A DNA stretch of 64,000 nucleotides from contig JAGAUW010000012.1 of NCBI GenBank assembly GCA_017620615.1, forward strand, positions 30,221 through 94,220, in the 5' to 3' direction. How positions within the stretch are numbered: the stretch's first letter is position 1; every line of letters starts with the position of its first letter. The notes under the pieces are model-generated. The model searched no databases, had not been told where the DNA came from, and saw only the letters and a program-made list of their open reading frames with translations. The stretch is from Clostridia bacterium. Lineage in GTDB: Bacteria; Bacillota; Clostridia; Monoglobales; Monoglobaceae. Below, in pieces: positions 1 to 64,000 of this stretch. The translations under genes and the position numbers were made by a program.

Positions 1-633
1 TTGACAAAGAACAACATCGGCACCGCTTCTCACCATTGCACGGCAAGCTCTGTGGAGTCTTGGTGATGGATATTGACAGTGTTCTTTTCCACCATGGTAA
101 ATAACGATGACGCGGTCGTTTTCTTTTTTGGCATTTGCTATATCTTCAATGGTGTTATACTCATCATAAGGACGTGAACCCATTCTGTCTTCAAGGGCAT
201 ATGAATATTCGTGTTCGCACACGGCAATGATAGCAACCTTTTCGCCGTCCTTCTCAAATACTATATTTTTTCTTGAGTCTTCATAGTTGTCACCAAAACC
301 GGTATATGAAATGCCGGACTTGTTCAGAATTTCAAATGTGTCTTTTACACCCTGCCTTCCAAGGTCAAAAAAGTGGTTGTTGCTTAAGCCACAACAGTTT
401 ACACCGATTTCTGCAAGAACATCAGCGACTTTAGGAGATGCCTTGAGTGCAGGACCGAATTTTTCGATTTCTTTTTCGCTTTCTGTCAGAACACATTCAA
501 GATTGACAAAGCTTATATCATTTCCCTGAAAAACAGGCAGTGTATCCGTAAAGAGTTTTTCGGTCTATTTTTTTTCGAATAATGGATTTGTTTTGGTAGT
601 TGGTGAAAGGTCACCGAGAAGTAATGCTTTCAT
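1..633 (-). pseudogene. CapA-family (capsule/poly-gamma-glutamate synthesis, metallophosphoesterase-like) gene; 3' end runs off the window; in-frame TAG at 565-567
   Basis: Own reverse-strand translation from ATG 633: MKALLLGDLSPTTKTNPLFEKK*TEKLFTDTLPVFQGNDISFVNLEC...DRVIVIYHGGKEHCQYPSP...RSGADVVLCQ. CapA-like N-terminus and GAD-VV motif. There is one premature amber codon, with the same frame on both sides. Confidence 0.55.
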
Positions 634-693
634 AAATGTAACTCCTATTTTGATTTGAATTTGATGTTGATATTAAGAATATTCATAATAAGT

Positions 694-1687
694 TTAGCAC
701 GAGAATTGCCAGATTGTCAAGCCAAGTGCAACACTTTTGTTAATAAACTCAACCGGCGATAAATATCCCAAGCATTTACGAGGTCTGTTGTTGATTAATG
801 AAACGACATAATCCAACTGTTCTTGTGGAAGATTACGAAAATCTGTACCTCTTGGAAAGAAAAATCGAATTAAGCTATTAATATTTTCGTTGCTGCCTCT
901 CTGCCAAGGCGAATGAGAATCAGCAAAGTAAATCGTTAACTCGTTTTCTTTTTCGATGGCTTTAAAACCAAGAAATTCAGTTCCATTGTCTAGTGTAAGT
1001 GTCAAAGGTTTTATCAGCTTTGATGACTTAGCAAAAGCAACTGAAAAGGCTTTGTTGATAACGGGAATGGTTTTATCCTTGCATTTAGCAGCTACAAGTA
1101 AGCGAGAACGCCTATCTATTGCTGTTACAAGATAACCTTTTCCAACAGAGCCATAAATTGTATCACCTTCAAAATCGCCGAAACGAGAACTATTATCTGC
1201 ATCAATTGGCCTATCGTGAATTGAACTGTCAAAGGAACGGGAATATGACTTCTTTTGATTAGAATAAGGCTTTGCCTTTCTCCTAAAATGAATCCACGGT
1301 TTAATGCCGGGGAATTGTCCTGTTCTTACAGCTCTGTAGATTGATGAAAATGAAAGTCTATCCGAATGCTCTGTGTTCCATCTACCTGCAATAATTTCAG
1401 GCGACCAATATTGTAGCAATCCATTGAGAGTAAATTGATACATTTCTTCATTGAGAAGCAAATGATTCTTTCTGTGGCAAGCTTTTCTGCGACAAACATA
1501 TTTAACATTCGCACCCCAAGCGTGATAACGATTTTTCTTTATTACTACAATTGCGCTTAAGTTCTCGACTAATGGTTGATGGACTTCTGCCCAGGATTTC
1601 TGCGATTTGCCTACAGCTTTTTCCTTTTTTTAACAAATCCTGTAGACAAATTCGTTCATCTAATGTAAAATGTGTATATGACTTCAT
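694..1687 (-). pseudogene. IS30-family DDE transposase, split into two frames
   Basis: N-terminal HTH ORF (1502-1687: ...CRQIAEILGRSPSTISRELKRN...) and DDE body (694-1461: ...FEGDTI...LDNGTEF...SPWQRGSNENIN...). The body frame is open back to the A5 run at 1531-1537, where a 1-nt shift separates the two parts. Confidence 0.8.
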
Positions 1688-1773
1688 ATAAACCTCCGTG
1701 TTATTGTATTTGTGGTTATTTACATTTTACACTAAAGTTTGTATGAAGTCTATTTTTTTTAGGTGTTGCACTT
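724..1773. mobile_element. IS30-family insertion sequence (~1.05 kb)
   Basis: 11-bp terminal inverted repeat AAGTGCAACAC (724-734) / GTGTTGCACTT (1763-1773) brackets the transposase reading frames. Exact ends and target duplication are not resolved. Confidence 0.65.
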
Positions 1774-1851
1774 AATATTATATATGAAAAACGCAAGACT
1801 GAAATCTTAAAGAAAGAAGATAATTTAATTATTAACGGAACTACATATTAC

Positions 1852-3249
1852 GTGAGCTGTGACGGTGATGACAGCAATGACGGAAAATCTCCTGAAACGC
1901 CCTGGAAGACGGTAAAACGTGTTAACGGCAGTTGGCTTTTTGAAGGCGATGCTGTTCTTTTCAGACGTGGAGATGTCTTTCGCGGCTGGCAGATAATAGC
2001 TAAGGCAGGGGTTACTTATGGCGCCTATGGTACAGGTGAAAAACCGAAGTTTTATGGACACACGGAAGACCTTGCTGACCCTAGGCTTTGGGAGGAATAT
2101 GATACAAAAAATCATATCTGGAAATATATAAAGAAAATTGCAAACCCGGGAACGTTGGTTTTTGACGATGGAACGGCTGTTGCAAGAAACCATATACCTT
2201 CATTCCGAAATCTTGGGTATGTGTGTCGTTATGATGAAACAAAGCCTTCTGTTATTGAAAATGAATTGACCGATGACTTGGATTTATTCTGGTATTTTGA
2301 CAGATTTTTGTCTTTCGGTGAATCCAAAGGCGAAAAATTCCCGGTTCCCGATGTGGGAGGAGCAGAGAAGCCGCCCACCCATACCGGTGATTTGTATCTC
2401 AGATGCAATAAAGGAAATCCGGGAGAAGTATTTAAAACAATCGAAGCGGTGGCGTATCAGATTGCATTCAATGTTTCAAACACACCAAATGTCACAATAG
2501 ATAATTTTTGTATAAAATACTATTGCTTTGCTGTGGCTGGCAGTGATGCGACAGGACTTCATGTGTCTAACTGTGAAATAGGATGGATAGGTGGTAATAT
2601 ACAGAGTTTTGATGGTAATGATCCCAATTATCCCGAAGGAAAGCGTGGTTCTGTTACAAGATATGGTAATGGGATTGAGATTTACGGTTCCTGCCATGAC
2701 TATATGGTTTCAAACTGCTATATTTATCAGAGCTATGATGCAGGAGCATCACATCAGGCGTGTATTGCAAGAAAAAAGACTATGACACATGTCCGCTACA
2801 CCGATAACCTCATTGAAAAATGTGTGTATGGTATTGAATATTTTTTGGATTCATACAACAAAGAGCTTGGAAGCTATATGGACGATATCATCATCAGTGG
2901 AAACATTATAAGGCTTTCGGGATATGGATGGGGACAACAACGACACAATGTCGACACACCTGCTCTTGTCAAAGGCTGGAGCTATGAAAACCCGGCAAGC
3001 AATTTCTCGATTTATAACAACATCTTTGACCGTTCGGCATACAGAATGCTCCATTTGGTTGCACGCAAAGAAGAATCCTGTCCCAAAATGCACGACAATA
3101 CATACATTCAGCACCTTGGGGGCATGATTGGTCAGTATGGTGCAAACGAAGTGAAAGAGCCTGCTATTGAGATTTTTGACGAAAATGCAGAGGAAAAGAT
3201 TCTCAACATTTTTGGCGACAAAAATGCAAAGGTTTATGTTATTGAATAA
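1852..3249 (+). CDS. Right-handed parallel beta-helix repeat protein (pectate-lyase fold); N-terminus probably truncated or displaced by the IS30 insertion
   Basis: 465-aa ORF with the YYVS.DG.D.NDG.S...PWKT opening typical of beta-helix proteins. The frame is open upstream to the IS end with no ATG. GTG start in the ORF track. Confidence 0.55.
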   Translation: MSCDGDDSNDGKSPETPWKTVKRVNGSWLFEGDAVLFRRGDVFRGWQIIAKAGVTYGAYGTGEKPKFYGHTEDLADPRLWEEYDTKNHIWKYIKKIANPGTLVFDDGTAVARNHIPSFRNLGYVCRYDETKPSVIENELTDDLDLFWYFDRFLSFGESKGEKFPVPDVGGAEKPPTHTGDLYLRCNKGNPGEVFKTIEAVAYQIAFNVSNTPNVTIDNFCIKYYCFAVAGSDATGLHVSNCEIGWIGGNIQSFDGNDPNYPEGKRGSVTRYGNGIEIYGSCHDYMVSNCYIYQSYDAGASHQACIARKKTMTHVRYTDNLIEKCVYGIEYFLDSYNKELGSYMDDIIISGNIIRLSGYGWGQQRHNVDTPALVKGWSYENPASNFSIYNNIFDRSAYRMLHLVARKEESCPKMHDNTYIQHLGGMIGQYGANEVKEPAIEIFDENAEEKILNIFGDKNAKVYVIE

Positions 3250-3272
3250 TAGGATATTTGATACAAAAGCAA

Positions 3273-3309
3273 CAGTCATAACCCGCGTTTCGGGTTATGA
3301 CTGTTTTTG
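3273..3309. terminator. Rho-independent terminator (13-bp perfect stem plus T-run)
   Basis: cagtcataacccg-cgttt-cgggttatgactg followed by tttttg, directly after the beta-helix gene. Confidence 0.8.
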
Positions 3310-3353
3310 CTATATACAACAAAAACGACTTGCGTGATACAAGTCGTTTTTTC

Positions 3354-3427
3354 TGGCTGCCGGACTAGGATTCGAACCCAGACAAACAGAGTCAGAGTCT
3401 GCTGTGCTACCTTTACACAATCCGGCA
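3354..3427 (-). tRNA. tRNA-Gln (anticodon CUG)
   Basis: 74-nt cloverleaf folded by hand: acceptor TGCCGGA/TCCGGCA (U1:A72), G73, CCA end, anticodon loop CTCTGAC, T-loop TTCGAAT. Confidence 0.85.
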
Positions 3428-3459
3428 ATATTAAATTCCTTGCTAAATAAAAAAGTATT

Positions 3460-3544
3460 TGGTGCGAGCAGTGGGACTTGAACCCACACGTCGGTTGACA
3501 CACGCCCCTCAAACGTGCCTGTCTGCCTATTCCAGCATGCTCGC
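3460..3544 (-). tRNA. tRNA-Leu (anticodon GAG), long variable arm
   Basis: 85 nt: acceptor GCGAGCA/TGCTCGC plus A-CCA, D region TGGAATAGGCAGAC, anticodon stem CACGT/GCGTG with loop TTGAGGG, long variable arm, T-loop TTCAAGT. Confidence 0.85.
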
Positions 3545-3662
3545 ATATCCAAACAGCTTTTATAGTATAATACGTTTTCATCTATTTGTCAATAGTTTTT
3601 TCAAAAAAAATTGTTTTATTTTTACTTTTTTTGAATATCCTTGTTATGGAGGCGATTATATT

Positions 3663-4136
3663 ATGAAACAACTAAAAACGTATGTGGTTTCAATCCTTAT
3701 TCCGCTATTGGTGGGTGGTTTTTCGGCGTTTCTTACCAGAGGGAATATGATGCTTTATGATGAAATAATAAAGCCACCTTTTGCGCCACCTACCATACTC
3801 TTCCCTATAGTATGGACGATTCTTTATATTCTTATGGGAATTGGTGCGGCAAGGGTTTATCTTAAACGTGATATTATGCCAAAAGAGGCAAGTAAGGCGA
3901 GGACTATTTACTTCCTGCAACTCGCAGTAAACTTTTTCTGGAGCCTGATATTTTTCAATCAGAGGGCTTTCCTTGCGGCTTTTTTGTGGCTTGTTATTCT
4001 GTGGGTGTTGATTATTTTGATGCTTGTAAAATTCCGCAAGGTGGATTTGCCGGCAGCACTGATAAATATTCCATATCTTTTGTGGGTGACATTCGCGGGA
4101 TATCTGACGCTTGCGATATATCTTCTTAACAGATAG
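3663..4136 (+). CDS. tspO: TspO/MBR family tryptophan-rich sensory protein
   Basis: MKQLKTYVVSILIPLLVGG...PPFAPPTILFPIVWTILY...FFWSLIFF...; five hydrophobic helices. RBS GGAGG lies 9 nt upstream of ATG 3663. The longer ORF-track start overlaps the tRNA. Confidence 0.85.
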   Translation: MKQLKTYVVSILIPLLVGGFSAFLTRGNMMLYDEIIKPPFAPPTILFPIVWTILYILMGIGAARVYLKRDIMPKEASKARTIYFLQLAVNFFWSLIFFNQRAFLAAFLWLVILWVLIILMLVKFRKVDLPAALINIPYLLWVTFAGYLTLAIYLLNR

Positions 4137-4166
4137 AAAAAAGAGGGGGAACACCCCCCTTTTTTA
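4137..4166. terminator. Bidirectional GC hairpin terminator between convergent tspO and the PTS gene
   Basis: aaaaaagaggggg-aaca-cccccctttttt. Confidence 0.7.
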
Positions 4167-5753
4167 TTTATCCAATGTTTCCAGATAGTCTTCGAAATTA
4201 CTTTTGATTACAGTTACACGTGGTCCATAGATAACCTGAACCCCAGAGCCGCTTTTTATTACACCAGATGCACCGCTTTGACGAAGAACGGCGTCTTTAA
4301 CCTTTGAACTGTCTTTTACGGTAACCCTGAGTCTTGTAGCACAACAGTCCACGTTTACAAGATTATCCTTGCCGCCAAGACCCTCAAGGATAAGAGGCGA
4401 TTTATCTTCCTTTGCGGCGTTGACGTCCTTCCTTGTATAAAGCTTGGTTTCTGACTCATCGTCTTCACGGCCGGGGGTGACGTAATTGAATTTTCTGATG
4501 AGATAACGGAAAAGGAAGTAATAAACAATGAAATAAATAATACCTACCCATATGATGTTTATCCAGTGGGTTTTGTCGTTGCCCTGCAAAATTCCAAAAA
4601 GGAAGAGGTCAATTACACCACCTGAGAATGTCATACCTACACCTACATCAAGGATGTGCATCAGCATAAACGATATACCGGCAAGCACGCTGTGGATGAC
4701 GTAAAGTATGGGTGCGACAAACAAAAAGGTGAATTCCAGAGGCTCGGTTATACCGGTCAGGATGGATGTGAGTGCTGCGGAGAGCAAAAGACCTCCGGCA
4801 ACCTTCTTTTTGGTGGGCTTTGCTACGGTGTACATTGCAAGTGCGGCACCGGGAAGACCAAATATCATAAACGGGAATTTTCCACTCATAAAGCGTGTCG
4901 CTTCAACCGAGAACTGAGTTGTGTTGGGTGACGCCAGCTGTGCAAAAAAGATGTTTTGCGCACCCTGAACGGTTGCTCCGTCGATAACCATGCTGCCGCC
5001 AAGTCCTGTCTGCCAGAATGGAATATAAAATACATGATGAAGACCAAAGGGAATAAGGCCTCTTTCTATAGTTCCATAAATAAGTGTGCCAAAATATCCT
5101 GAATTGAGAACCAGACCGCCCAATGAATATATTGCTCTTTGGATATACGGCCAGATAAAGTACATTGCAAGACCTACCAGTATATAAACAAAGGTGGATA
5201 TAATGGGGATAAATCTGACACCGCCAAAAAACGAAATAACGGTGGGTAACTGGATTTTGTAAAAACGGTTGTGAAGGGCCGCTACGCCGAGACCTACTAT
5301 TATACCGCCGAAAACACCCATCTGAAGAGATTGAATACCAACGACATTGGCAACCGTACCTTCAAGCATTGCACCTTCGGCAAGCTGACCGTTGAGGCGG
5401 AGTAGGGTGGATATTGTCTGGTGCATAACAAAGAAAGCTATTGCTGCCGAAAGAACGGCAGTTCCGTGCTCTTTTTCTGCCATACCCAAGGCAATACCCA
5501 GAGCAAAGATAAGTGGCAGATTTCCAAAGATAATATCACCGGTCTGGGCAAGTACCTGCATCACGGAATTTAAAAATGTGCCGGGACCTAAAATCGCGGT
5601 GAGATTGTACGCCTCAATTGTTGTGGTATTAGTAAGAGATGCACCGACCCCCAGAAGAAGCCCTGCAATGGGGAGAAGCGCAATGGGAAGCATAAAAGAA
5701 CGGCCGACTCTCTGGAGGACGCTGAATAGTCCGTTTTCGCCTTTAGATTTCAT
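4164..5753 (-). CDS. PTS glucose-family transporter subunit EIICB
   Basis: 529 aa. EIIC membrane domain (LPIALLPIAGLLLGVG...) and C-terminal EIIB with CATRLR active-site motif. Confidence 0.9.
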   Translation of the reverse strand: MKSKGENGLFSVLQRVGRSFMLPIALLPIAGLLLGVGASLTNTTTIEAYNLTAILGPGTFLNSVMQVLAQTGDIIFGNLPLIFALGIALGMAEKEHGTAVLSAAIAFFVMHQTISTLLRLNGQLAEGAMLEGTVANVVGIQSLQMGVFGGIIVGLGVAALHNRFYKIQLPTVISFFGGVRFIPIISTFVYILVGLAMYFIWPYIQRAIYSLGGLVLNSGYFGTLIYGTIERGLIPFGLHHVFYIPFWQTGLGGSMVIDGATVQGAQNIFFAQLASPNTTQFSVEATRFMSGKFPFMIFGLPGAALAMYTVAKPTKKKVAGGLLLSAALTSILTGITEPLEFTFLFVAPILYVIHSVLAGISFMLMHILDVGVGMTFSGGVIDLFLFGILQGNDKTHWINIIWVGIIYFIVYYFLFRYLIRKFNYVTPGREDDESETKLYTRKDVNAAKEDKSPLILEGLGGKDNLVNVDCCATRLRVTVKDSSKVKDAVLRQSGASGVIKSGSGVQVIYGPRVTVIKSNFEDYLETLDK

Positions 5754-5792
5754 AGTTTTTCATCCTTTCTGATTGTTGTTTCAAATGGAAAT

Positions 5793-6266
5793 TTAGATTT
5801 TATATGTCAAAGCAGGCGAGCCTGCTTTTGCTGATGCTGCCTCGAGTATTTTGAATTTGCGCATTTTTTCGTGGTTGGTTATGGCTACAACGGTTGTTGT
5901 GTTATAGCCTTTTTCTTTTATCAGTTCAAGATTTGCAGATGCGATGGCATCGCCCTGGGTAACTCGGTCACCTTTTTTCACCAATGGTTTGAAGCCTTTG
6001 CCTTTTAATTCAACAGTGTCTATACCTACATGCACTAAGATTTCAAGACCATCATCTGTAGTTATGCAATAAGCGTGAAGGGTTTCGGTGACATCGGTTA
6101 TTATGCCGCTTGCCGGACTGAAAAATTCGCCATTTACGGGGATTACTGCAAATCCATCTCCTAAAAATTTCTGGGAAAAAACCTGGTCCGGAACTTTGAC
6201 TATGTCGATTATTTTTCCGTTTGCTACGGAAGTGAGGGTTTTCTCTTTCTTAAAAAAACTGAACAC
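5793..6266 (-). CDS. crr: PTS glucose-family EIIA component
   Basis: 157 aa with the HVGIDTVELKGKGF histidine motif typical of EIIA-Glc. Confidence 0.88.
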   Translation of the reverse strand: MFSFFKKEKTLTSVANGKIIDIVKVPDQVFSQKFLGDGFAVIPVNGEFFSPASGIITDVTETLHAYCITTDDGLEILVHVGIDTVELKGKGFKPLVKKGDRVTQGDAIASANLELIKEKGYNTTTVVAITNHEKMRKFKILEAASAKAGSPALTYKI

Positions 6267-6280
6267 AAGAAGGACTCCTT

Positions 6281-7900
6281 TCAGGGAAGATTTATTATTT
6301 TTTCTCGAAGCTTCAATATATACGGGGGTGATACAGACAGCTCATCAATTCCCATATTAATAAATTTTTCGGTAAGTTCCATATCAGCACCAAGCTCGCC
6401 GCAGATGCCCACCCATTTCCCGCATTTGTGGGCGTTTTTCACTACCATTTCTATAAGCCGCAAAATTGCGGTGTGATGCGGGTTAAAAAATGGCTCTAAA
6501 GAGCTGTTTTGGCGGTCTATGGCAAGAGTGTATTGAGAAAGGTCGTTGGTCCCTATACTGAAAAAATCCACCTCAGGAGCAAGGAGGTCAGAGATGATAG
6601 CCGCTGCGGGGGTTTCAATCATTATTCCAAGTTGTATATTTTCGTTGAATGGGATGTTTTGACAGCGGAGCTCGTCTTTTGCCTCTTCAAAAATTTGCTT
6701 TGCTTTTTCGATTTCCTGAGGGGAGATTATCATAGGGAGCATAATAGAAATGTTTCCGTAAGCAGAAGCCCTAAGAAGTGCCCGAAGCTGAGTTTTGAAA
6801 ACGCAGGTATCGGTGAGACATATTCTGATGGCACGAAACCCGAGGGCAGGGTTTTCTTCTTTTGGGAGATTGAAATAATCTATCTGCTTGTCGGCTCCTA
6901 TGTCAAGTGTCCGCACAATCACAGGTTTTCCAAGCATCCTTTCGGCTACCTCTTTATATATGACAAACTGTTCATCCTCGGTGGGGAAATCCTTTCTCTG
7001 AAGATACAAAAATTCACTGCGGAAAAGACCTATACCTCCTGCGTCGTTCTGGATTACTGAGGCAAGGTCGGAGGGGCCGCCGATGTTTGCAAAAACATCT
7101 ATTTTTCGATTGGATTTTGTTATGTTGGGTTTTCCTTTGAGGTTTGAGAGAAGCTCAAGGCGTTCTTCCTCAAGGGCTTTTCGCTGCTTGAAATCGGCAA
7201 TTTTTTCGTCACTTGGATTTATGAAAACAGCACCGCTGTAACCGTCGAGGATTGCATTTTCGCCGTGGTGGGAACAAGGGATTTTGCCTGTACCGATTAT
7301 GGCGGGAATATTCATCGTCCGCGCAAGAATTGCGGTGTGTGATGAGGGAGAGCCGCCAAAGGTTACAAACCCTAAAATCTTTTCTTTATCAAGCTGTACG
7401 GTTTCGCTGGGTGTCAAATCCTCTGCTACAATTATTGAGGGTTCTGTGAGGAGATTTTTGTCTTTATCTTCACCCGAAAGCTTTGTAATCAGGCGGTTTG
7501 ATATGTCGTTTACGTCGCTGGCACGTGCCTTCATATATTCGTCATCCATTTCTGAAAATGACCTTGCAAAAATATCCGAGGTATAGCTGACGGCATATTC
7601 AGCATTTACCTTTTGATTTTGTATCATAGACCGTATTGCCCCGAAATAATCCTCATCATCCAGCATCATAAGATGAATCTGGAATATCTGGGCATTGGCT
7701 TCTCCAACTTCTGTGAGAGACTTTTTGTAGAGCACCTGAAGTTCTTCCTTTGCAGTATTCCGTGCAGCTTCAAATCGCAATATTTCAGCTCTTGTGTCGG
7801 AAATCTTCAGACGTTTTATTGTGGGGACGCTGCTGCTAAGAAAATGCAGTTTTCCCATTGATAATGCGTTATAGACACTTTTGCCGTTAAATTCAAGCAT
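6281..7900 (-). CDS. ptsI: Phosphoenolpyruvate-protein phosphotransferase (PTS Enzyme I)
   Basis: MLEFNGKSVYNALSMGKLHFL...GGSPSSHTAILARTMNIPAI...GTNDLSQYTLA. Start set at ATG 7900 (RBS AAAGGAAC). The ORF-track N-terminal extension to 8278 is AT-rich junk that overlaps the ATPase start. Confidence 0.92.
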   Translation of the reverse strand: MLEFNGKSVYNALSMGKLHFLSSSVPTIKRLKISDTRAEILRFEAARNTAKEELQVLYKKSLTEVGEANAQIFQIHLMMLDDEDYFGAIRSMIQNQKVNAEYAVSYTSDIFARSFSEMDDEYMKARASDVNDISNRLITKLSGEDKDKNLLTEPSIIVAEDLTPSETVQLDKEKILGFVTFGGSPSSHTAILARTMNIPAIIGTGKIPCSHHGENAILDGYSGAVFINPSDEKIADFKQRKALEEERLELLSNLKGKPNITKSNRKIDVFANIGGPSDLASVIQNDAGGIGLFRSEFLYLQRKDFPTEDEQFVIYKEVAERMLGKPVIVRTLDIGADKQIDYFNLPKEENPALGFRAIRICLTDTCVFKTQLRALLRASAYGNISIMLPMIISPQEIEKAKQIFEEAKDELRCQNIPFNENIQLGIMIETPAAAIISDLLAPEVDFFSIGTNDLSQYTLAIDRQNSSLEPFFNPHHTAILRLIEMVVKNAHKCGKWVGICGELGADMELTEKFINMGIDELSVSPPYILKLREKIINLP

Positions 7901-8102
7901 CGGTATTCGTTCCTTTCGGGAGTTTATAAATAAGTATTCGTAAATTATTATAAACAAAAAATACATAAACATACACAAAATACATATGTGATGTTTTTTA
8001 ATATTTTTAAAAGGACAAATTTTTATCATAAAACCTGCCTTGTCCGCATAGGATTTTTTAGGATTAAGTTTAAATGTACACCCGCAAACGGAGGCGTTTT
8101 TT

Positions 8103-10733
8103 ATGGAAAAGATAAAAGGTTTGTCAAAGGAACAGGTTGAAAAATCAAGAATGGAGAGTGGGGATAACCACCTTTCAGAAAAGGAAAAGACAACGCTCTG
8201 GCAAAAATACTGGGAAAAGTTTGATGACCCCATAATAATTGTTTTGCTTATTGCTCTTGGAATAAATATTGTGTTCACCTTTTTGGGAAAGGTGGACTGG
8301 TTTGAATGTGTAGGTATATTTGTTTCAATTCTTATTGCAACCTGTGTGAGTGCTCTTTCTGAATACAGAAACGAGGAGACTTTCAGAAAAATTCAGGCTG
8401 AGGCATCACGGATAATGTGCAAGGTATATAGAGATGGGGACCTTTCGGAAATCATCATTGATGATATTGTAAAAGGGGATTTTGTGCTTCTTCAGGCGGG
8501 GGACATTGTACCTGCGGACGGGTTTGTTGTAAGTGGCAGTATAAAGGTTGACCAATCAGCCTTAAATGGTGAAAACCGAGAGATTATGAAAACGCCCTTT
8601 GGAAAACAGCCTCAGTATCGGACAAGGCTGGTGGATTTCTGGGATAAAAACAGTTTATATCGGGGCGGAATTGTGTGCAGCGGTCAATGCATTATGGAGG
8701 TTACGCAGATAGGAGATGAAACTGTTTATGGTAGGCTTAGCAAGGAAGGTGAGGATAAAGACAGAAAAAGTCCTCTTCAGGTAAAGCTCTCGGACCTTGC
8801 AAGATGGATAAGCGGTTTTGGATATATGGGTGCGGCACTGGTAACGGCTGTTTATATCATCAAAAAGGTTTTTGTGGAGAACGGCTGGAACGCCATGATG
8901 ATTACGGAATATTTTTCGGATAAGGCACAGGTGTTTTCGGATGTGGTAAACAGCGTTATTGTGGGGATTACCGTTGTGGTTATGGCTGTTCCCGAAGGAC
9001 TTCCTTTGATGGTTGCCATTGTTTGCTCACTCAATATGAAAAAAATGATGAAAAGCAATGTTCTTGTAAGAAAGCTAATAGGCATTGAAACGGCAGGAAG
9101 TATAAACATTTTGTTTACCGACAAAACGGGGACAATAACCTGTGGGAAGCTCTCTGTTACGGAATTTGTAGATGGAGCAGGAAATACATATGACAGCAAA
9201 AGGGGACTTTCAGAATTTCACAGACAAATGGTTGATATATCGGTGCTTGGAAATTGCACAGCACAAATGTCAAAGGGCAAGGTGGTAGGCGGAAATGCCA
9301 CAGAAAAGGCACTTCTGGAATTTGTCTATCAGGGTGATAACCCCACTGTGCGACTTGAAAAAATGAGAGAAACGCTGTTTTCAAGTGAAACAAAGTTTTC
9401 CGAGGCTCAGGTTTGCGGGGATTTTCAAGGTGTGCTTATTAAAGGTGCCCCTGAAAAGATACTTAAAAATTGTGACAGCTTTTTTGACGAGGCGGGGCAA
9501 AAACACAGCTTTAAATCCACAAATCATCTGCAAAAAATTATTGACCGCATGGCTATGCGGTCAATGAGGGTTCTGGCACTTGCTGTGTCGGATAGTTATT
9601 GTGAGAACGAAATTCCTGAAAAAATGACACTTGTAGGGCTCATCGGAATAAGAGATGACCTTAGAATTGACGTGACTGCATCTGTGAGAGAGGTGAAGAG
9701 GGCAGGAATACAGACTGTTATGATAACAGGTGACAAAAAAGAAACCGCCATTGCTATTGCAAAGGAGACGGAAATTCTTGACAGCGCTCAAAATGTGGTG
9801 CTCACATCAGAAGACCTTCAAAGAATGAGTGATGATGAGGTGTGTGAAATATTGCCGAGTCTCAGAGTTGTGGCAAGAGCACTTCCCACCGACAAGAGCC
9901 GACTTGTGAGACTTGCACAGGAAAAAGGTCTTGTTGTGGGGATGACAGGCGACGGTGTAAATGACCTGGCGGCGCTCAGGCGTGCAGACGTTGGATTCGC
10001 TATGGGGAGTGGTGCTGATGTGGCAAAGGAAGCGGGGGATATTGTCATTCTTGATGACAATTTTTCATCTGTCAAGTCGGCTGTGCTTTTTGGACGGACA
10101 ATATATAAGAGCATAAAAAAATTTATTGTCTTTCAGATGACAATAAATATAGCAGCAGTATTGGTTTCGGCATTTGGACCACTTGTTGGTATCGACAAGC
10201 CCCTGGGAATAACCCAGATGCTTTGGGTGAATCTTGTGATGGACACACTTGGTGCCATAGCCTTTGGCGGCGAGGGGGCTCTTAAAAAATATATGCTTGA
10301 CAGACCAAAGAAAAGGGAAGAAAAAATCCTTGACAAAAAGGCATGGAGTCAGATAGCGGTGAACGGTATGTTCATATTTCTTATGAGTATGTTTATGTTT
10401 TTGTCAAAGGATATGCACTATGCCTTTCGTCAGGCAGATAATGATATGATTTTTTACACCGGTTTTTTCAATTTCTTTGTATTTGCAGGGACGATAAATG
10501 CTTTCAGTGTAAGATGTGACGGAATTGATTTGTTTGAAAACATTTCACTGAACAAGCCGTTTCTTGTAATTATGTGTCTTATTATGGCAGTACAGATTTT
10601 TATGACATATTTCGGCGGGGCGGTGCTCAGAACAGCGCCTCTTGCCCCCAATGAATGGGTGACTGCTGTGCTTCCGGCGCTTCTCATAATCCCTCTGGAC
10701 CTCACAAGAAAAATTGTAGTAGGGAAAAAATAA
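8103..10733 (+). CDS. Cation-translocating P-type ATPase (Ca2+-type, P2)
   Basis: 876 aa with DKTGTIT phosphorylation site, TGDKKETA and GDGVNDLAAL motifs, and about 10 TM segments. Confidence 0.9.
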   Translation: MEKIKGLSKEQVEKSRMESGDNHLSEKEKTTLWQKYWEKFDDPIIIVLLIALGINIVFTFLGKVDWFECVGIFVSILIATCVSALSEYRNEETFRKIQAEASRIMCKVYRDGDLSEIIIDDIVKGDFVLLQAGDIVPADGFVVSGSIKVDQSALNGENREIMKTPFGKQPQYRTRLVDFWDKNSLYRGGIVCSGQCIMEVTQIGDETVYGRLSKEGEDKDRKSPLQVKLSDLARWISGFGYMGAALVTAVYIIKKVFVENGWNAMMITEYFSDKAQVFSDVVNSVIVGITVVVMAVPEGLPLMVAIVCSLNMKKMMKSNVLVRKLIGIETAGSINILFTDKTGTITCGKLSVTEFVDGAGNTYDSKRGLSEFHRQMVDISVLGNCTAQMSKGKVVGGNATEKALLEFVYQGDNPTVRLEKMRETLFSSETKFSEAQVCGDFQGVLIKGAPEKILKNCDSFFDEAGQKHSFKSTNHLQKIIDRMAMRSMRVLALAVSDSYCENEIPEKMTLVGLIGIRDDLRIDVTASVREVKRAGIQTVMITGDKKETAIAIAKETEILDSAQNVVLTSEDLQRMSDDEVCEILPSLRVVARALPTDKSRLVRLAQEKGLVVGMTGDGVNDLAALRRADVGFAMGSGADVAKEAGDIVILDDNFSSVKSAVLFGRTIYKSIKKFIVFQMTINIAAVLVSAFGPLVGIDKPLGITQMLWVNLVMDTLGAIAFGGEGALKKYMLDRPKKREEKILDKKAWSQIAVNGMFIFLMSMFMFLSKDMHYAFRQADNDMIFYTGFFNFFVFAGTINAFSVRCDGIDLFENISLNKPFLVIMCLIMAVQIFMTYFGGAVLRTAPLAPNEWVTAVLPALLIIPLDLTRKIVVGKK

Positions 10734-10736
10734 GCT

Positions 10737-11630
10737 TTACACTCCGCTCAAGTCAAAGGGCGGGGTGTATTTTTTATCTGCGCTTTGTTTCCCTTGCACA
10801 AAGGCATTTTCAAAGCCTTTTTGGAAAGCGAATTCTGTAACCGATTCATATTCAAAGGTGGTGAGAGGTCGGTTTATTTCAGGATATGAGGATAAGTGTC
10901 CGTTTGGAGTGTATTGTCTCATTATGCTGAGCAAGAATTTATCGGTTCCAAAGGTGTCCGCAAGGTATGACAAAATTTCGATAGAATCTTGTCTGAGTGA
11001 GGGGAGGACCAGATGACGAACAATGGTGCCGGAAAGTATAATACCGTTTTCTGAAAAGACGGGTTTTTCAGTTTGCCTGAGCATCTCACAAAGGGCGGCG
11101 GTGGCTCTTTCAAAGTAGTCTTCGGCTAAGCTGTATTCTTTTGAAAGAACAGGGCTTTTGTATTTGATGTCTACGAGGTAAATATTGATATAATCTTTTA
11201 AAAGACGAAGTGTATCAAGGCTTTCATAGCCGCTACTGTTGTAAACAAAGGGAATTTTTATTTCCTTGCGCACCAAATCTATGGCATCACAAATCTGTGG
11301 TACATAAGGGGTTGGGGTTACGAGGTTTATGTTGTGAGCACCTTGGGACTCAAGCTCCAGAAAAATTTCGGCAAGGCGTTCTTTTGAAATCTCTCTGCCA
11401 AAATTCTGCTGACTGATTTCAAAATTCTGGCAATATACACATTTTAGATTGCATCCGCAAAAGAAAATTGTTCCGCTGCCCATGGCGCCGCTGATGCAAG
11501 GTTCTTCCCAATGGTGGAGGGAGGCTCTTGCAATTTTGATTTTGTCTGTGGCACCGCAAAATCCCGCACTGATAGTGCGGTCGGCGTTACAACTTCTTGG
11601 GCATAGTGTACAGCTTTTGAGGACTTCCAT
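10737..11630 (-). CDS. Radical SAM protein, PflX-like (pyruvate formate-lyase activase-related)
   Basis: 297 aa. CNLKCVYCQN radical-SAM cluster motif, plus N-terminal CxxC and C-rich segment. Confidence 0.75.
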   Translation of the reverse strand: MEVLKSCTLCPRSCNADRTISAGFCGATDKIKIARASLHHWEEPCISGAMGSGTIFFCGCNLKCVYCQNFEISQQNFGREISKERLAEIFLELESQGAHNINLVTPTPYVPQICDAIDLVRKEIKIPFVYNSSGYESLDTLRLLKDYINIYLVDIKYKSPVLSKEYSLAEDYFERATAALCEMLRQTEKPVFSENGIILSGTIVRHLVLPSLRQDSIEILSYLADTFGTDKFLLSIMRQYTPNGHLSSYPEINRPLTTFEYESVTEFAFQKGFENAFVQGKQSADKKYTPPFDLSGV

Positions 11631-11787
11631 AAAATTCTCCTGTCTTCATTTATAACTTAAGTATATTTCAAAGAAAACCCGGTGTCAATGTTTTGGATAA
11701 ATTTTCAAAAAGATATTGACAAATTTTTCTTAATATGATATTTTATTTTATGTTAAAATAGTTTGAACTTCAAAGTATTTTTGCGAG

Positions 11788-12267
11788 GTGATAATTTTGG
11801 ATAAAAATCAAAAGGAAAGACTCAATTATTTTTTGGTGCATATTTTCAATCACATTTTGTCATGGGAGGAAAGCAGCTTCAAAGAGATGGGGATTTCGGA
11901 TTTATCTCTTCGGGAGCTTCACGTGATTGAAGCGGTATGTAATCTCAAAAAATCAGATAAAAACCGTATGTCAGACATTGCGAATTATCTTTCTATAACA
12001 CCTGGGTCACTCACTACATCGGTTAACACCCTGGTGAAAAAAGGTTATCTTGTCCGTGAGAATGACAAGAATGACAGACGTGTGGTTTTGGTTGTTACAA
12101 GTGAAAAGGCTGAAAAGGTAAATGATATACACGCTACGTTTCATTCTTCAATGATTGAAAAAGTGGCAGAAGCTGTTGGCGATGACGAAAGCCGCGTTCT
12201 TGTTAAAACTTTAGAGAAATTGAGCATATTTTTTACAGAAAAATCGGAAGTGAGGAGAAGAAAATGA
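11788..12267 (+). CDS. MarR-family transcriptional regulator
   Basis: 159 aa. Winged-helix segment MSDIANYLSITPGSLTTSVNTLVKKGYLVRENDKNDRRVVLV. Stop overlaps the start of the next gene (ATGA). Confidence 0.85.
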   Translation: MIILDKNQKERLNYFLVHIFNHILSWEESSFKEMGISDLSLRELHVIEAVCNLKKSDKNRMSDIANYLSITPGSLTTSVNTLVKKGYLVRENDKNDRRVVLVVTSEKAEKVNDIHATFHSSMIEKVAEAVGDDESRVLVKTLEKLSIFFTEKSEVRRRK

Positions 12268-13937
12268 AGAAGGAATTTAAAGGGTATGAGGTTGAGGAAT
12301 TTACAAGTCTTGGTCAGGCGGTAAAAAGGCACGTTGACCGTCACGGCGACAGACCGGCATTCAAATTTCGCGAGAAAAGGGAAATAAAGACGGTTACATA
12401 TCGTGAGTTTTATAATGATTCACTTTATTTTGGGAATGCACTCTTAAAGCGTGGTTTTATTGACAAGCATGTTGCCTGCATCGGCGACAACTGCTATCGC
12501 TGGCTGGTGGTACACAGCACTATGATGAATTCAAACGGCGTTTATGTGCCCCTTGACAGACAGCTTCCCAAACAGGATATTGTGACAGTTCTCAATCACA
12601 GTGATTCAGAGGCACTGTTCTTCACAAAGAAATATATCAAAATTCTTGATGAAATTAGGGATGAACTTCCCAATATAAAGATGTTTGTTTGCCTTGATGC
12701 TGACGCTGATGAGGGTAAGCATCTTTCCTTTGACGATTTGATGGCAGAGGGTAAGGCGCTTGTTGACTCGGGATTTAATGAATATGAAAAAATCCAGGGC
12801 GACACAGATGCAATGCGTCTTTTGGTTTACACCTCAGGAACGACGGGCATGGCAAAGGGCGTTATGCTTTCAGAACGCAACGTTATGACCTGTATAAACA
12901 CGGGTCTTCGCCTTACAAGACTTTATGACAGAGCAATTTCTCTTCTTCCCTATCACCACACATACGAGGGCATAGGTCTTATAGCTGAGCTTGCTTGCGG
13001 AGTTACTATTTTTATCAATGACAGTATGAAGAATATCCTCAAAAACTTTGAGGAGTTTAAGCCTGAAACTGCATTTTTGGTGCCGGCACATCTTGAAGCT
13101 TTTTACAAAAGAATCAACAAGGCAATCGGCAAGAAAAAGCCACTTATTGACGGAATGATTGCCCTGAGCAACGGTCTCAGGAAATGCGGGATTGATTTGA
13201 GACGCAAGATGTTTGGTATGATACTCAAGCCTTTCGGCGGTGAGCTAAAAAAGGTTATCAGTGGCGGTGCGCCAATCCGTCCTGAAATAGCAGACTTTTT
13301 TGAGGCTATTGGTGTTACTGTGGTGAATGGCTATGGAATAACAGAATGTTCACCTCTTGTTGCGATTACACGTGAGGGATACGATGATTGTTATACCGCG
13401 GGTGTTCCTATTGGCTCAGTAAAGGTGAAAATCAAAGACCCAGACGAAAACGGAATCGGCGAGGTCCTAGTAAAAGGTACATCTGTTATGCTTGGCTATT
13501 ACAAAAATCAGGAGGCAACCGACCGCGTGATGGAAGACGGCTGGTTCAACACCGAGGACTTGGGTATGATTGATGAATGTGGAAGACTTAAAATCACAGG
13601 ACGTTCAAAAAATCTGATTGTTCTCCGGAATGGTAAAAATATCTTCCCCGAAGAAATCGAAAACTATATTTTGTCACTTCCATATGTGGCAGAGGCGGCA
13701 GTAACCCCATGGCACGATGAAAGCGGTGAGGAATCGGGACTTTGTGCCCACATCTATCTTGATCCACAAAGCGAAATGGCACAGGATACAGACCGTGAGG
13801 CAAAAATCCGTGATGATGTGTCAAGGGTTATGAAAGAACTTCCCATTTACAAGCAGGTAAGCCGTATAAACATAAGAAAAGAAGAATTCATAAAGACTAC
13901 AACTAATAAGATAAAACGAAACGAGATAGAGAAGTAA
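12264..13937 (+). CDS. AMP-dependent synthetase / long-chain fatty-acid-CoA ligase
   Basis: 557 aa. AMP-binding motif YTSGTTGMAKGV, GYGITE, and C-terminal ...KIKR. Confidence 0.88.
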   Translation: MKKEFKGYEVEEFTSLGQAVKRHVDRHGDRPAFKFREKREIKTVTYREFYNDSLYFGNALLKRGFIDKHVACIGDNCYRWLVVHSTMMNSNGVYVPLDRQLPKQDIVTVLNHSDSEALFFTKKYIKILDEIRDELPNIKMFVCLDADADEGKHLSFDDLMAEGKALVDSGFNEYEKIQGDTDAMRLLVYTSGTTGMAKGVMLSERNVMTCINTGLRLTRLYDRAISLLPYHHTYEGIGLIAELACGVTIFINDSMKNILKNFEEFKPETAFLVPAHLEAFYKRINKAIGKKKPLIDGMIALSNGLRKCGIDLRRKMFGMILKPFGGELKKVISGGAPIRPEIADFFEAIGVTVVNGYGITECSPLVAITREGYDDCYTAGVPIGSVKVKIKDPDENGIGEVLVKGTSVMLGYYKNQEATDRVMEDGWFNTEDLGMIDECGRLKITGRSKNLIVLRNGKNIFPEEIENYILSLPYVAEAAVTPWHDESGEESGLCAHIYLDPQSEMAQDTDREAKIRDDVSRVMKELPIYKQVSRINIRKEEFIKTTTNKIKRNEIEK

Positions 13938-14059
13938 TATCAGTGAAATTTACTTATCTTGCACATTTCTTGTTCTCTCGCATACACAAAGTATAGCCTC
14001 GTTCGCAGAAATGCACAATCTAAACAAATTTTTCATGATATTAGAAAGGTGAAATTCAA

Positions 14060-14084
14060 AGCCCCCAAACAAAGTTTGGGGGCT
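14060..14084. terminator. Bidirectional hairpin terminator (11-bp stem)
   Basis: agcccccaaac-aaa-gtttgggggct between convergent genes. Confidence 0.7.
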
Positions 14085-14090
14085 GTTCAT

Positions 14091-14642
14091 TTACTTTAAA
14101 TTGGATGCAGTATATTGAACTTGTATTGAAAGTCTTTGTTCGAGCACCATAAGTGTCAGTTTGATTTCACCTTTGTTATCGTCTGCTGTGCTCCAGCTTT
14201 CGGTATATTCAGCAGAAGTTTTGCAGTCATCGAAGCTTTCTAACGTCGAAATGCGATTTGAAAGTCCCGGATATGTGGTGGCCTCTCCGTATCTTTCAGT
14301 TAGCTCATTTTTTATATTTTGGAGAAGATTCCACGCATCATCACTTTTGCTGTCTGTAATATAAAAGTATCCGCCACCATATAAAGCATCATCAGCTACG
14401 GTGAAAAGAAGATATTTGGTAAGGTCAGTGCCGTTATATGATACCGGGGCATTAAAACAAAACATACCGGGGGAAGTATCTTCTGTGAGCTCGTCTTGGG
14501 AAATATCAAGAACTTCGTAAATATCAGCAAGCTTTGTACCTATGTGCTCAGAAAAAGAGAAGTCAAGACCACTTTTTTCATTGCTACATCCAGTTATAAG
14601 TATAGATAGTGTAATTAGTAGTGCAGTAATAATTTTTTTCAT
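14091..14642 (-). CDS. Hypothetical lipoprotein
   Basis: Signal peptide plus lipobox MKKIITALLITLSILITGC. No recognisable domain. Confidence 0.6.
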   Translation of the reverse strand: MKKIITALLITLSILITGCSNEKSGLDFSFSEHIGTKLADIYEVLDISQDELTEDTSPGMFCFNAPVSYNGTDLTKYLLFTVADDALYGGGYFYITDSKSDDAWNLLQNIKNELTERYGEATTYPGLSNRISTLESFDDCKTSAEYTESWSTADDNKGEIKLTLMVLEQRLSIQVQYTASNLK

Positions 14643-14699
14643 AGTTAAGTCCTTCCAAAGTATGTATAATGAAAAACGACATCTTTAAGATGTCGTTTT

Positions 14700-14775
14700 T
14701 GGTGGAGATGAGGAGAGTCGAACTCCTGACCCCCTGCTTGCAAGGCAGGTGCTCTCCCAACTGAGCTACACCCCC
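14700..14775 (-). tRNA. tRNA-Ala (anticodon UGC)
   Basis: GGGGGTGTAGCTCAGTTGGGAGAGCACCTGCCTTGCAAGCAGGGGGTCAGGAGTTCGACTCTCCTCATCTCCACCA. G3:U70 identity pair, anticodon loop CTTGCAA. Confidence 0.95.
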
Positions 14776-14866
14776 AAATTTTGTTTGCACTTCTTGGCAA
14801 CAAATGAATTATAGCACAATGTTTCCCATTTGTAAAGAGAAATTTTTAAAAAACTTTTGAAAAAAG

Positions 14867-14895
14867 AAAACAGCTGAAATCTTTCAGCTGTTTTT
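14867..14895. terminator. Bidirectional terminator downstream of rpmE
   Basis: aaaacagctgaa-atct-ttcagctgttttt. Confidence 0.75.
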
Positions 14896-14974
14896 GGTGT
14901 AGAATTTTTAAATTTAAACTTATTTGAAACATCCGAGGACATTTCCTGAAAAAATTATTCGGTAAGAGAAAATA

Positions 14975-15184
14975 TTATTTTCCTTCTTCAAGACCGAAAC
15001 GTTTTCTGAATTTGTCGATACGACCGCCTGTGTCAACCAACTTCTGCTTACCGGTATAAAAAGGGTGGCAAGCTGAACAAATTTCGATAGAAACATTTTC
15101 TTTTGTTGAGCCTGTTTCAATAACATTTCCGCAAGCACACTTGATAGTTGTTTCTTTGTAATCGGGATGTATTCCTGCTTTCAT
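14975..15184 (-). CDS. rpmE: 50S ribosomal protein L31 (Zn-binding type)
   Basis: [20 protein letters not shown]...[13 protein letters not shown]. Start taken at MKAGIHP. Confidence 0.93.
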
Positions 15185-15281
15185 CTCTATATTCACCTCT
15201 TTCTTTAGAGTGTTGTAGCTTAAATCAGCATTTTACATTATAGCATAGCATATCGCTAAATGCAAGCTTTTTTTTAAAAAA

Positions 15282-16127
15282 TTAAAAATTTTTCAGGCTT
15301 TCCTTGATTTTCCCCTTTAGATATGGGAAGTCAAGACTTAGTTCGAGAAAGATTTTATCCGCCCAAAGTCCTTGATATATAAGCATATCAAAGCCGTTCA
15401 GGGTGTTGAAACCATGACTTTTTGCTTCCTTTAAAAAGTTGGTTTCTTCGGGGTTATAAATAAGGTCAAATACCCACGCGTCATTTTTTAGATAATCAAA
15501 AAACGAAAAATCTTCAAAGTCAGAATCTACACCTGTCATGCCGAGGGGTGTTGCGTTGATAAGAAGGTCACAGTTTACTACGACTTTTGATATAGTATCA
15601 GCATCAAAGATTCCTGCTTCTGCCTGACATTTGACAAGCTTTTTGGCAATTGCTTCCGCACTTGACAGGGTACGATTCAAAATGGTGATTTTTTTTGCAC
15701 CCTCCATCTCGGATTTTAACGCAACCGTTGAGGCAGCACCCCCTGCACCAAGGATGACAATGTTTTTGCCACTAAAATCAAATCCGCGATTTTTCACAGC
15801 CAAGGCAAAACCCTGACCGTCGGTGTTGTAACCAAAAAGCTTTCCGTCTTCAATTTTTACAGTATTAACAGCATCAAAAGCCAGGGCGTCTTCGTCAATA
15901 TAATCAAGAAAGCCTATGATATCTTTTTTGTGGGGCATAGTCAGGCTGAATCCGTTTACCCCCATAGTTTTTGCTTCGTCAAGGTAATTTTCAAGTTCTC
16001 CTTTTTTTACACGAACTTTGCGATATTCAAAGTCAAGTCCAAGCTCTGTGAGAACCGTACTGTGTATTATCGGAGACTTGCTGTGTGAGACCGGGTCACC
16101 GATTATGTCAAGCTTAATCTTTTGCAC
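15282..16127 (-). CDS. aroE: Shikimate dehydrogenase
   Basis: ...DIIGDPVSHSKSPIIHS...GYNTDG...ILGAGGAA.... GTG start at 16127 with RBS GGAGGAGG. The longer ORF-track start overlaps aroQ. Confidence 0.88.
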   Translation of the reverse strand: MQKIKLDIIGDPVSHSKSPIIHSTVLTELGLDFEYRKVRVKKGELENYLDEAKTMGVNGFSLTMPHKKDIIGFLDYIDEDALAFDAVNTVKIEDGKLFGYNTDGQGFALAVKNRGFDFSGKNIVILGAGGAASTVALKSEMEGAKKITILNRTLSSAEAIAKKLVKCQAEAGIFDADTISKVVVNCDLLINATPLGMTGVDSDFEDFSFFDYLKNDAWVFDLIYNPEETNFLKEAKSHGFNTLNGFDMLIYQGLWADKIFLELSLDFPYLKGKIKESLKNF

Positions 16128-16572
16128 TAGTGGATGCCTCCTCCAAAAGATAATCCATAGCAAGAAGATAGCCGCGGAAACCAAGACCTGCTATCTGACC
16201 TGTGCAGGCAGGGGCGGTAATTGACTTGTGGCGGAACTCCTCACGCTTATAAACATTGCTTATATGAACTTCTACGGCAGGGAGATTTACTGACGCAAGG
16301 GCATCACGGATTGCATAGCTGTAATGAGTGTATGCACCGGGGTTTATGATGATGGCATCATAATTTCCAAGAGAGTGGTGGATGAAATCAATTATTTCAC
16401 CTTCGCTGTTGCTTTGGATGACTGTTGCTTCAATACCTTTTTCGCTTGCATAGTTTTCAATAAGTGCTTCAAGGTCGGCATAGCTTTCGCTTCCGTAAAT
16501 TCCTACCTCGCGGACGCCAAGCATATTGAGATTTGGACCGTTAAGCACCATGATTTTCATTTTTTCAGCCAT
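16114..16572 (-). CDS. aroQ: Type II 3-dehydroquinate dehydratase
   Basis: MKIMVLNGPNLNMLGVRE...IINPGAYTHYSYAIRDA...VEVHISN. Confidence 0.92.
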   Translation of the reverse strand: MAEKMKIMVLNGPNLNMLGVREVGIYGSESYADLEALIENYASEKGIEATVIQSNSEGEIIDFIHHSLGNYDAIIINPGAYTHYSYAIRDALASVNLPAVEVHISNVYKREEFRHKSITAPACTGQIAGLGFRGYLLAMDYLLEEASTSAKD

Positions 16573-17077
16573 TTTGACTATTCACCTCGTTTATTATTTT
16601 TTCAACTGCTGAGTTTAAATCGGCAGTGTTTTCAATTTCAATATCACAAAAATCTTTATATTTTTCGATGCGTCTTTTGTAAAGTTCAAAAAGCCTTTCT
16701 TTTCCATTTTTGAGTAGTGGCCGATTTGATGAATCAATGTCACCTGCAATAAGCTCTACCGGACGGTTTATGAAAATTACCGTGCCGCCCTGCTTCAGGA
16801 TATCTTTATTCTCGTTTCGTTCCACAATACCGCCGCCGGTGGAAATGATAGCAGCCTTTTTTTTGCAAAGTTCAGTCAGAATTTTTGTTTCCTCATTCCT
16901 GAATGAACTTTCACCGTAGGATGCAAAAAAGTCTGTTATTTTGATATTTTTTGATTCTTCGAAAACTGCATCAGAGTCAAAAAATTCTTTCCCTAAAGCC
17001 ATGGCAAGCTTTTTGCCTATGGAGGTTTTGCCAGAGCCAGGCATCCCTATGAGAATGATATTTTTCATAAAAATCAC
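16565..17077 (-). CDS. aroK: Shikimate kinase
   Basis: Walker A GMPGSGKTSIGKKLA, ...STGGGIVER.... Overlaps both neighbouring genes. Confidence 0.9.
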   Translation of the reverse strand: MIFMKNIILIGMPGSGKTSIGKKLAMALGKEFFDSDAVFEESKNIKITDFFASYGESSFRNEETKILTELCKKKAAIISTGGGIVERNENKDILKQGGTVIFINRPVELIAGDIDSSNRPLLKNGKERLFELYKRRIEKYKDFCDIEIENTADLNSAVEKIINEVNSQNG

Positions 17078-18240
17078 AGCCTTTCTGATGGATAGCTCAC
17101 GGCGTGATAGTTGCCTAAAATTTTCAATTGGGTTGTATTCTCCTGTATGGCGGATATCACGGTTTGAACATTATCATCAAGCAAATTGCCCTCGAAATCT
17201 ATGAAAAACATATATTCAAAGTTTCTGTCATGGCGTGGTCTTGATTCAATTTTTACAAGATTCAGCCCGCTGTTTTTGAATTCTGAAAGGATTTGACAGA
17301 GTGCACCGCTTTCGTTTTGAAGTGTCAAAAGAACACTGATTTTGTTGCAGTTTTCATTCACAATTCCGCGTTTTGCAATGACCACGAAACGAGTAACATT
17401 ATTTTGGGTTGTACTGATGTTTTCAGCTAAAACTCTGAGTCCATAGATTTTGGCTGTACGCTTGTCGGCTATTGCTGCAACAGAAGTATCGCCGAGCCCC
17501 GCTACATACTTTGCGGCAAGGGCAGTGTTGTGGTATGCAGAAAACTTCATCTTTGGGTAGTTTTTGAAAAATTCTTTGCATTGAAGATAACCTTGCTCGT
17601 GGGAATAAACCTCACGGATGGAGTCAAGGGTTGCACTTTTTGGAGCAACAAGGCAGTGAGATATTGAAACATCCATCTCGCTTACAATATAAAGCTCACG
17701 ATTTTCCAAAAGGTCAAAAACCCCTGAAATCGACCCGGTTGACGAATTTTCAAAGGGCAGAACTGCATAATCTGCCTGTCCTTCCTGAAGTGCGTCGAGA
17801 GTTTCGGCAAAGGTCATAACATTTATACGTTTTGTATCATCACCAAAAATTTTCATAAGAGCCGTTTCGCTGTTGGCACCAGCCACCCCCTGAAAAACCA
17901 CGGTGGGATTTTCTTTAAGGGAGCATTGGTCAAACCCCTCAAAAAGAGAATTTTCCAAATTGCCATCTGACAAAAGCTGTCTTTGAGCTTTTCGGCTTAT
18001 TGCCATAATTTCTGAAAAAAAGTCGCGGACAAAGGATGCTTTATCTAAGGGAATCATTGATGCTTTGTGGTCGAGGATTTGTTTTTCACGAGACTTATCC
18101 AAAACGGGGAGATTGTTTTTTCTTTTGTACTCAGCCACTTTTTTGGAACATTCCATCCTTTTCAGAAAAAGAGGAAGAAGCTCACTGTCTATCTGGTCTA
18201 TTTCGTTTCGCAAAGTTTCAAGTTCGTTCATTTTAAACAT
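17074..18240 (-). CDS. pheA: Bifunctional chorismate mutase / prephenate dehydratase (P-protein)
   Basis: N-terminal CM helix (LRNEIDQIDSELLPLFLKRM), PDT domain (TRF motif: NNVTRFVVI), and C-terminal ACT domain (ESRP). Confidence 0.9.
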   Translation of the reverse strand: MFKMNELETLRNEIDQIDSELLPLFLKRMECSKKVAEYKRKNNLPVLDKSREKQILDHKASMIPLDKASFVRDFFSEIMAISRKAQRQLLSDGNLENSLFEGFDQCSLKENPTVVFQGVAGANSETALMKIFGDDTKRINVMTFAETLDALQEGQADYAVLPFENSSTGSISGVFDLLENRELYIVSEMDVSISHCLVAPKSATLDSIREVYSHEQGYLQCKEFFKNYPKMKFSAYHNTALAAKYVAGLGDTSVAAIADKRTAKIYGLRVLAENISTTQNNVTRFVVIAKRGIVNENCNKISVLLTLQNESGALCQILSEFKNSGLNLVKIESRPRHDRNFEYMFFIDFEGNLLDDNVQTVISAIQENTTQLKILGNYHAVSYPSERL

Positions 18241-18252
18241 TCCTTTTCAATT

Positions 18253-19317
18253 TCAAAGTATGCTGTCGAGAACAGCAAGTGCCGTACCGCATTCCACCAC
18301 CACTGCTGCACGCTGAACGATGCAGGGATCGTGGCGACCTTTTATTTCTATGGTTGTATTTTCCATTTTTTCTGTGTCAACGGTGTTTTGCGTTTGAGCT
18401 ATTGAGGGGGTTGGCTTCATTGCCACCGAAAAGAGAACAGGCATTCCGTTTGAGATGCCGCCGTTTATTCCGCCGTTGTTGTTGGTAGTGGTAAAAATCT
18501 TTTCGCCATCAGTTTGGAAAGGGTCGTTGGCAACACTGCCTTTGAGGTTTGTAAAGTCGAAGCCTCTTCCAAATTCTATCCCTTTGACTGCAGGGATTGA
18601 AAACATCATTGACGAAATAACACTTTCGAGGGATGCAAAAAACGGTGAGCCGATTCCTGCAGCAAGACCCAAGACGGCACATTCGATTATTCCGCCTACG
18701 GAATCTTTTTCGCTTGAGGCACCTAGGATCGCCTGCTTCATTTTTTCACCTATCTCGTCCGAGATAACTGGGAAGTCTTTTAGCGAAATTTCATTTAGCA
18801 ACTCTTTTGAAAGAGGAGAGTCCATAAAAGATGGCTCTTTTATGTCATAAATTTGTTTTATGTGAGAGCCAATGGAAATGCCTTTTTGCGACAAAAGCTG
18901 TTTGGCAATAGCTCCTGCAAAAACCAATGGCGCGGTAATTCTTCCCGAAAAGTGTCCGCCACCACGAAAATCGTGAGAGTCACCGTATTTCTGAAAACCG
19001 GTGAAGTCGGCGTGACCTGGGCGGAGAAGATTTTTGTTATAGTCCTTTGATTTTGTATTGGTATTTTTGATAATCCCGCAGATTGGTGTCCCTGTGGTGA
19101 CAGAGTTCATAACACCAGAGAGGATTTCAACCTCGTCAGCCTCTTTCCTTGGAGTCGAAAGGGAATTCTGACCGGGAGCTCTGCGGAGCATTTCGCGGCG
19201 AATAAAATCCATATCAAGAGGGAGCCCGGAGGGGATTCCGTCGAGGACAACGCCAATGGCAGCCCCGTGGGATTCACCGAATATACTAATCTTTATTTTA
19301 TTGCCCCAGGTATTCAT
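18253..19317 (-). CDS. aroC: Chorismate synthase
   Basis: FGESHG...GHADF...RHDPC motifs; 354 aa. Confidence 0.93.
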   Translation of the reverse strand: MNTWGNKIKISIFGESHGAAIGVVLDGIPSGLPLDMDFIRREMLRRAPGQNSLSTPRKEADEVEILSGVMNSVTTGTPICGIIKNTNTKSKDYNKNLLRPGHADFTGFQKYGDSHDFRGGGHFSGRITAPLVFAGAIAKQLLSQKGISIGSHIKQIYDIKEPSFMDSPLSKELLNEISLKDFPVISDEIGEKMKQAILGASSEKDSVGGIIECAVLGLAAGIGSPFFASLESVISSMMFSIPAVKGIEFGRGFDFTNLKGSVANDPFQTDGEKIFTTTNNNGGINGGISNGMPVLFSVAMKPTPSIAQTQNTVDTEKMENTTIEIKGRHDPCIVQRAAVVVECGTALAVLDSIL

Positions 19318-20585
19318 TTTACATTACCTCCAAGTTTTACATAATCATCAAAGAACGCAGGATATGATTTTGTTATTGCTTTTTTTGCACCGTCTATGGA
19401 AATGTCGCCTTCAGTGCGGCAGGCGGCGATGGAAAGTGCCATTGCAATTCGGTGGTCATTCCATGAAGAAAGGTCACATCCCCTGAGAGTTTGCTTTCCT
19501 GATATTTCCAGAAAATCATCACCCTCTGTTATAGCAGCGTCCATTTTTGAAAGCTCTGATGCCATTGCGGCAAGACGGTCACTTTCCTTGAGCCTGAGCC
19601 TTGCGGCATTTTCAATGCGGCTTTTCCCTTTACAGAAAGAAAGCAGAACTGAAATGATTGGAATAAGGTCAGGAATTTCATCTGCATCAACAGTGATGCC
19701 GTGCATAAGTGCAGATGAACTTGCTTTCAAAGTGTCATTATCAATCCAAGTGACTTTTGCACCTGCTTTTTTGAGAATTTCAGTTATTTTTTTGTCACCC
19801 TGAAGACTATCTTTTTTTAAACCCTGACACGAAATATCACAGCCAAGGGCACCGGCAACAAGGAAAAATGCCGCCTGAGAGAAATCGCCCTCCACAGTAT
19901 AATTTGTGGCGGTATATTTCTGGTTTCCTTTGACTGTAAAGGTTTTATAGCTAAAGTTTTCAATTTCAATTCCAAAGTTTTTCAAAACGTCAAGGGTAAT
20001 ATCAACGTATCCTTTTGAAGAAAGGTTTCCATCTATTTTTATTATGCTGTCTCCGTCAAGAAGGGGAAGAGCAAACAAAAGCCCGGTCAAAAATTGTGAA
20101 CTCACACTGCCGTCCAAAGAGAATTCGCCGGAGGTGAGCTTGCCTGAAAGGGTCAGGATATTTTCAGTTTTATGATAATTGATACCTTTTTTTTCAAAAA
20201 TTTCAAAATATGGTTCAAGAGGCCTTTCCATAAGCTTCCCATGACCTTTGAAACTTGCACTGCTTCCAAGTGCCAAAGCTATTGGAATGAAAAACCGCAA
20301 GGTGGAACCGCTTTCTCCGCAGTCAAGGACAGGGGTTTTGGCGGAAGATTTGTCGGCTTTTTTAAAAGAAACAGTTTTAGTATTATTGTCAAATTCTGCA
20401 TTTCCACCCAAAGCTTTTACACAGGAGAGTGTGGCTTCGATGTCTTTCGATAGCTCTATGTTTGACACAGTGCAGGGAGAATTTGACAAAAATGCTGAGA
20501 TGATGGCTCTGTGAGCAAAGCTTTTTGAGGGTGGGATTTTCACAGTGCCCAAGAGGGGCGAAGGGGTGATTGTTACCATATCCAT
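19314..20585 (-). CDS. aroA: 3-phosphoshikimate 1-carboxyvinyltransferase (EPSP synthase)
   Basis: 423 aa: ...PPSKSFAHRA...LKESDR...NDHRIAMA.... Confidence 0.93.
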   Translation of the reverse strand: MDMVTITPSPLLGTVKIPPSKSFAHRAIISAFLSNSPCTVSNIELSKDIEATLSCVKALGGNAEFDNNTKTVSFKKADKSSAKTPVLDCGESGSTLRFFIPIALALGSSASFKGHGKLMERPLEPYFEIFEKKGINYHKTENILTLSGKLTSGEFSLDGSVSSQFLTGLLFALPLLDGDSIIKIDGNLSSKGYVDITLDVLKNFGIEIENFSYKTFTVKGNQKYTATNYTVEGDFSQAAFFLVAGALGCDISCQGLKKDSLQGDKKITEILKKAGAKVTWIDNDTLKASSSALMHGITVDADEIPDLIPIISVLLSFCKGKSRIENAARLRLKESDRLAAMASELSKMDAAITEGDDFLEISGKQTLRGCDLSSWNDHRIAMALSIAACRTEGDISIDGAKKAITKSYPAFFDDYVKLGGNVK

Positions 20586-21628
20586 ACCTTGCCTTTCTCG
20601 GTGGGCACCAAAGCTGCCTTGCCTATTTTTTCAGACAGTATCAGGCTCACAAGATTACCCTCGCCTTTTTTATCTATTTTTATTGCATCAAGAAGTGACT
20701 CCTTGTCTATATCAATTTTGGTAGGAAGCCCAAAGCTGAGAACCAAATTTTCTATACGATCTGATGTTCCCAAGGGGGTAATTCCCGTCTTTTCGCCGTA
20801 CTCTGCTGCCATGACCATACCGCATGCTACAGCTTGTCCGTGGGAATAATCCTTAAAATTATATCTCTTTTCAATAGCATGACCAAAGGTGTGTCCAAAA
20901 TTTAAAATCATACGCTTTCCTGTGTCGAGCTCGTCTTCTTCAACGACTATTTTTTTAAGCTCACAGCAACGGGAAATCACATCTTCTATGATTTCGCCCA
21001 TTTTGGTGCGAGAGGGATAACTTTCGATTTTTTCAAAAAGCTGCTCATCAAGAATAACCCCATATTTTATTGCCTCAGCCATACCGTCTGAGAAGATTTC
21101 GTCAGACAGCGTATCAAGACAGAGCGGGTCAATAATAACAAGCTTTGGCTGATAAAAGGCACCAACTAAATTTTTGCCTTGAGGGAGGTTTATTGCCACC
21201 TTTCCGCCAACGCTGCTGTCAATTTGTGCAAGAAGGGTGGTGGGTATCTGAACAAAAGGAATTCCACGAAGAAGTGTTGAGGCACAAAAGCCTGCAAGGT
21301 CACCTACGATTCCGCCGCCCAGGGCTATTATCAAATCGCCTCTGGTGATTCCGAATTCAAGCATTTTGTCATAAAGCACAGAAAGAGTTTCGGGGGATTT
21401 TGAGCCTTCGCCCGGGGCAACAGTAATAAGAGCAGTGGAAAAGCCGTTTTCTCTAAGCGAAGATATAAGGGTCTCGCTGTAAAGAGGAGCAACATTGCTG
21501 TCGGTGACTATTGCCGCTTTGCAGGGGTTTATCAGTTCTTTGATGAGTTTTCCGCTGTTTTTAAGCAGTCCTTTTTCAATTTTTATTTCATATTCCCGAC
21601 CGGGAAGGTTTATACAAAGATTTTGCAT
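20573..21628 (-). CDS. aroB: 3-dehydroquinate synthase
   Basis: ...GGGIVGDLAGF...NFGHTFGHAIE.... Start at ATG 21628 behind RBS AGGAGG. Confidence 0.92.
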   Translation of the reverse strand: MQNLCINLPGREYEIKIEKGLLKNSGKLIKELINPCKAAIVTDSNVAPLYSETLISSLRENGFSTALITVAPGEGSKSPETLSVLYDKMLEFGITRGDLIIALGGGIVGDLAGFCASTLLRGIPFVQIPTTLLAQIDSSVGGKVAINLPQGKNLVGAFYQPKLVIIDPLCLDTLSDEIFSDGMAEAIKYGVILDEQLFEKIESYPSRTKMGEIIEDVISRCCELKKIVVEEDELDTGKRMILNFGHTFGHAIEKRYNFKDYSHGQAVACGMVMAAEYGEKTGITPLGTSDRIENLVLSFGLPTKIDIDKESLLDAIKIDKKGEGNLVSLILSEKIGKAALVPTEKGKVWIW

Positions 21629-21689
21629 ATTTGTGAAAATCCTCCTGAATATACAATACATTTCATTTTAACATAACATTAAAAAAAAT

Positions 21690-22559
21690 TCAATAATTTT
21701 TGGGTTCTTTGTTTTGCATTGTGAGTTTGTTGTCCCTGACCGAAGAAAGAAGCCTGATAAGTCCTTCCTTGTCGTTATTTTCTATTGCAGCTTTGAATTT
21801 TTGCAGAGAACTCAAAAAGGTAGAAAGCTCATCAAGCAAAAAATCCTTGTTTTCAAGGAAAAGCTGACTCCAGAGTATTGGGTTTATGTTGGCAATTCTG
21901 GTACAGTCACGAAAGGCTCCGGCTGTATACGCACGGTTCATTTTGGTGTTATAATCAAGGCAAAGGGCAGCAGCAGATACGTGCATCAAATCGCTTGTAT
22001 AGGCGATTACACTGTCGTGCTCTTCGGGTGTACTCTCTGTAATCCTTGTTGCACCGATATATTTTGCCATTTCCTTTACCAGTGCTATTGAACTGGGAGA
22101 AGAGGAGGGAATGGGTGTCACAATAAATCCGCACATACCAAAAAGCTCAGGTGCGGCACTGTCAAAGCCGTCAGTTTCTTTTCCTGCCATAGGGTGTCCA
22201 CCTACATAGTCACAGTCATCGGGCAGGATTTTTGAGATTTCCTCGGCGAGTTTTGTTTTGACACCGCATACATCGGTTATGACAGCACCTTTTTTGAAAT
22301 GAGCACGATTTTCTGCAATAATTTTTGTTATAAGCTCAGGATACACACAAAGAATAACAAGGTCAGCATTTTCTATTGCAGGAGCAGGGTTTTCCCATAC
22401 CTCGGCAACAGCATTTTTTGAAAGTGCTTTTCTGCGGGTTTCAGGATTTATGTCACACCCTGAAATTTTTGCATTTTTGAATCCGTGCAGGGCATAAGCC
22501 ATAGAGCCGCCGATAATACCAAGCCCGATTATTGCGATTTTAAAGTGGTTTTCCTCCAT
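21690..22559 (-). CDS. tyrA: Prephenate dehydrogenase
   Basis: N-terminal Rossmann IAIIGLGIIGGS, ...GGHPMAGKE.... Confidence 0.88.
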   Translation of the reverse strand: MEENHFKIAIIGLGIIGGSMAYALHGFKNAKISGCDINPETRRKALSKNAVAEVWENPAPAIENADLVILCVYPELITKIIAENRAHFKKGAVITDVCGVKTKLAEEISKILPDDCDYVGGHPMAGKETDGFDSAAPELFGMCGFIVTPIPSSSPSSIALVKEMAKYIGATRITESTPEEHDSVIAYTSDLMHVSAAALCLDYNTKMNRAYTAGAFRDCTRIANINPILWSQLFLENKDFLLDELSTFLSSLQKFKAAIENNDKEGLIRLLSSVRDNKLTMQNKEPKNY

Positions 22560-22589
22560 AACAAGATACCTTTACCTTTCAAGTATAAA

Positions 22590-23609
22590 CTATTTTATTT
22601 CTTTCCCAAAGTGGATACTCATAGCTCTTAGCTTAGCCATAAGACTTTCGTACTGAGGAAGGTCAAGAGACTGGGCACCATCACAAAGAGCATTTTTGGG
22701 GTCATTGTGAACTTCCACAATGATGCCGTCAGCACCTACTGCAAGAGCAGCAAGGGAGAGGGGCTTGACCATCCAGTTTATGCCCGCAGAGTGAGATGGG
22801 TCAACCACGACAGGTAGGTGACTCATTTTTTTCACTGCTAGGACAGCACTGAGGTCAAGGGTGTTTCGGGTGTAGGTTTCGAAAGTCCTTATTCCACGCT
22901 CGCAAAGAATAACATTGTGGTTTCCGCCTGCCATAATGTATTCAGCTGACATCAGCCATTCTTCAATGGTCGCCGAAAGTCCGCGTTTCAAAAGTATGGG
23001 CTTTTGGATTTTGCCAAGCTCTTTAAGAAGGTCGAAGTTCTGCATATTTCTTGCCCCAACCTGAATAATGTCAACGTTTTCATTGAAGGTTTCAACCAGG
23101 GATGGACACATTATTTCTGTTACAATGGGGAGATTTGTTTCGCGGCGTGCCTCCTTCAAAAGCTCAAGACCCTCAAGCTCAAGGCCCTGGAAAGAATAAG
23201 GAGAGGTGCGGGGCTTGTAGGCGCCACCGCGGAGAAAGGATGCACCGCTTTCCTTTACGCCTTTTGCAACTGTGAGAATTTGTTCTTTTGATTCAACACT
23301 GCAGGGGCCTGCCATAACCACAAAGCTTTTGCCGTTACCGATTTTTGTGCCGCCAACTTCTATTACTGTATTGTTGGGGTGAAATTTTCGGTTTGCTTTT
23401 TTGAATGGCTCCTGGACACGCATAATGCGTTCAACATCGGGGTCAAGAAGAAGACGGTCGGCATCCAGGGCGTGAGTGTCGCCCACAAGACCCATAACAA
23501 TGCTGTCTTTTCCTCGGATAAGGTCGATATCAAGACCTTTTTCCTTGAAATCAGCCATCATCATATTCAGCTTTTCTTCTGCTATTGTTGTTTTTGTTAC
23601 GATTACCAT
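22590..23609 (-). CDS. aroF: 3-deoxy-7-phosphoheptulonate (DAHP) synthase, type I-beta with N-terminal ferredoxin-like regulatory domain
   Basis: Core ...MAGPCSVES...GAYKPRTSPYSFQG...DPSH..., preceded by a ~70-aa extra domain. ATG at 23609 is preferred; TTG 23618 is possible. Confidence 0.9.
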   Translation of the reverse strand: MVIVTKTTIAEEKLNMMMADFKEKGLDIDLIRGKDSIVMGLVGDTHALDADRLLLDPDVERIMRVQEPFKKANRKFHPNNTVIEVGGTKIGNGKSFVVMAGPCSVESKEQILTVAKGVKESGASFLRGGAYKPRTSPYSFQGLELEGLELLKEARRETNLPIVTEIMCPSLVETFNENVDIIQVGARNMQNFDLLKELGKIQKPILLKRGLSATIEEWLMSAEYIMAGGNHNVILCERGIRTFETYTRNTLDLSAVLAVKKMSHLPVVVDPSHSAGINWMVKPLSLAALAVGADGIIVEVHNDPKNALCDGAQSLDLPQYESLMAKLRAMSIHFGKEIK

Positions 23610-23637
23610 AATTATCAAGACCTTTCTTAATAGATAA

Positions 23638-23672
23638 ATAAAAAAGAGAGCCCGCTGTATAACGAGCTCTCT
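23638..23672 (-). terminator. Intrinsic terminator inside the 5' leader of the aro operon (attenuator)
   Basis: Minus-strand AGAGAGCTCG-ttatacag-CGGGCTCTCT followed by TTTTTT. 10-bp stem. Ends ~30 nt upstream of the aroF start. Confidence 0.8.
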
Positions 23673-23691
23673 GATAAAGTTTCAAATTGTG

Positions 23692-23832
23692 CTAAATGGT
23701 GGCAGCACATATCAGCCCATTATACCGTAAATTTTTGGCAAAGTAAAAATAACCGTAGCTAAAATAAAAGCTAAGGCTGATAAAGTAAAAGAAATATTTA
23801 ACTGTGCAAATAAGATTTTCCGCAAGTTTCAT
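23692..23832 (-). CDS. Candidate 46-aa Phe/Tyr-rich leader peptide of the aromatic amino-acid operon
   Basis: MKLAENLICTVKYFFYFISLSFYFSYGYFYFAKNLRYNGLICAATI. 13 of 19 consecutive codons (23740-23796) are Phe or Tyr. The stop lies 19 nt before the terminator stem. The RBS (GAAAGGA, 12-nt spacing) is only moderate. Confidence 0.35.
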   Translation of the reverse strand: MKLAENLICTVKYFFYFISLSFYFSYGYFYFAKNLRYNGLICAATI

Positions 23833-23864
23833 ATTCCAAAAGAATCCTTTCACCATTTCCGAAT

Positions 23865-23893
23865 AGTTTAGCACAGTAAATTGATAAAGTCAA
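23865..23893 (-). promoter_or_regulatory. Sigma-A type promoter for the aro leader/operon
   Basis: TTGACT - 17 nt - (TGc)TAAACT with extended -10. A second candidate (TTTACT-17-TATAAT, 23719-23747) lies inside the leader ORF. Confidence 0.5.
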
Positions 23894-23935
23894 GACCTTT
23901 TTTAAAATTTTAGTAACTTAAAAGTTTAAAAATTT

Positions 23936-24316
23936 TTATAATATTTCTTCTATGCCAAAACCTTCCTGATGAGGAATATGGTCAAGGAGCATAGAAAACA
24001 TAATGAATTCACCCATAAAGTCTGACTTTGCGTGAAGAACAGCAAAGGCTCTGCTTTGCTTTAGTGATATTTCGATTTCTTCTATATTTTTTGTGGATAT
24101 GGTAAGGGATGCCCAAAGCCGTTTTTTATCCCACGTGTTTTGTATTTGGTCTATATTCTCTATGACCTTATCCCATTGGTCAGCATTTGCGAAACGTATG
24201 GTTTCCTGACAAATGGGGCTTATACGGTTGGTAAGATTTATCATTATATAAGAATGTATTCCAATGAATATGCATATTACCAAAAAAATTGTGATTGCCA
24301 CAATCAAAGCTCTCAT
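23936..24316 (-). CDS. DUF4363-like small membrane-anchored protein
   Basis: 126 aa with an N-terminal TM helix. Overlaps and pairs with the upstream DUF421 gene, as is common in Firmicutes. Family assignment is from memory. Confidence 0.5.
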   Translation of the reverse strand: MRALIVAITIFLVICIFIGIHSYIMINLTNRISPICQETIRFANADQWDKVIENIDQIQNTWDKKRLWASLTISTKNIEEIEISLKQSRAFAVLHAKSDFMGEFIMFSMLLDHIPHQEGFGIEEIL

Positions 24317-25029
24317 TGTCTTTTGTTCTCCTTTTGAGCATCGTTTTTAATAATTACAATTTCACCGGTGCGGTCAGCAGTCATACAAAAAATCTGAGAA
24401 GCATTTCGAATTTTTTTTGCTGACAGTTGTTTTGTAAGCCATTCGCGATTGAAGCCAAGCCGACGCAAATTATTGTCATTTATATGTCCGTTGTCAATTA
24501 GTACATAACTGATAAAGTTCTGTGAGACAGGTGGGATTTTTAAATCTCTCGGGGTGACGGGGGCGAAATCGGGTTTGGGGATGACGCTTACGTTTCCGTT
24601 TGTTTCCATAATTATATAGTCTATTTCCGAAAGTGAGGTTGCCCCTGTGTTTCTCACGGTTTCCATAAGGTCGTTGAGGTTGAAACGCTGGCGAGCCATT
24701 TCCTTTTGATTGATTTTTCCTTTTTCATAAAAAACGCTTGGAGTACCAAAAAAGATTTTCCGCAAAGTGAAATTTCTGTATGCGCCAAAGGACAGTGCCA
24801 GTTCAAGTACGAGTAGCAAAGCAATGGCGACGAGACTACTGATTATGGGTTGAGATGTGTCCTGGATAGGTAGTGCTGCCACCTCTGAAATGACAATAGT
24901 AACTACCAGTTCAGAGGGTTCAAGCTCGCCTATCTGACGTTTTCCCAGCGTCCGGAGAGAAACAATAACGAAGAAATACATTATGATGGTACGAATAAAT
25001 GTTACGAACAAGCTATCACATCCATTCAA
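24313..25029 (-). CDS. DUF421 (YetF-like) membrane protein
   Basis: ...IRTIIMYFFVIVSLRTLGKRQIGELEPSELVVTIVISE... is the characteristic N-terminus. Confidence 0.7.
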   Translation of the reverse strand: MNGCDSLFVTFIRTIIMYFFVIVSLRTLGKRQIGELEPSELVVTIVISEVAALPIQDTSQPIISSLVAIALLLVLELALSFGAYRNFTLRKIFFGTPSVFYEKGKINQKEMARQRFNLNDLMETVRNTGATSLSEIDYIIMETNGNVSVIPKPDFAPVTPRDLKIPPVSQNFISYVLIDNGHINDNNLRRLGFNREWLTKQLSAKKIRNASQIFCMTADRTGEIVIIKNDAQKENKRQ

Positions 25030-25140
25030 AGCTTTTTTAGAGTATTATTTCCTTAAAATTCTTTGGGTATACAGAGGACTTTCACCAAAACAGATTTTAC
25101 GCATACAATATTTTAGTGAAAAGTGAAAGGAGTGTATGCT

Positions 25141-25527
25141 ATGCCGGAAGGATATATTGTTGTTCAGGTATACACAGCGGATCAAGCCATACCGCTTCCC
25201 GATGCAAACGTAATTGTGTCAAAGCCCGCAGGAAGCGGTGAAGAGGTTGTGAGGATTATGAAGACCAACCGAAGCGGAAAGACGGAAATAATTGCTGTGC
25301 CTACATCCCCAGCATCAAATTCACAGACGCCGGATGGGACGGATAGATTTTTCAAATACAATATTCGGGTGGATTATCCGGGTTACAGAACTGTAGAAAA
25401 TGTGAATGTTCCGGTTTTTGAAGGGCAAACCTCAATACAGCCCGTGGGGATGATACCACTCCCCGACGGAGCGGAAAATGGAAAAGCTGTCACAGTTATT
25501 GAGGAAGAACCTTTTGAAAATGAATGA
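25141..25527 (+). CDS. Beta-sandwich (carboxypeptidase-regulatory-like) protein resembling the N-terminal pro-region of clostridial SleC
   Basis: MPEGYIVVQVYTADQAIPLPDANVIV.... RBS AAAGGAG. In the same frame as the next ORF but separated from it by two stop codons. Confidence 0.45.
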   Translation: MPEGYIVVQVYTADQAIPLPDANVIVSKPAGSGEEVVRIMKTNRSGKTEIIAVPTSPASNSQTPDGTDRFFKYNIRVDYPGYRTVENVNVPVFEGQTSIQPVGMIPLPDGAENGKAVTVIEEEPFENE

Positions 25528-25545
25528 AAAGGCAGGTGATTTTTT

Positions 25546-26943
25546 GTGGTAGGAAGACCCTATATACCAGAAACGATAACAGTGCATCTGGGAGCGCCTG
25601 ATTCCAATGCGGAAAATGTGACGGTGAGCTTTTCGGATTATATAAAAAACGTTGCGTCAAGTGAAATCTTTCCCACCTGGCCCGAAAGTGCCCTCCGGGC
25701 AAATATTTATGCGCAGATTTCTTATGCACTTAACAGAATTTATACTGAGTGGTATCCCTCACGGGGCTATAATTTTGACATAACAAACTCCACAGCTTTT
25801 GACCAGTCGTTTGTGAAAAACCGCGATATTTTTGAAAATATAAGCCAGATAGTTGACGAAATATTTAACGACTATATCAGGCGACAGGGAAACGTGGAAC
25901 CGCTTTTTGCGGCGTTTTGTGACGGCCGTGAGGTTACCTGTGACGGACTTTCCCAATGGGGCTCGGTGGAGCTTGCAAATCAGGGGCTTGGGCCATATGA
26001 TATTCTTACATATTATTATGGTGATGATATTGAGCTTGTGCAAGATGCTCCCATACAGAATGTGACCGAAACCTATCCGGGTACACCTCTTAGGGTTGGT
26101 TCATCCGGTCAGAGTGTGAGGACAATACAGACACAGCTCAACAGAATCTCAAGGGATTACCCACTTATCCCCAAGATTTCATCTGTTGATGGGGTGTTTG
26201 GTGAGGAAACCGAGGATGCAGTGAGAAAGTTTCAGGAAATTTTTAATCTGACTCAGGATGGCATAATAGGAAAAGCCACATGGTACAAAATAAAATCTAT
26301 TTTTGTGGCGGTGTCAAGGCTCGGGGCACTGAATTCAGAGGGTATAAAGCTTGCGGATGTTTCAAAGAACTTTGTTACTGAAATAAGGCCCGGTGAAAGG
26401 GGGAATCCCGTCAGGGTTGTACAGTACTATCTGTCGGTGATTGCGGCATATGACAATGCTGTGCCCGCTGTAAATATTGACGGAATATTTGGCCCTGCTA
26501 CCGAAAATGCGGTAAGGAGCTTTCAGCAGAGCAGAGGACTTCCTGAGTCTGGTGTGGTGGATGAGGCCACCTGGGACGCACTTAGCAGCAGTTATCTTGG
26601 AATTTTAGAGAACTATCCACCTCAGTTTTTGGCAGAGGAGTATTCACCATATCCGGGCACGCCACTTACCTTGGGAACCAGCTCGGATGCAGTAAGGGTT
26701 CTCCAAACGCGACTTGATTTCATATCAGGAGTTTATGAAAATATTCCCTCGGTGGAGGTTACCGGATATTTCGGTGAGCAGACACAAAATGCAGTGGATG
26801 CTTTTGCGGAAGATGTGGGAGTGCCCCCAAAAGGATTTGTTGGGCCTGTGCTTTGGGATTTGATTGAGGACACATACTTCAATCTGAAAAACGGTGATCT
26901 GAAAACTCCTGGTCAATATCCGGGATATACGGTTCAAGGTTAG
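25546..26943 (+). CDS. SleC-like spore cortex-lytic / peptidoglycan-binding protein (three PG_binding_1 repeats)
   Basis: N-terminal ...ITVHLGAPDSNAENVTVSFSDYIKNVASSEIFPTWPESALRANIYAQISYALNRIYTEWY..., followed by three GxxGxxVxxLQ..L...DG.FG..T..AV..FQ repeats. GTG start with RBS AGGTGA. Confidence 0.65.
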   Translation: MVGRPYIPETITVHLGAPDSNAENVTVSFSDYIKNVASSEIFPTWPESALRANIYAQISYALNRIYTEWYPSRGYNFDITNSTAFDQSFVKNRDIFENISQIVDEIFNDYIRRQGNVEPLFAAFCDGREVTCDGLSQWGSVELANQGLGPYDILTYYYGDDIELVQDAPIQNVTETYPGTPLRVGSSGQSVRTIQTQLNRISRDYPLIPKISSVDGVFGEETEDAVRKFQEIFNLTQDGIIGKATWYKIKSIFVAVSRLGALNSEGIKLADVSKNFVTEIRPGERGNPVRVVQYYLSVIAAYDNAVPAVNIDGIFGPATENAVRSFQQSRGLPESGVVDEATWDALSSSYLGILENYPPQFLAEEYSPYPGTPLTLGTSSDAVRVLQTRLDFISGVYENIPSVEVTGYFGEQTQNAVDAFAEDVGVPPKGFVGPVLWDLIEDTYFNLKNGDLKTPGQYPGYTVQG

Positions 26944-26957
26944 AAGGAGGAATTTGA

Positions 26958-27491
26958 ATGGAAAATAAAATTTATTTTTCATACCGTGACAATCCAAAAA
27001 ACATTCGGGAAATCCAGACATATCTGAGGTTTATATCAAGGTACATAAGGGATGTTCCTAATGTAAATCCAGACGGAATATATGGGCCCGAAACAGAGAA
27101 AGCGGTCAGTGCTTTTCAAAAGAGATTTGGACTTCCCTCGACTGGAAAGGTGGATTTTGAGACCTGGACAAATATCGTTGAGGTTTATGACGATTTGGTG
27201 CTAGGAAGAAAAACTCTGAGACCCGTTTATGTATATCCTGTGGGTCTTCCTAATTTCAAAGAGGGGGATGAGTTTGAGGAAGTTTATGTTCTTCAGGTGA
27301 TGCTGAGTCGGCTTGCAAAAATTTTCGGTAACATTCATCCTGTGAAAATTACGGGAAACTTTGACAGTGATACAAAAAAAGCGGTTGAGGATTTAGAAAG
27401 ATATTACAACAGAGAAACAAAGGGAATGGTTGACAGAGAGCTGTGGAATATTCTTGCTGATGTTTATAGCGGATTTACTTTCAATGATTGA
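26958..27491 (+). CDS. Peptidoglycan-binding domain protein (two PG_binding_1 repeats)
   Basis: ...IQTYLRFIS...PDGIYGPETEKAVSAFQKRFGLPSTGKVD... repeated twice. Confidence 0.7.
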   Translation: MENKIYFSYRDNPKNIREIQTYLRFISRYIRDVPNVNPDGIYGPETEKAVSAFQKRFGLPSTGKVDFETWTNIVEVYDDLVLGRKTLRPVYVYPVGLPNFKEGDEFEEVYVLQVMLSRLAKIFGNIHPVKITGNFDSDTKKAVEDLERYYNRETKGMVDRELWNILADVYSGFTFND

Positions 27492-27606
27492 GTTGACTTT
27501 CTGATTTATTTTTGATAGAATATCAAAGAAAAAATCACCTTGGGACAGATGCTCCCGAGGTGATTTGAATAAATAATTGTCACATTTACGGAACGGAGAA
27601 AATCTT

Positions 27607-28254
27607 ATGAGAATGCGAAGAAAAAAACACCGCGAAGAACGTATGGAAAACTGTTCTTCGCTTATGATAAGAGATATAATGGAGCATAAAAATGATATAA
27701 ATGCTGTGTTTCAAAATGACAGACCCTTGCATATTGAAATAGGTTGCGGCAAGGGTGGATTTATACTGGAGACCGCAAAGAGAAATCCTGATATAAATTA
27801 TCTTGCTTTTGAAAAAAATCTTGATGTTTTGGTTCTCGCCATGGAAAAGGTTAAGGAAGCGGGGCTTTCCAATGTTAAGTTTGTTCCAGGGAATGCGGAG
27901 ATTTTGGGCGAAATGGATACCGCTACAAAGGCGGAAAGACTTTACATAAATTTCTGTGATCCATGGAGCAAAGAGGGTTATAAAAAACGCAGGCTGACAC
28001 ACGAAAGGTACCTTTCTATCTATGAAAGATTGCTCTGTGAAACCGGGGAAATTCATTTCAAAACTGACAACCGCGGACTTTTTGAGTTTTCGCTCAATTC
28101 TTTCGCAGAATTTGGTCTTAAATTAAAAAACATTACCCTCGATTTGCATAACAGCAAATTTGAAGGTAATGTTATGACCGAATATGAAAAGCTTTTTTCA
28201 GAAAAAGGACAGCCTATATACAGATGCGAGGCTACATTTCCTTCGACTCGGTAA
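27607..28254 (+). CDS. trmB: tRNA (guanine46-N7)-methyltransferase
   Basis: MRMRRKKHREE...EIGCGKGGF...NFCDPWSK.... Start moved to ATG 27607. Confidence 0.85.
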   Translation: MRMRRKKHREERMENCSSLMIRDIMEHKNDINAVFQNDRPLHIEIGCGKGGFILETAKRNPDINYLAFEKNLDVLVLAMEKVKEAGLSNVKFVPGNAEILGEMDTATKAERLYINFCDPWSKEGYKKRRLTHERYLSIYERLLCETGEIHFKTDNRGLFEFSLNSFAEFGLKLKNITLDLHNSKFEGNVMTEYEKLFSEKGQPIYRCEATFPSTR

Positions 28255-28723
28255 GGGGAATATAAAACAAAACGCCAGCCGTTATAGCGTGTGAAACAAG
28301 CACAGAAATAAAGGCATACTCAGAGTTCAACATAGGCTCCAAAAAACGTGTATGCTGAAAAAGCCATCTGAAGATAAAGCTTACCTTAAGACCACCAAAA
28401 ACTGCTGAGTTGTTGATGTACAGAAGTACTGAAATCAGTGCATAAACGAAAAATGAAACAGCGGCAGGGACAGCATATTCTGCCAAGGAGAATGTTTTTT
28501 TATAAAAGTTAGTCCAGTTGCGGCGGTAAAGGAAAAGGAAAAGCAAAAAAGCCGCGAAATTGAGAACAAAACAAACGTAACGGTAAATAACAACATTTTC
28601 ACGGAAAATCATAATAGAAAAAATTACGGAACAAAGAATGGACAGGCATAGCGTCTTGATTGTTTCAATCACAGAACTTGCGAAAATATACAAGATTATC
28701 ATCCTTTCTTTATGGCATATCAA
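28232..28723 (-). CDS. Hypothetical multi-pass membrane protein
   Basis: 163 aa with 4-5 hydrophobic helices. 3' end overlaps the trmB 3' end convergently by 23 nt. Confidence 0.5.
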   Translation of the reverse strand: MICHKERMIILYIFASSVIETIKTLCLSILCSVIFSIMIFRENVVIYRYVCFVLNFAAFLLFLFLYRRNWTNFYKKTFSLAEYAVPAAVSFFVYALISVLLYINNSAVFGGLKVSFIFRWLFQHTRFLEPMLNSEYAFISVLVSHAITAGVLFYIPLTESKEM

Positions 28724-28807
28724 GCATTTTCAAATATTTTAACATATGTTCCCGAAATATTCAAGTAAAAAGTTGAAATATTTTGGAGTTTTAGAATAAA
28801 AAAGTAC

Positions 28808-28836
28808 TTGACAAAGGGAATTTTGTGTGATATACT
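28808..28836 (+). promoter_or_regulatory. Promoter of the infC-rpmI-rplT operon
   Basis: TTGACA - 17 nt - (TGa)TATACT, extended -10. Confidence 0.7.
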
Positions 28837-28842
28837 CGCAAG

Positions 28843-28975
28843 GTAAAGCAGAAGGTCCGCTTCTCCCCTCAGCTTTTGGCAAAAGGGTATTGAATTTGTT
28901 TTTGAGTGCGGAGTTTTGTGCTTTCCGCACTTTTTTGTTTTTAAGGAGTGCAAACTATTTTGGAGGTGTTTAGGT
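28843..28975 (+). promoter_or_regulatory. L20-type ribosomal-protein leader with attenuator terminator (hairpin 28905-28940)
   Basis: ~130-nt untranslated leader containing AGTGCGGA-gttttgtgctt-TCCGCACT plus TTTTTT immediately before infC. Position and architecture match the Firmicute L20 leader (Rfam L20_leader family). No covariance model was run. Confidence 0.6.
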
Positions 28976-29491
28976 ATAGCTAAGCAGGAATTGATGATTA
29001 ACGAGGAAATCCGTGACAAAGAAGTTCGTCTTATTGGCCCTGACGGTGCTCAGCTTGGTGTTGTTTCAAGCAAGGAGGCACTCTCTATGGCTGATGAGCA
29101 CAACCTTGACCTTGTCAAGATTGCACCTCAGGCAAAGCCGCCTGTGTGCAGAATTATGGATTACGGAAAGTACAAGTTTGAACTTGCCAAAAGAGAAAAG
29201 GAACAAAGAAAGAACCAGAAGGTCATTGACATCAAAGAGGTTCGTCTTAGCCCCAATATCGATGAGCATGATTTTCAGACAAAGGTTAATCAGGGAATTA
29301 AGTTTTTAAAGTCCGGTGACAAGGTGAAAGTTTCGGTGCGTTTCCGTGGCCGTGAAATTACTCACAGTGCAAGCGGAAAGGAATTGCTTCTCAGAGTTAA
29401 GGACGCAATGGCTGAAGTTGGCGTTGTTGAAAAGGACATTAAACTTGAGGGAAGAAGCATGGCTATGTTTGTATCACCCAAGAAAGCATAA
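28976..29491 (+). CDS. infC: Translation initiation factor IF-3 with non-AUG (ATA) start
   Basis: IAKQELMINEEIRDKEVRLIGPDGAQLGVVS.... GGAGGTG RBS lies 7 nt before ATA 28976. The ORF-track upstream extension runs through the terminator. Confidence 0.85.
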   Translation: MAKQELMINEEIRDKEVRLIGPDGAQLGVVSSKEALSMADEHNLDLVKIAPQAKPPVCRIMDYGKYKFELAKREKEQRKNQKVIDIKEVRLSPNIDEHDFQTKVNQGIKFLKSGDKVKVSVRFRGREITHSASGKELLLRVKDAMAEVGVVEKDIKLEGRSMAMFVSPKKA

Positions 29492-29550
29492 GATTTTGCC
29501 TTGGATAGGACAAAAGCTTTAAAAAGTTATTTATGGAAGGAGTATGAAAA

Positions 29551-29748
29551 ATGCCTAAAATCAAGACACACAAAGGCGCAGCAAAACGTTTCGGCGTTAC
29601 AAAGAACGGAAAAATCAAAAGAGGTAAGGCTTACAGAAGCCACATCCTCAACAAGAAGTCAACAAAGAGAAAAAGAAAGCTCAGAAAGGGCGGCTATCTT
29701 GCAACAGCAAATGCTGCTACAATCAAGAGCATGATGCCTTACAAATAA
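29551..29748 (+). CDS. rpmI: 50S ribosomal protein L35
   Basis: [14 protein letters not shown].... Confidence 0.95.
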
Positions 29749-29849
29749 GAAGGTAAATTTACGAAAGATTTTCGGTCCGATTCTGGACAAATTGAATTGC
29801 GGCCCAGGCTCGCAAAAAACACATTAAGATATGAAAGGAGTCTTTAGAC

Positions 29850-30194
29850 ATGGCAAGAGTTAAAGGTGCTATGCACACAAGAAAAAGACGTAAGAAAATA
29901 TTAAAATTAGCTAAAGGTTACAGAGGAGCGAAGAGCAAGCTTTTCAAGACAGCCAATCAGGCAGTTATGAAATCACTTACTTATGCTTATCGTGACAGAA
30001 AACAAAAGAAGAGAAACTTCAGACAGCTCTGGATTGCTCGTATCAATGCGGCAGCTCGTGCTAACGGTATCAGTTACAGCAAGTTTATGAACGGCCTTAA
30101 GAATAATGGTATCGAAATAAACAGAAAGATGCTTGCTGAAATCGCGGTTTCAGACCCTGCTGCATTTGCAAAACTCGTTGAAAAGGTTAAATAA
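29850..30194 (+). CDS. rplT: 50S ribosomal protein L20
   Basis: [27 protein letters not shown].... Confidence 0.95.
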
Positions 30195-30210
30195 ATTTTG
30201 CATCAGAAAA

Positions 30211-30240
30211 GTTATACCGCATAAGGTATAACTTTTTCCT
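30211..30240 (+). terminator. Terminator after rplT
   Basis: agttatacc-gcataa-ggtataact followed by ttttcc. Confidence 0.75.
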
Positions 30241-30287
30241 GCAATAAGGGGAATTAAAAGTTTAATCAGGAATTTATATGTTAGGGG

Positions 30288-31034
30288 ATGCGATTTATGG
30301 GAGAAGAACAACTTTATAATCCTGTGGAAGGGATAAATCAGATGATTGCGGACATCGAGAGCGTTGTGACGCCTTTGGTCTTTAAATTTCATCCGCTCCT
30401 TAGAATTTTGAGTATACTGAACATTTATTTGGTTGTTATCTGTTTTGTATCTACTTTGTTATATTTGGTTTTTAAAAGAAAGCACCGTATAGGAGGCAAA
30501 CTTAAAAGACCTGCAAATTATTTTATGGCTGGATTCTTTCTGCTTCTTTATATTTTGCTCACTGAAACACCAATCAGACTTGGGCCCGACATAAGCCTGA
30601 ATTTTGGTCTTGTGGTTATGCCTATGGCAGCAAAAGTGTTTGGGCCGCTTCTTGGTGGTGCATTTGGCATTATTCAGTATGGTGCGTCTTTTGCTATGCA
30701 TTCAGGAGAGGCTTTCAGCATAAGCTCTGTTTTGGTTGCGGGTCTCAGTGGTATGATTTACGGAAGATTTCTTTATGCAAGACATACAACATATCTCAGA
30801 TGTTTGTGGGCGAAGCTTTTGGTAAATGTTGTATGCAATATTTTCCTTGTACCCATGGTTAATACGTCTATGATGACTTCAGAACTGGCAGATGGAATCA
30901 CGCAAAGCATAGTTTCAAACGTATTGCTTGCACCTCTTCAGGCACTTATTATTTATGCCGCAATTACTATTATGAAGAAAGCTCGTGAAGCTCTCAGTGA
31001 GGTTTCATGGGGCATTGCTAAAAAAGATGTTTAA
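30288..31034 (+). CDS. Membrane protein, ECF-transporter S-component-like (folate-family-like)
   Basis: 248 aa with ~6 TM helices. The C-terminal two-thirds resemble FolT-type S components. Low certainty without HMMs. Confidence 0.4.
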   Translation: MRFMGEEQLYNPVEGINQMIADIESVVTPLVFKFHPLLRILSILNIYLVVICFVSTLLYLVFKRKHRIGGKLKRPANYFMAGFFLLLYILLTETPIRLGPDISLNFGLVVMPMAAKVFGPLLGGAFGIIQYGASFAMHSGEAFSISSVLVAGLSGMIYGRFLYARHTTYLRCLWAKLLVNVVCNIFLVPMVNTSMMTSELADGITQSIVSNVLLAPLQALIIYAAITIMKKAREALSEVSWGIAKKDV

Positions 31035-31818
31035 AATAACAGGAAAAGATAATAAGACCTTAAAACTTATAAAGTCTTTAAAAAAGAAAAGTAACCGCAC
31101 AGAACAAGGTTTGTTTGTGGCGGAGGGAAAACGCCTCGTCTGCGAGGCACTGCGTTATGCCGGTGAAAGAGTCAGAATGGTGGTTGTTACCGAAGAATTT
31201 TCGGAGAGAGAAGCTGACTTTGTTCAAAAGGCAAATGATGTTTGTCAGAATATGTTTGTTGTGACAAACAGTGCCTTTGATGAAATTTCGGACACTGATA
31301 CTCCTCAGGGAATTCTGGCAGTTGTTGAAATGACTGAAAAAGTAGTACCTGATTTAGAGAATGCAAAAAGCATTGTTGTTTTGGATGGGATCTCTGAGCC
31401 TGGAAATATGGGAACAGTTATAAGAACAGCCGAAGCGTTGGGCTTTGATGGCTTATATATTATGAGAGGCTCTGCGGATATTTTCGGACATAAAACGGTT
31501 CGTGCTACCATGGGTTCTGTTTTCAGGATGAGTTTCAAAACCGATTGTACTATCCAGGATATAAAAGAACTTAAAAATATGGGTTTCACAGTGATTTCCA
31601 CCACGCCTTCAGGGGACACGGCGCTTGAAAAGATGGATGTTCCAAAGAAAACAGCTGTGGTGATTGGAAATGAGGCACATGGCGTCAGCGGAGATGTTTT
31701 GACGGCCTCTGATTTGAATGTCAGAATTTCTATGGATGGACTTGCTGAGTCGCTTAATGCGGCAGTTGCCGCAGGAATTACTATGCACTGGATAAAAAAT
31801 TTTTCAAGGGAAAACTGA
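31027..31818 (+). CDS. TrmH/SpoU-family RNA 2'-O-methyltransferase
   Basis: SPOUT motifs ...VLDGISEPGNMGTVIRTA...VIGNEAHGVS...ESLNAAVAAGI. Start at ATG 31027. Confidence 0.85.
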   Translation: MFKITGKDNKTLKLIKSLKKKSNRTEQGLFVAEGKRLVCEALRYAGERVRMVVVTEEFSEREADFVQKANDVCQNMFVVTNSAFDEISDTDTPQGILAVVEMTEKVVPDLENAKSIVVLDGISEPGNMGTVIRTAEALGFDGLYIMRGSADIFGHKTVRATMGSVFRMSFKTDCTIQDIKELKNMGFTVISTTPSGDTALEKMDVPKKTAVVIGNEAHGVSGDVLTASDLNVRISMDGLAESLNAAVAAGITMHWIKNFSREN

Positions 31819-31853
31819 AAGTGTAAATAGCATAACGCAAGGAAAGAAAAAGT

Positions 31854-32972
31854 ATGAATGTTTTATATGAATTATGGCTTCAGAGTATTTGCGGTTTTGA
31901 GCCGGAAATGGTTGAAAAGGCAGCTTTTTTGTTTGAAGGAAAGAAGAACAGGTTTTCTTCACCTGAAATGGAAGAACAGCGGCTTCGTAGAAACGGGGTC
32001 CCTAAAGAAATATCAAAACGTGTATCAGAGGAAAAGTATCTGGAGCTTGCAAAAAATGTTGAGGAATACTGCAACCAAAATGGGATAAGGATTATAACTC
32101 AAGAGTCGGATGAATATCCCCAGCTTCTCAAACATATAAACACACCACCCCGAATATTATTTGCAAAAGGAGAAAAACTGAGCTTAAGCTCAAGGGTTTC
32201 CGTTTCGGTTGTAGGGTCGAGAAAGCCTACGCCTCAGGGCAAAAGCGTTGCAAGGCAAATTGGATATGATTTGGCAGAAAACGGGGTTGCGGTTATCAGC
32301 GGTATGGCTGAGGGCATAGATGCAGAGGCCCACAAAGGCGCGCTTGAGGGTGGCGGAAAGACGGTCGCTGTTCTTGCGGGCAGCGTGGATGTCATTTATC
32401 CCAAAAGCAACGAGAAATTATATTATGAAATTATGAAAAACGGCACTGTGATTTCTGAACGTCCTCCTGGGACTGCGGTTAAGCCCTATTTTTATCAGCA
32501 ACGTAACAGGATTGTTGTTGGACTGTCTCAAGGGACGGTTGTGGTAGAGGGAAAGGCAAAAAGTGGAACGTCAATTACCGCACGTCTTGCTCTTGAAAAC
32601 AACCGCGATGTCTTTGCGGTTCCCGGTAGCCTTCTTAATTGGCAGTCAGAACTGCCAAATATTTTGGCAGGGGATGGAGCCATAATTGTTGATAAAATCA
32701 GCAGGGTAAGTGAATATTATAAAGAAATGCGACCTGAACTTTTTGAGGAAAAACGTGTTGAGAAAAGATCTGAAAAGGTATTAGGCTTATCGGCAGAGGA
32801 TGAAAAAATTTTGGAATTTATCGTCCGAAACGGTGGGATGTCAGGCAGTGAAGAAATGCTTGAGGAACTTGGATTTGCACCAAATGTACTTAGCAGCAGG
32901 CTCACAATACTTTGTATAAGAGGAATTCTCAGGCAGGAAAGTGGAAATCGGTATGTGTTGTTAAAGTATTGA
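31854..32972 (+). CDS. dprA: DNA-processing protein DprA
   Basis: ...VGSRKPTPQG...VISGMAEGIDAEAHKGAL...QRNRIV..., plus a C-terminal winged-helix domain. Confidence 0.9.
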   Translation: MNVLYELWLQSICGFEPEMVEKAAFLFEGKKNRFSSPEMEEQRLRRNGVPKEISKRVSEEKYLELAKNVEEYCNQNGIRIITQESDEYPQLLKHINTPPRILFAKGEKLSLSSRVSVSVVGSRKPTPQGKSVARQIGYDLAENGVAVISGMAEGIDAEAHKGALEGGGKTVAVLAGSVDVIYPKSNEKLYYEIMKNGTVISERPPGTAVKPYFYQQRNRIVVGLSQGTVVVEGKAKSGTSITARLALENNRDVFAVPGSLLNWQSELPNILAGDGAIIVDKISRVSEYYKEMRPELFEEKRVEKRSEKVLGLSAEDEKILEFIVRNGGMSGSEEMLEELGFAPNVLSSRLTILCIRGILRQESGNRYVLLKY

Positions 32973-32989
32973 ATAAAGCGGAGGTAAAG

Positions 32990-35125
32990 ATGGCGAAAAC
33001 AGTTGAAAAAACAACGAAAGTCAAGAAAAAAAACCTTGTCATCGTTGAGTCACCTGCAAAGGCTAAAACAATAAAGAAGTATCTGGGAACTGGCTATGAA
33101 GTAGTGGCATCAATGGGGCACCTCAGGGACCTTCCCAAAAGTCAGCTGGGAATTGACCTCAGTGATAATTTCAAGCCCAAATATATTACCATACGCGGCA
33201 AGGGCGATTTGATTTCAAAGCTCAAAAAGGATGCAAAAAATTCTGCTAAAGTTTTTCTTGCAACCGACCCTGACCATGAAGGTGAAGCAATTTCGTGGCA
33301 TCTTGCAAATCTTCTGGACATAAATGCAGAGGATGAATGCCGCATTACATTTAACGAAATAACAAAAAATGCAGTGAAAGACGCTGTCAAAAATCCACGG
33401 AAAATAGATGAAAATTTGGTTGACGCACAGCAGGCAAGACGAGTTCTTGACAGAATTGTGGGTTACCAACTCAGCCCGCTTCTTTGGAAAAAAGTGAAAA
33501 AAGGTCTTAGTGCGGGCAGAGTTCAGTCTGTTGCGACAAAGCTCATTGTGGACCGTGAACGTGAGATAAATGCATTTTCTGAGGAAGAATACTGGACTAT
33601 TGACGTGAAACTTACCGACCAGAAAGGAAAGAAACCCTTTGTGGCAAAGTTTTACGGCAAAAATGCAAAAACAAAAATGAAGCTTTCTGATGAAAGCACT
33701 GCAAGTGAGGTTGCTCAAAAACTGAAAGAGTCCGATTATACGGTGGACAAGGTGGTAAAGTCTGAGAAAAAGAGATATTCTGCTCCACCTTTTACCACAA
33801 GTACGCTCCAACAGGAAGCAGCCAGAAAGCTTAACTTCACAACGAAGAGGACTATGGCGACTGCGCAGCAGCTTTATGAAGGAATTACCCTCAAAAGCGG
33901 CGGCAGTGTCGGTCTTATCACATATATGAGAACGGACTCTCTCAGGATTTCTCTTGAGGCACAAAGCGAATGCCGAAAATATATAGGTGAAAAATTTGGG
34001 GCAAGTTATGTTCCTTCAAAACCAAAGTTTTATCGTTCCAAAAAGACTGCTCAGGATGCTCATGAAGCAATAAGACCTACGTCAATGCTCTATGACCCTG
34101 AAAAAATAAAGGACTCACTGAAAACTGATCAGTATAAGCTTTACAAACTTATATGGAACAGATTTCTTGCAAGCCAGATGGTCGACGCCGTTGTTGATAC
34201 GGTTCAGGCAGATATCAAGGGCAAGGATTTTGTGCTCAAGGCAAGCGGTTCGGATGTTAAATTTGACGGCTTTATGGCGGTTTATGTTGAGGGAAAAGAC
34301 TTCGTCGAAGAAAAGGAAGGAAAGATTCCTCCAATTCAGGAGGGGGATGTTCTTCTTGTGAAAGACGTTGATCCCAAACAGCATTTTACTCAGCCGCCCG
34401 CAAGATATACAGAAGCATCTCTTGTTAAGAAAATGGAGGAAGACGGCATAGGCAGACCAAGTACCTATGCGCCCACCATTACCACAATAACAAGCCGTGG
34501 CTATGTAGCAAGAGAGGGCAAGGCACTTTATCCCACAGAATTGGGAACCCTTGTTACAGGGCTGATGGAAGAATATTTTCAGGATATTGTGGATGTTGAG
34601 TTTACTGCCAATATGGAAGAAAAGCTTGACGGCGTTGAGGACGGAAAAACACAGTGGAGAGAAGTGATTGGTGAGTTTTACACACCGTTTTCCAAAACCC
34701 TTGAAAATGCTGAAACCGAAATCGGCAAGATTGAAGTGAAAGACGAGGTTTCGGACATTCCTTGCGAAAAATGCGGACGGATGATGGTGTATAAGCAAGG
34801 TAGGTTTGGAAAGTTCCTGGCTTGCCCGGGATATCCGGAGTGTAAAAATACCAAGTCCATTGTGGAAGAGATAACTGCAAAGTGCCCCAAATGTGGCGGC
34901 AGTGTTCAGGTCAAGAAATCCAAAAAGGGTGCGACATATTATACCTGCGAGAAAGGGACAGACTGCTTGCTCTCCTGGGATGAACCAACTTCAATGTCTT
35001 GTCCCAAATGCGGCGGAACACTTATGAAACGGCGAGCTTTTAAGGGCAGAGGACCAATAAGGTATGTTTGCTTCAATGAAAACTGTGATTATACCGAAAC
35101 TCCATCAAGAACCAAAAAGAAATAA
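32990..35125 (+). CDS. topA: DNA topoisomerase I
   Basis: LVIVESPAKAKTIKKYLG (Toprim), YMRTDS active-site Tyr region, and C-terminal CxxC zinc ribbons. Start at ATG 32990 behind GGAGG. Confidence 0.95.
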   Translation: MAKTVEKTTKVKKKNLVIVESPAKAKTIKKYLGTGYEVVASMGHLRDLPKSQLGIDLSDNFKPKYITIRGKGDLISKLKKDAKNSAKVFLATDPDHEGEAISWHLANLLDINAEDECRITFNEITKNAVKDAVKNPRKIDENLVDAQQARRVLDRIVGYQLSPLLWKKVKKGLSAGRVQSVATKLIVDREREINAFSEEEYWTIDVKLTDQKGKKPFVAKFYGKNAKTKMKLSDESTASEVAQKLKESDYTVDKVVKSEKKRYSAPPFTTSTLQQEAARKLNFTTKRTMATAQQLYEGITLKSGGSVGLITYMRTDSLRISLEAQSECRKYIGEKFGASYVPSKPKFYRSKKTAQDAHEAIRPTSMLYDPEKIKDSLKTDQYKLYKLIWNRFLASQMVDAVVDTVQADIKGKDFVLKASGSDVKFDGFMAVYVEGKDFVEEKEGKIPPIQEGDVLLVKDVDPKQHFTQPPARYTEASLVKKMEEDGIGRPSTYAPTITTITSRGYVAREGKALYPTELGTLVTGLMEEYFQDIVDVEFTANMEEKLDGVEDGKTQWREVIGEFYTPFSKTLENAETEIGKIEVKDEVSDIPCEKCGRMMVYKQGRFGKFLACPGYPECKNTKSIVEEITAKCPKCGGSVQVKKSKKGATYYTCEKGTDCLLSWDEPTSMSCPKCGGTLMKRRAFKGRGPIRYVCFNENCDYTETPSRTKKK

Positions 35126-35131
35126 ATTATG

Positions 35132-35166
35132 AGACCTCAGGTGGTTTGCCTGGGGTCTGTTTTTTA
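35132..35166 (+). terminator. Terminator after topA
   Basis: agacctcagg-tggtttg-cctggggtct followed by gtttttt. Confidence 0.8.
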
Positions 35167-35344
35167 TGGTTGAGCGATGTTAAAATTTGAAGACAGCTGA
35201 AAAATAAGCAATAAAGATATGAATTTTTTGTAAAAAACCAACAAAAATCTTGCAATTTGTAAAAAAAAGATGTATAATACAAAGTGAATGTGTGTAATCA
35301 GTTGTGATTTATATTTACAAACGAAACATAACGGAGGTATGGAA

Positions 35345-36430
35345 ATGCAAAACAGAATATTTCAGAGTGCCTGCAATCAGCTCAGAAAGGATGTTCAAAG
35401 GAAACTGGGCGTTATGGATGAAAGCGGTCTTGTTATTGCTTGCAGTGATGAAAAGCTCACAGGTCATCAGAATGAAACGGTGGCGGTTTATTTTGAGACG
35501 AATAATGAAGATTTTGTAAGCGGAGGCTATACATTCCGTAAAATTGAGACCTGCAACAAAAATGTCTATATAGTATTTTGTGAGGGTAATGACGAGGTTG
35601 CAAGTGGTTTTGTGTCATTTTTGGGTGCACACTTTTTGACCATAAAGCAATATTATGACGAAAAGTACGACCGGGAAAGCTTTATGAAGAATGTTATTCT
35701 TGACAATGTTCTTCCCAGCGACGTTTTATACAGAAGCCGTGAACTCAAGCTTCCCATTGAGGCAGAGCGTGTGGTATTTCTTGTGAGAGCGCACAAAAGT
35801 GCAGAGAATGCACCAATCGATGTTCTTCACAGCATTTTTCCTGACAAGACAAAGGATTTTGTTATCCGCATAGATGACCGTGATGCAGCTATTGTCAAAG
35901 AGGTCAAAGCTGACACAACAATGAAAGAAATTGTGAAGATGGTTCAGGAAATGCACGACACAATAAATTCCGAAGCTATGGTGAAAGTTTCGATTGGTAT
36001 TTCCACAGTGGTTGAAACCGTTCAGGATTTGGCAAGAGCATACCGTGAGGCAAGAATTGCCCTTGAAGTAGGAAAGGTGTTTGATACCGAAAAGAATATA
36101 ATCAGCTATGATAATCTTGGTATAGGAAGACTTATTTATCAGCTTCCCACTACACTTTGCGAGTTGTTTTTGAACGAGGTTTTCAAAAAAGAATCTATTT
36201 CAGTGCTGGACAGTGAAACAATTTACACAATCCAGAAATTCTTTGAAAACAACCTCAATGTGTCAGAGACTTCAAGAAAGCTTTTTGTTCACAGAAACAC
36301 TCTTGTTTACAGACTTGACAAAATCAAAAAGCTCACTGGGCTTGACCTTCGTGAGTTTGATGACGCGATAATCTTCAAGGTGGCTATGATGGTAAACAAA
36401 TATCTCACATCAGAGCCTACAAGACTGTAA
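35345..36430 (+). CDS. PucR/CdaR-family transcriptional regulator
   Basis: C-terminal PucR HTH ...NLNVSETSRKLFVHRNTLVYRLDKIKKLTGLD.... Start ATG 35345 (7 nt after GGAGG) is preferred. Confidence 0.75.
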   Translation: MQNRIFQSACNQLRKDVQRKLGVMDESGLVIACSDEKLTGHQNETVAVYFETNNEDFVSGGYTFRKIETCNKNVYIVFCEGNDEVASGFVSFLGAHFLTIKQYYDEKYDRESFMKNVILDNVLPSDVLYRSRELKLPIEAERVVFLVRAHKSAENAPIDVLHSIFPDKTKDFVIRIDDRDAAIVKEVKADTTMKEIVKMVQEMHDTINSEAMVKVSIGISTVVETVQDLARAYREARIALEVGKVFDTEKNIISYDNLGIGRLIYQLPTTLCELFLNEVFKKESISVLDSETIYTIQKFFENNLNVSETSRKLFVHRNTLVYRLDKIKKLTGLDLREFDDAIIFKVAMMVNKYLTSEPTRL

Positions 36431-36478
36431 ATTCTTATATTCCGACCGAAATTTCGGGCAGAAAGGTAACAGAAGATT

Positions 36479-37156
36479 ATGATTGAATTTAAAAATGTTT
36501 CCAAAACTTATGAGGATACCGGAGTAAAGGCACTGAGCGATGTTTCTTTTTCAATTGAAAAGGGCGAGTTTGTGTTTCTGGTAGGACGTTCGGGTGCGGG
36601 AAAGTCTACACTCAGTAAGCTTATCATAAAGGAAGAATCTCCTGATGAGGGCGAAATCTTTGTGGACAAGTTTGAACTTAATACTCTTGCGAAAAAAGAG
36701 ATTCCTTATCTCAGACGAAGTGTAGGGATGATGTTTCAGGATTTTCGTCTGCTCCCCAACAAAACGGTATATGAAAACGTTGCCTTTGCCATGCAGGTTA
36801 TTGGGGCATCAAGGGGCGAGATAAGAAGAAACGTTCCAAATGTTTTGAATCTTGTGGGACTTGGACACAAGGCAAGGATGCTTCCCTCACAGCTTTCTGG
36901 CGGTGAGCAACAAAGAGTTTCGCTGGCTCGTGCATTGGTGAACAAACCACCGGTTATTATTGCCGATGAGCCTACTGCAAACCTCGACCCTGACACATCT
37001 GTTCAGATTATGGAGCTTTTGGCGGAGGTAAATCAAAGGGGTACGACAATGATTGTCACCACTCACGCCAAAGATTTTGTTGATACCATGCACAAGCGTG
37101 TTCTGGAATTCAGGGATGGTGTTTTAATCCGAGACGAAAAAGAAGGGGCTTACTGA
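36479..37156 (+). CDS. ftsE: Cell-division ATP-binding protein FtsE
   Basis: Walker A GRSGAGKST, signature LSGGEQQR, Walker B IIADEP. Confidence 0.92.
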   Translation: MIEFKNVSKTYEDTGVKALSDVSFSIEKGEFVFLVGRSGAGKSTLSKLIIKEESPDEGEIFVDKFELNTLAKKEIPYLRRSVGMMFQDFRLLPNKTVYENVAFAMQVIGASRGEIRRNVPNVLNLVGLGHKARMLPSQLSGGEQQRVSLARALVNKPPVIIADEPTANLDPDTSVQIMELLAEVNQRGTTMIVTTHAKDFVDTMHKRVLEFRDGVLIRDEKEGAY

Positions 37157-37157
37157 T

Positions 37158-38048
37158 ATGATATTTAGGAATGTGAAATATTTCTTTGTTCAGGGTGTCA
37201 AGGGACTTGTTTCAAACAGCCTTATGACCCTTGCTTCCATTGGTATTGTGATTGCGAGCCTTGTGTTGTTTGGCTTTTTTCTGCTTTTCGGTATGAATCT
37301 CAATGCTGTTGGCGAACAAATAAAAGAGCAGTGCGAAATAAACGTTTATATGCCCAACGAAATGAGTCGTGACGGTGTTCGTGAAATAGGCAGTGCACTT
37401 AGCGAAATTGAATATGTGAAAGAGGCTCAGCTTTATACCAAGGAAGAACGTCTTCAAAATTACAGAGAGGGCGTTTATCAGGAGAGAGCTGAGGTTATTG
37501 ATACTCTGGAGGAAGATAATCCTCTCCGTGATGCTTATATCCTTGTGCTTGAGGATGTGACAAAGGCAAATGAGGTTGCTGCGGCTGCTGCAAAGGTTGA
37601 GGGGGTTCAGGAGGTTGTCAACCGCCAAGACCTTATACAGCAGATTTTGTCCATAACCAATACGGTGAAGCACGTAAGCGTGTGGCTGCTTTTGATTTTG
37701 GCATTCATTTCGGTGTTTATTATTTCAAACACCATAAAGCTTGGAATGTTCTCACGCCGCAAGGAAATCAATATTATGAAATTTGTGGGTGCTACAAATT
37801 GGTTCATCCGCTGGCCCTTTATTATTGAGGGTATGCTTATTGGTGCTGTGGGAGCCGTGTGTGCATTCTTCATAGTTATGCTTGGTTATGGCTCGGTGCT
37901 CCCAACTGTTCAGGAGTTTATGGGAAATATTGAGCTTCTGGCATCAGCAGAGGTTATAAAGATTGTTATTGCGCTGTTCCTTGTGATGGGAATGGGCATT
38001 GGTATGACAGGAAGTGGCTTGTCAATAAGAAAGCATTTACACGTTTAA
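37158..38048 (+). CDS. ftsX: Cell-division permease FtsX
   Basis: 296 aa with 4 TM helices and an extracellular loop. Immediately follows ftsE. Confidence 0.88.
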   Translation: MIFRNVKYFFVQGVKGLVSNSLMTLASIGIVIASLVLFGFFLLFGMNLNAVGEQIKEQCEINVYMPNEMSRDGVREIGSALSEIEYVKEAQLYTKEERLQNYREGVYQERAEVIDTLEEDNPLRDAYILVLEDVTKANEVAAAAAKVEGVQEVVNRQDLIQQILSITNTVKHVSVWLLLILAFISVFIISNTIKLGMFSRRKEINIMKFVGATNWFIRWPFIIEGMLIGAVGAVCAFFIVMLGYGSVLPTVQEFMGNIELLASAEVIKIVIALFLVMGMGIGMTGSGLSIRKHLHV

Positions 38049-38064
38049 GTCAGGAGGGTTTGTT

Positions 38065-39216
38065 TTGAGCAGAAAAACAGTTAAGTGGGTTTCAGTCGTT
38101 ATTGCTTTGGTGTTTATCTTTGGAATCGTAGGGTCTTTAGCTGTTGAATTTGTGTATGCAGATACAGCACAGCAAAAGATAAATCAGGCTCAGGAAAAAA
38201 AGAACAAGGCTCAGCAGAGCCTCAATTCAAACCAGACAAAACGTGCAAAGACCCTTGCGGAGATGGAAAAGCTTGAAAAAGAAACCGGAGATATTCAGGT
38301 TCAGATAGATGCGATTGATAAAAAGATAGCCGAAACTGATAAAGAACTTCAAGTTCAGCAGGAAAAACTGGACATTGCTACAAAACGAGCAGAAGAAAAA
38401 TATAACATTTTCAAAGAACGTTTTCGTGTTATGTGCGAGCAGGGTGATGTAAGCTTTATAGAGATGCTCCTTTCCGCAAAAAGCTTCAGTGATTTCGTTG
38501 ACAAAACCGAAATTGTGAAAGAAATTTCTCAGTATGACAAGGTTATATTTGACCAGATGGAAGCGGTCCGTGCAGAAATCGAAGCTTCAAGAGATGAAAT
38601 AGCAAACCTCAAGAAAAGCCAGGAAGAGTCAAAGAGCAATCTTGATTCACAAAAGGCTGCACTTGTGAAAAAACAACAGGAACAAAAGGCATATATGCAG
38701 GAGCTTGAAAAGGACGCTGCTACGTATCAGAAGATTATTGATGAAGCAGATGCTGCAATGGAAAGCTTGAGACGTCAGATTTCAGGATCCCTCAGTTCAT
38801 CAGGCTCGGGTGCTAAATATGTGGGCGGCGAATTTGCATGGCCTACACCAAGTTGTCATTACATAACCTCACATTTTTCACCAAGAAGAAAAAATCCGGT
38901 AAGTGGTATATATAAGCGTCATACCGGCACAGATATAGGTGCAGCATACGGTGCGGCTATTGTGGCGGCAAATTCCGGCACAATTACCCTTGCCGGTTGG
39001 AACTCAGGATATGGCAACTGTGTCATTATTGACCACGGCGGCGGCAGAGCAACACTTTATGCTCATATGAGTTCATACAGTGTTTCAACAGGTCAGAGAG
39101 TTCAAAGAGGTCAGCAGATAGGAAAGGTCGGCTCTACAGGAAACTCAACAGGTCCGCATCTTCATTTTGAAGTTTTGATAAACGGAAATGCAGTTGACCC
39201 AATGCAATATTTTTAA
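38065..39216 (+). CDS. M23-family peptidoglycan DD-metalloendopeptidase with coiled-coil N-terminus (EnvC/PcsB-like)
   Basis: Long Q/K/E coiled coil followed by HTGTDIGA...GPHLHFEV (LytM motifs). Confidence 0.88.
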   Translation: MSRKTVKWVSVVIALVFIFGIVGSLAVEFVYADTAQQKINQAQEKKNKAQQSLNSNQTKRAKTLAEMEKLEKETGDIQVQIDAIDKKIAETDKELQVQQEKLDIATKRAEEKYNIFKERFRVMCEQGDVSFIEMLLSAKSFSDFVDKTEIVKEISQYDKVIFDQMEAVRAEIEASRDEIANLKKSQEESKSNLDSQKAALVKKQQEQKAYMQELEKDAATYQKIIDEADAAMESLRRQISGSLSSSGSGAKYVGGEFAWPTPSCHYITSHFSPRRKNPVSGIYKRHTGTDIGAAYGAAIVAANSGTITLAGWNSGYGNCVIIDHGGGRATLYAHMSSYSVSTGQRVQRGQQIGKVGSTGNSTGPHLHFEVLINGNAVDPMQYF

Positions 39217-39328
39217 GTTTAGTTCATAAAATATCCTTGTTTGCATAGGATATGGTATAGGCTCATCCCTTCATTTGATGAAGGGATGAACATTTTTGTA
39301 AGAAATATGCCTGAAAGGTAAGAAGGAA

Positions 39329-40501
39329 ATGTATATAAAAAAATCAGTTCTGGTTGTGTGTTCGATTGTGCTTGTTGTTGCGGTGGCAATTGGAACAGTA
39401 ATGTTGGTTAATCCATTTGGGGTTTTGAATTTTGAAGATTTTTTGAAATTCAGGGTGGGTGTTGCGGCACTTGACAGGTTTTATTATGAGAAAATAGAGC
39501 CCGAAAAACTGGTTGATGGAGCACTTCTGGGCGCAACATACAGCACCGAAGATCCATATACAGTATACATGACAAAGGATGAGGCAGAGAGCTTTATGGA
39601 GAGTGTTGAATCTGATGATTACAGCGGTGTGGGTCTTTATATAACTCCAAGTGAAGATGGTCAGGGTATCACTGTTATATCAGCACTTGCAAATTCTCCG
39701 GCGGAAGAAATGGGCATTGTATCAGGAGATAAAATTCTTGAGGTAGACGGGGAGTCGGTTAACGGCAAAAATCTTCAGCAGGTGGCAAATGAAATGAAAG
39801 GCGCCGAGGGGACAAAAGTGACCTTGAAAATACTCAAAAAGTCTACCGGAAAAACGGCAGACATTGTTTTGAAACGTGCCCAGATAAAACGCGAAACCGT
39901 TACATCAAAAATGCTTGACGACAAAAATGCATATATCCAGATAACACAGTTTGGGGTAAATACAGCGCATGAGTTTATTGAACATTTCAACACCCTTGTG
40001 GGAGATGGAATGAAACGTTTGGTTGTTGACCTTCGGAACAATCCTGGCGGGTATATGGAAATAGCGGTGGAAATAGCGGATGCCTTTATTGACGAAGGTG
40101 AAATCGTTTATACTATGGACAAAAACGGCACAAAGAACTCTCATCTGGCAAAGAAAGGAAAGACTGAACTTCCCATAGTTATTCTTATAAATGAGGGAAG
40201 TGCCAGTGCCAGTGAAATTCTGGTTGGAGCACTCTGTGACCACAATCTTGCAAAGACGGTGGGTGAAAAAACTTTTGGCAAGGGTGTGACGCAAATACCC
40301 TATGAACTCTGGGACGGCAGTGTTATAAAGATAACAAACTCAAGATACTATACACCAAAGGGTGTGTGCATTGACCATGAGGGTATTGTTCCTGATTTTG
40401 AGGTAAAAATGAGTGAAGAAGAATATTTGAATATATCGGAGTCAAACCTTTCAAACGACAGGCAACTGAAAAAAGCAGTGGAGATTTTGAATAGCAAGTA
40501 G
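39329..40501 (+). CDS. S41-family C-terminal processing peptidase
   Basis: PDZ (GIVSGDKILEVDG), LRNNPGG, GSASASEI catalytic Ser region. Confidence 0.9.
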   Translation: MYIKKSVLVVCSIVLVVAVAIGTVMLVNPFGVLNFEDFLKFRVGVAALDRFYYEKIEPEKLVDGALLGATYSTEDPYTVYMTKDEAESFMESVESDDYSGVGLYITPSEDGQGITVISALANSPAEEMGIVSGDKILEVDGESVNGKNLQQVANEMKGAEGTKVTLKILKKSTGKTADIVLKRAQIKRETVTSKMLDDKNAYIQITQFGVNTAHEFIEHFNTLVGDGMKRLVVDLRNNPGGYMEIAVEIADAFIDEGEIVYTMDKNGTKNSHLAKKGKTELPIVILINEGSASASEILVGALCDHNLAKTVGEKTFGKGVTQIPYELWDGSVIKITNSRYYTPKGVCIDHEGIVPDFEVKMSEEEYLNISESNLSNDRQLKKAVEILNSK

Positions 40502-40526
40502 TTTTTTAAGCGGAGAGATTTTCAAA

Positions 40527-41261
40527 ATGGTGAGAATAGGTATTTTGGACCTACGCCGGAAAAAATGCCCATTGTGGTTTTGGAGAAGGTATCAGAAAGA
40601 ATTCATTATTTCTCATGAAAATCCTTTTGAGGTGGTGGGAATAAGGATTCCGTGCAGCCAAGGGCAATTTGAAAAACTTAAGCCCAAAACTCAAAAAAAA
40701 CTTGTGGAAAAAGCAAAGAAAAAGCTTATTAAAGAGAATGTATCAGAAATTATTTTCTCAAAGACGCTGAAAAAATATTGTGCATTTGACGAAGTGATTG
40801 AGGAAAAAAGAAAACAGATTTTTTTGTCTATGATTCCGGAATGCATACGGATTTTAACGGGAAAATATGGAATAAAACTTCCCGTTGATGAAATTTGTAT
40901 AAAGAATGAACGGATGGACAGAATAAATGGGTATTTCTTAGACGAAATTTGTTATGATGCCGCGAGAATAAGAATATGCACCGAAAACACAGAAAAGGCA
41001 AAAAGCATTTGTGAGAGGTTTTATGATGACACCGGACTCCCGGTGCGGGTTACGAAAAATCCCGAAACTGTGGATGCAGATATTTTCATAGATGCCGATA
41101 TTATGCGGCTTTGCATAGGGACAGACATCCTGATTGACGGAAACAAATTTGAGATGTCGTTGGGCGATTACGTCGTTGATTGTCTGGATGTTGCTCTGTG
41201 TGTTAAAAATGTAGATTTCAGAAAGAGAATTTTGTCATATTTTTCGGTCAAAAAAAGTTGA
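40527..41261 (+). CDS. Hypothetical protein
   Basis: 244-aa ORF with no recognisable motif. Confidence 0.45.
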   Translation: MVRIGILDLRRKKCPLWFWRRYQKEFIISHENPFEVVGIRIPCSQGQFEKLKPKTQKKLVEKAKKKLIKENVSEIIFSKTLKKYCAFDEVIEEKRKQIFLSMIPECIRILTGKYGIKLPVDEICIKNERMDRINGYFLDEICYDAARIRICTENTEKAKSICERFYDDTGLPVRVTKNPETVDADIFIDADIMRLCIGTDILIDGNKFEMSLGDYVVDCLDVALCVKNVDFRKRILSYFSVKKS

Positions 41262-41383
41262 CTTTATACCAATGATGATATATAATATATAAATTGTGTG
41301 AACAAAATGATGCGTTAGAGCGCTTTATCCGCCCACGGTAAGGCAAGACAAATTATTATGTGGGCAGGAAGGCAAGAAATAAA

Positions 41384-41860
41384 ATGGATAACAAACAGAT
41401 TATGCTTACCGATGAAGGACTTTTGAAACTTGAGCAGGAGCTTGAAAACCTCAAGACCAAAAAGCGCCAGGAAGTGGCTGAAAAAATAAAGGTAGCCCGT
41501 GGCTTTGGCGATTTGTCAGAAAATTCTGAATATGATGCCGCCAAAGAAGAACAGGCTCAGGTTGAGGCAAGAATTGTTCAGCTCGAAAATATGCTCAAAA
41601 ACGCAAAGGTTATCGACAACGATGAAATTGACCTCAACGTTGTCAGCATAGGAACACGTGTAACAGTTTTTGACGAAGAATTTGAAGAAGAAATTGAATA
41701 CAGCATTGTGGGCTCAACCGAGGCTGACCCTGATGCATTCAAAATTTCGGATGAGTCACCTGTGGGCAGAGCTCTTATCGGCAAGAAAATTGATGACATT
41801 GTGGATGTTGAGACTCCGGGTGGGGTTATTAAATTCAAGATCTTAAGCATAAACAAATAG
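41384..41860 (+). CDS. greA: Transcription elongation factor GreA
   Basis: [24 protein letters not shown]...[16 protein letters not shown]. Strong promoter TTGACT-17-TATAAT at 41258-41286. Confidence 0.93.
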
Positions 41861-41874
41861 ATAGGAGAATTAAC

Positions 41875-43371
41875 GTGAACGAAAACAACAGACAAAATGA
41901 GCAGGTACAGGATATTGGTCAGCTTATGAAGGTAAGACGTGAAAAGCTTGCAGAACTTCAGGAAATGGGCGAAGATCCTTTTGAGGTCACAACCTATGAC
42001 AGAAATGCATATACAGCAGATATCATTGAAAAGTTTGAAGAATATGAAGGAAAGAATGTAAGCATCGCAGGACGTCTTATGTCAAAGCGCGTTATGGGAA
42101 AGGCTTCCTTCTTTGATCTCAGAGACATAAATGGAAAGGTTCAGCTTTATGTTACCCGTGACGATATGGGTGAAGAGGCTTACAGAAAATTCAAAAGACT
42201 TGATATTGGTGACATCGTGGGTGTTAAGGGTGAAGTTTTCAGAACTCAGAAAGGTGAAATTTCTGTGAGAACAAATGAATATGTTCTTCTCAGCAAATCT
42301 CTCCAGCCCCTGCCCGAAAAATTCCATGGAATGACAAATACTGACCTGAGATACAGACAGCGTTATATTGATATTATTATGAACGAGGACGTGAAAGACA
42401 CCTTTATCAAACGTTCAAAGATTATATCAACAATCCGCAAATATTTGGATGCGCAAGGCTTTCTTGAAGTTGAAACACCAATGCTGGTGGCGAATGCGGG
42501 TGGCGCTGCTGCACGTCCTTTTGAAACACACTTCAATGCTCTTGACGAGGATTTCAAACTGAGAATTTCTCTCGAACTTTACTTAAAGCGACTGATTGTC
42601 GGCGGACTTGAAAAGGTTTATGAAATCGGCAGAGTTTTCCGCAATGAGGGCCTTGACACAAGACATAATCCGGAGTTTACACTTATGGAACTCTATCAGG
42701 CATACACAGACTATTACGGCATGATGGATTTGACAGAGAATCTGTTTCGCCATGTTGCGAATGAAGTTCTCGGCACTACAAAGATTTCTTATAACGGCGT
42801 TGAAATGGATCTTGGCAAGCCTTTTGAAAGAATAACTATGGTTGAAGCAGTTAAGAAATATTCAGGCGTTGACTTTGACCTTATCAAAGATGCAGATGAG
42901 GCAAAGAAAGTTGCGGACGAGCATCATGTTGAATATGAGAAGCACCACAAGAAGGGTGACATTCTGAATCTGTTCTTTGAAGAGTTTGTTGAAGAACACC
43001 TGATTCAGCCAACATTTGTTATGGACCATCCCATTGAAATTTCTCCTCTCACAAAGAAAAAGCCGGGCAATCCCGATTATGTTGAGAGATTTGAGTTCTT
43101 TATGAACGGATGGGAAATGGCAAACGCTTATTCCGAGCTTAATGACCCCATTGACCAGAGAGAGCGTTTCAAGGCGCAGGAAGAACTTCTGGCTCTGGGC
43201 GACAGTGAAGCAAACACCACCGATGAGGATTTCATGAAGGCACTGGAAATCGGTATGCCCCCAACGGGAGGAATCGGTTACGGCATCGACAGAATGACAA
43301 TGCTATTGACAGATTCAGCAGCAATCCGTGACGTTTTGCTCTTCCCCACAATGAAGCCGTTGGATAAGTAA
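41875..43371 (+). CDS. lysS: Lysine-tRNA ligase (class II)
   Basis: 498 aa: ...RYRQRYIDII...FRNEG...GGIGYGIDRMTMLL.... GTG start. The last 9 codons lie in attL. Confidence 0.95.
   Translation: MNENNRQNEQVQDIGQLMKVRREKLAELQEMGEDPFEVTTYDRNAYTADIIEKFEEYEGKNVSIAGRLMSKRVMGKASFFDLRDINGKVQLYVTRDDMGEEAYRKFKRLDIGDIVGVKGEVFRTQKGEISVRTNEYVLLSKSLQPLPEKFHGMTNTDLRYRQRYIDIIMNEDVKDTFIKRSKIISTIRKYLDAQGFLEVETPMLVANAGGAAARPFETHFNALDEDFKLRISLELYLKRLIVGGLEKVYEIGRVFRNEGLDTRHNPEFTLMELYQAYTDYYGMMDLTENLFRHVANEVLGTTKISYNGVEMDLGKPFERITMVEAVKKYSGVDFDLIKDADEAKKVADEHHVEYEKHHKKGDILNLFFEEFVEEHLIQPTFVMDHPIEISPLTKKKPGNPDYVERFEFFMNGWEMANAYSELNDPIDQRERFKAQEELLALGDSEANTTDEDFMKALEIGMPPTGGIGYGIDRMTMLLTDSAAIRDVLLFPTMKPLDK
43345..43371. 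repeat. attL: 27-nt lysS 3'-end segment duplicated at 63862-63888
   Basis: cccACAATGAAGCCGttggataagtaa versus cctACAATGAAGCCGcttgataaataa. 23/27 identical with a 12-nt exact core. Both encode PTMKPLDK-stop. Confidence 0.8.
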
Positions 43372-43404
43372 ACCGCATAAAATCAAGGTTTTCGAGGTGT
43401 TGGT

Positions 43405-43432
43405 GACACCATTTGACACCTTTTTGACACCA
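43405..43432. repeat. Three direct GACACC(A) repeats at the island left end (candidate integrase arm sites)
   Basis: GACACC at 43405, 43415 and 43426. The same heptamer occurs three times at 63714-63741. Confidence 0.6.
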
Positions 43433-43549
43433 TTTTATGCAGGATTATATGCAGAAAAAAGCACCTAACATTTAAAAATTTGGTTGTATCAATTTGATTT
43501 AAAAATCATTTTGATTCAGCCTTTTTTATTGCCGTAATCTCTGTTAACG

Positions 43550-43578
43550 TTGACATTTTTATTTAAGCGCGGTATGAT
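43550..43578 (+). promoter_or_regulatory. Promoter of the first island operon
   Basis: TTGACA - 17 nt - TATGAT. Confidence 0.6.
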
Positions 43579-43613
43579 GAGACCCCAATATTTATAAAAA
43601 AGGACGTGATTAT

Positions 43614-43904
43614 ATGAGTGTAAAAGAAATGCTGTGGTGTGAAGTGAAGGAAAATAGCACACCGACATTAAACTTTGAGTATCAACGCACAAAGGCAAGA
43701 CTGGATGATGGCGTTACTGCACTTATGGAGGGGTTAACTTCTGCACAGCGGGTTATGTTAGACCAGACCATCCTGCAACCAATAGACAGCCTTCTTGAAC
43801 TTCAACAGATGTTGACTTTTGATGCGACCTTTTCAGTACTTAACAGGTCGTGGCGTGAGTTACTGTTGGGTGAAAGATTTGAACCCGAAGATTTTGAGGT
43901 GTGA
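43614..43904 (+). CDS. Hypothetical protein (96 aa)
   Basis: ORF with RBS AAAGGA. No recognisable motif. Confidence 0.5.
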   Translation: MSVKEMLWCEVKENSTPTLNFEYQRTKARLDDGVTALMEGLTSAQRVMLDQTILQPIDSLLELQQMLTFDATFSVLNRSWRELLLGERFEPEDFEV

Positions 43905-44263
43905 GTATGTTTGATTTTGATGAATACGAAAATTTGGACGATTACACCTTTACCTATCCCACACTTGAAGTTCTACAACACACTTATCATAAAGGACTGA
44001 AACAGAAAGATAAATCCTTGCCTACCTGCTGCTTTCAAGACTTTATAATACGACATACAAAATTCCGAATTCAACATGGGTATAGGCGTTACAGAGAATT
44101 CGAGCCAGAATGGGAAACCCTATATATGCTTATATCTGAAATCAAGAAAGATTATAAAGGGAAATCCGATACTGTTTCTCTGGAAAAAGCCGTAATCCTT
44201 TTCGACCAAGCACTCCTTCTTTTTCACGAAGGCAACCCCTTACCATCCTATCTAATTACATAA
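43901..44263 (+). CDS. Hypothetical protein (120 aa)
   Basis: Start overlaps the upstream stop (GTGTGA), or uses ATG 43907. No recognisable motif. Confidence 0.5.
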   Translation: MSMFDFDEYENLDDYTFTYPTLEVLQHTYHKGLKQKDKSLPTCCFQDFIIRHTKFRIQHGYRRYREFEPEWETLYMLISEIKKDYKGKSDTVSLEKAVILFDQALLLFHEGNPLPSYLIT

Positions 44264-44275
44264 CTCTAACAATTT

Positions 44276-44315
44276 AACGCCCGGTAGCGTACGCTACTGG
44301 GCGTTATCCGTTTTT
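44276..44315 (+). terminator. Terminator (long palindromic stem)
   Basis: aacgcccggtagcg/cgctactgggcgtt followed by atccgttttt. Confidence 0.75.
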
Positions 44316-44439
44316 ATGGAAAAAATATTCGGACAGTGAAGGGGAACATTGAGGGCACATGCTGATTTTTGACACATCTACTTTTATATTAAGAGACAGT
44401 AAAAAATTACTGATTTTATTTAGATTGTGGGGTTTTGTG

Positions 44440-44640
44440 ATGACTAATGATATGAAAAATTCTCATTTGAAATTAAGAATACCTGCTGATAAAAAAGAAC
44501 AAATCAGACAATGCGCTTATTCAAAAGGTTTGTCAATGAGTTCTTTCATCAGGTATGTTTTAAGTGAGTACATTAATGAATTTGCAGTTCAGGATGATAA
44601 GACTAATTATAATATTGGGGGAATTAGAAATGAAAGATGA
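44440..44640 (+). CDS. Ribbon-helix-helix (CopG/MobC-like) DNA-binding protein
   Basis: ...HLKLRIPADKKEQIRQCAYSKGLSMSSFIRYVLSEY... shows a beta-strand/helix/helix pattern. Confidence 0.6.
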   Translation: MTNDMKNSHLKLRIPADKKEQIRQCAYSKGLSMSSFIRYVLSEYINEFAVQDDKTNYNIGGIRNER

Positions 44641-44998
44641 GTTAGTTAAAGTAGGTTCTTTAGAAGATTGTACTGAATATTCAGTTTGTCAGGATTGTCC
44701 TTTCGGAAAAGATTGTGAAATTGAAGATGAGTATGATGATGGGTGCGAAGACTGTCCTTGTTTCAATAACGGTTTTGATATGGGTTTTCGTCAAGGGAGC
44801 AAAATTGCTCGTGAAGAACTCATGGATGATATTTATATTGATGGGTATAGGATAGGTAAAATTGATGACATCAAGCATAAGGTCATCGCATTAGGTTCCG
44901 ATAACTCGGAGAAAGTTAATGAAATTTTAAAGGATTTAAGCGACCTTATTAAAGATTTTGCTATGGATGCTGTGAATGAATATTTAGGTTATAGGTAA
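44630..44998 (+). CDS. Hypothetical Cys/acidic-rich protein, 'EYLGY' family copy 1
   Basis: 122 aa ending ...DFAMDAVNEYLGYR. Paralogous to 46895-47359 (GFDMGFRQG vs GFEKGYEQA; DGYRIG vs DGYKDC; the same C-terminal EYLGY). Start overlaps the RHH stop. Confidence 0.55.
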   Translation: MKDELVKVGSLEDCTEYSVCQDCPFGKDCEIEDEYDDGCEDCPCFNNGFDMGFRQGSKIAREELMDDIYIDGYRIGKIDDIKHKVIALGSDNSEKVNEILKDLSDLIKDFAMDAVNEYLGYR

Positions 44999-45011
44999 GG
45001 CGGTGGCGGCG

Positions 45012-45170
45012 ATGAAAAAGAAAAATGTAAAATACCCTTACGGGAAAGCAGTTAAGGTTTGTGAAGATTGTTGTTCTGTTGATGTCGGAACAAAAAGAAA
45101 ATGCCGTTATTGCGGCGGTAAATTGATAAAGATAGAAGGGATTGTTTGTTATGGATATAAGGTTGATTAA
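45012..45170 (+). CDS. Small zinc-ribbon protein (52 aa)
   Basis: Own translation: MKKKNVKYPYGKAVKVCEDCCSVDVGTKRKCRYCGGKLIKIEGIVCYGYKVD (CxxC...CxxC). Below the ORF-track size cut-off. Overlaps the next start. Confidence 0.5.
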   Translation: MKKKNVKYPYGKAVKVCEDCCSVDVGTKRKCRYCGGKLIKIEGIVCYGYKVD

Positions 45171-46128
45171 TAGGGAAACTGCAGAAAGCCTAATTTCAAA
45201 GGCTTATAGGGAAACAAAGAAATTTTTGAAGATATTAAATACATCTGAGGATGAAATGTTCAAGTTATTTATGGATAAAAAGCCTGCTTTGGTAAAGGCA
45301 GCAAAAGATTATATTAGATTTACAAATAAATTTTCACCTAATGAAGTAGATGATGTGCTTGAAGAGTTCACAGTTCTCTCTAAAAATTTGATTAAAGCAT
45401 TTGATTTTTACGATATATGTCAAGCAAGAGATTGGATTTCCGATGCTTTTATATTTGGAAAGAAAACGCCTCTTTTTCTGGCTATGGAGTGCATCTTTAA
45501 TGTATCGATTTTTAGAGAACAAGGAATACAAAGACGCTTTACAAATTTATATAATATATCAAAAAATATTTTTGAGTTTAAAGAAGGCGAATATTTTTTA
45601 TATGCTAAACCGCATATTTACTATGTGGATGCATACAGAGGTAGAATATTGAAGTGCAAAAAGAAAATATTAGATTTTGAGGGTTTTGATGGTGATTGTT
45701 ATAATGTGCATTACAATGCCAAAAAGAAAATTTATGATGATAGAGTATTGGTCGGGAATTGGGCTGATGCCGTTCACAACAAGAAAAGTGGTGGCAAAAA
45801 CGGAACCGTTTATAAATATGTGAACTTTTCAAGCAAGAAGTATATTGATACATATGGTGGCAAGACCTTTAATGTTCCAGCACATCAGGTTATTATGTTG
45901 TGTTGGTATGGACTTAATGCGATGAAGTTCTGCATCGGCTCAGGGTCTCTGCTCACAATAGACCATATAGATGGGGATGCTTTCAACAACTCAATATTTA
46001 ATCTTGCTATGGTTTCACGTGTTGCTAATGCTAAAAAAGGTGGCGGAGATTTTAAGGCGGTAAATTTTTTGCAACTTTTTCACTTGATGGATATATGCCA
46101 CGTGCCTATTTCGTACAGATTTTACTAA
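45151..46128 (+). CDS. HNH endonuclease-domain protein with ~230-aa unknown N-terminal region
   Basis: C-terminus ...AHQVIMLCWYG...LLTIDHIDGDAFNNSIFNLAMVSRVANAKKG fits the HNH_3-type H-N-N motif. Confidence 0.7.
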   Translation: MDIRLINRETAESLISKAYRETKKFLKILNTSEDEMFKLFMDKKPALVKAAKDYIRFTNKFSPNEVDDVLEEFTVLSKNLIKAFDFYDICQARDWISDAFIFGKKTPLFLAMECIFNVSIFREQGIQRRFTNLYNISKNIFEFKEGEYFLYAKPHIYYVDAYRGRILKCKKKILDFEGFDGDCYNVHYNAKKKIYDDRVLVGNWADAVHNKKSGGKNGTVYKYVNFSSKKYIDTYGGKTFNVPAHQVIMLCWYGLNAMKFCIGSGSLLTIDHIDGDAFNNSIFNLAMVSRVANAKKGGGDFKAVNFLQLFHLMDICHVPISYRFY

Positions 46129-46460
46129 AATTTTTATCCGAGAGAGTTCGGGTGTCTGAACTCTCTCAAAAAGAAAATAAAAATTTTTAAATTATTTTTT
46201 GAAAAAATTTTTACAATTTTTGCGGTGTTTTGCTTGTCATAGTGGTTTTTTCTACAGTTGTTATAAAAAAGTAGATGCATATAAATTTTTTAAGTGGACA
46301 TAAATTATTTCTACTTGTTTATCTATTAATAAGAGACAATATAAATATAGTATATAATATATAACAACTTTGAAGAACCTAAACAATCTATAACATTTGG
46401 AAATATAATCTCTTGGGATATGTCAGGTAGGAGTGCTGGATGTGTCGGGTGGAGCTGGCG

Positions 46461-46482
46461 ATAAAGAGTAAATAGTGGGTAG
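46461..46482 (+). repeat. Island motif copy 1: ATAAAGAGTAAATAGTGGGTAG
   Basis: Direct repeat shared with 47368-47394 and 59452-59478. Confidence 0.7.
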
Positions 46483-46520
46483 TTTTTAGTGAATAATTTT
46501 TAAGAAAGCAGGTTTTTGTT

Positions 46521-46697
46521 ATGAATGATATAGATGTAAAAGAATATTTTGATGAAGAAGATTGCGATGCAATTATTTTGTATTTAATTGATAAAGCGGA
46601 TTTGTCGTACGGACAAGCGTTACAGGTTTTGGAGATGCTTGGTAGAATGGTAAATATTGCGGCTACGCGTATAGCAAAAGAGATGGGTGTGATTTGA
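46521..46697 (+). CDS. Small hypothetical protein (58 aa)
   Basis: Own translation: MNDIDVKEYFDEEDCDAIILYLIDKADLSYGQALQVLEMLGRMVNIAATRIAKEMGVI. Its stop abuts the next ATG. Confidence 0.45.
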   Translation: MNDIDVKEYFDEEDCDAIILYLIDKADLSYGQALQVLEMLGRMVNIAATRIAKEMGVI

Positions 46698-46698
46698 G

Positions 46699-46857
46699 AT
46701 GGTCAGATTTATTAGAGTATTTTGTCCTTATTGCAAAGCGCAACTTCCCGTACAGTTACACTACAAAAATTATGGTTATTTGTGGACGGAGTGCGGAAGA
46801 TGCGGCAAAGGCGTGTATGTTTACAAGCAGAAAGCCGTTGATGAGCGCAGGAAGTAA
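46699..46857 (+). CDS. Small zinc-ribbon protein (52 aa), second copy of the theme
   Basis: Own translation: MVRFIRVFCPYCKAQLPVQLHYKNYGYLWTECGRCGKGVYVYKQKAVDERRK (CxxC...CxxC). Preferred over the overlapping 66-aa ORF 46694-46894. Confidence 0.5.
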   Translation: MVRFIRVFCPYCKAQLPVQLHYKNYGYLWTECGRCGKGVYVYKQKAVDERRK

Positions 46858-46894
46858 GTGGTTACGGGTGATAAGACTAAATTTTCAGGAGTGA

Positions 46895-47359
46895 ATGATA
46901 ATGAAAAATAATATAGAACAAAAGCAATGCTCTTTTGAGCGTGGTTTTGAAAAAGGTTATGAACAGGCGATGATTGATTGCAGAGATGGCGCTGAAACTT
47001 CATATCTTGACGGGTACAAAGATTGTTTCTACGGGGAGCCACCTGCGGTAGAGGACGATGAGATAAGAGAGATTTTGTCAGAACAGCCACTAACTCCAAA
47101 GGTTTGCAGAGTTAATAACAATGTGGAAAAAGTCGTGAATGGCGACTTATATGTATCTGGTAAAATTCTTTGTATGATAGAAGATGCAAAAGAAAAAATA
47201 CATAATATTCGTAAGAAAATTTATTCGTCAGGTATTAGTGGTGAAACAGAACAGAGAAAATGTGCTATTGACTTGCTTACTGTGGTAGATTTGCTTGATA
47301 AAGTTCAGCACGAGTACACTTCTGATGCACTATATGAGTATCTGGGTTATATGGAATAA
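46895..47359 (+). CDS. Hypothetical protein, 'EYLGY' family copy 2
   Basis: 154 aa ending ...TSDALYEYLGYME. RBS AGGAG. ATG 46901 is also possible. Confidence 0.55.
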   Translation: MIMKNNIEQKQCSFERGFEKGYEQAMIDCRDGAETSYLDGYKDCFYGEPPAVEDDEIREILSEQPLTPKVCRVNNNVEKVVNGDLYVSGKILCMIEDAKEKIHNIRKKIYSSGISGETEQRKCAIDLLTVVDLLDKVQHEYTSDALYEYLGYME

Positions 47360-47367
47360 GATATATT

Positions 47368-47394
47368 ATAAAGAATATTTAGTGGGTATAAATA
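47368..47394 (+). repeat. Island motif copy 2: ATAAAGAATATTTAGTGGGTATAAATA
   Basis: See copy 1. Confidence 0.7.
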
Positions 47395-47502
47395 CCTTGC
47401 AATATACCTACCACCATGTGAGTGGGTACGGGTTTGCGTAGGGTTTTATATATACAGGTCAAAATCTTTTGACCAAATTCTTACTCATTTAATTAATCAG
47501 AA

Positions 47503-47535
47503 CATAGAGCAGAACGCGGTGCGTTCTGCTCTATG
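47503..47535. terminator. Perfect 15-bp hairpin at the convergent gene junction
   Basis: catagagcagaacgc-ggt-gcgttctgctctatg. Confidence 0.65.
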
Positions 47536-47551
47536 CCATTAAAAAGAAAAA

Positions 47552-47581
47552 GGTAACATTTCCGGCACCGGAAATGTTACC
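47552..47581. terminator. Perfect 14-bp hairpin; T-run on the minus strand terminates the methyltransferase operon
   Basis: ggtaacatttccgg-cac-ccggaaatgttacc. The minus-strand tail is tttttcttttt. Confidence 0.75.
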
Positions 47582-47606
47582 TTTACGCTTGCTTTAACAA
47601 CTCTTA

Positions 47607-48374
47607 TTAAGCAGCCATTCTATTATCTGCATACTCAAAGTACTCTGGATTGAGTTCTACACCTAAATAATATCTGTCTAATTCTCTTGCACAATACAAT
47701 GTTGAACCTGAGCCAGCACAAGGGTCAAATACAATATCACCAGCATTTGTGTTGTCATTGATTAATTCTTTCAATAACTGATGATTTTTTTCAGTTATAT
47801 TTACAGGGTTTTTCTTACCATGCTGATGCCTAAACACAGTATTCTTGCAAAAAGCATTAAATGTTCCTTTTGGCTTTTTGAAATATACCGCATTTTCTAT
47901 GCCTGACAAGTAAGAGTGTTGTCCGTTCATAGGACTTGGGTTTGTCTTCTCCCAAATTAACTGCCTTACGGTTCCACCATCTTTTTTCTTCTTATCATTG
48001 AAGAAGGATATTATCTCACTTACCTGTGTTTGACCACAAAAGATAACTATTGTGGAAGAAGTAACTCTATACACTTCTTCAAGAAAATCCTTAAGCTCAA
48101 AGGTTAAAATGTCTGCTTTCCCTTTGTCCAAATTTCTTAATCCATTACTTGACCTGCTAACTTCGTTGTAAGGAATATCTGTCAATGTCATAGCAACTGA
48201 CTTTGGTGCCATGAGAGGCATAATTTCCATACAATCACCCATAATCAAACTATTTAACTCAAAACCATTTACCAGACCATTCTTCTTTATGTAATCCGTT
48301 GTTTCAGCAACAGTGTTGTCAAAAATGGTATTTAATTCTTCTAAATTGTAATCGTTAGTTTTCTTCATAGTCAA
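47607..48374 (-). CDS. Orphan beta-class N6-adenine/N4-cytosine DNA methyltransferase
   Basis: Motif IV-like TDIPYN lies N-terminal and motif I FDPCAGSGST lies C-terminal (beta permutation, N6_N4_Mtase-like). No adjacent endonuclease. Confidence 0.8.
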   Translation of the reverse strand: MTMKKTNDYNLEELNTIFDNTVAETTDYIKKNGLVNGFELNSLIMGDCMEIMPLMAPKSVAMTLTDIPYNEVSRSSNGLRNLDKGKADILTFELKDFLEEVYRVTSSTIVIFCGQTQVSEIISFFNDKKKKDGGTVRQLIWEKTNPSPMNGQHSYLSGIENAVYFKKPKGTFNAFCKNTVFRHQHGKKNPVNITEKNHQLLKELINDNTNAGDIVFDPCAGSGSTLYCARELDRYYLGVELNPEYFEYADNRMAA

Positions 48375-48388
48375 AATCCCCCTATTTT

Positions 48389-48691
48389 TTAATTTTCAAA
48401 TAACTCTTGTTCCCAAATTATATTGCCGTTTGCGGCATTATTTAATGCTAATTCAATTATATCTTCTTCAAAATGTTCATCAGTATCAATGCGAATGCCT
48501 GTCTCTGCTGCCTGTGGTACTTCAAACCCAAACTGATGTATTAAATCGCCATTGAACTTAAGTTTGGCGTATATCGAAACCATGTATTTGTTGGCTTCTG
48601 GCTTTTCATACATAATATAAATTTCTTGATTTTCATTTAACTCTACTTTTAATGTTTTAATATTTTCTGATATATTTTTAAATTTTTTCAT
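48389..48691 (-). CDS. Hypothetical protein (100 aa, acidic C-terminus)
   Basis: ORF in the same operon as the methyltransferase. No recognisable motif. Confidence 0.5.
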   Translation of the reverse strand: MKKFKNISENIKTLKVELNENQEIYIMYEKPEANKYMVSIYAKLKFNGDLIHQFGFEVPQAAETGIRIDTDEHFEEDIIELALNNAANGNIIWEQELFEN

Positions 48692-48709
48692 AATTGAAAT
48701 CCCCCTAAA

Positions 48710-49213
48710 TTATTTAATTAATTTTTCTATCTTGGTATGCTCTTTAAGTATGAGTTCCAAGTTTTTATCAAAATTTTTGAGTTCTTCTTCAAGGTGCTCA
48801 ATCCATTCTTGTTGTTTACGGATAGTGCTATCTGAAGAATTAGCCCACTTCATAACACCCAACTTTTCTTGTTCATTAAGCAAGTCATATTTGCGTCGTT
48901 GCTTGGTGTACTCTTCTCTGCTGAACTCGTTAATCTTAATTCCTTCTGCAAGTTCCTTTGCCTTTTGGTAGCCTACGGCGATGCCGCCGTCGTAATCGTC
49001 AAGATATGTAACCTTGTAAATGTTCTTTCTGGTTTTGTAGTGGTTACGCACATAAGCAAGTATGTCGTCAAAGTCTTCATCAAAATAGAACTCCATACCT
49101 TCAATGCTAAAATAGCCCTCGTCAAAGTTGTAAAAAGCCATACCATACTTGGCAAGAAATATTATAAATCTTATCATCTCACTTGAAACTCTTTCATTAA
49201 TATCATTTTTCAC
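48710..49213 (-). CDS. Hypothetical protein (167 aa; acidic patch plus C-terminal coiled coil)
   Basis: ...FYFDEDFDDILAY... followed by a K/E-rich helix. Confidence 0.5.
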   Translation of the reverse strand: MKNDINERVSSEMIRFIIFLAKYGMAFYNFDEGYFSIEGMEFYFDEDFDDILAYVRNHYKTRKNIYKVTYLDDYDGGIAVGYQKAKELAEGIKINEFSREEYTKQRRKYDLLNEQEKLGVMKWANSSDSTIRKQQEWIEHLEEELKNFDKNLELILKEHTKIEKLIK

Positions 49214-49307
49214 TTTAAAAATCCTCCATAAATCTATTTATTTGGCAGGCAATTTTTAACGTGGTAGCCTACCAACCCACCAATGATGTCGGACTAACTT
49301 ACTCTAA

Positions 49308-49628
49308 TCAATTAGTTGTTGCGTAATAGTAGGAAAGTTCTTCTTCATTCAAATTTTCAGATGCATACTCATCAGCCTGTATCAACAACTTATCATATAA
49401 TTTTGCAAGTGTAGAATTGGTATTGCTATGTTCCCAAACTTTCCAATTTAGAACCATCACAAACTCTGTAAGCCATTTGTAACCCATATTCTTTGCGGTT
49501 TCAAAATTGTAATCGAACGTGTCTTTTACCATATCGTAACCGTAATGCTCGGCGAACGAGAAGTCAAAATGAAATGTCGTTATAGGCTTGTAGCCTGTAA
49601 GTTCTTCTATATTCCAATATTTAATCAT
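49308..49628 (-). CDS. Hypothetical protein (106 aa)
   Basis: First gene of the minus-strand operon. No recognisable motif. Confidence 0.5.
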   Translation of the reverse strand: MIKYWNIEELTGYKPITTFHFDFSFAEHYGYDMVKDTFDYNFETAKNMGYKWLTEFVMVLNWKVWEHSNTNSTLAKLYDKLLIQADEYASENLNEEELSYYYATTN

Positions 49629-49940
49629 AATTTCTTATAAAGCAGACCTGCCGCAAATATCTGCTCTTTCTCCCTATAAATATTTTTCATTGCTGCGGCA
49701 CAATGTTATATAACGAAATTGATGAGAAGACTTCAAACTTCAATATTCAGTTGTAAGTCCACTACCGAAACGGTAGTGCGTCAAATATCTGGTATTATCT
49801 ACCTCCCTTTGTTAAAATCTTTTGTGATATCACGTTGTGATTGAGAAATCAATGGTTTCGCAACTCACAAGTCAATTCTACAGGAAAAAAATTAATCAAT
49901 CAAAGCGTGGCTCAAATATGAGCCAAATATTTTTATAAAG

Positions 49941-49976
49941 GTCAAATTTGACAAATCTATTGACTTGTGGTATCAT
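49941..49976 (+). promoter_or_regulatory. Promoter with overlapping 12-nt perfect palindrome (candidate operator)
   Basis: GTCAAATTTGAC (49941-49952) overlaps the -35 TTGACA (49948-53). 17-nt spacer, extended -10 (TGg)TATCAT. Confidence 0.6.
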
Positions 49977-49997
49977 ATATGCAAAGGGGGTCTTGAT

Positions 49998-50822
49998 ATG
50001 GGAATAATTAAACATACATATACCGAAGACCGAAACGGTTTTAATCATTTTCTGCAAGGTGCCAGATTTTCACAAGAATACAAGCAGAATTTTATCAACT
50101 ATCTGCGTGGTAAATTAGAATATCTTCAAGATGAAGAAACCGATATAGATGAAAAAAAGAGAAAACATGATATAAAGGAAACAGAAGACTATATAGACCT
50201 ACTGGAAAATTCTGATTATATAGTTGATGATGCCATAGCATACATTACGGATGTGTCCGTTTCAACCGTAAAGCGTTGGAAAACTGTGGAAGGTGCTAAG
50301 ATTGCTTACCCTAACTCTCAACAGTTAATTGTTCTGGCAAATGCTTTCGGAGTTACTGTAAATGCGATGTTGGAAGAAACGACATTAAACGACTATGTGT
50401 ATAAAGAAACTGTTGACGGTAACTATGAGCATCTTATCGAGCAAGGAGTTGATGTTGAGAAGTTACGCAAAATATATGACGGCAAATGCGGCAATGACGG
50501 AGAGTTTTCATTAGTTCTTGACGGTCTTAATTATCTGTTTGCTGAAAAAGAAGAACCGTTCTCAGTCCTGAAGAAACTTGCCCTGTACTTAAAGGATGCT
50601 AAATTTAATATGGACTATTGCTATTCAATGAACGACATATCCGATTTTTCTTCTTCAATACTGAATTATTCACATTCAGGTTTGTCGATTGAAGAGTGCT
50701 TGAAAGAAATAAGAAACAGACTTGACAGCCTTCCGAAAAATATTAGGTCGTCTGAAAACGATAACTACGATGCTCTTTGCAGGGCTTTACAGAAATATAA
50801 AGAAGAATTAAAAAAAAAATAA
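49998..50822 (+). CDS. HTH-domain protein (274 aa), putative island regulator
   Basis: Central segment ...IAYITDVSVSTVKRWKTVEGAKIAYPNSQQLIVLANAFGVTVNAMLEE resembles an XRE-type HTH. RBS AAAGGGGG before ATG 49998. Confidence 0.55.
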   Translation: MGIIKHTYTEDRNGFNHFLQGARFSQEYKQNFINYLRGKLEYLQDEETDIDEKKRKHDIKETEDYIDLLENSDYIVDDAIAYITDVSVSTVKRWKTVEGAKIAYPNSQQLIVLANAFGVTVNAMLEETTLNDYVYKETVDGNYEHLIEQGVDVEKLRKIYDGKCGNDGEFSLVLDGLNYLFAEKEEPFSVLKKLALYLKDAKFNMDYCYSMNDISDFSSSILNYSHSGLSIEECLKEIRNRLDSLPKNIRSSENDNYDALCRALQKYKEELKKK

Positions 50823-50827
50823 CATCC

Positions 50828-50860
50828 GGCGATGGTACTGCGTGTACCATCGCCGTTATT
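50828..50860 (+). terminator. Terminator hairpin (11-bp stem)
   Basis: ggcgatggtac-tgcgt-gtaccatcgcc. Confidence 0.65.
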
Positions 50861-51077
50861 ACGCTCTTAAACGCACCCAGGACGCCCCGTGTCTCAGATT
50901 TATTATCTTGGTGGGTAAATTGTTGTCGGAGAATAAAAACGGATTTTTGCCCACTTTTTGTCCATATTATATATAAATAGGTAAAAACTCGAAAAAATCC
51001 TTGGCAAAAATCGGATTACGCGGTATGATGTCACATGCAAGGGGTTATCCCTAATAAATTGAAAAGGATGAAGAAAA

Positions 51078-51311
51078 ATGGAACATAAAGTTATAAGTGA
51101 TTATCGGATGCAGCATCCAAGAAGTTACGAGCGCAATCGCGGACGTGACGGAGCAAAAGCGATGAGTTATTATCTCCCTGATGACATCATTGATTTGCTG
51201 AACTTGAAAGCGGCACGCGAAAAATGCACCAAATCGGAGTTGGTATTGGAAGGGTTAAAATATGTTCTTCGGGAAGAAATAAGGGAAATAAAACTCAACT
51301 CCACCCTATAA
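51078..51311 (+). CDS. Ribbon-helix-helix (CopG/antitoxin-like) protein
   Basis: ...MSYYLPDDIIDLLNLKAAREKCTKSELVLEGLKYVL.... Own promoter TTGGCA-17-TATGAT (51003-51031) and own terminator. Confidence 0.6.
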   Translation: MEHKVISDYRMQHPRSYERNRGRDGAKAMSYYLPDDIIDLLNLKAAREKCTKSELVLEGLKYVLREEIREIKLNSTL

Positions 51312-51315
51312 ATCA

Positions 51316-51357
51316 CCGGGCAGGCAGGTTGTAAAAACCTTGCCTGCCCGGTTTATT
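51316..51357 (+). terminator. Terminator
   Basis: ccgggcaggca...tgcctgcccgg followed by tttatt. Confidence 0.75.
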
Positions 51358-51445
51358 GTCCTGTTTAACGGACATCAGACCGTATAAAATTATACTGCGG
51401 AGGTGTAATTGTGCATCGGGAGCAGATTTTCAATTTCAAAAAAAT

Positions 51446-51506
51446 AATTACATTTTTCTGTAATTTTTTATAAATTATTGAAATTGTAATCGAAATGTGC
51501 TATAAT
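51446..51506 (+). promoter_or_regulatory. Promoter of the type I R-M operon with AATTACA/TGTAATT inverted repeat (candidate controller operator)
   Basis: AATTACA (51446-52) and TGTAATT (51459-65), plus a third TGTAAT in the spacer. TTGAAA (51478-83) - 17 nt - (TGc)TATAAT (51501-06). Confidence 0.55.
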
Positions 51507-51548
51507 TTATGTATTGATGTCAAACTTTAACGGTAAGGATGGGTAGAT

Positions 51549-51755
51549 ATGATAAGTTATAGACCTTTCAGAGTTCTGGTTGCGGAAAAGAATTTGGAAA
51601 CAACTGCTCTTGCACAGGAACTTGGTATTTCTCCAAGTACAATGGCAAAACTCAACGCCAAAAAAGAAGAAAATGAGGCTGTGTCGTTGAAAACCATAGA
51701 CAAATTGTGTAAACATTTCGGGGTTTCGATAGACCAGATAGTAGAAATAAGATAA
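51549..51755 (+). CDS. Small XRE-family HTH protein (controller-like) leading the R-M operon
   Basis: 68 aa: ...LAQELGISPSTMAKLNAKK...LKTIDKLCKHFGVSIDQIVEI. Lies 12 nt upstream of hsdM. Confidence 0.8.
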   Translation: MISYRPFRVLVAEKNLETTALAQELGISPSTMAKLNAKKEENEAVSLKTIDKLCKHFGVSIDQIVEIR

Positions 51756-51767
51756 GGAGATTGTGTC

Positions 51768-53273
51768 ATGGCAGTTAATAATGCAAATATAGGGTTTGAA
51801 AAGCAAATCTGGGATGCAGCGTGTGTTCTCTGGGGACATATTCCTGCTGCTGAATACAGAAAGGTTATTGTCGGGTTGATATTCTTAAAATATATCTCCA
51901 CAGCCTTTGAAAAGAGATATAATGAGCTCGTTGCGGAAGGCGACGGATTTGAAGATGATATTGACGCATATTTGGAAGATAACATCTTCTTCGTTCCGCC
52001 TGAAGCTCGTTGGAGTACCATCGCATCTGCGGCACATACACCTGAAATAGGTGCGGTAATTGATAACGCAATGCGTGCAATCGAAGAACAGAACCCTAAA
52101 CTTAAAAATGTTCTTCCGAAGAACTACGGCAACCCAGACCTTGATAAGCGTGTATTAGGTGATGTAGTTGACCTTTTCACTAATAATATGAATATGGAAG
52201 ATACGGAAGAAAGCAAAGATTTGCTTGGTCGTACCTATGAGTTCTGTATCGCAAATTTCGCGGAGTACGAGGGCGTTAAAGGCGGCGAATTCTACACACC
52301 ATCAAGCATTGTTAAGACCATCGTATCTATTTTGAAGCCATATGATAACTGCCGAGTATATGACCCTTGCTGTGGCTCTGGCGGTATGTTCGTACAGAGC
52401 GTCAAGTTCTTACAGGCTCACTCCGGAAATCGAAATAAGATTTCTGTTTACGGACAGGAAAGTAATGCAGACACGTGGAAGATGGCTAAAATGAATATGG
52501 CGATACGCGGAATTGATGCGGAATTCGGTCCGTATCATGCCGATACCTTCTTCAATGACCTGCATCCGACACTTAAAGCCGACTTCATTATGGCAAATCC
52601 GCCGTTCAACCTTTCAAACTGGGGTGCAGATAAATTAAAGGACGATGTTCGTTGGAAGTATGGTATGCCCCCTGCTGGTAATGCCAACTTCGCGTGGATA
52701 CAGCACATGATACATCACCTTGCTCCTAATGGTAAGATTGGACTTGTCCTTGCTAACGGTGCTCTTTCAACACAGAGTTCGGGCGAAGGTGAAATCAGAA
52801 GGAATATCATCGAGAGTGACCTTGTAGAAGGTATTGTTGCACTACCCACACAATTGTTTTACAGCGTAACAATTCCCGTAACATTGTGGTTTATAAGCAA
52901 GAATAAAAAGCAGAAAGGCAAGACCTTATTTATCGATGCTCGTAAAATGGGTTATATGGTAGATAGAAAACATCGTGATTTTACCGATGAAGATATACAG
53001 AAACTTGCCGACACATTTGCAGCATTTCAGGACGGAACTCTTGAAGAAGTTAAGGGCTTCTGCTCTGTTGCCACCATTGAAGATATACAGAAACAGGACT
53101 ACATATTAACGCCTGGTAGATACGTGGGTATTGAAGAACAGGAAGAAGACGATGAGCCGTTTGAAGAAAAGATGACAAGATTGACTTCCGAACTTTTTGA
53201 GATGTTCGATAAATCTCACAACCTTGAAAATGAAATTCGCAGAAAGTTGGGGGCGATTGGGTATGAAGACTGA
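51768..53273 (+). CDS. hsdM: Type I restriction-modification system methyltransferase subunit
   Basis: HsdM N-terminal domain (IWDAACVLWGHIPAAEYRKVIVGLIFLKYIS), motif I DPCCGSGGM, motif IV NPPF. Confidence 0.95.
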   Translation: MAVNNANIGFEKQIWDAACVLWGHIPAAEYRKVIVGLIFLKYISTAFEKRYNELVAEGDGFEDDIDAYLEDNIFFVPPEARWSTIASAAHTPEIGAVIDNAMRAIEEQNPKLKNVLPKNYGNPDLDKRVLGDVVDLFTNNMNMEDTEESKDLLGRTYEFCIANFAEYEGVKGGEFYTPSSIVKTIVSILKPYDNCRVYDPCCGSGGMFVQSVKFLQAHSGNRNKISVYGQESNADTWKMAKMNMAIRGIDAEFGPYHADTFFNDLHPTLKADFIMANPPFNLSNWGADKLKDDVRWKYGMPPAGNANFAWIQHMIHHLAPNGKIGLVLANGALSTQSSGEGEIRRNIIESDLVEGIVALPTQLFYSVTIPVTLWFISKNKKQKGKTLFIDARKMGYMVDRKHRDFTDEDIQKLADTFAAFQDGTLEEVKGFCSVATIEDIQKQDYILTPGRYVGIEEQEEDDEPFEEKMTRLTSELFEMFDKSHNLENEIRRKLGAIGYED

Positions 53274-53481
53274 AAAAGAACTTAAAATCAAATTTAGTGC
53301 ACCACTTAATGATGGTGATACGGAAACTCAAACTTATGGATGCAGAGCAAATAATCCAGATATATGCGGCAATGCTTACATGGATGGAGTTTGTGCTTTT
53401 GTAAGTTCTGATTGTATTTGCAAAAAACCATCTTCTGCATGGAAAAGACAGTATATGAAATTGAAAGGAGATGCCAAATGA
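53263..53481 (+). CDS. Small Cys-rich hypothetical protein (72 aa) nested between hsdM and hsdS
   Basis: MKTEKELKIKFSAPLNDGDTETQTYGCRANNPDICGNAYMDGVCAFVSSDCICKKPSSAWKRQYMKLKGDAK. ATG overlaps the hsdM end by 11 nt, and the stop overlaps the hsdS ATG (ATGA). Confidence 0.45.
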   Translation: MKTEKELKIKFSAPLNDGDTETQTYGCRANNPDICGNAYMDGVCAFVSSDCICKKPSSAWKRQYMKLKGDAK

Positions 53482-54620
53482 CACAGAATTATAGATTTGG
53501 TGAAATTTGCGATGTCTTAAATGGAAGAGCATATAAGCAAAATGAACTCCTTTCAAGCGGGAAGTACCCTGTGTTGCGTGTTGGTAATTTCTTTTCGAGC
53601 GATAGATGGTATTATTCGGATATGGAACTACCCGAGAATAAGTACTGTGATAATGAAGATTTGTTGTTTGCGTGGTCTGCTTCTTTTGGCCCTAAAATAT
53701 GGGATGGCGGAAAGGTAATATATCATTATCATATATGGAAATTGGTTCCCGATACTTCAAAAGCGGATAAATATTATCTGTACTACTGGTTAAAGCATTC
53801 TGTAAATCGTCTTACAGCAGGAACACACGGAAGTGTTATGGCGCACATGACCAAAGGAGATATGGAAAATCAACAGATTGAACTCCCGTCGTTAGATGTC
53901 CAGAAGAAAGTAAGTTCGATTTTGAAAACATTAGATGATAAAATTAAATTAAATAATGAGATAAACTCTAATTTATTTGAGCAAGTTAAGACGTTATATT
54001 ATAATATGATTAATTCTGACTGTAACCATACGTCAACAAAATTGTCTGAATTGTGTGATTTTCAAGAAGGATATGTAAATCCTTCACAATCTCACTCTGA
54101 GTATTTTGAAGGTGAAATTAAATGGCTACGTGCAGTAGATATTAATGAAAGTTTTATAATAAATACATCTCGCACATTATCAAAACAAGGCTTTGAGAGT
54201 GCAGGAAAAAGTGCTCTCCTTTTCAAACCTGACACAATTGCCATAAGTAAATCTGGAACAGTTGGAAGATTGGGTATTATTGCAGATTACATGTGCGGAA
54301 ATCGTGCGGTTATAAATATCACACCCAAAGATGCTTCGATGATTACGTTTATTTATTCATATCTTCAATCGAAGCAAGCGGAATTCCCAGATTTAGCGGT
54401 GGGTAGTGTTCAAAAAAATCTATACGTATCCGTATTGGCAGATTTAGATGTTCAGTTGCCTGACGAAAAGTATTTGAAAATCTTTTCCGAAACCACCATA
54501 CCACTCTACAATACAATCTCAAACAACTGTAAAGAGTGCTTGGAATTAGCGTTAATACGTGACACTTTACTACCGAAATTGATGTCGGGAGAGATAGACT
54601 TGTCCAATATTTCTATTTAA
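53478..54620 (+). CDS. hsdS: Type I R-M specificity subunit
   Basis: 380 aa with two TRD-like halves separated by conserved helices (...LPSLDVQKKVSSILKTLDDKIKLN... and ...LIRDTLLPKLMSGEIDL). Confidence 0.9.
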   Translation: MTQNYRFGEICDVLNGRAYKQNELLSSGKYPVLRVGNFFSSDRWYYSDMELPENKYCDNEDLLFAWSASFGPKIWDGGKVIYHYHIWKLVPDTSKADKYYLYYWLKHSVNRLTAGTHGSVMAHMTKGDMENQQIELPSLDVQKKVSSILKTLDDKIKLNNEINSNLFEQVKTLYYNMINSDCNHTSTKLSELCDFQEGYVNPSQSHSEYFEGEIKWLRAVDINESFIINTSRTLSKQGFESAGKSALLFKPDTIAISKSGTVGRLGIIADYMCGNRAVINITPKDASMITFIYSYLQSKQAEFPDLAVGSVQKNLYVSVLADLDVQLPDEKYLKIFSETTIPLYNTISNNCKECLELALIRDTLLPKLMSGEIDLSNISI

Positions 54621-54651
54621 GCCGCTAAATTATAGTTTATAGGAGAATTTG

Positions 54652-54870
54652 ATGATGTTTATATCAGATACATATCAGTGTGAGTGTGATACAAAATTTG
54701 AATGGAAAACATATTTTCTACAATCAGGAGAGTGCATCTTTGGAAAATGGGATAACATTGAGAAAAATATTGTTAATAAAACGTTAAGTAATAATGTGTG
54801 CCATATCACAATTGTTTGCCCTAACTGTCATCGACAATATTGTATAACCAAAGATCTAGATACAAAATAA
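54652..54870 (+). CDS. Small zinc-ribbon-like protein (72 aa)
   Basis: MMFISDTYQCECDTKFEW...ITIVCPNCHRQYCI (CxC...CxxC). RBS AGGAG 6 nt upstream. Confidence 0.55.
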   Translation: MMFISDTYQCECDTKFEWKTYFLQSGECIFGKWDNIEKNIVNKTLSNNVCHITIVCPNCHRQYCITKDLDTK

Positions 54871-54883
54871 TTAGGAGTATATT

Positions 54884-55567
54884 ATGGAGTATATCAAAAA
54901 ACAAGTACATACCTGTTTCCACTGTGGTAATACCGGATTACTTAAATTTATTGGCAAAACCGAATGGAAAGATGAAGATATTGCAAAAGACGGTGCAGGT
55001 AATATTATTAATTATACGCTGATAGAACACGAAGATTGGTATGTTTTTGAGTGCCCTGTATGCAATAAACCTGTTATTATAAGCGAATATGTCCTTGATG
55101 TTGCAGAAACTCCTGCAGAATACAAAACAGAGTATCCTACCATTGCGGTATCGCCTATTGGCGTTCCAAAAGAAATATACTCTGCGTTTGAAGCTGCTGT
55201 AAAAACAAAAGGCATAGACCACTCGATTTGTTTACTGTCATTACGAAGAGTTCTTGAGATGATTTGTAAGGAAAAAGGTGCTGTTGGTAAAGATTTAGAA
55301 AAGAAAATTGATGATTTGATTGAAAAAAAGGTTTTTCCACCAATGATTGAAGATGCCTGCTGGATTATCAGACAAATGGGTAACGACGCAGCACATGCTG
55401 ATAAAATAACTCTATATTCGTATGATGTAGAACAAGTTATTGGATATGTAGCCACAATAATAGATTACCTATACTCGCTTCCATATCGTGTGGAAAAAAT
55501 GAAAACAAAAATTCAGGAGCGGAAAAGAACTTCCAAGAAAACAGACGAAAATAAGGAGAATAAGTAA
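54884..55567 (+). CDS. Zinc-ribbon plus DUF4145-like domain protein (227 aa)
   Basis: N-terminus CFHCGNTG...ECPVCNKP. C-terminus ...AFEAAVKTKGIDHSICLLSLRRVLEMICKEKGA...IEDACWIIRQMGNDAAHAD matches the DUF4145 helix pattern (...R..lE.......I..lR..GN.AAH). Confidence 0.65.
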   Translation: MEYIKKQVHTCFHCGNTGLLKFIGKTEWKDEDIAKDGAGNIINYTLIEHEDWYVFECPVCNKPVIISEYVLDVAETPAEYKTEYPTIAVSPIGVPKEIYSAFEAAVKTKGIDHSICLLSLRRVLEMICKEKGAVGKDLEKKIDDLIEKKVFPPMIEDACWIIRQMGNDAAHADKITLYSYDVEQVIGYVATIIDYLYSLPYRVEKMKTKIQERKRTSKKTDENKENK

Positions 55568-56229
55568 TGGTAGAAGTAATACAATGGTGTAATGACAATG
55601 AGGGGTTTGTATCTATGCTTCTTTCTGCTATTACGGTGTTAATTTCTCTATATGTTATGTATAAATCAAATGATAATTCTAAAAAAATCTCAGAGAAACA
55701 AGCCGAGTTAGAAAAGAATATTGCACTTAGACAGGAAGATATGCAAAGGCGACAGATAAAAGTTGATACATATCCTTATAGGGCGGAATGTTGGGAAAAA
55801 TTATATATGTTGCGTGAAGAGACCGAAATACTCAAAACTGCATTTCAAGTAGAAACTTTTTCTAATTTAAACATACACGAAATAAGCGCAAAACTTCAAC
55901 CATTTTATACAACATATAAAGAAAGTGTAATTGCACTTAATCGAGCACGAAATATATTTCCAGTTAGTTCTTGGGGGAGAATAGATTATATCAAACTCTG
56001 TGTCGAAAAAAACAATAATATTATTTGTAAATTTAAGATTTACAATGATGTTCTTACAGAGGAAGACAAAAAAGGCAAGGAAGAAGAAAAAAAGCACGAC
56101 TTGTTGCAGTTCTCAAAAGGCCTAAATATTATATCGAGAGAATTGTCGGAGGTTTTGCGTTTAGTTGATAAAGATTTATGTATCGCAGAACTTCATTCTT
56201 GGAAAGGCATATATGACAAAGGAGAGTAA
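55567..56229 (+). CDS. Single-pass membrane protein with coiled-coil region (220 aa)
   Basis: N-terminal hydrophobic helix VSMLLSAITVLISLYVMY followed by K/E/Q-rich helices. ATG overlaps the upstream TAA by 1 nt. hsdR starts 2 nt after its stop. Confidence 0.6.
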   Translation: MVEVIQWCNDNEGFVSMLLSAITVLISLYVMYKSNDNSKKISEKQAELEKNIALRQEDMQRRQIKVDTYPYRAECWEKLYMLREETEILKTAFQVETFSNLNIHEISAKLQPFYTTYKESVIALNRARNIFPVSSWGRIDYIKLCVEKNNNIICKFKIYNDVLTEEDKKGKEEEKKHDLLQFSKGLNIISRELSEVLRLVDKDLCIAELHSWKGIYDKGE

Positions 56230-56231
56230 TT

Positions 56232-59200
56232 ATGGGAGTATTTTTCACAGAAGCAGATTATGAAAATTCCGTAATCGAACTGTTCAAGGGGTTAGGCTAT
56301 ACCTATATCTATGCTCCTGAACTTGAACGGGATTTGAAAAGCCCTTTATATGAAGAAGAACTGATGAGTGCGTTATACAGGTTAAATCCAGATTTGCCTG
56401 ATAGCGCTATTTCGGATGCTCTTTATAAATTAAAGAACTATGAGAACGGCGAACTCGTGCAGAAGAACGCCGTATTTATGGACTACCTGCAGAATGGTAT
56501 CCCCGTACGGTATTTAGATAAAGGCGAAGAACGCTCTGCTCTCTGTTACCTTGTTGATTATAAGAATATTGACAATAACTCCTTTGTTGTGGCAAACCAA
56601 TGGACTTTCATCGAAAATAGTAATAAGCGCCCAGATGTGCTGCTGTTCCTGAATGGTATGCCTGTTGTTCTGGTAGAATTGAAATCACCATCACGTGAAG
56701 AAACGGATGCGTCGGAAGCATATTTGCAGATAAGGAACTATATGCAGGAAATTCCTTCAATGTTCATTTATAATGCAATCTGTGTTATGAGCGACCAATT
56801 GACATCAAAAGCAGGAACTATAACATCCGGAGAAGACCGCTTTATGGAGTGGAAAACCAAAGACGGTAATTATGAGAATACGCAGTATGCACAGTTTGAT
56901 ACTTTTTTTGAAGGTATGTTCCAAAAGGACAGACTGCTTGATATCATAAAGAACTTCATATGCTTCTCTAATGAAGGCATAAAAAGTTTCAAGATTTTAG
57001 CAGGTTATCATCAGTATTATGCCGTAAATAAAGCGGTAGTTTCTACGAAAAAAGGAACTATGACAGATGGTAAAGGTGGTGTATTCTGGCATACACAAGG
57101 AAGTGGTAAATCGCTTTCAATGGTATTTTACGCCCATCTGCTGCAAGAAAAATTGGACAGCCCTACTATCGTGGTACTTACAGACCGTAATGACCTTGAT
57201 GACCAATTATACGGACAGTTTGCAAAATGTAAGGATTTCTTGCGTCAGGAACCGATACAGGCTGAAAGCCGAGAGCATCTGAAATCGTTACTTGATGGCA
57301 GACGGGCTAACGGTATCATTTTCACAACGATGCAGAAATTTGAAGAAGCCGACAATGCTCTTTCCGAACGTCGTAATATTATCGTTATGGCTGATGAAGC
57401 GCATCGTGGTCAGTACGGGTTGTCTGAAAAAATCAAGATGACTAAAAATGAAGATGGTGAAGAAATCGCAAAAAGAGTTGTTGGTACTGCTCGTATTATC
57501 AGGAACAGTTTGCCGAATGCTACATACATTGGCTTTACTGGTACTCCTATATCTGCAAAGGACAGAAATACCAGAGAAATCTTTGGTGATTACATAGATA
57601 TTTATGATATGACACAGGCTGTTGAAGACGGTGCTACTCGCCCTGTTTACTACGAAAGCCGAGTTATTAAGTTAAACCTTGACGAGAATACGCTGAAGCT
57701 TATTGATGCGGAATATGAGATTATGGCTCATAATGCCGATGAGCAGGTTATAGAACAGAGTAAGCGTGAGTTAGGTCAGATGGAAGCCGTATTGGGTAAT
57801 GACCAGACTATCAACTCCCTTGTAAACGATATTTTAGACCACTATGAGAACTATCGTGAAAACCTGCTTACAGGTAAAGCGATGATAGTTGCATATTCAC
57901 GCCCGATAGCGATGAAAATATATAAGAGAATACTTGAAGTAAGACCTGCTTGGAAGGACAAGGTTGGCGTTGTTATGACAAGCAGCAACAAAGACCCTGA
58001 AGAATGGCACTCTATCGTAGGTAACAAACATCATAAAGATGAGTTGGCATTGAAGTTCAAGGACAATGACAGTCCGCTGAAAATTGCTATCGTTGTAGAT
58101 ATGTGGCTTACGGGCTTTGATGTTCCTTCCCTTGCTACTATGTATGTTTATAAGCCTATGAGTGGTTATAATCTGATGCAGGCGATTGCTCGTGTAAATC
58201 GTGTGTTTAGAGATAAAGAAGGCGGTCTTGTAGTTGACTATGTTGGTATCGCATCTGCTCTTAAACAAGCGATGAATGATTATACGGTGCGTGACCGTAA
58301 GAATTACGGAGACACCGATGTTGCGAAGGTTGCATATCCGAAATTCCTTGAAAAGTTATCTATATGTAAAGACCTGTTTCATGGGTATGATTATGATAAG
58401 TTCAAAACGGGAACAGACCTTGAACGTGCAAAGACAATCAGCGGTGCCGTAAACTTTATCATCGCTCGTGAGAAAGAAAAAGAAAGAGAAGATTTTGTGA
58501 AAGAAGCACTTATGCTGCATCAGGCGTTGTCCTTGTGTTCTTCTCTGGTAGATAAAGATATGAGATTTGAAGCCGCTTTCTTTGAAGCCGTAAGGGTTAT
58601 GGTAATAAGGCTTACCAATCAGGGAACAGGCAAGAAAATTTCATTACCTGAAATGAACGCCCGTATCAATGAACTGTTAAAGCAGAGCATCAAGAGCGAC
58701 GGCGTAATCAACTTATTCTCCGATGTTCAGCAGGAGTTCTCACTATTTGACCCCAAGTTCCTTGAAGAAATCAGCAAGATGAAAGAAAAGAACTTGGCGG
58801 TTGAACTGTTGAAGAAACTTATTGCCGAACAGATACATGTATATAAGAGAACTAATGTTGTTAAATCCGAAAAGTTTAGTGACATCATTCACGAAGTAAT
58901 GAATAGGTACTTAAACGGTATGCTTACCAACGAGCAGGTTATTGAAGAACTTATGAACCTTGCAAAGCAGATTTCCAAAGCAAAAGAAGAAGGCGAAGAA
59001 TTAGGTTTATCTCCTGATGAGTTAGCATTTTATGATGCTTTGACAAAGCCACAGGCCGTTAAGGACTTCTATGAGAATGATGAACTTATTGCAATCACAA
59101 AAGAACTGACAGATGCTTTGAGAAAGAACAAAACGGTAGATTGGCAAAGAAAAGACAGCGCACGTGCCAAGATGCGTATGCTTATCAAGAAACTTCTTAA

Positions 59201-59291
59201 AAAGCATAAGTACCCACCAGAAGGTATGGATGATGCGGTACAGACTGTTATGGTTCAGTGCGAACTATGGGTAGATAATGAAGAGATGTAA
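56232..59291 (+). CDS. hsdR: Type I restriction enzyme R subunit
   Basis: 1019 aa. N-terminal nuclease region (PDVLLFLNGMPVVLVELK), helicase motifs GSGKS, MADEAHRGQ, GFTGTP, and QAIARVNR. Confidence 0.95.
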   Translation: MGVFFTEADYENSVIELFKGLGYTYIYAPELERDLKSPLYEEELMSALYRLNPDLPDSAISDALYKLKNYENGELVQKNAVFMDYLQNGIPVRYLDKGEERSALCYLVDYKNIDNNSFVVANQWTFIENSNKRPDVLLFLNGMPVVLVELKSPSREETDASEAYLQIRNYMQEIPSMFIYNAICVMSDQLTSKAGTITSGEDRFMEWKTKDGNYENTQYAQFDTFFEGMFQKDRLLDIIKNFICFSNEGIKSFKILAGYHQYYAVNKAVVSTKKGTMTDGKGGVFWHTQGSGKSLSMVFYAHLLQEKLDSPTIVVLTDRNDLDDQLYGQFAKCKDFLRQEPIQAESREHLKSLLDGRRANGIIFTTMQKFEEADNALSERRNIIVMADEAHRGQYGLSEKIKMTKNEDGEEIAKRVVGTARIIRNSLPNATYIGFTGTPISAKDRNTREIFGDYIDIYDMTQAVEDGATRPVYYESRVIKLNLDENTLKLIDAEYEIMAHNADEQVIEQSKRELGQMEAVLGNDQTINSLVNDILDHYENYRENLLTGKAMIVAYSRPIAMKIYKRILEVRPAWKDKVGVVMTSSNKDPEEWHSIVGNKHHKDELALKFKDNDSPLKIAIVVDMWLTGFDVPSLATMYVYKPMSGYNLMQAIARVNRVFRDKEGGLVVDYVGIASALKQAMNDYTVRDRKNYGDTDVAKVAYPKFLEKLSICKDLFHGYDYDKFKTGTDLERAKTISGAVNFIIAREKEKEREDFVKEALMLHQALSLCSSLVDKDMRFEAAFFEAVRVMVIRLTNQGTGKKISLPEMNARINELLKQSIKSDGVINLFSDVQQEFSLFDPKFLEEISKMKEKNLAVELLKKLIAEQIHVYKRTNVVKSEKFSDIIHEVMNRYLNGMLTNEQVIEELMNLAKQISKAKEEGEELGLSPDELAFYDALTKPQAVKDFYENDELIAITKELTDALRKNKTVDWQRKDSARAKMRMLIKKLLKKHKYPPEGMDDAVQTVMVQCELWVDNEEM

Positions 59292-59341
59292 TCTTCCGAT
59301 GTGAAGTGCCGAATATTTTGCATAATTTAATAGTAATTTGA

Positions 59342-59364
59342 GAGCCGGTCTTTTGGACCGGCTC
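59342..59364 (+). terminator. Hairpin downstream of hsdR (no clear T-run)
   Basis: gagccggtc-ttttg-gaccggctc. Confidence 0.5.
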
Positions 59365-59451
59365 GTACTATGTTTACAGGAGAATATGTTGTCATCTCAT
59401 TCCGTACAGTTTTTTACGATGTGAAACGGTATTTTTTTGCATAATATGATA

Positions 59452-59478
59452 TAAAGATTAAATAGTGGGTATAAAAGC
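59452..59478 (+). repeat. Island motif copy 3: ATAAAGATTAAATAGTGGGTATAAAAG
   Basis: See copy 1. Confidence 0.7.
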
Positions 59479-59632
59479 AGAAATCACATCGGAGAGTTGC
59501 CGCATTAAAGCAAAGCGGTATTTTTCATCGTATAATGCCGATAATTTTGCACAATATAATGCTTTTATCTCTAATTAAAATGTGTTGGTTTTTTCATCGA
59601 AAAAAATCAACCCACCCTTTTTTATAAAAAAT

Positions 59633-59663
59633 CGGGAACAAAAATGCAAAATTTTTGTTCCCG
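59633..59663. terminator. 13-bp A/T-flanked hairpin in the noncoding stretch
   Basis: cgggaacaaaaat-gcaaa-atttttgttcccg. Confidence 0.5.
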
Positions 59664-59966
59664 GAGATTAACTGATTTTTAAGAAAAAGATGCTGAAGTC
59701 AAAAGCCTGTTATTTCAGCATCACATTTCTGAACATAAATTATAAAATAATCATTCAGTGTGCATGAAAAATTGAGAGACGTTTTATAAAAAGATTATAC
59801 ATGTTTTAGCTTTCAAAATATTTGTAGATTTTCACCGATTAAGGAGATGCTCTCTCGTGTCTTACAGGTTGAGATAAAATAAGATGCAAAAAATCTGCAA
59901 ATATTTAATAAAAGCATTTTGAAAGACTGATATTTCAACCTTTTTATACATCTGCCGTTTTCGTTG

Positions 59967-60545
59967 TTATTGCTGGATTTTAGGCGGATTTGCTTTTTCG
60001 TATTCTTCAAAGAGTTTATACAAGGTCTGCCTGCTGATGCCGAGTTCCTTTGCGAGTTGGGTTTTGGAATAAATCCGATGCTGCCACATTTGATACCATT
60101 CTCCGAAATTTTCGATGCTAATGGCTTTTCTTCCTTTATATTTGCCTTCTTTCTTTGCTATGGCAATGCCCTCGCGTTGGCGTTCGAGCATATTTTCTCT
60201 TTCAAAGGTGTATATAGCACCTATCATCGTAAGCATCAGCCTGCCCTGTGGGGTTGACGTATTGATGTTTTCCTTGACGGATATCAGGGTTACTTTCTTC
60301 TGTTGAAGAAATTCGACGATATCAAGTAGATTTTTTGTCGAACGAGCAATTCTTGAAAAGTCTAAAATGTAAAGCACATCGTTCTCCCTGCAAAAGTCGA
60401 GGCACTTTTGCAACTCTGGTCTATTCATATCTTTTCCCGATGCCTTTTCTATAAAATACTTCTCTATGCCGTATGATTTTAATGCTTCTTCTTGTCTTTT
60501 GGTAGATTGGTCAGAACAAGATACACGTATGTATGCACAAATCAA
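59967..60545 (-). CDS. Small serine recombinase (resolvase/invertase family)
   Basis: MICAYIRVSCSDQS... (catalytic Ser motif), ...DVLYILDFSRIARS..., and C-terminal HTH ...GISRQTLYKLFEEY. TTG start behind AAGGAG. Confidence 0.88.
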   Translation of the reverse strand: MICAYIRVSCSDQSTKRQEEALKSYGIEKYFIEKASGKDMNRPELQKCLDFCRENDVLYILDFSRIARSTKNLLDIVEFLQQKKVTLISVKENINTSTPQGRLMLTMIGAIYTFERENMLERQREGIAIAKKEGKYKGRKAISIENFGEWYQMWQHRIYSKTQLAKELGISRQTLYKLFEEYEKANPPKIQQ

Positions 60546-60718
60546 TGATAAACACTCCTTTTTCTTATGTCGTGACCGTATACTAACTCTTCAGGAGTGG
60601 TTTCGTCAAGTTTAAATTATAATGTGGTTTACAGTTCGTCTAAAACGCCCAGAAATCAATTTTATTTAGATATTTTAATCGTGTAGGTTTAAGGCATGGT
60701 CTATTTATACATTAAAAT

Positions 60719-60746
60719 AAGCACTCTCCGGTTCCGGAGAGTGCTT
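60719..60746 (-). terminator. Terminator after the XRE gene
   Basis: aagcactctccgg/ccggagagtgctt. The minus-strand tail is ttatttta. Confidence 0.7.
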
Positions 60747-61053
60747 ACTTAATTATATCATTAACAATAGAAGTTATACTGTCAAGTTGCTTGTCGCTCA
60801 TCTTTTTCAGCGAACTTATCAACACATTTAGCTTTTCGGGGTTTTGTGCATCTGTATCAAAGAAGTCACTTGGCGATATCTCCAAATATTCACAGATGAA
60901 GAAAAATGCTGCCATTGACGGTAGTGCCTTACCACATTCTACATTATTAATATATCCTGCATTCTGACCTATTGCTAAACTCATCTCTCTTGCTGACACA
61001 CCTTTTTTAGTTCTTAACTGTGCCAGGCGTAACGGAAATTCATCCTCGTACAT
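60745..61053 (-). CDS. XRE-family HTH transcriptional regulator
   Basis: ...LRLAQLRTKKGVSAREMSLAIGQNAGYINNVECGKALPSMAAFFFICEYLEISPSDFF.... Start at ATG 61053 behind GAGGTG. Confidence 0.85.
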   Translation of the reverse strand: MYEDEFPLRLAQLRTKKGVSAREMSLAIGQNAGYINNVECGKALPSMAAFFFICEYLEISPSDFFDTDAQNPEKLNVLISSLKKMSDKQLDSITSIVNDIIK

Positions 61054-61192
61054 TGATATCACCTCACTATACATAATATTATATCCCACAAAAATTAAAA
61101 TACTGCGGAACTATTCCTTAAAATGTATTGTTATATCGTAATGAAAGTGATATAATGTATATAAATGTTTGAAATAAAGTGATAAATGTGAG

Positions 61193-61735
61193 ATGAGTAA
61201 GCCGATGAGTAAAGAAAATACCGCCTGTTTCTTCGGGCATAGAAAAATTGATACATCTGATAAGTTAAAGACTATATTATATGAAGAAATTGAAAAACTG
61301 ATAACCGTTGACGGTATTAACACCTTCCTTTTCGGAAGTAAAAGCCAGTTTGATGACCTTTGTTATAAAATCGTTTCCGAATTAAAAGGGAAATATCCTG
61401 ACATCAGACGTATCTATGTCAGGGCGGAAAGCGAGTATATTGACGGCGAAGGCAGCCGAGCATATAGAGAAGGATTGATGGAACTATATGAGCATACCTA
61501 CTACCCCGAAAGTGTTTCGGGTGCTGGTAAGGCAGTTTATGTCAAGCGCAATCAGCACATGATAGATGAAAGTGCGGTATGTGTAGTCTATTACGATGAG
61601 AGTTATGCTCCTTCAAGGAGAAAGCACAGCAGGCGTGATTTGTTCGATTATCAGCCGACAAGCGGCACAGGTGTAGCCTATAAGTATGCCGAAAGGAAAA
61701 AAAGAAGAATTATAAACATTTACTCTATGTTATAA
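61193..61735 (+). CDS. SLOG-family protein (DUF1273 / YpsA-like)
   Basis: ...TACFFGHRKI...INTFLFGSKSQFDDLC...VCVVYYDE... pattern is typical of DUF1273. Divergent from the XRE gene. Confidence 0.6.
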   Translation: MSKPMSKENTACFFGHRKIDTSDKLKTILYEEIEKLITVDGINTFLFGSKSQFDDLCYKIVSELKGKYPDIRRIYVRAESEYIDGEGSRAYREGLMELYEHTYYPESVSGAGKAVYVKRNQHMIDESAVCVVYYDESYAPSRRKHSRRDLFDYQPTSGTGVAYKYAERKKRRIINIYSML

Positions 61736-61848
61736 ATTTTCATTTGTAACAAAAATGTAATAATGCCAGAATGTGTTGAGATTTCAATAAAACAATTTTT
61801 GAAATCCTGCCGTTAGAGGCATCTTCAAAAAAAGTGGTGCTCTACGCC

Positions 61849-61877
61849 TTGAAAACTCAAAGAAAGTGTGATACAAT
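61849..61877 (+). promoter_or_regulatory. Strong promoter upstream of xis leader
   Basis: TTGAAA - 17 nt - (TGa)TACAAT, extended -10. Confidence 0.6.
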
Positions 61878-62033
61878 ATTTAACGGTAGAAGAAATGTGG
61901 TCACAATGTGACCTCTGGCACAACTTTATGGTGTAAACTGTATAAGGTTGGTGGCGATGGTGGTCTGTTAGCATAGTGCTAACAGTTTATATGAGATATA
62001 CTATAAGTGAATACTGCCTTTATAGGCTTTTTC

Positions 62034-62066
62034 GGTGTGCCGTATTTTACGGCACACCATTTTTTG
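62034..62066 (+). terminator. Intrinsic terminator ~85 nt upstream of xis
   Basis: ggtgtgccg-tatttta-cggcacacc followed by attttttgtttt. Confidence 0.8.
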
Positions 62067-62149
62067 TTTTGCAGGTAAACAAAAGAAGATAGTTTTGCGG
62101 CATCTATTCAAAAACCGTAAATCTATAGAAAGGACAGGAGACGGTTCGC

Positions 62150-62344
62150 ATGAAGGAAGTTCCTATTTGGGAAAAAAGCAATCTGACCTTGGAAGAAGCT
62201 GCAGCATATTCAGGCATTGGCATCAGCAAAATTCGTCAGATGTCAGATAGAGAAGATTGTGAATTTGTCCTCTGGGTAGGTACTAAGAGATTAATCAAAA
62301 GAAGAAAATTTGATGAATATATCGATATGGCATACTCAGTATGA
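62150..62344 (+). CDS. xis: Excisionase (Tn916 Xis-like)
   Basis: MKEVPIWEKSNLTLEEAAAYSGIGISKIRQM...LIKRRKFDEYI parallels the Tn916 Xis pattern (IPIWE..TLT.EEA..Y..IG..K.R). Confidence 0.85.
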   Translation: MKEVPIWEKSNLTLEEAAAYSGIGISKIRQMSDREDCEFVLWVGTKRLIKRRKFDEYIDMAYSV

Positions 62345-62386
62345 CAGATTTATAAATAATGTATTGTAATCCGGAGAAAAGGCGCC

Positions 62387-62415
62387 TTGCATATTTGGTG
62401 TCAACGCGATATAAT
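62387..62415 (+). promoter_or_regulatory. Candidate int promoter
   Basis: TTGCAT - 17 nt - TATAAT. Enclosed by the inverted repeat AAAAGGCGCCT (62377-87) / AGGTGCCTTTT (62430-40). Confidence 0.5.
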
Positions 62416-62475
62416 GGGACATCGTTGTTAGGTGCCTTTTTTCTGCAAAATTTTAGTTAGAAAGGACGAAAAATT

Positions 62476-63702
62476 ATGGCAGGTAAGAGAAGATTAGATA
62501 AAAATAGAGTAACATTGAGAAAAGGTGAATCTTATCGTAGTGATGGTAGATACTCTTTTCGTTGGTGTACTCGTGATGGGAAAAGGCATTATATTTATGC
62601 TAAAACACTTGATGAGTTAAGACGCAAGGAAATGGAACTGACTGTTGACCAGTTTGACGGCATTCGCACAGACAAGCAGCACACAACAGTTAATGATGTG
62701 TTTGAACTCTGGTGTGAATTAAAGAGGGGGTTAAAAGATAATACCTTTCAAAATTATAAATATATGTACAATAATTTTGTTAGGAACAGTTTTGGTAAGT
62801 TAAGAGTTTCAAATGTTAAGAAGTCAGATGTTAAAAAGTTCTATAATACTTTGGCAGATGAGAAGATATTGCAAATTTCAACCATAGATACAGTACATAA
62901 CATACTGCATCAGGTTTTTGCACTTGCAGTTGATGACAATTACATTCGCCAGAACCCGACGGATGAAATGCTAAAAGAGTTAAAGAAATCTCATGGTTTT
63001 CAAGTAACAAAGAGAAAGGCGCTAACAGTTCCAGAACAGGAACTATTCATACAGTTTTTGAAAACAAATGCTAAGTACAAGCATTGGTATCCTGTGTTTG
63101 CCACGATGCTTGGAACAGGAATGCGTGTAGGAGAGATAACAGGACTCCGTTGGTGTGATTTGGACTTTAAGGAAAATCTGATACATGTTAATCACACATT
63201 GGTATATTATAACAAGGGTGACAACAACGGTTGTTCCTTTGCAATTAACTCAACAAAAACTCCAGCAAGTTTTCGTACTATACCAATGTTGGCATCTGTT
63301 AAAGAAGCCTTTCTTATGGAGAAGGCTTATCAGGAAGAAGTCGGGTTATCATGTAGTGCAAAGGTTGATGGTTACACCAACTTCATATTTATCAATCGTT
63401 TCGGGAACACTCAACATCAAGGAACATTGAACAAGGCTATCAGAAGAATTATCAGAGATTGCAATGATGCGGTATTATTAAAGGCGACGGATGACAATCC
63501 CGTACTTTTGCCTCCATTCAGTTGCCACTCACTAAGACATACATTCACTACTCGCTTGTGCGAAGAAGGTGTAAATGTCAAGGTTATTCAGGACGTATTG
63601 GGGCATGCTGATTTTAACACAACAATGGACATCTACACAGACGTCACAAATGACCTCAAGCAGAAGGAGTTTAGTGCTTTGGATGTCAAGATGGTGCAGT
63701 AA
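62476..63702 (+). CDS. int: Tyrosine-type site-specific integrase (Tn916 Int-like)
   Basis: 408 aa. N-terminal arm-binding region (RKGESYRSDGRYSFRW), catalytic ...TGMRVGEI...HSLRHTF...LGHADFNTTMDIYTDV. Confidence 0.92.
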   Translation: MAGKRRLDKNRVTLRKGESYRSDGRYSFRWCTRDGKRHYIYAKTLDELRRKEMELTVDQFDGIRTDKQHTTVNDVFELWCELKRGLKDNTFQNYKYMYNNFVRNSFGKLRVSNVKKSDVKKFYNTLADEKILQISTIDTVHNILHQVFALAVDDNYIRQNPTDEMLKELKKSHGFQVTKRKALTVPEQELFIQFLKTNAKYKHWYPVFATMLGTGMRVGEITGLRWCDLDFKENLIHVNHTLVYYNKGDNNGCSFAINSTKTPASFRTIPMLASVKEAFLMEKAYQEEVGLSCSAKVDGYTNFIFINRFGNTQHQGTLNKAIRRIIRDCNDAVLLKATDDNPVLLPPFSCHSLRHTFTTRLCEEGVNVKVIQDVLGHADFNTTMDIYTDVTNDLKQKEFSALDVKMVQ

Positions 63703-63713
63703 TAAAGAGTTAC

Positions 63714-63741
63714 GACACCACTGACACCAATTTCTACACCA
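63714..63741. repeat. Three direct (G/T)ACACCA repeats just after int
   Basis: GACACCA 63714, GACACCA 63723, TACACCA 63735. Confidence 0.6.
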
Positions 63742-63755
63742 TTTCTCCTATGATG

Positions 63756-63844
63756 TATGTAGAGTTATGTAGGGTTATGTAAAAATCAAAATTTGCATAA
63801 CTCTTGACATAAAGGCTTATGTAGAGTTATAATAACTTATGTAA
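63756..63844. repeat. Five copies of TTATGTA(G/A) between int and attR (second class of arm-type sites)
   Basis: Copies at 63756, 63765, 63775, 63817 and 63837. Confidence 0.55.
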
Positions 63845-63861
63845 TTATTGGGACCCAAATC

Positions 63862-63888
63862 CCTACAATGAAGCCGCTTGATAAATAA
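63862..63888. repeat. attR: second copy of the lysS 3' end
   Basis: See attL. Lies ~160 nt downstream of the integrase gene. Confidence 0.8.
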
Positions 63889-64000
63889 GAATCTTACAAA
63901 TGGCTTAAACACTGGGGTTGTGGCTTTTTGAAAAGTAAATTTACTACGCCACTACGCCATTACTACGCCAATTTGTGCAGAGGTACGAAAAAAGCAATTA

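Follow-up and report, generated by a model that had tools for sequence, protein, structure and literature searches.

In the window, which is the whole 64,000-nucleotide stretch of DNA analysed in this study, three small genes (ORF1, ORF2 and ORF3) are found between the hsdS and hsdR genes of a type I restriction-modification (R-M) operon. A preliminary description had considered them as one undescribed defence module, in which a zinc-ribbon/DUF4145 sensor and a membrane effector would back up the type I enzyme or be guarded by it. The question addressed here is whether the three genes act as one system or are independent genes sharing the same place in the operon, and what each of them may contribute to defence.

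Layout and composition of the operon

The features of the operon are as follows.
51478-51506, + strand: sigma-70-like promoter match (TTGAAA-17-TATAAT, TG-extended), the best match at 11/12, by consensus match alone
51549-51755, + strand: small XRE/HTH_26 regulator, controller-like, first gene of the operon (Pfam HTH_26, E = 1.4e-13)
51768-53273, + strand: hsdM, type I methyltransferase (Pfam N6_Mtase, E = 6e-111, and HsdM_N; PADLOC MTase_I, E = 2.3e-201)
53263-53481, + strand: orf72, cysteine-rich protein of 72 aa, whose first bases lie in hsdM and last bases in hsdS
53478-54620, + strand: hsdS, specificity subunit with two target recognition domains (Pfam Methylase_S, E = 3e-45)
54652-54870, + strand: ORF1, stand-alone zinc-ribbon-like protein of 72 aa with C10, C12, C56 and C59 invariant
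54884-55567, + strand: ORF2, RAZR/PD-T7-4-family protein of 227 aa, with a Cys4 zinc ribbon at about 1-75, a linker and a DUF4145 HEPN domain at about 95-200 carrying R163/H171
55567-56229, + strand: ORF3, predicted membrane-anchored four-helix-bundle protein of an undescribed family, TM helix 13-31
56232-59291, + strand: hsdR, type I restriction subunit of the T1RH-like_C lineage (Pfam HSDR_N, SWI2_SNF2, T1R_D3-like and T1RH-like_C; PADLOC REase_I, E = 2.7e-302)

All eight ORFs are on the + strand in the order XRE, hsdM, orf72, hsdS, ORF1, ORF2, ORF3 and hsdR. The gene order and the gaps of 31, 13, -1 and 2 nt (hsdS/ORF1, ORF1/ORF2, ORF2/ORF3 and ORF3/hsdR) given in the preliminary description are borne out by the ORF coordinates. 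A GGAG Shine-Dalgarno sequence is present 6-10 nt 5' of each of ORF1, ORF2, ORF3 and hsdR, and no terminator-like site was found on the + strand of the hsdS-to-hsdR interval. The site at 51478-51506, upstream of the XRE gene, is predicted as the likely operon promoter, and no comparable promoter-like site with an extended -10 was seen on the + strand of the three-gene cassette. Co-transcription of ORF1-ORF3 with the R-M genes, as proposed earlier, is very probable, as judged from the spacing alone.

Besides HTH_26, the XRE gene showed weak matches to the PADLOC HTH_VI and control-protein models. The orf72 gene has no family match in Pfam, PADLOC, NCBIfam or PHROGs; its position, a second insertion slot of smaller size, also has a called gene in six homologous loci (L001-L006), with an identical nucleotide sequence in L001. 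The hsdS gene is only 59% identical to its L001 copy, whereas the genes flanking hsdS are 98-99% identical. HsdR was not assigned to a classical type I family, its solved sequence relatives being EcoR124-type HsdR chains only (~3e-31, partial).

The R-M operon with the three genes is carried on a conjugative element (ICE). No large repeats flanking the cassette or the element were found, and at the Rfam gathering threshold three tRNAs were the only matches in the window, with nothing in the cassette. The cassette is more A+T-rich than its neighbours, as had been noticed, with 33.0% G+C against 42.4% in hsdM and 40.0% in hsdR, and its GC3 is 0.25-0.28 against 0.40-0.41. In comparison with the closest homologous element, dN/dS was 0.24 for ORF1, 0.02 for ORF2 and 0.26 for ORF3, and against more distant copies of ORF3 it was 0.13-0.22. 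Since dN/dS is below 0.3 in all three, ORF1, ORF2 and ORF3 are genuine genes under purifying selection.

The three encoded proteins

ORF2 was found to be, on sequence grounds, a divergent member of the described RAZR/PD-T7-4 family. The DUF4145 domain recognised earlier was confirmed by Pfam (PF13643, E = 1.2e-15, 57.8 bits against a cut-off of 23.1), and the PADLOC PD-T7-4 model PDLC04109 matched ORF2 over its full length (E = 1.1e-11, residues 5-220 on profile positions 10-205 of 211); PHROG 1305 was also matched (E = 5e-22). The earlier statement that the trio belongs to no named system does not stand for ORF2, but it stands for ORF1 and ORF3, which have no family match in PADLOC, Pfam, NCBIfam or PHROGs (none significant in the case of ORF3). 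DUF4145 had also been described as lacking an assigned mechanism, which is out of date, as the domain was predicted in 2013 to be a HEPN RNase, with zinc-ribbon fusions and operons shared with R-M, McrBC and TerD (Anantharaman 2013, PMC3710099).

Among 26 ORF2 homologues, C11, C14, C57, C60, R163, N167 and H171 are invariant, and the cysteines form the pattern C11xxC14...C57xxC60, in agreement with the motif reported before. A phmmer search matched PDB 9y9c, a DUF4145 protein of 24 chains, with E = 3e-3 and placed R163/H171 on chain positions 146/154. Compared directly with RAZR-Ec, ORF2 shows a weak match (E = 3e-3 to 5e-3) that is confined to the HEPN half. In the AF2 model of ORF2 (pLDDT 82) the N-domain is predicted to be beta-rich (strands 21-35, 41-56 and 63-71) and the C-domain helical. 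Foldseek searches with this model returned the HEPN toxins 1o3u, 7ae6, 5yep and 7bxo (probability 0.89-1.0, TM (target) 0.40-0.64); global TM-scores of the two-domain model were poor, so similarity of oligomeric structure is not claimed, and 9y9c was not among the top 50 PDB matches. In the ORF2 family the HEPN domain has a mean pairwise identity of 0.74, against 0.43 for the ZFD hairpin and 0.38 for the linker.

ORF1 carries the expected cysteine motif, C10xC12...C56xxC59. Its homologues are few, with 3 clusters in 5.8 billion proteins and copies in L012 and L013. Outside this ICE lineage it stands alongside ORF2 in only 2 of 13 ORF2 lineages, a distribution that marks it as an optional companion of ORF2. 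It had been regarded as a paralogue of the ORF2 ribbon. The cysteine register of the two does match, but the similarity is a weak, local one of 31 columns (hhalign E = 1.7e-4 at probability 49%; probability range 25-49%), and the relationship is left as suggestive rather than as clear paralogy.

The ORF3 family is the new lead from this locus, as it is membrane-anchored, undescribed and nearly confined to R-M loci. The N-terminal hydrophobic helix followed by K/E-rich helices was confirmed, with the single helix at residues 13-31. TM and charge analysis predicted an N-out/C-in topology which leaves ~12 residues outside and nearly all of the protein in the cytoplasm, where the AF2 model (pLDDT 91) suggests a four-helix bundle of non-enzymatic look on the TM anchor. 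The motifs are a conserved N-terminal WCNxNxGF, RQxxLQxRQIKVDTYPY(K/R) and a C-terminal DLxISDL. Word-indexed search gave 11 homologues, and an exhaustive phmmer search gave 42 clusters (50% identity). The sequence search of the PDB was empty, and comparison of the model with PDB and BFVD gave generic four-helix bundles only, with nothing at E <= 1e-3. Profile scans with the ORF3 alignment (A3) found no relatives in metagenome_contigs or viral_contigs, and the scan of viral_contigs with the ORF2 alignment (A1) found none either, so that neither family was seen in IMG/VR by this method. Further, tblastn against PLSDB plasmids gave no match for ORF3 and only four distant matches for ORF2.

A holin identity was considered for ORF3 and rejected. 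TIGR01592 scored 13.7 bits against a cut-off of 47.3, PHROG 263 (E = 1.9e-4) covered residues 10-63 only and matched 4 of 25 family members, and the protein has one TM helix, the remainder being a soluble helical bundle. The PADLOC candidate PDC-M31B was likewise rejected (E = 0.032 for ORF3; 2 of 25 family members match, best E 0.014).

Separability of the genes and the hsdS-hsdR slot

The comparison of lineages covered 13 other evaluable ORF2 lineages and 7 other ORF3 lineages (20 in all), every locus having been recovered through ORF2 or ORF3 homologues. The trio is intact in L001-L006; these loci are versions of a single element that hardly differ (98-99% identity in hsdM and hsdR) and therefore count as one lineage. 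Outside this ICE lineage, ORF3 was present in 0 of 13 ORF2 lineages and ORF2 in 0 of 7 ORF3 lineages. ORF3 homologues lie between hsdS and hsdR without ORF1/ORF2 in L007, L009, L023, L026 and L031, and ORF2 homologues occupy the same place without ORF3 in L011-L017 and L034-L038. As judged from the lineages compared, ORF1-ORF3 are separable add-ons and not an obligate system. The co-occurrence of ORF2 and ORF3 looked for in the preliminary description was not seen, and since the two are never together outside the near-identical copies, its coupling of a sensor to a membrane effector has no comparative support.

Homologues of both families, for which the preliminary description had asked about R-M and defence islands, are found mostly in R-M loci. 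Nine of the 13 ORF2 lineages are R-M-embedded, all in one HsdR lineage, and four are outside any R-M locus. ORF3 has an R-M context in 6 of 7 lineages; five have it in the hsdS-hsdR slot, and in a sixth it adjoins a different R-M system, immediately 3' of a type III-like res. One member is encoded in an Abi_2/STAND island where R-M genes are absent. Several ORF3 members come from R-M operons that are chromosomal and show no trace of an ICE. The divergence of ORF2 and HsdR is discordant (49% against 81% in L016, 79% against 69% in L011), which argues for exchange between operons rather than partner co-evolution. Identity of ORF3 is down to 30-34% in loci whose HsdR keeps 71-83%, and its dN/dS is about 10 times that of hsdR; the rank order of ORF3 divergence roughly tracks that of HsdR, and the gap from ORF3 to hsdR is 2 nt in three lineages.

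Across operons whose HsdR shares 61-95% identity, the slot was found to contain RAZR-like, HEPN pEK499_p136-like, PIN_12, Fic/PDC-S04, FRG, DUF3800 and ORF3-family genes as well as a second TM family. In the same operon lineage a PIN_12 gene between hsdM and hsdS accompanies the FRG cargo, and the DUF3800 cargo is found on Lactococcus plasmids. The hsdS-hsdR junction of this HsdR lineage is a cargo hotspot, where orthologous operons carry varying, mutually unrelated genes for defence or toxins at one and the same intergenic site. The view that the cassette is defence-related and sits in the slot of prrC, with DUF4145 as its key domain, is upheld.

Proposed function, alternatives and known systems

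We consider it probable that the three genes form a composite in the cargo slot, each an independent back-up for defence that is transcribed together with the R-M genes. The 1.6 kb between hsdS and hsdR would be made up of independently mobile accessory genes which landed in a recombination-permissive slot of an ICE-borne type I operon and may be expressed from its XRE-controlled promoter. One module would be ORF2, here with ORF1. By homology, ORF2 may be an abortive-infection RNase whose variable zinc ribbon binds a phage-encoded multimeric (ring-forming) protein; binding would lead to higher-order assembly of ORF2 and switch on the HEPN site R163/H171, and the active enzyme would cut cellular and phage RNA non-specifically, stopping translation and aborting the infection. 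ORF2 would in this way serve as a second line when phage DNA escapes restriction, for example when it is modified or protected by anti-restriction proteins. Its trigger and assembly mode may differ from those of RAZR-Ec, as the similarity is remote (HEPN half only) and the hairpin is longer. ORF1, a free-standing, copy-like zinc ribbon, would probably tune the assembly or specificity of ORF2. The other module would be ORF3, whose family appears to have been associated for long with this HsdR lineage, and also with a different type of R-M, in the absence of ORF2, and which may be a separate R-M-linked membrane accessory (sensor, effector or tether), modelled as an N-out/C-in anchored cytoplasmic bundle. 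Against this reading, the R-M embedding of 9 of 13 ORF2 lineages gives a hint that ORF2 and the R-M enzyme are functionally linked, which a model of independent genes leaves unexplained. Moreover, the R-M context of ORF3 in 6 of 7 lineages suggests more than hitch-hiking, the similarity of ORF2 to RAZR is remote, and no match establishes a function for ORF1 or ORF3.

An obligate three-gene system, in which ORF1/ORF2 sense infection and signal to a membrane-disrupting ORF3 with all three needed, would explain the tight spacing, the 1-nt overlap of ORF2 and ORF3, the intact trio in L001-L006, and the TM helix of ORF3 with its weak N-terminal match to a PHROG holin family. However, L001-L006 represent one lineage, ORF3 is missing from all 13 other ORF2 lineages and ORF2 from all 7 other ORF3 lineages, the holin match is confined to 4 of 25 family members and far under the curated cut-off, and one gene suffices for RAZR, which contains its own RNase effector (PMC13017515); we regard this system as highly improbable. 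It is less improbable, though still unlikely, that ORF2, possibly with ORF1, is held latent on HsdMSR like PrrC and freed by a phage anti-restriction factor (Ocr, ArdA or Stp-like), so that it senses the integrity of the R-M complex and not a phage structural protein. Such a guard would fit the position of ORF2 in the slot of prrC, its nine lineages inside one HsdR lineage, the HEPN-type RNase chemistry of PrrC that is also predicted for ORF2, and the fusions of DUF4145 HEPN domains to type I R subunits of other systems, which imply physical coupling (PMC3710099). On the other hand, ORF2 has no ATPase or other regulatory domain of PrrC and no similarity to it, four of its lineages are outside any R-M locus, its divergence is discordant with that of HsdR, its variable surface is the ZFD hairpin, as expected of a phage-facing sensor, and portal and recombinase rings of phages activate RAZR directly, with no R-M system required (PMC13017515).

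It is rather unlikely that ORF3, instead of being a defence effector, belongs to the type I enzyme as an accessory subunit or regulates it. In that role it could be a membrane tether by which HsdR is positioned or sequestered, whether close to the sites of DNA entry or so that restriction is postponed once the ICE has reached a new host. This would agree with the near restriction of the family to R-M loci (5 of 7 in the slot, 1 directly downstream of the type III-like res), the 2-nt gap to hsdR in three lineages, the divergence order roughly following HsdR, which suggests long vertical co-descent, and the modelled non-enzymatic cytoplasmic bundle on a TM anchor. However, many operons of the same HsdR lineage lack ORF3 (L011-L017, L034-L038 and L042), and ORF3 is therefore dispensable for restriction; moreover, it evolves far faster than HsdR, and one member is in the Abi_2/STAND island without R-M. 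ORF3 is very unlikely to be a superinfection- or entry-exclusion-type protein that blocks DNA injection or conjugative entry as a first barrier before restriction. A small single-TM protein on an ICE, with a short conserved extracytoplasmic WCNxNxGF and fast evolution, would suit such a role, but the predicted topology leaves only the ~12 outside residues, several members from chromosomal R-M operons show no trace of an ICE, and no similarity to known Sie or Eex proteins was found in PHROGs, Pfam or NCBIfam. We also hold it doubtful that the ORF3 family represents dedicated membrane partners of restriction enzymes, coupling membrane events (phage DNA injection or conjugative entry, sensed by WCNxNxGF) to HsdR or being guarded by it, with ORF1 as a ZFD-only modulator that caps or retargets the RAZR-like RNase assembly, the whole forming an integrated three-layer immune operon.

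The ORF2 family and the embedding of defence genes at hsdS-hsdR are known, and the ORF3 family is new. Our study does not overturn current views and its value is that of a lead rather than a surprise. It locates a divergent clade of the RAZR RNase, from Gram-positive gut bacteria, in type I R-M operons, and so raises the question whether sensors of the RAZR type work together with restriction enzymes or keep watch over them. Further, the hotspot mapped in one HsdR lineage, which may hold yet other cargo, can easily be mined for discovery through 'guilt by embedding', and the ORF3 family, with ~42 clusters at 50% identity, is a cheap-to-test candidate for a new defence protein or R-M accessory.

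Among known systems, PrrC of the EcoprrI type IC locus (hsdM-hsdS-prrC-hsdR) is also a HEPN-superfamily RNase encoded between hsdS and hsdR (PMC3710099). It is an abortive-infection back-up to the type I enzyme, a role only proposed here for ORF2. Unlike PrrC, ORF2 begins with a zinc ribbon and not with an ABC-ATPase-like domain, and homology between the two was not detected; Pfam, NCBIfam and PADLOC gave neither an ATPase nor a PrrC family match for ORF1, ORF2 or ORF3. DUF4145 HEPN domains found elsewhere in HsdR C-termini, fused to type I R subunits (PMC3710099; Makarova 2012, 2013), or in R-M operons belong to the same Pfam family and share the general type I association of ORF2. ORF2, in contrast, is a separate polypeptide in a defined slot, and HsdR of the window carries T1RH-like_C and not DUF4145.

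Defence genes between hsdS and hsdR have precedents in TgvAB, RloF (PMC11411939) and DarTG2 (PMC12255303). TgvAB (GmrSD-like type IV, Vibrio cholerae VPI-2) and RloF (Campylobacter jejuni) lie at the same junction and function independently of HsdR nuclease activity (PMC11411939), whereas their cargo is a DNA-targeting modification-dependent nuclease and neither an RNase nor a membrane protein. The EPEC type I island with DarTG2 shares the plan of a small regulator, hsdM, hsdS, embedded defence genes and hsdR (PMC12255303), with an unrelated cargo, an ADP-ribosyltransferase toxin-antitoxin pair. The XRE/HTH_26 gene has the same position as the upstream repressor RptR of that island and is likened to it by place only.

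The closest known relative of ORF2 is the ring-activated zinc-finger RNase PD-T7-4/RAZR from E. coli and Klebsiella (Vassallo 2022, PMC9519451; Zhang et al. 2026, PMC13017515; PDB 9y9c), characterised in 2026 as a single-gene abortive-infection RNase (PMC13017515). Both proteins are ~220 aa long and begin with a Cys4 zinc ribbon, which a conserved linker joins to the DUF4145 HEPN domain at the C-terminus; in both the ZFD varies more than the HEPN domain. The R and H of ORF2, 8 residues apart, align to the catalytic R146/H154 of RAZR, where alanine substitution abolishes defence (PMC13017515). On the other hand, the CxxC pairs are separated by 43 residues in ORF2 and by ~29 in RAZR, the hairpin of ORF2 being ~15 residues longer, and a separate zinc-ribbon gene (ORF1) sometimes precedes ORF2. 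Moreover, E. coli PD-T7-4 is reported as 'often overlapping an integrase gene', whereas ORF2 is found mostly inside type I R-M operons.

The R-M operon and its probable mobile element

The cassette under study, formed by ORF1, ORF2 and ORF3, lies between hsdS and hsdR of a type I R-M operon with the following genes.

51549-51755, + strand: XRE gene, first gene of the operon
51768-53273, + strand: hsdM
53263-53481, + strand: orf72, Cys-rich, 72 aa
53478-54620, + strand: hsdS
54652-54870, + strand: ORF1, 72 aa
54884-55567, + strand: ORF2, 227 aa
55567-56229, + strand: ORF3, 220 aa
56232-59291, + strand: hsdR

The gene order, the common strand and the gaps of 31, 13, -1 and 2 nt (hsdS/ORF1/ORF2/ORF3/hsdR, in that order) reported in the preliminary description were confirmed from the ORF coordinates. 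The cassette was also found to be richer in A+T, as had been noted, with 33.0% G+C and a GC3 of 0.25-0.28 in comparison to 40-42% and 0.40-0.41 for hsdM and hsdR. A GGAG ribosome-binding site is present ahead of ORF1, ORF2, ORF3 and hsdR alike, no terminator-like site was found on the + strand within the cassette, and the best promoter-like site of the operon region is at 51478-51506, upstream of the XRE gene. Against the closest homologous element, dN/dS was 0.24 for ORF1, 0.02 for ORF2 and 0.26 for ORF3 (0.13-0.22 for ORF3 against more distant copies), the values for hsdM and hsdR being 0.02-0.04. All three ORFs are therefore genuine protein-coding genes, ORF1 and ORF3 being fast-evolving ones.

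Near-identical copies of the entire neighbourhood are held by six gut-metagenome contigs (L001-L006), which carry the Pfam domains Resolvase, YpsA, Tn916-Xis and tyrosine-integrase 3' of the operon. ORFs matching these downstream genes in size and order were found at 59967-63702 of the window, where the gene types are resolvase, HTH protein, YpsA-like, Tn916-type Xis and tyrosine integrase. Upstream of the operon there is an orphan N6_N4-type DNA methyltransferase (47607-48374, - strand); the Pfam labels of this gene and of those at 59967-63702 were carried over from the near-identical L001. The integrase and Xis genes of L001-L006 and the same ORF layout in the window suggest that the R-M operon is cargo of a Tn916-like integrative element, at its integrase end, and from L001 and the taxa of related loci the host of this element is probably a low-G+C Bacillota. 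Genes for tRNA-Gln(CTG), tRNA-Leu(GAG) and tRNA-Ala(TGC) are present on the - strand at 3354-3544 and 14700-14775, and so the left-hand side of the window may be chromosomal DNA, unless these tRNAs are carried by the element itself. A search for long repeats in the window gave none.

The hsdS protein (53478-54620) is 59% identical to that of L001 (5957-7054) whereas hsdM, ORF2 and hsdR are 98-99.6% identical, which indicates that the specificity gene was swapped between otherwise near-identical elements. Integrase-driven hsdS shufflons are present in the related operons L009, L036-38 and L042. The neighbouring orf72, which shares 11 nt with the end of hsdM and 4 nt with the start of hsdS, is identical in nucleotide sequence in L001 (adjoining hsdM, 95%), and family-model searches gave no match for it.

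ORF2 as a RAZR-family protein and its small neighbour ORF1

ORF2 was found to match DUF4145 in Pfam (E = 1.2e-15), PD-T7-4 in PADLOC over its full length (E = 1.1e-11) and family 1305 in PHROGs (E = 5e-22). PD-T7-4, a zinc-finger RNase of E. coli, was given the new name RAZR in 2026, and its defence depends on the catalytic residues R146 and H154 (PMC13017515). The match of ORF2 to the deposited RAZR chain 9y9c (24 chains) is weak (E = 3e-3), with an alignment that puts R163 and H171 exactly on positions 146 and 154. Both residues, along with C11, C14, C57, C60 and N167, are invariant across 26 ORF2 homologues. In the AF2 model (pLDDT 82), a beta-rich N-domain is followed by a helical C-domain resembling the HEPN toxins 1o3u, 7ae6, 5yep and 7bxo, of which 7ae6 is the comparison used by the RAZR authors (PMC13017515). 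The hairpin of the zinc-finger domain (ZFD) and the linker have mean pairwise identities of 0.43 and 0.38, against 0.74 for the HEPN domain; RAZR has the same pattern of a variable ZFD and a conserved HEPN domain. Further, DUF4145 had already been placed in HEPN in 2013, in a work which lists zinc-ribbon fusions, type I R subunit fusions and R-M operons (PMC3710099). From the family matches, the aligned R163 and H171 and this HEPN classification, ORF2 is a new, divergent member of the known RAZR/PD-T7-4 family.

The family of the cassette's central gene is now mechanistically characterised. The RAZR ZFD binds ring-forming phage proteins (the putative recombinase Gp77, or portal), 24 RAZR copies assemble round the phage protein ring, and activated RAZR cleaves ssRNA non-specifically, leading to abortive infection (PMC13017515). 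The view of DUF4145 as a domain with no assigned mechanism is thus out of date, HEPN membership dating from 2013 and the RAZR mechanism from 2026.

In ORF1, C10, C12, C56 and C59 are invariant in the alignment of homologues. Residues 37-67 align to residues 38-68 of ORF2, the second half of its ZFD (hhalign E = 1.7e-4). The paralogy of ORF1 with the ORF2 ribbon, as put forward earlier, is suggestive: the cysteine register coincides, but the match is only local, with an hhalign probability of 49%. RAZR ZFDs dimerise and touch the trigger (PMC13017515), hence it may be speculated that ORF1, as a free ZFD-like protein, could modulate assembly or specificity.

ORF3 and the separability of the trio

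ORF3 has a single hydrophobic helix (residues 13-31) with an acidic N-side flank of net charge -3 and a K-rich C-side flank, on account of which an N-out/C-in anchor with about 12 residues outside is predicted; family alignments have shown a conserved WCNxNxGF motif in these residues. The AF2 model, of high confidence (pLDDT 91), has a long helix (12-95) running from the membrane to a cytoplasmic four-helix bundle. Foldseek against PDB and BFVD gave nothing beyond generic helical bundles, and no model of Pfam, NCBIfam or PADLOC fits. A weak PHROG match to holins, seen in only 4/25 members, was rejected. From its appearance, the conserved RQxxLQxRQIKVDTYPY(K/R) stretch would serve for interactions and not as an active site.

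Relatives of ORF2 were sampled from one genome per GTDB species and from metagenome contigs, and the window proteins were located in the fetched loci by tblastn. Leaving out the window's own element, 13 lineages were evaluable, and in nine of these (L011-L017, L034/35 and L036-38) hsdS is immediately upstream and/or hsdR downstream. Their hosts are Lachnospiraceae, Acutalibacteraceae and other Clostridia, Bacilli, Bacteroidales and Thermoguttaceae. The remaining four are in other mobile or defence contexts, two copies being frameshifted or truncated. An ORF1 homologue accompanies ORF2 only in L012 and L013 (2/13; 47-49% identity), and by tblastn an ORF3 homologue in none (0/13).

Relatives of ORF3 are rare (11 by word-indexed search, 42 clusters at 50% identity by exhaustive phmmer). 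Among seven evaluable lineages, five (L007/8, L009, L023-25, L026-30 and L031-33; 81% down to 30% identity) have it at the hsdS-hsdR junction of operons from the same HsdR lineage, with neither ORF1 nor ORF2 present. The L010 copy is split and belongs to an Abi_2/STAND island, and that of L041 lies just downstream of a type III-like cluster. This cluster (L041 1-8506) reads SNF2 helicase-DUF4391-N6_N4 methylase-Res/RE_endonuc; the distant family member, protein P0162, follows two ORFs without assignment (188 and 177 aa) and precedes a PBECR4 nuclease-like gene.

With ORF3 absent from all 13 ORF2 lineages and occurring elsewhere without ORF2, the two are independent modules which happen to lie side by side in the window's element. 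Hence the undescribed three-gene system of the preliminary description is not supported, as the trio is separable, ORF2 is a member of an already known family and embedding of this kind has been described before.

In the lineage of protein P0105 (L034, L035 6690-9773), the hsdR after the ORF2 homologue is split (327 aa and 642-661 aa) and L034 lacks hsdS; it seems that the R-M operon is decaying here while the RAZR-like gene persists. In the P0140 lineage, a 166-aa ORF without a match in family searches lies right after hsdR in the same orientation (L026 11823-12323, also L027-L030).

The hsdS-hsdR junction and the proposed roles

Among loci with an HsdR 61-95% identical to that of the window, the hsdS-hsdR slot also holds the following genes.

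L011 4993-5490 and L012 10659-end: HEPN pEK499_p136-like, 165 aa, overlapping the 3' end of the ORF2 homologue
L013 10682-11704: PIN_12 protein, 340 aa, immediately upstream of hsdR
L014 1404-2294: Fic (PADLOC candidate PDC-S04, E = 5.8e-104) and an 82-aa ORF, upstream of hsdR
L036 8995-9864: FRG-domain gene, immediately upstream of hsdR, with an hsdS shufflon in the same operon
L042 4466-5962: DUF3800 gene on Lactococcus plasmid pUC073A (DUF3800 cargo on Lactococcus plasmids)
L043 5097-5720: unannotated 207-aa ORF with hydrophobic segments, on pLLUC310B, upstream of hsdR
L009 3569-4264, L023 7753-8424 and L031 6156-6791: second TM family, accompanying ORF3 relatives in the slot

The 165-aa ORF of L011/L012 has an RNxxxH motif and a weak Pfam match (E = 1.2e-4, below the gathering score); in these loci the RAZR-like gene would be followed directly by another HEPN gene. 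The second TM family (about 210-230 aa, two TM helices, conserved GFRITYxP and KIALFEKRY motifs) is weakly related to the ORF3 family (hmmsearch E = 1e-6 to 3e-3) and has no match in Pfam or PADLOC. A further, smaller slot is formed by the hsdM-hsdS junction, where orf72 is found in the window, an ORF of 117 aa in L007 and one of 165 aa with PIN_12 in L036. The hsdS-hsdR junction of this HsdR lineage is a cargo hotspot.

We propose that the operon would be transcribed from an XRE-controlled promoter and that the type I enzyme would restrict unmodified DNA, while ORF2, by homology with RAZR, would act as sensor and RNase, aborting infections that escape restriction. For ORF2, the chief alternative is a guard relation of the PrrC type with the R-M complex, in line with its strong preference for the hsdS-hsdR slot and with HsdR-DUF4145 fusions known elsewhere. 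RAZR is autonomous, however, ORF2 relatives exist outside R-M loci and the divergences of ORF2 and HsdR are out of step, so that such a relation is judged quite improbable. ORF3 would be a separate membrane-anchored accessory; from its context it is linked to R-M, placed at the membrane and not needed by the enzyme. Its divergence far outpaces that of its neighbours (30-34% identity where HsdM and HsdR have 70-87%), and its copies rank by divergence roughly as those of HsdR do, which suggests that it has long descended together with the operon. That ORF3 is instead an HsdR tether or regulator, the main rival, is considered unlikely.

This study has revealed an R-M-embedded RAZR clade with an enlarged ZFD, accompanied at times by a ZFD-only protein; a membrane protein family that lacks annotation and is nearly restricted to R-M loci; and, at the hsdS-hsdR junction, a well-defined hotspot for cargo. 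Embedding of defence genes at this junction is itself an arrangement already known, as PrrC, TgvAB, RloF and DarTG2 have been found there. TgvAB does not depend on the nuclease activity of HsdR, RloF is a further case (PMC11411939), and the DarTG2 island likewise opens with a small regulator gene (PMC12255303).
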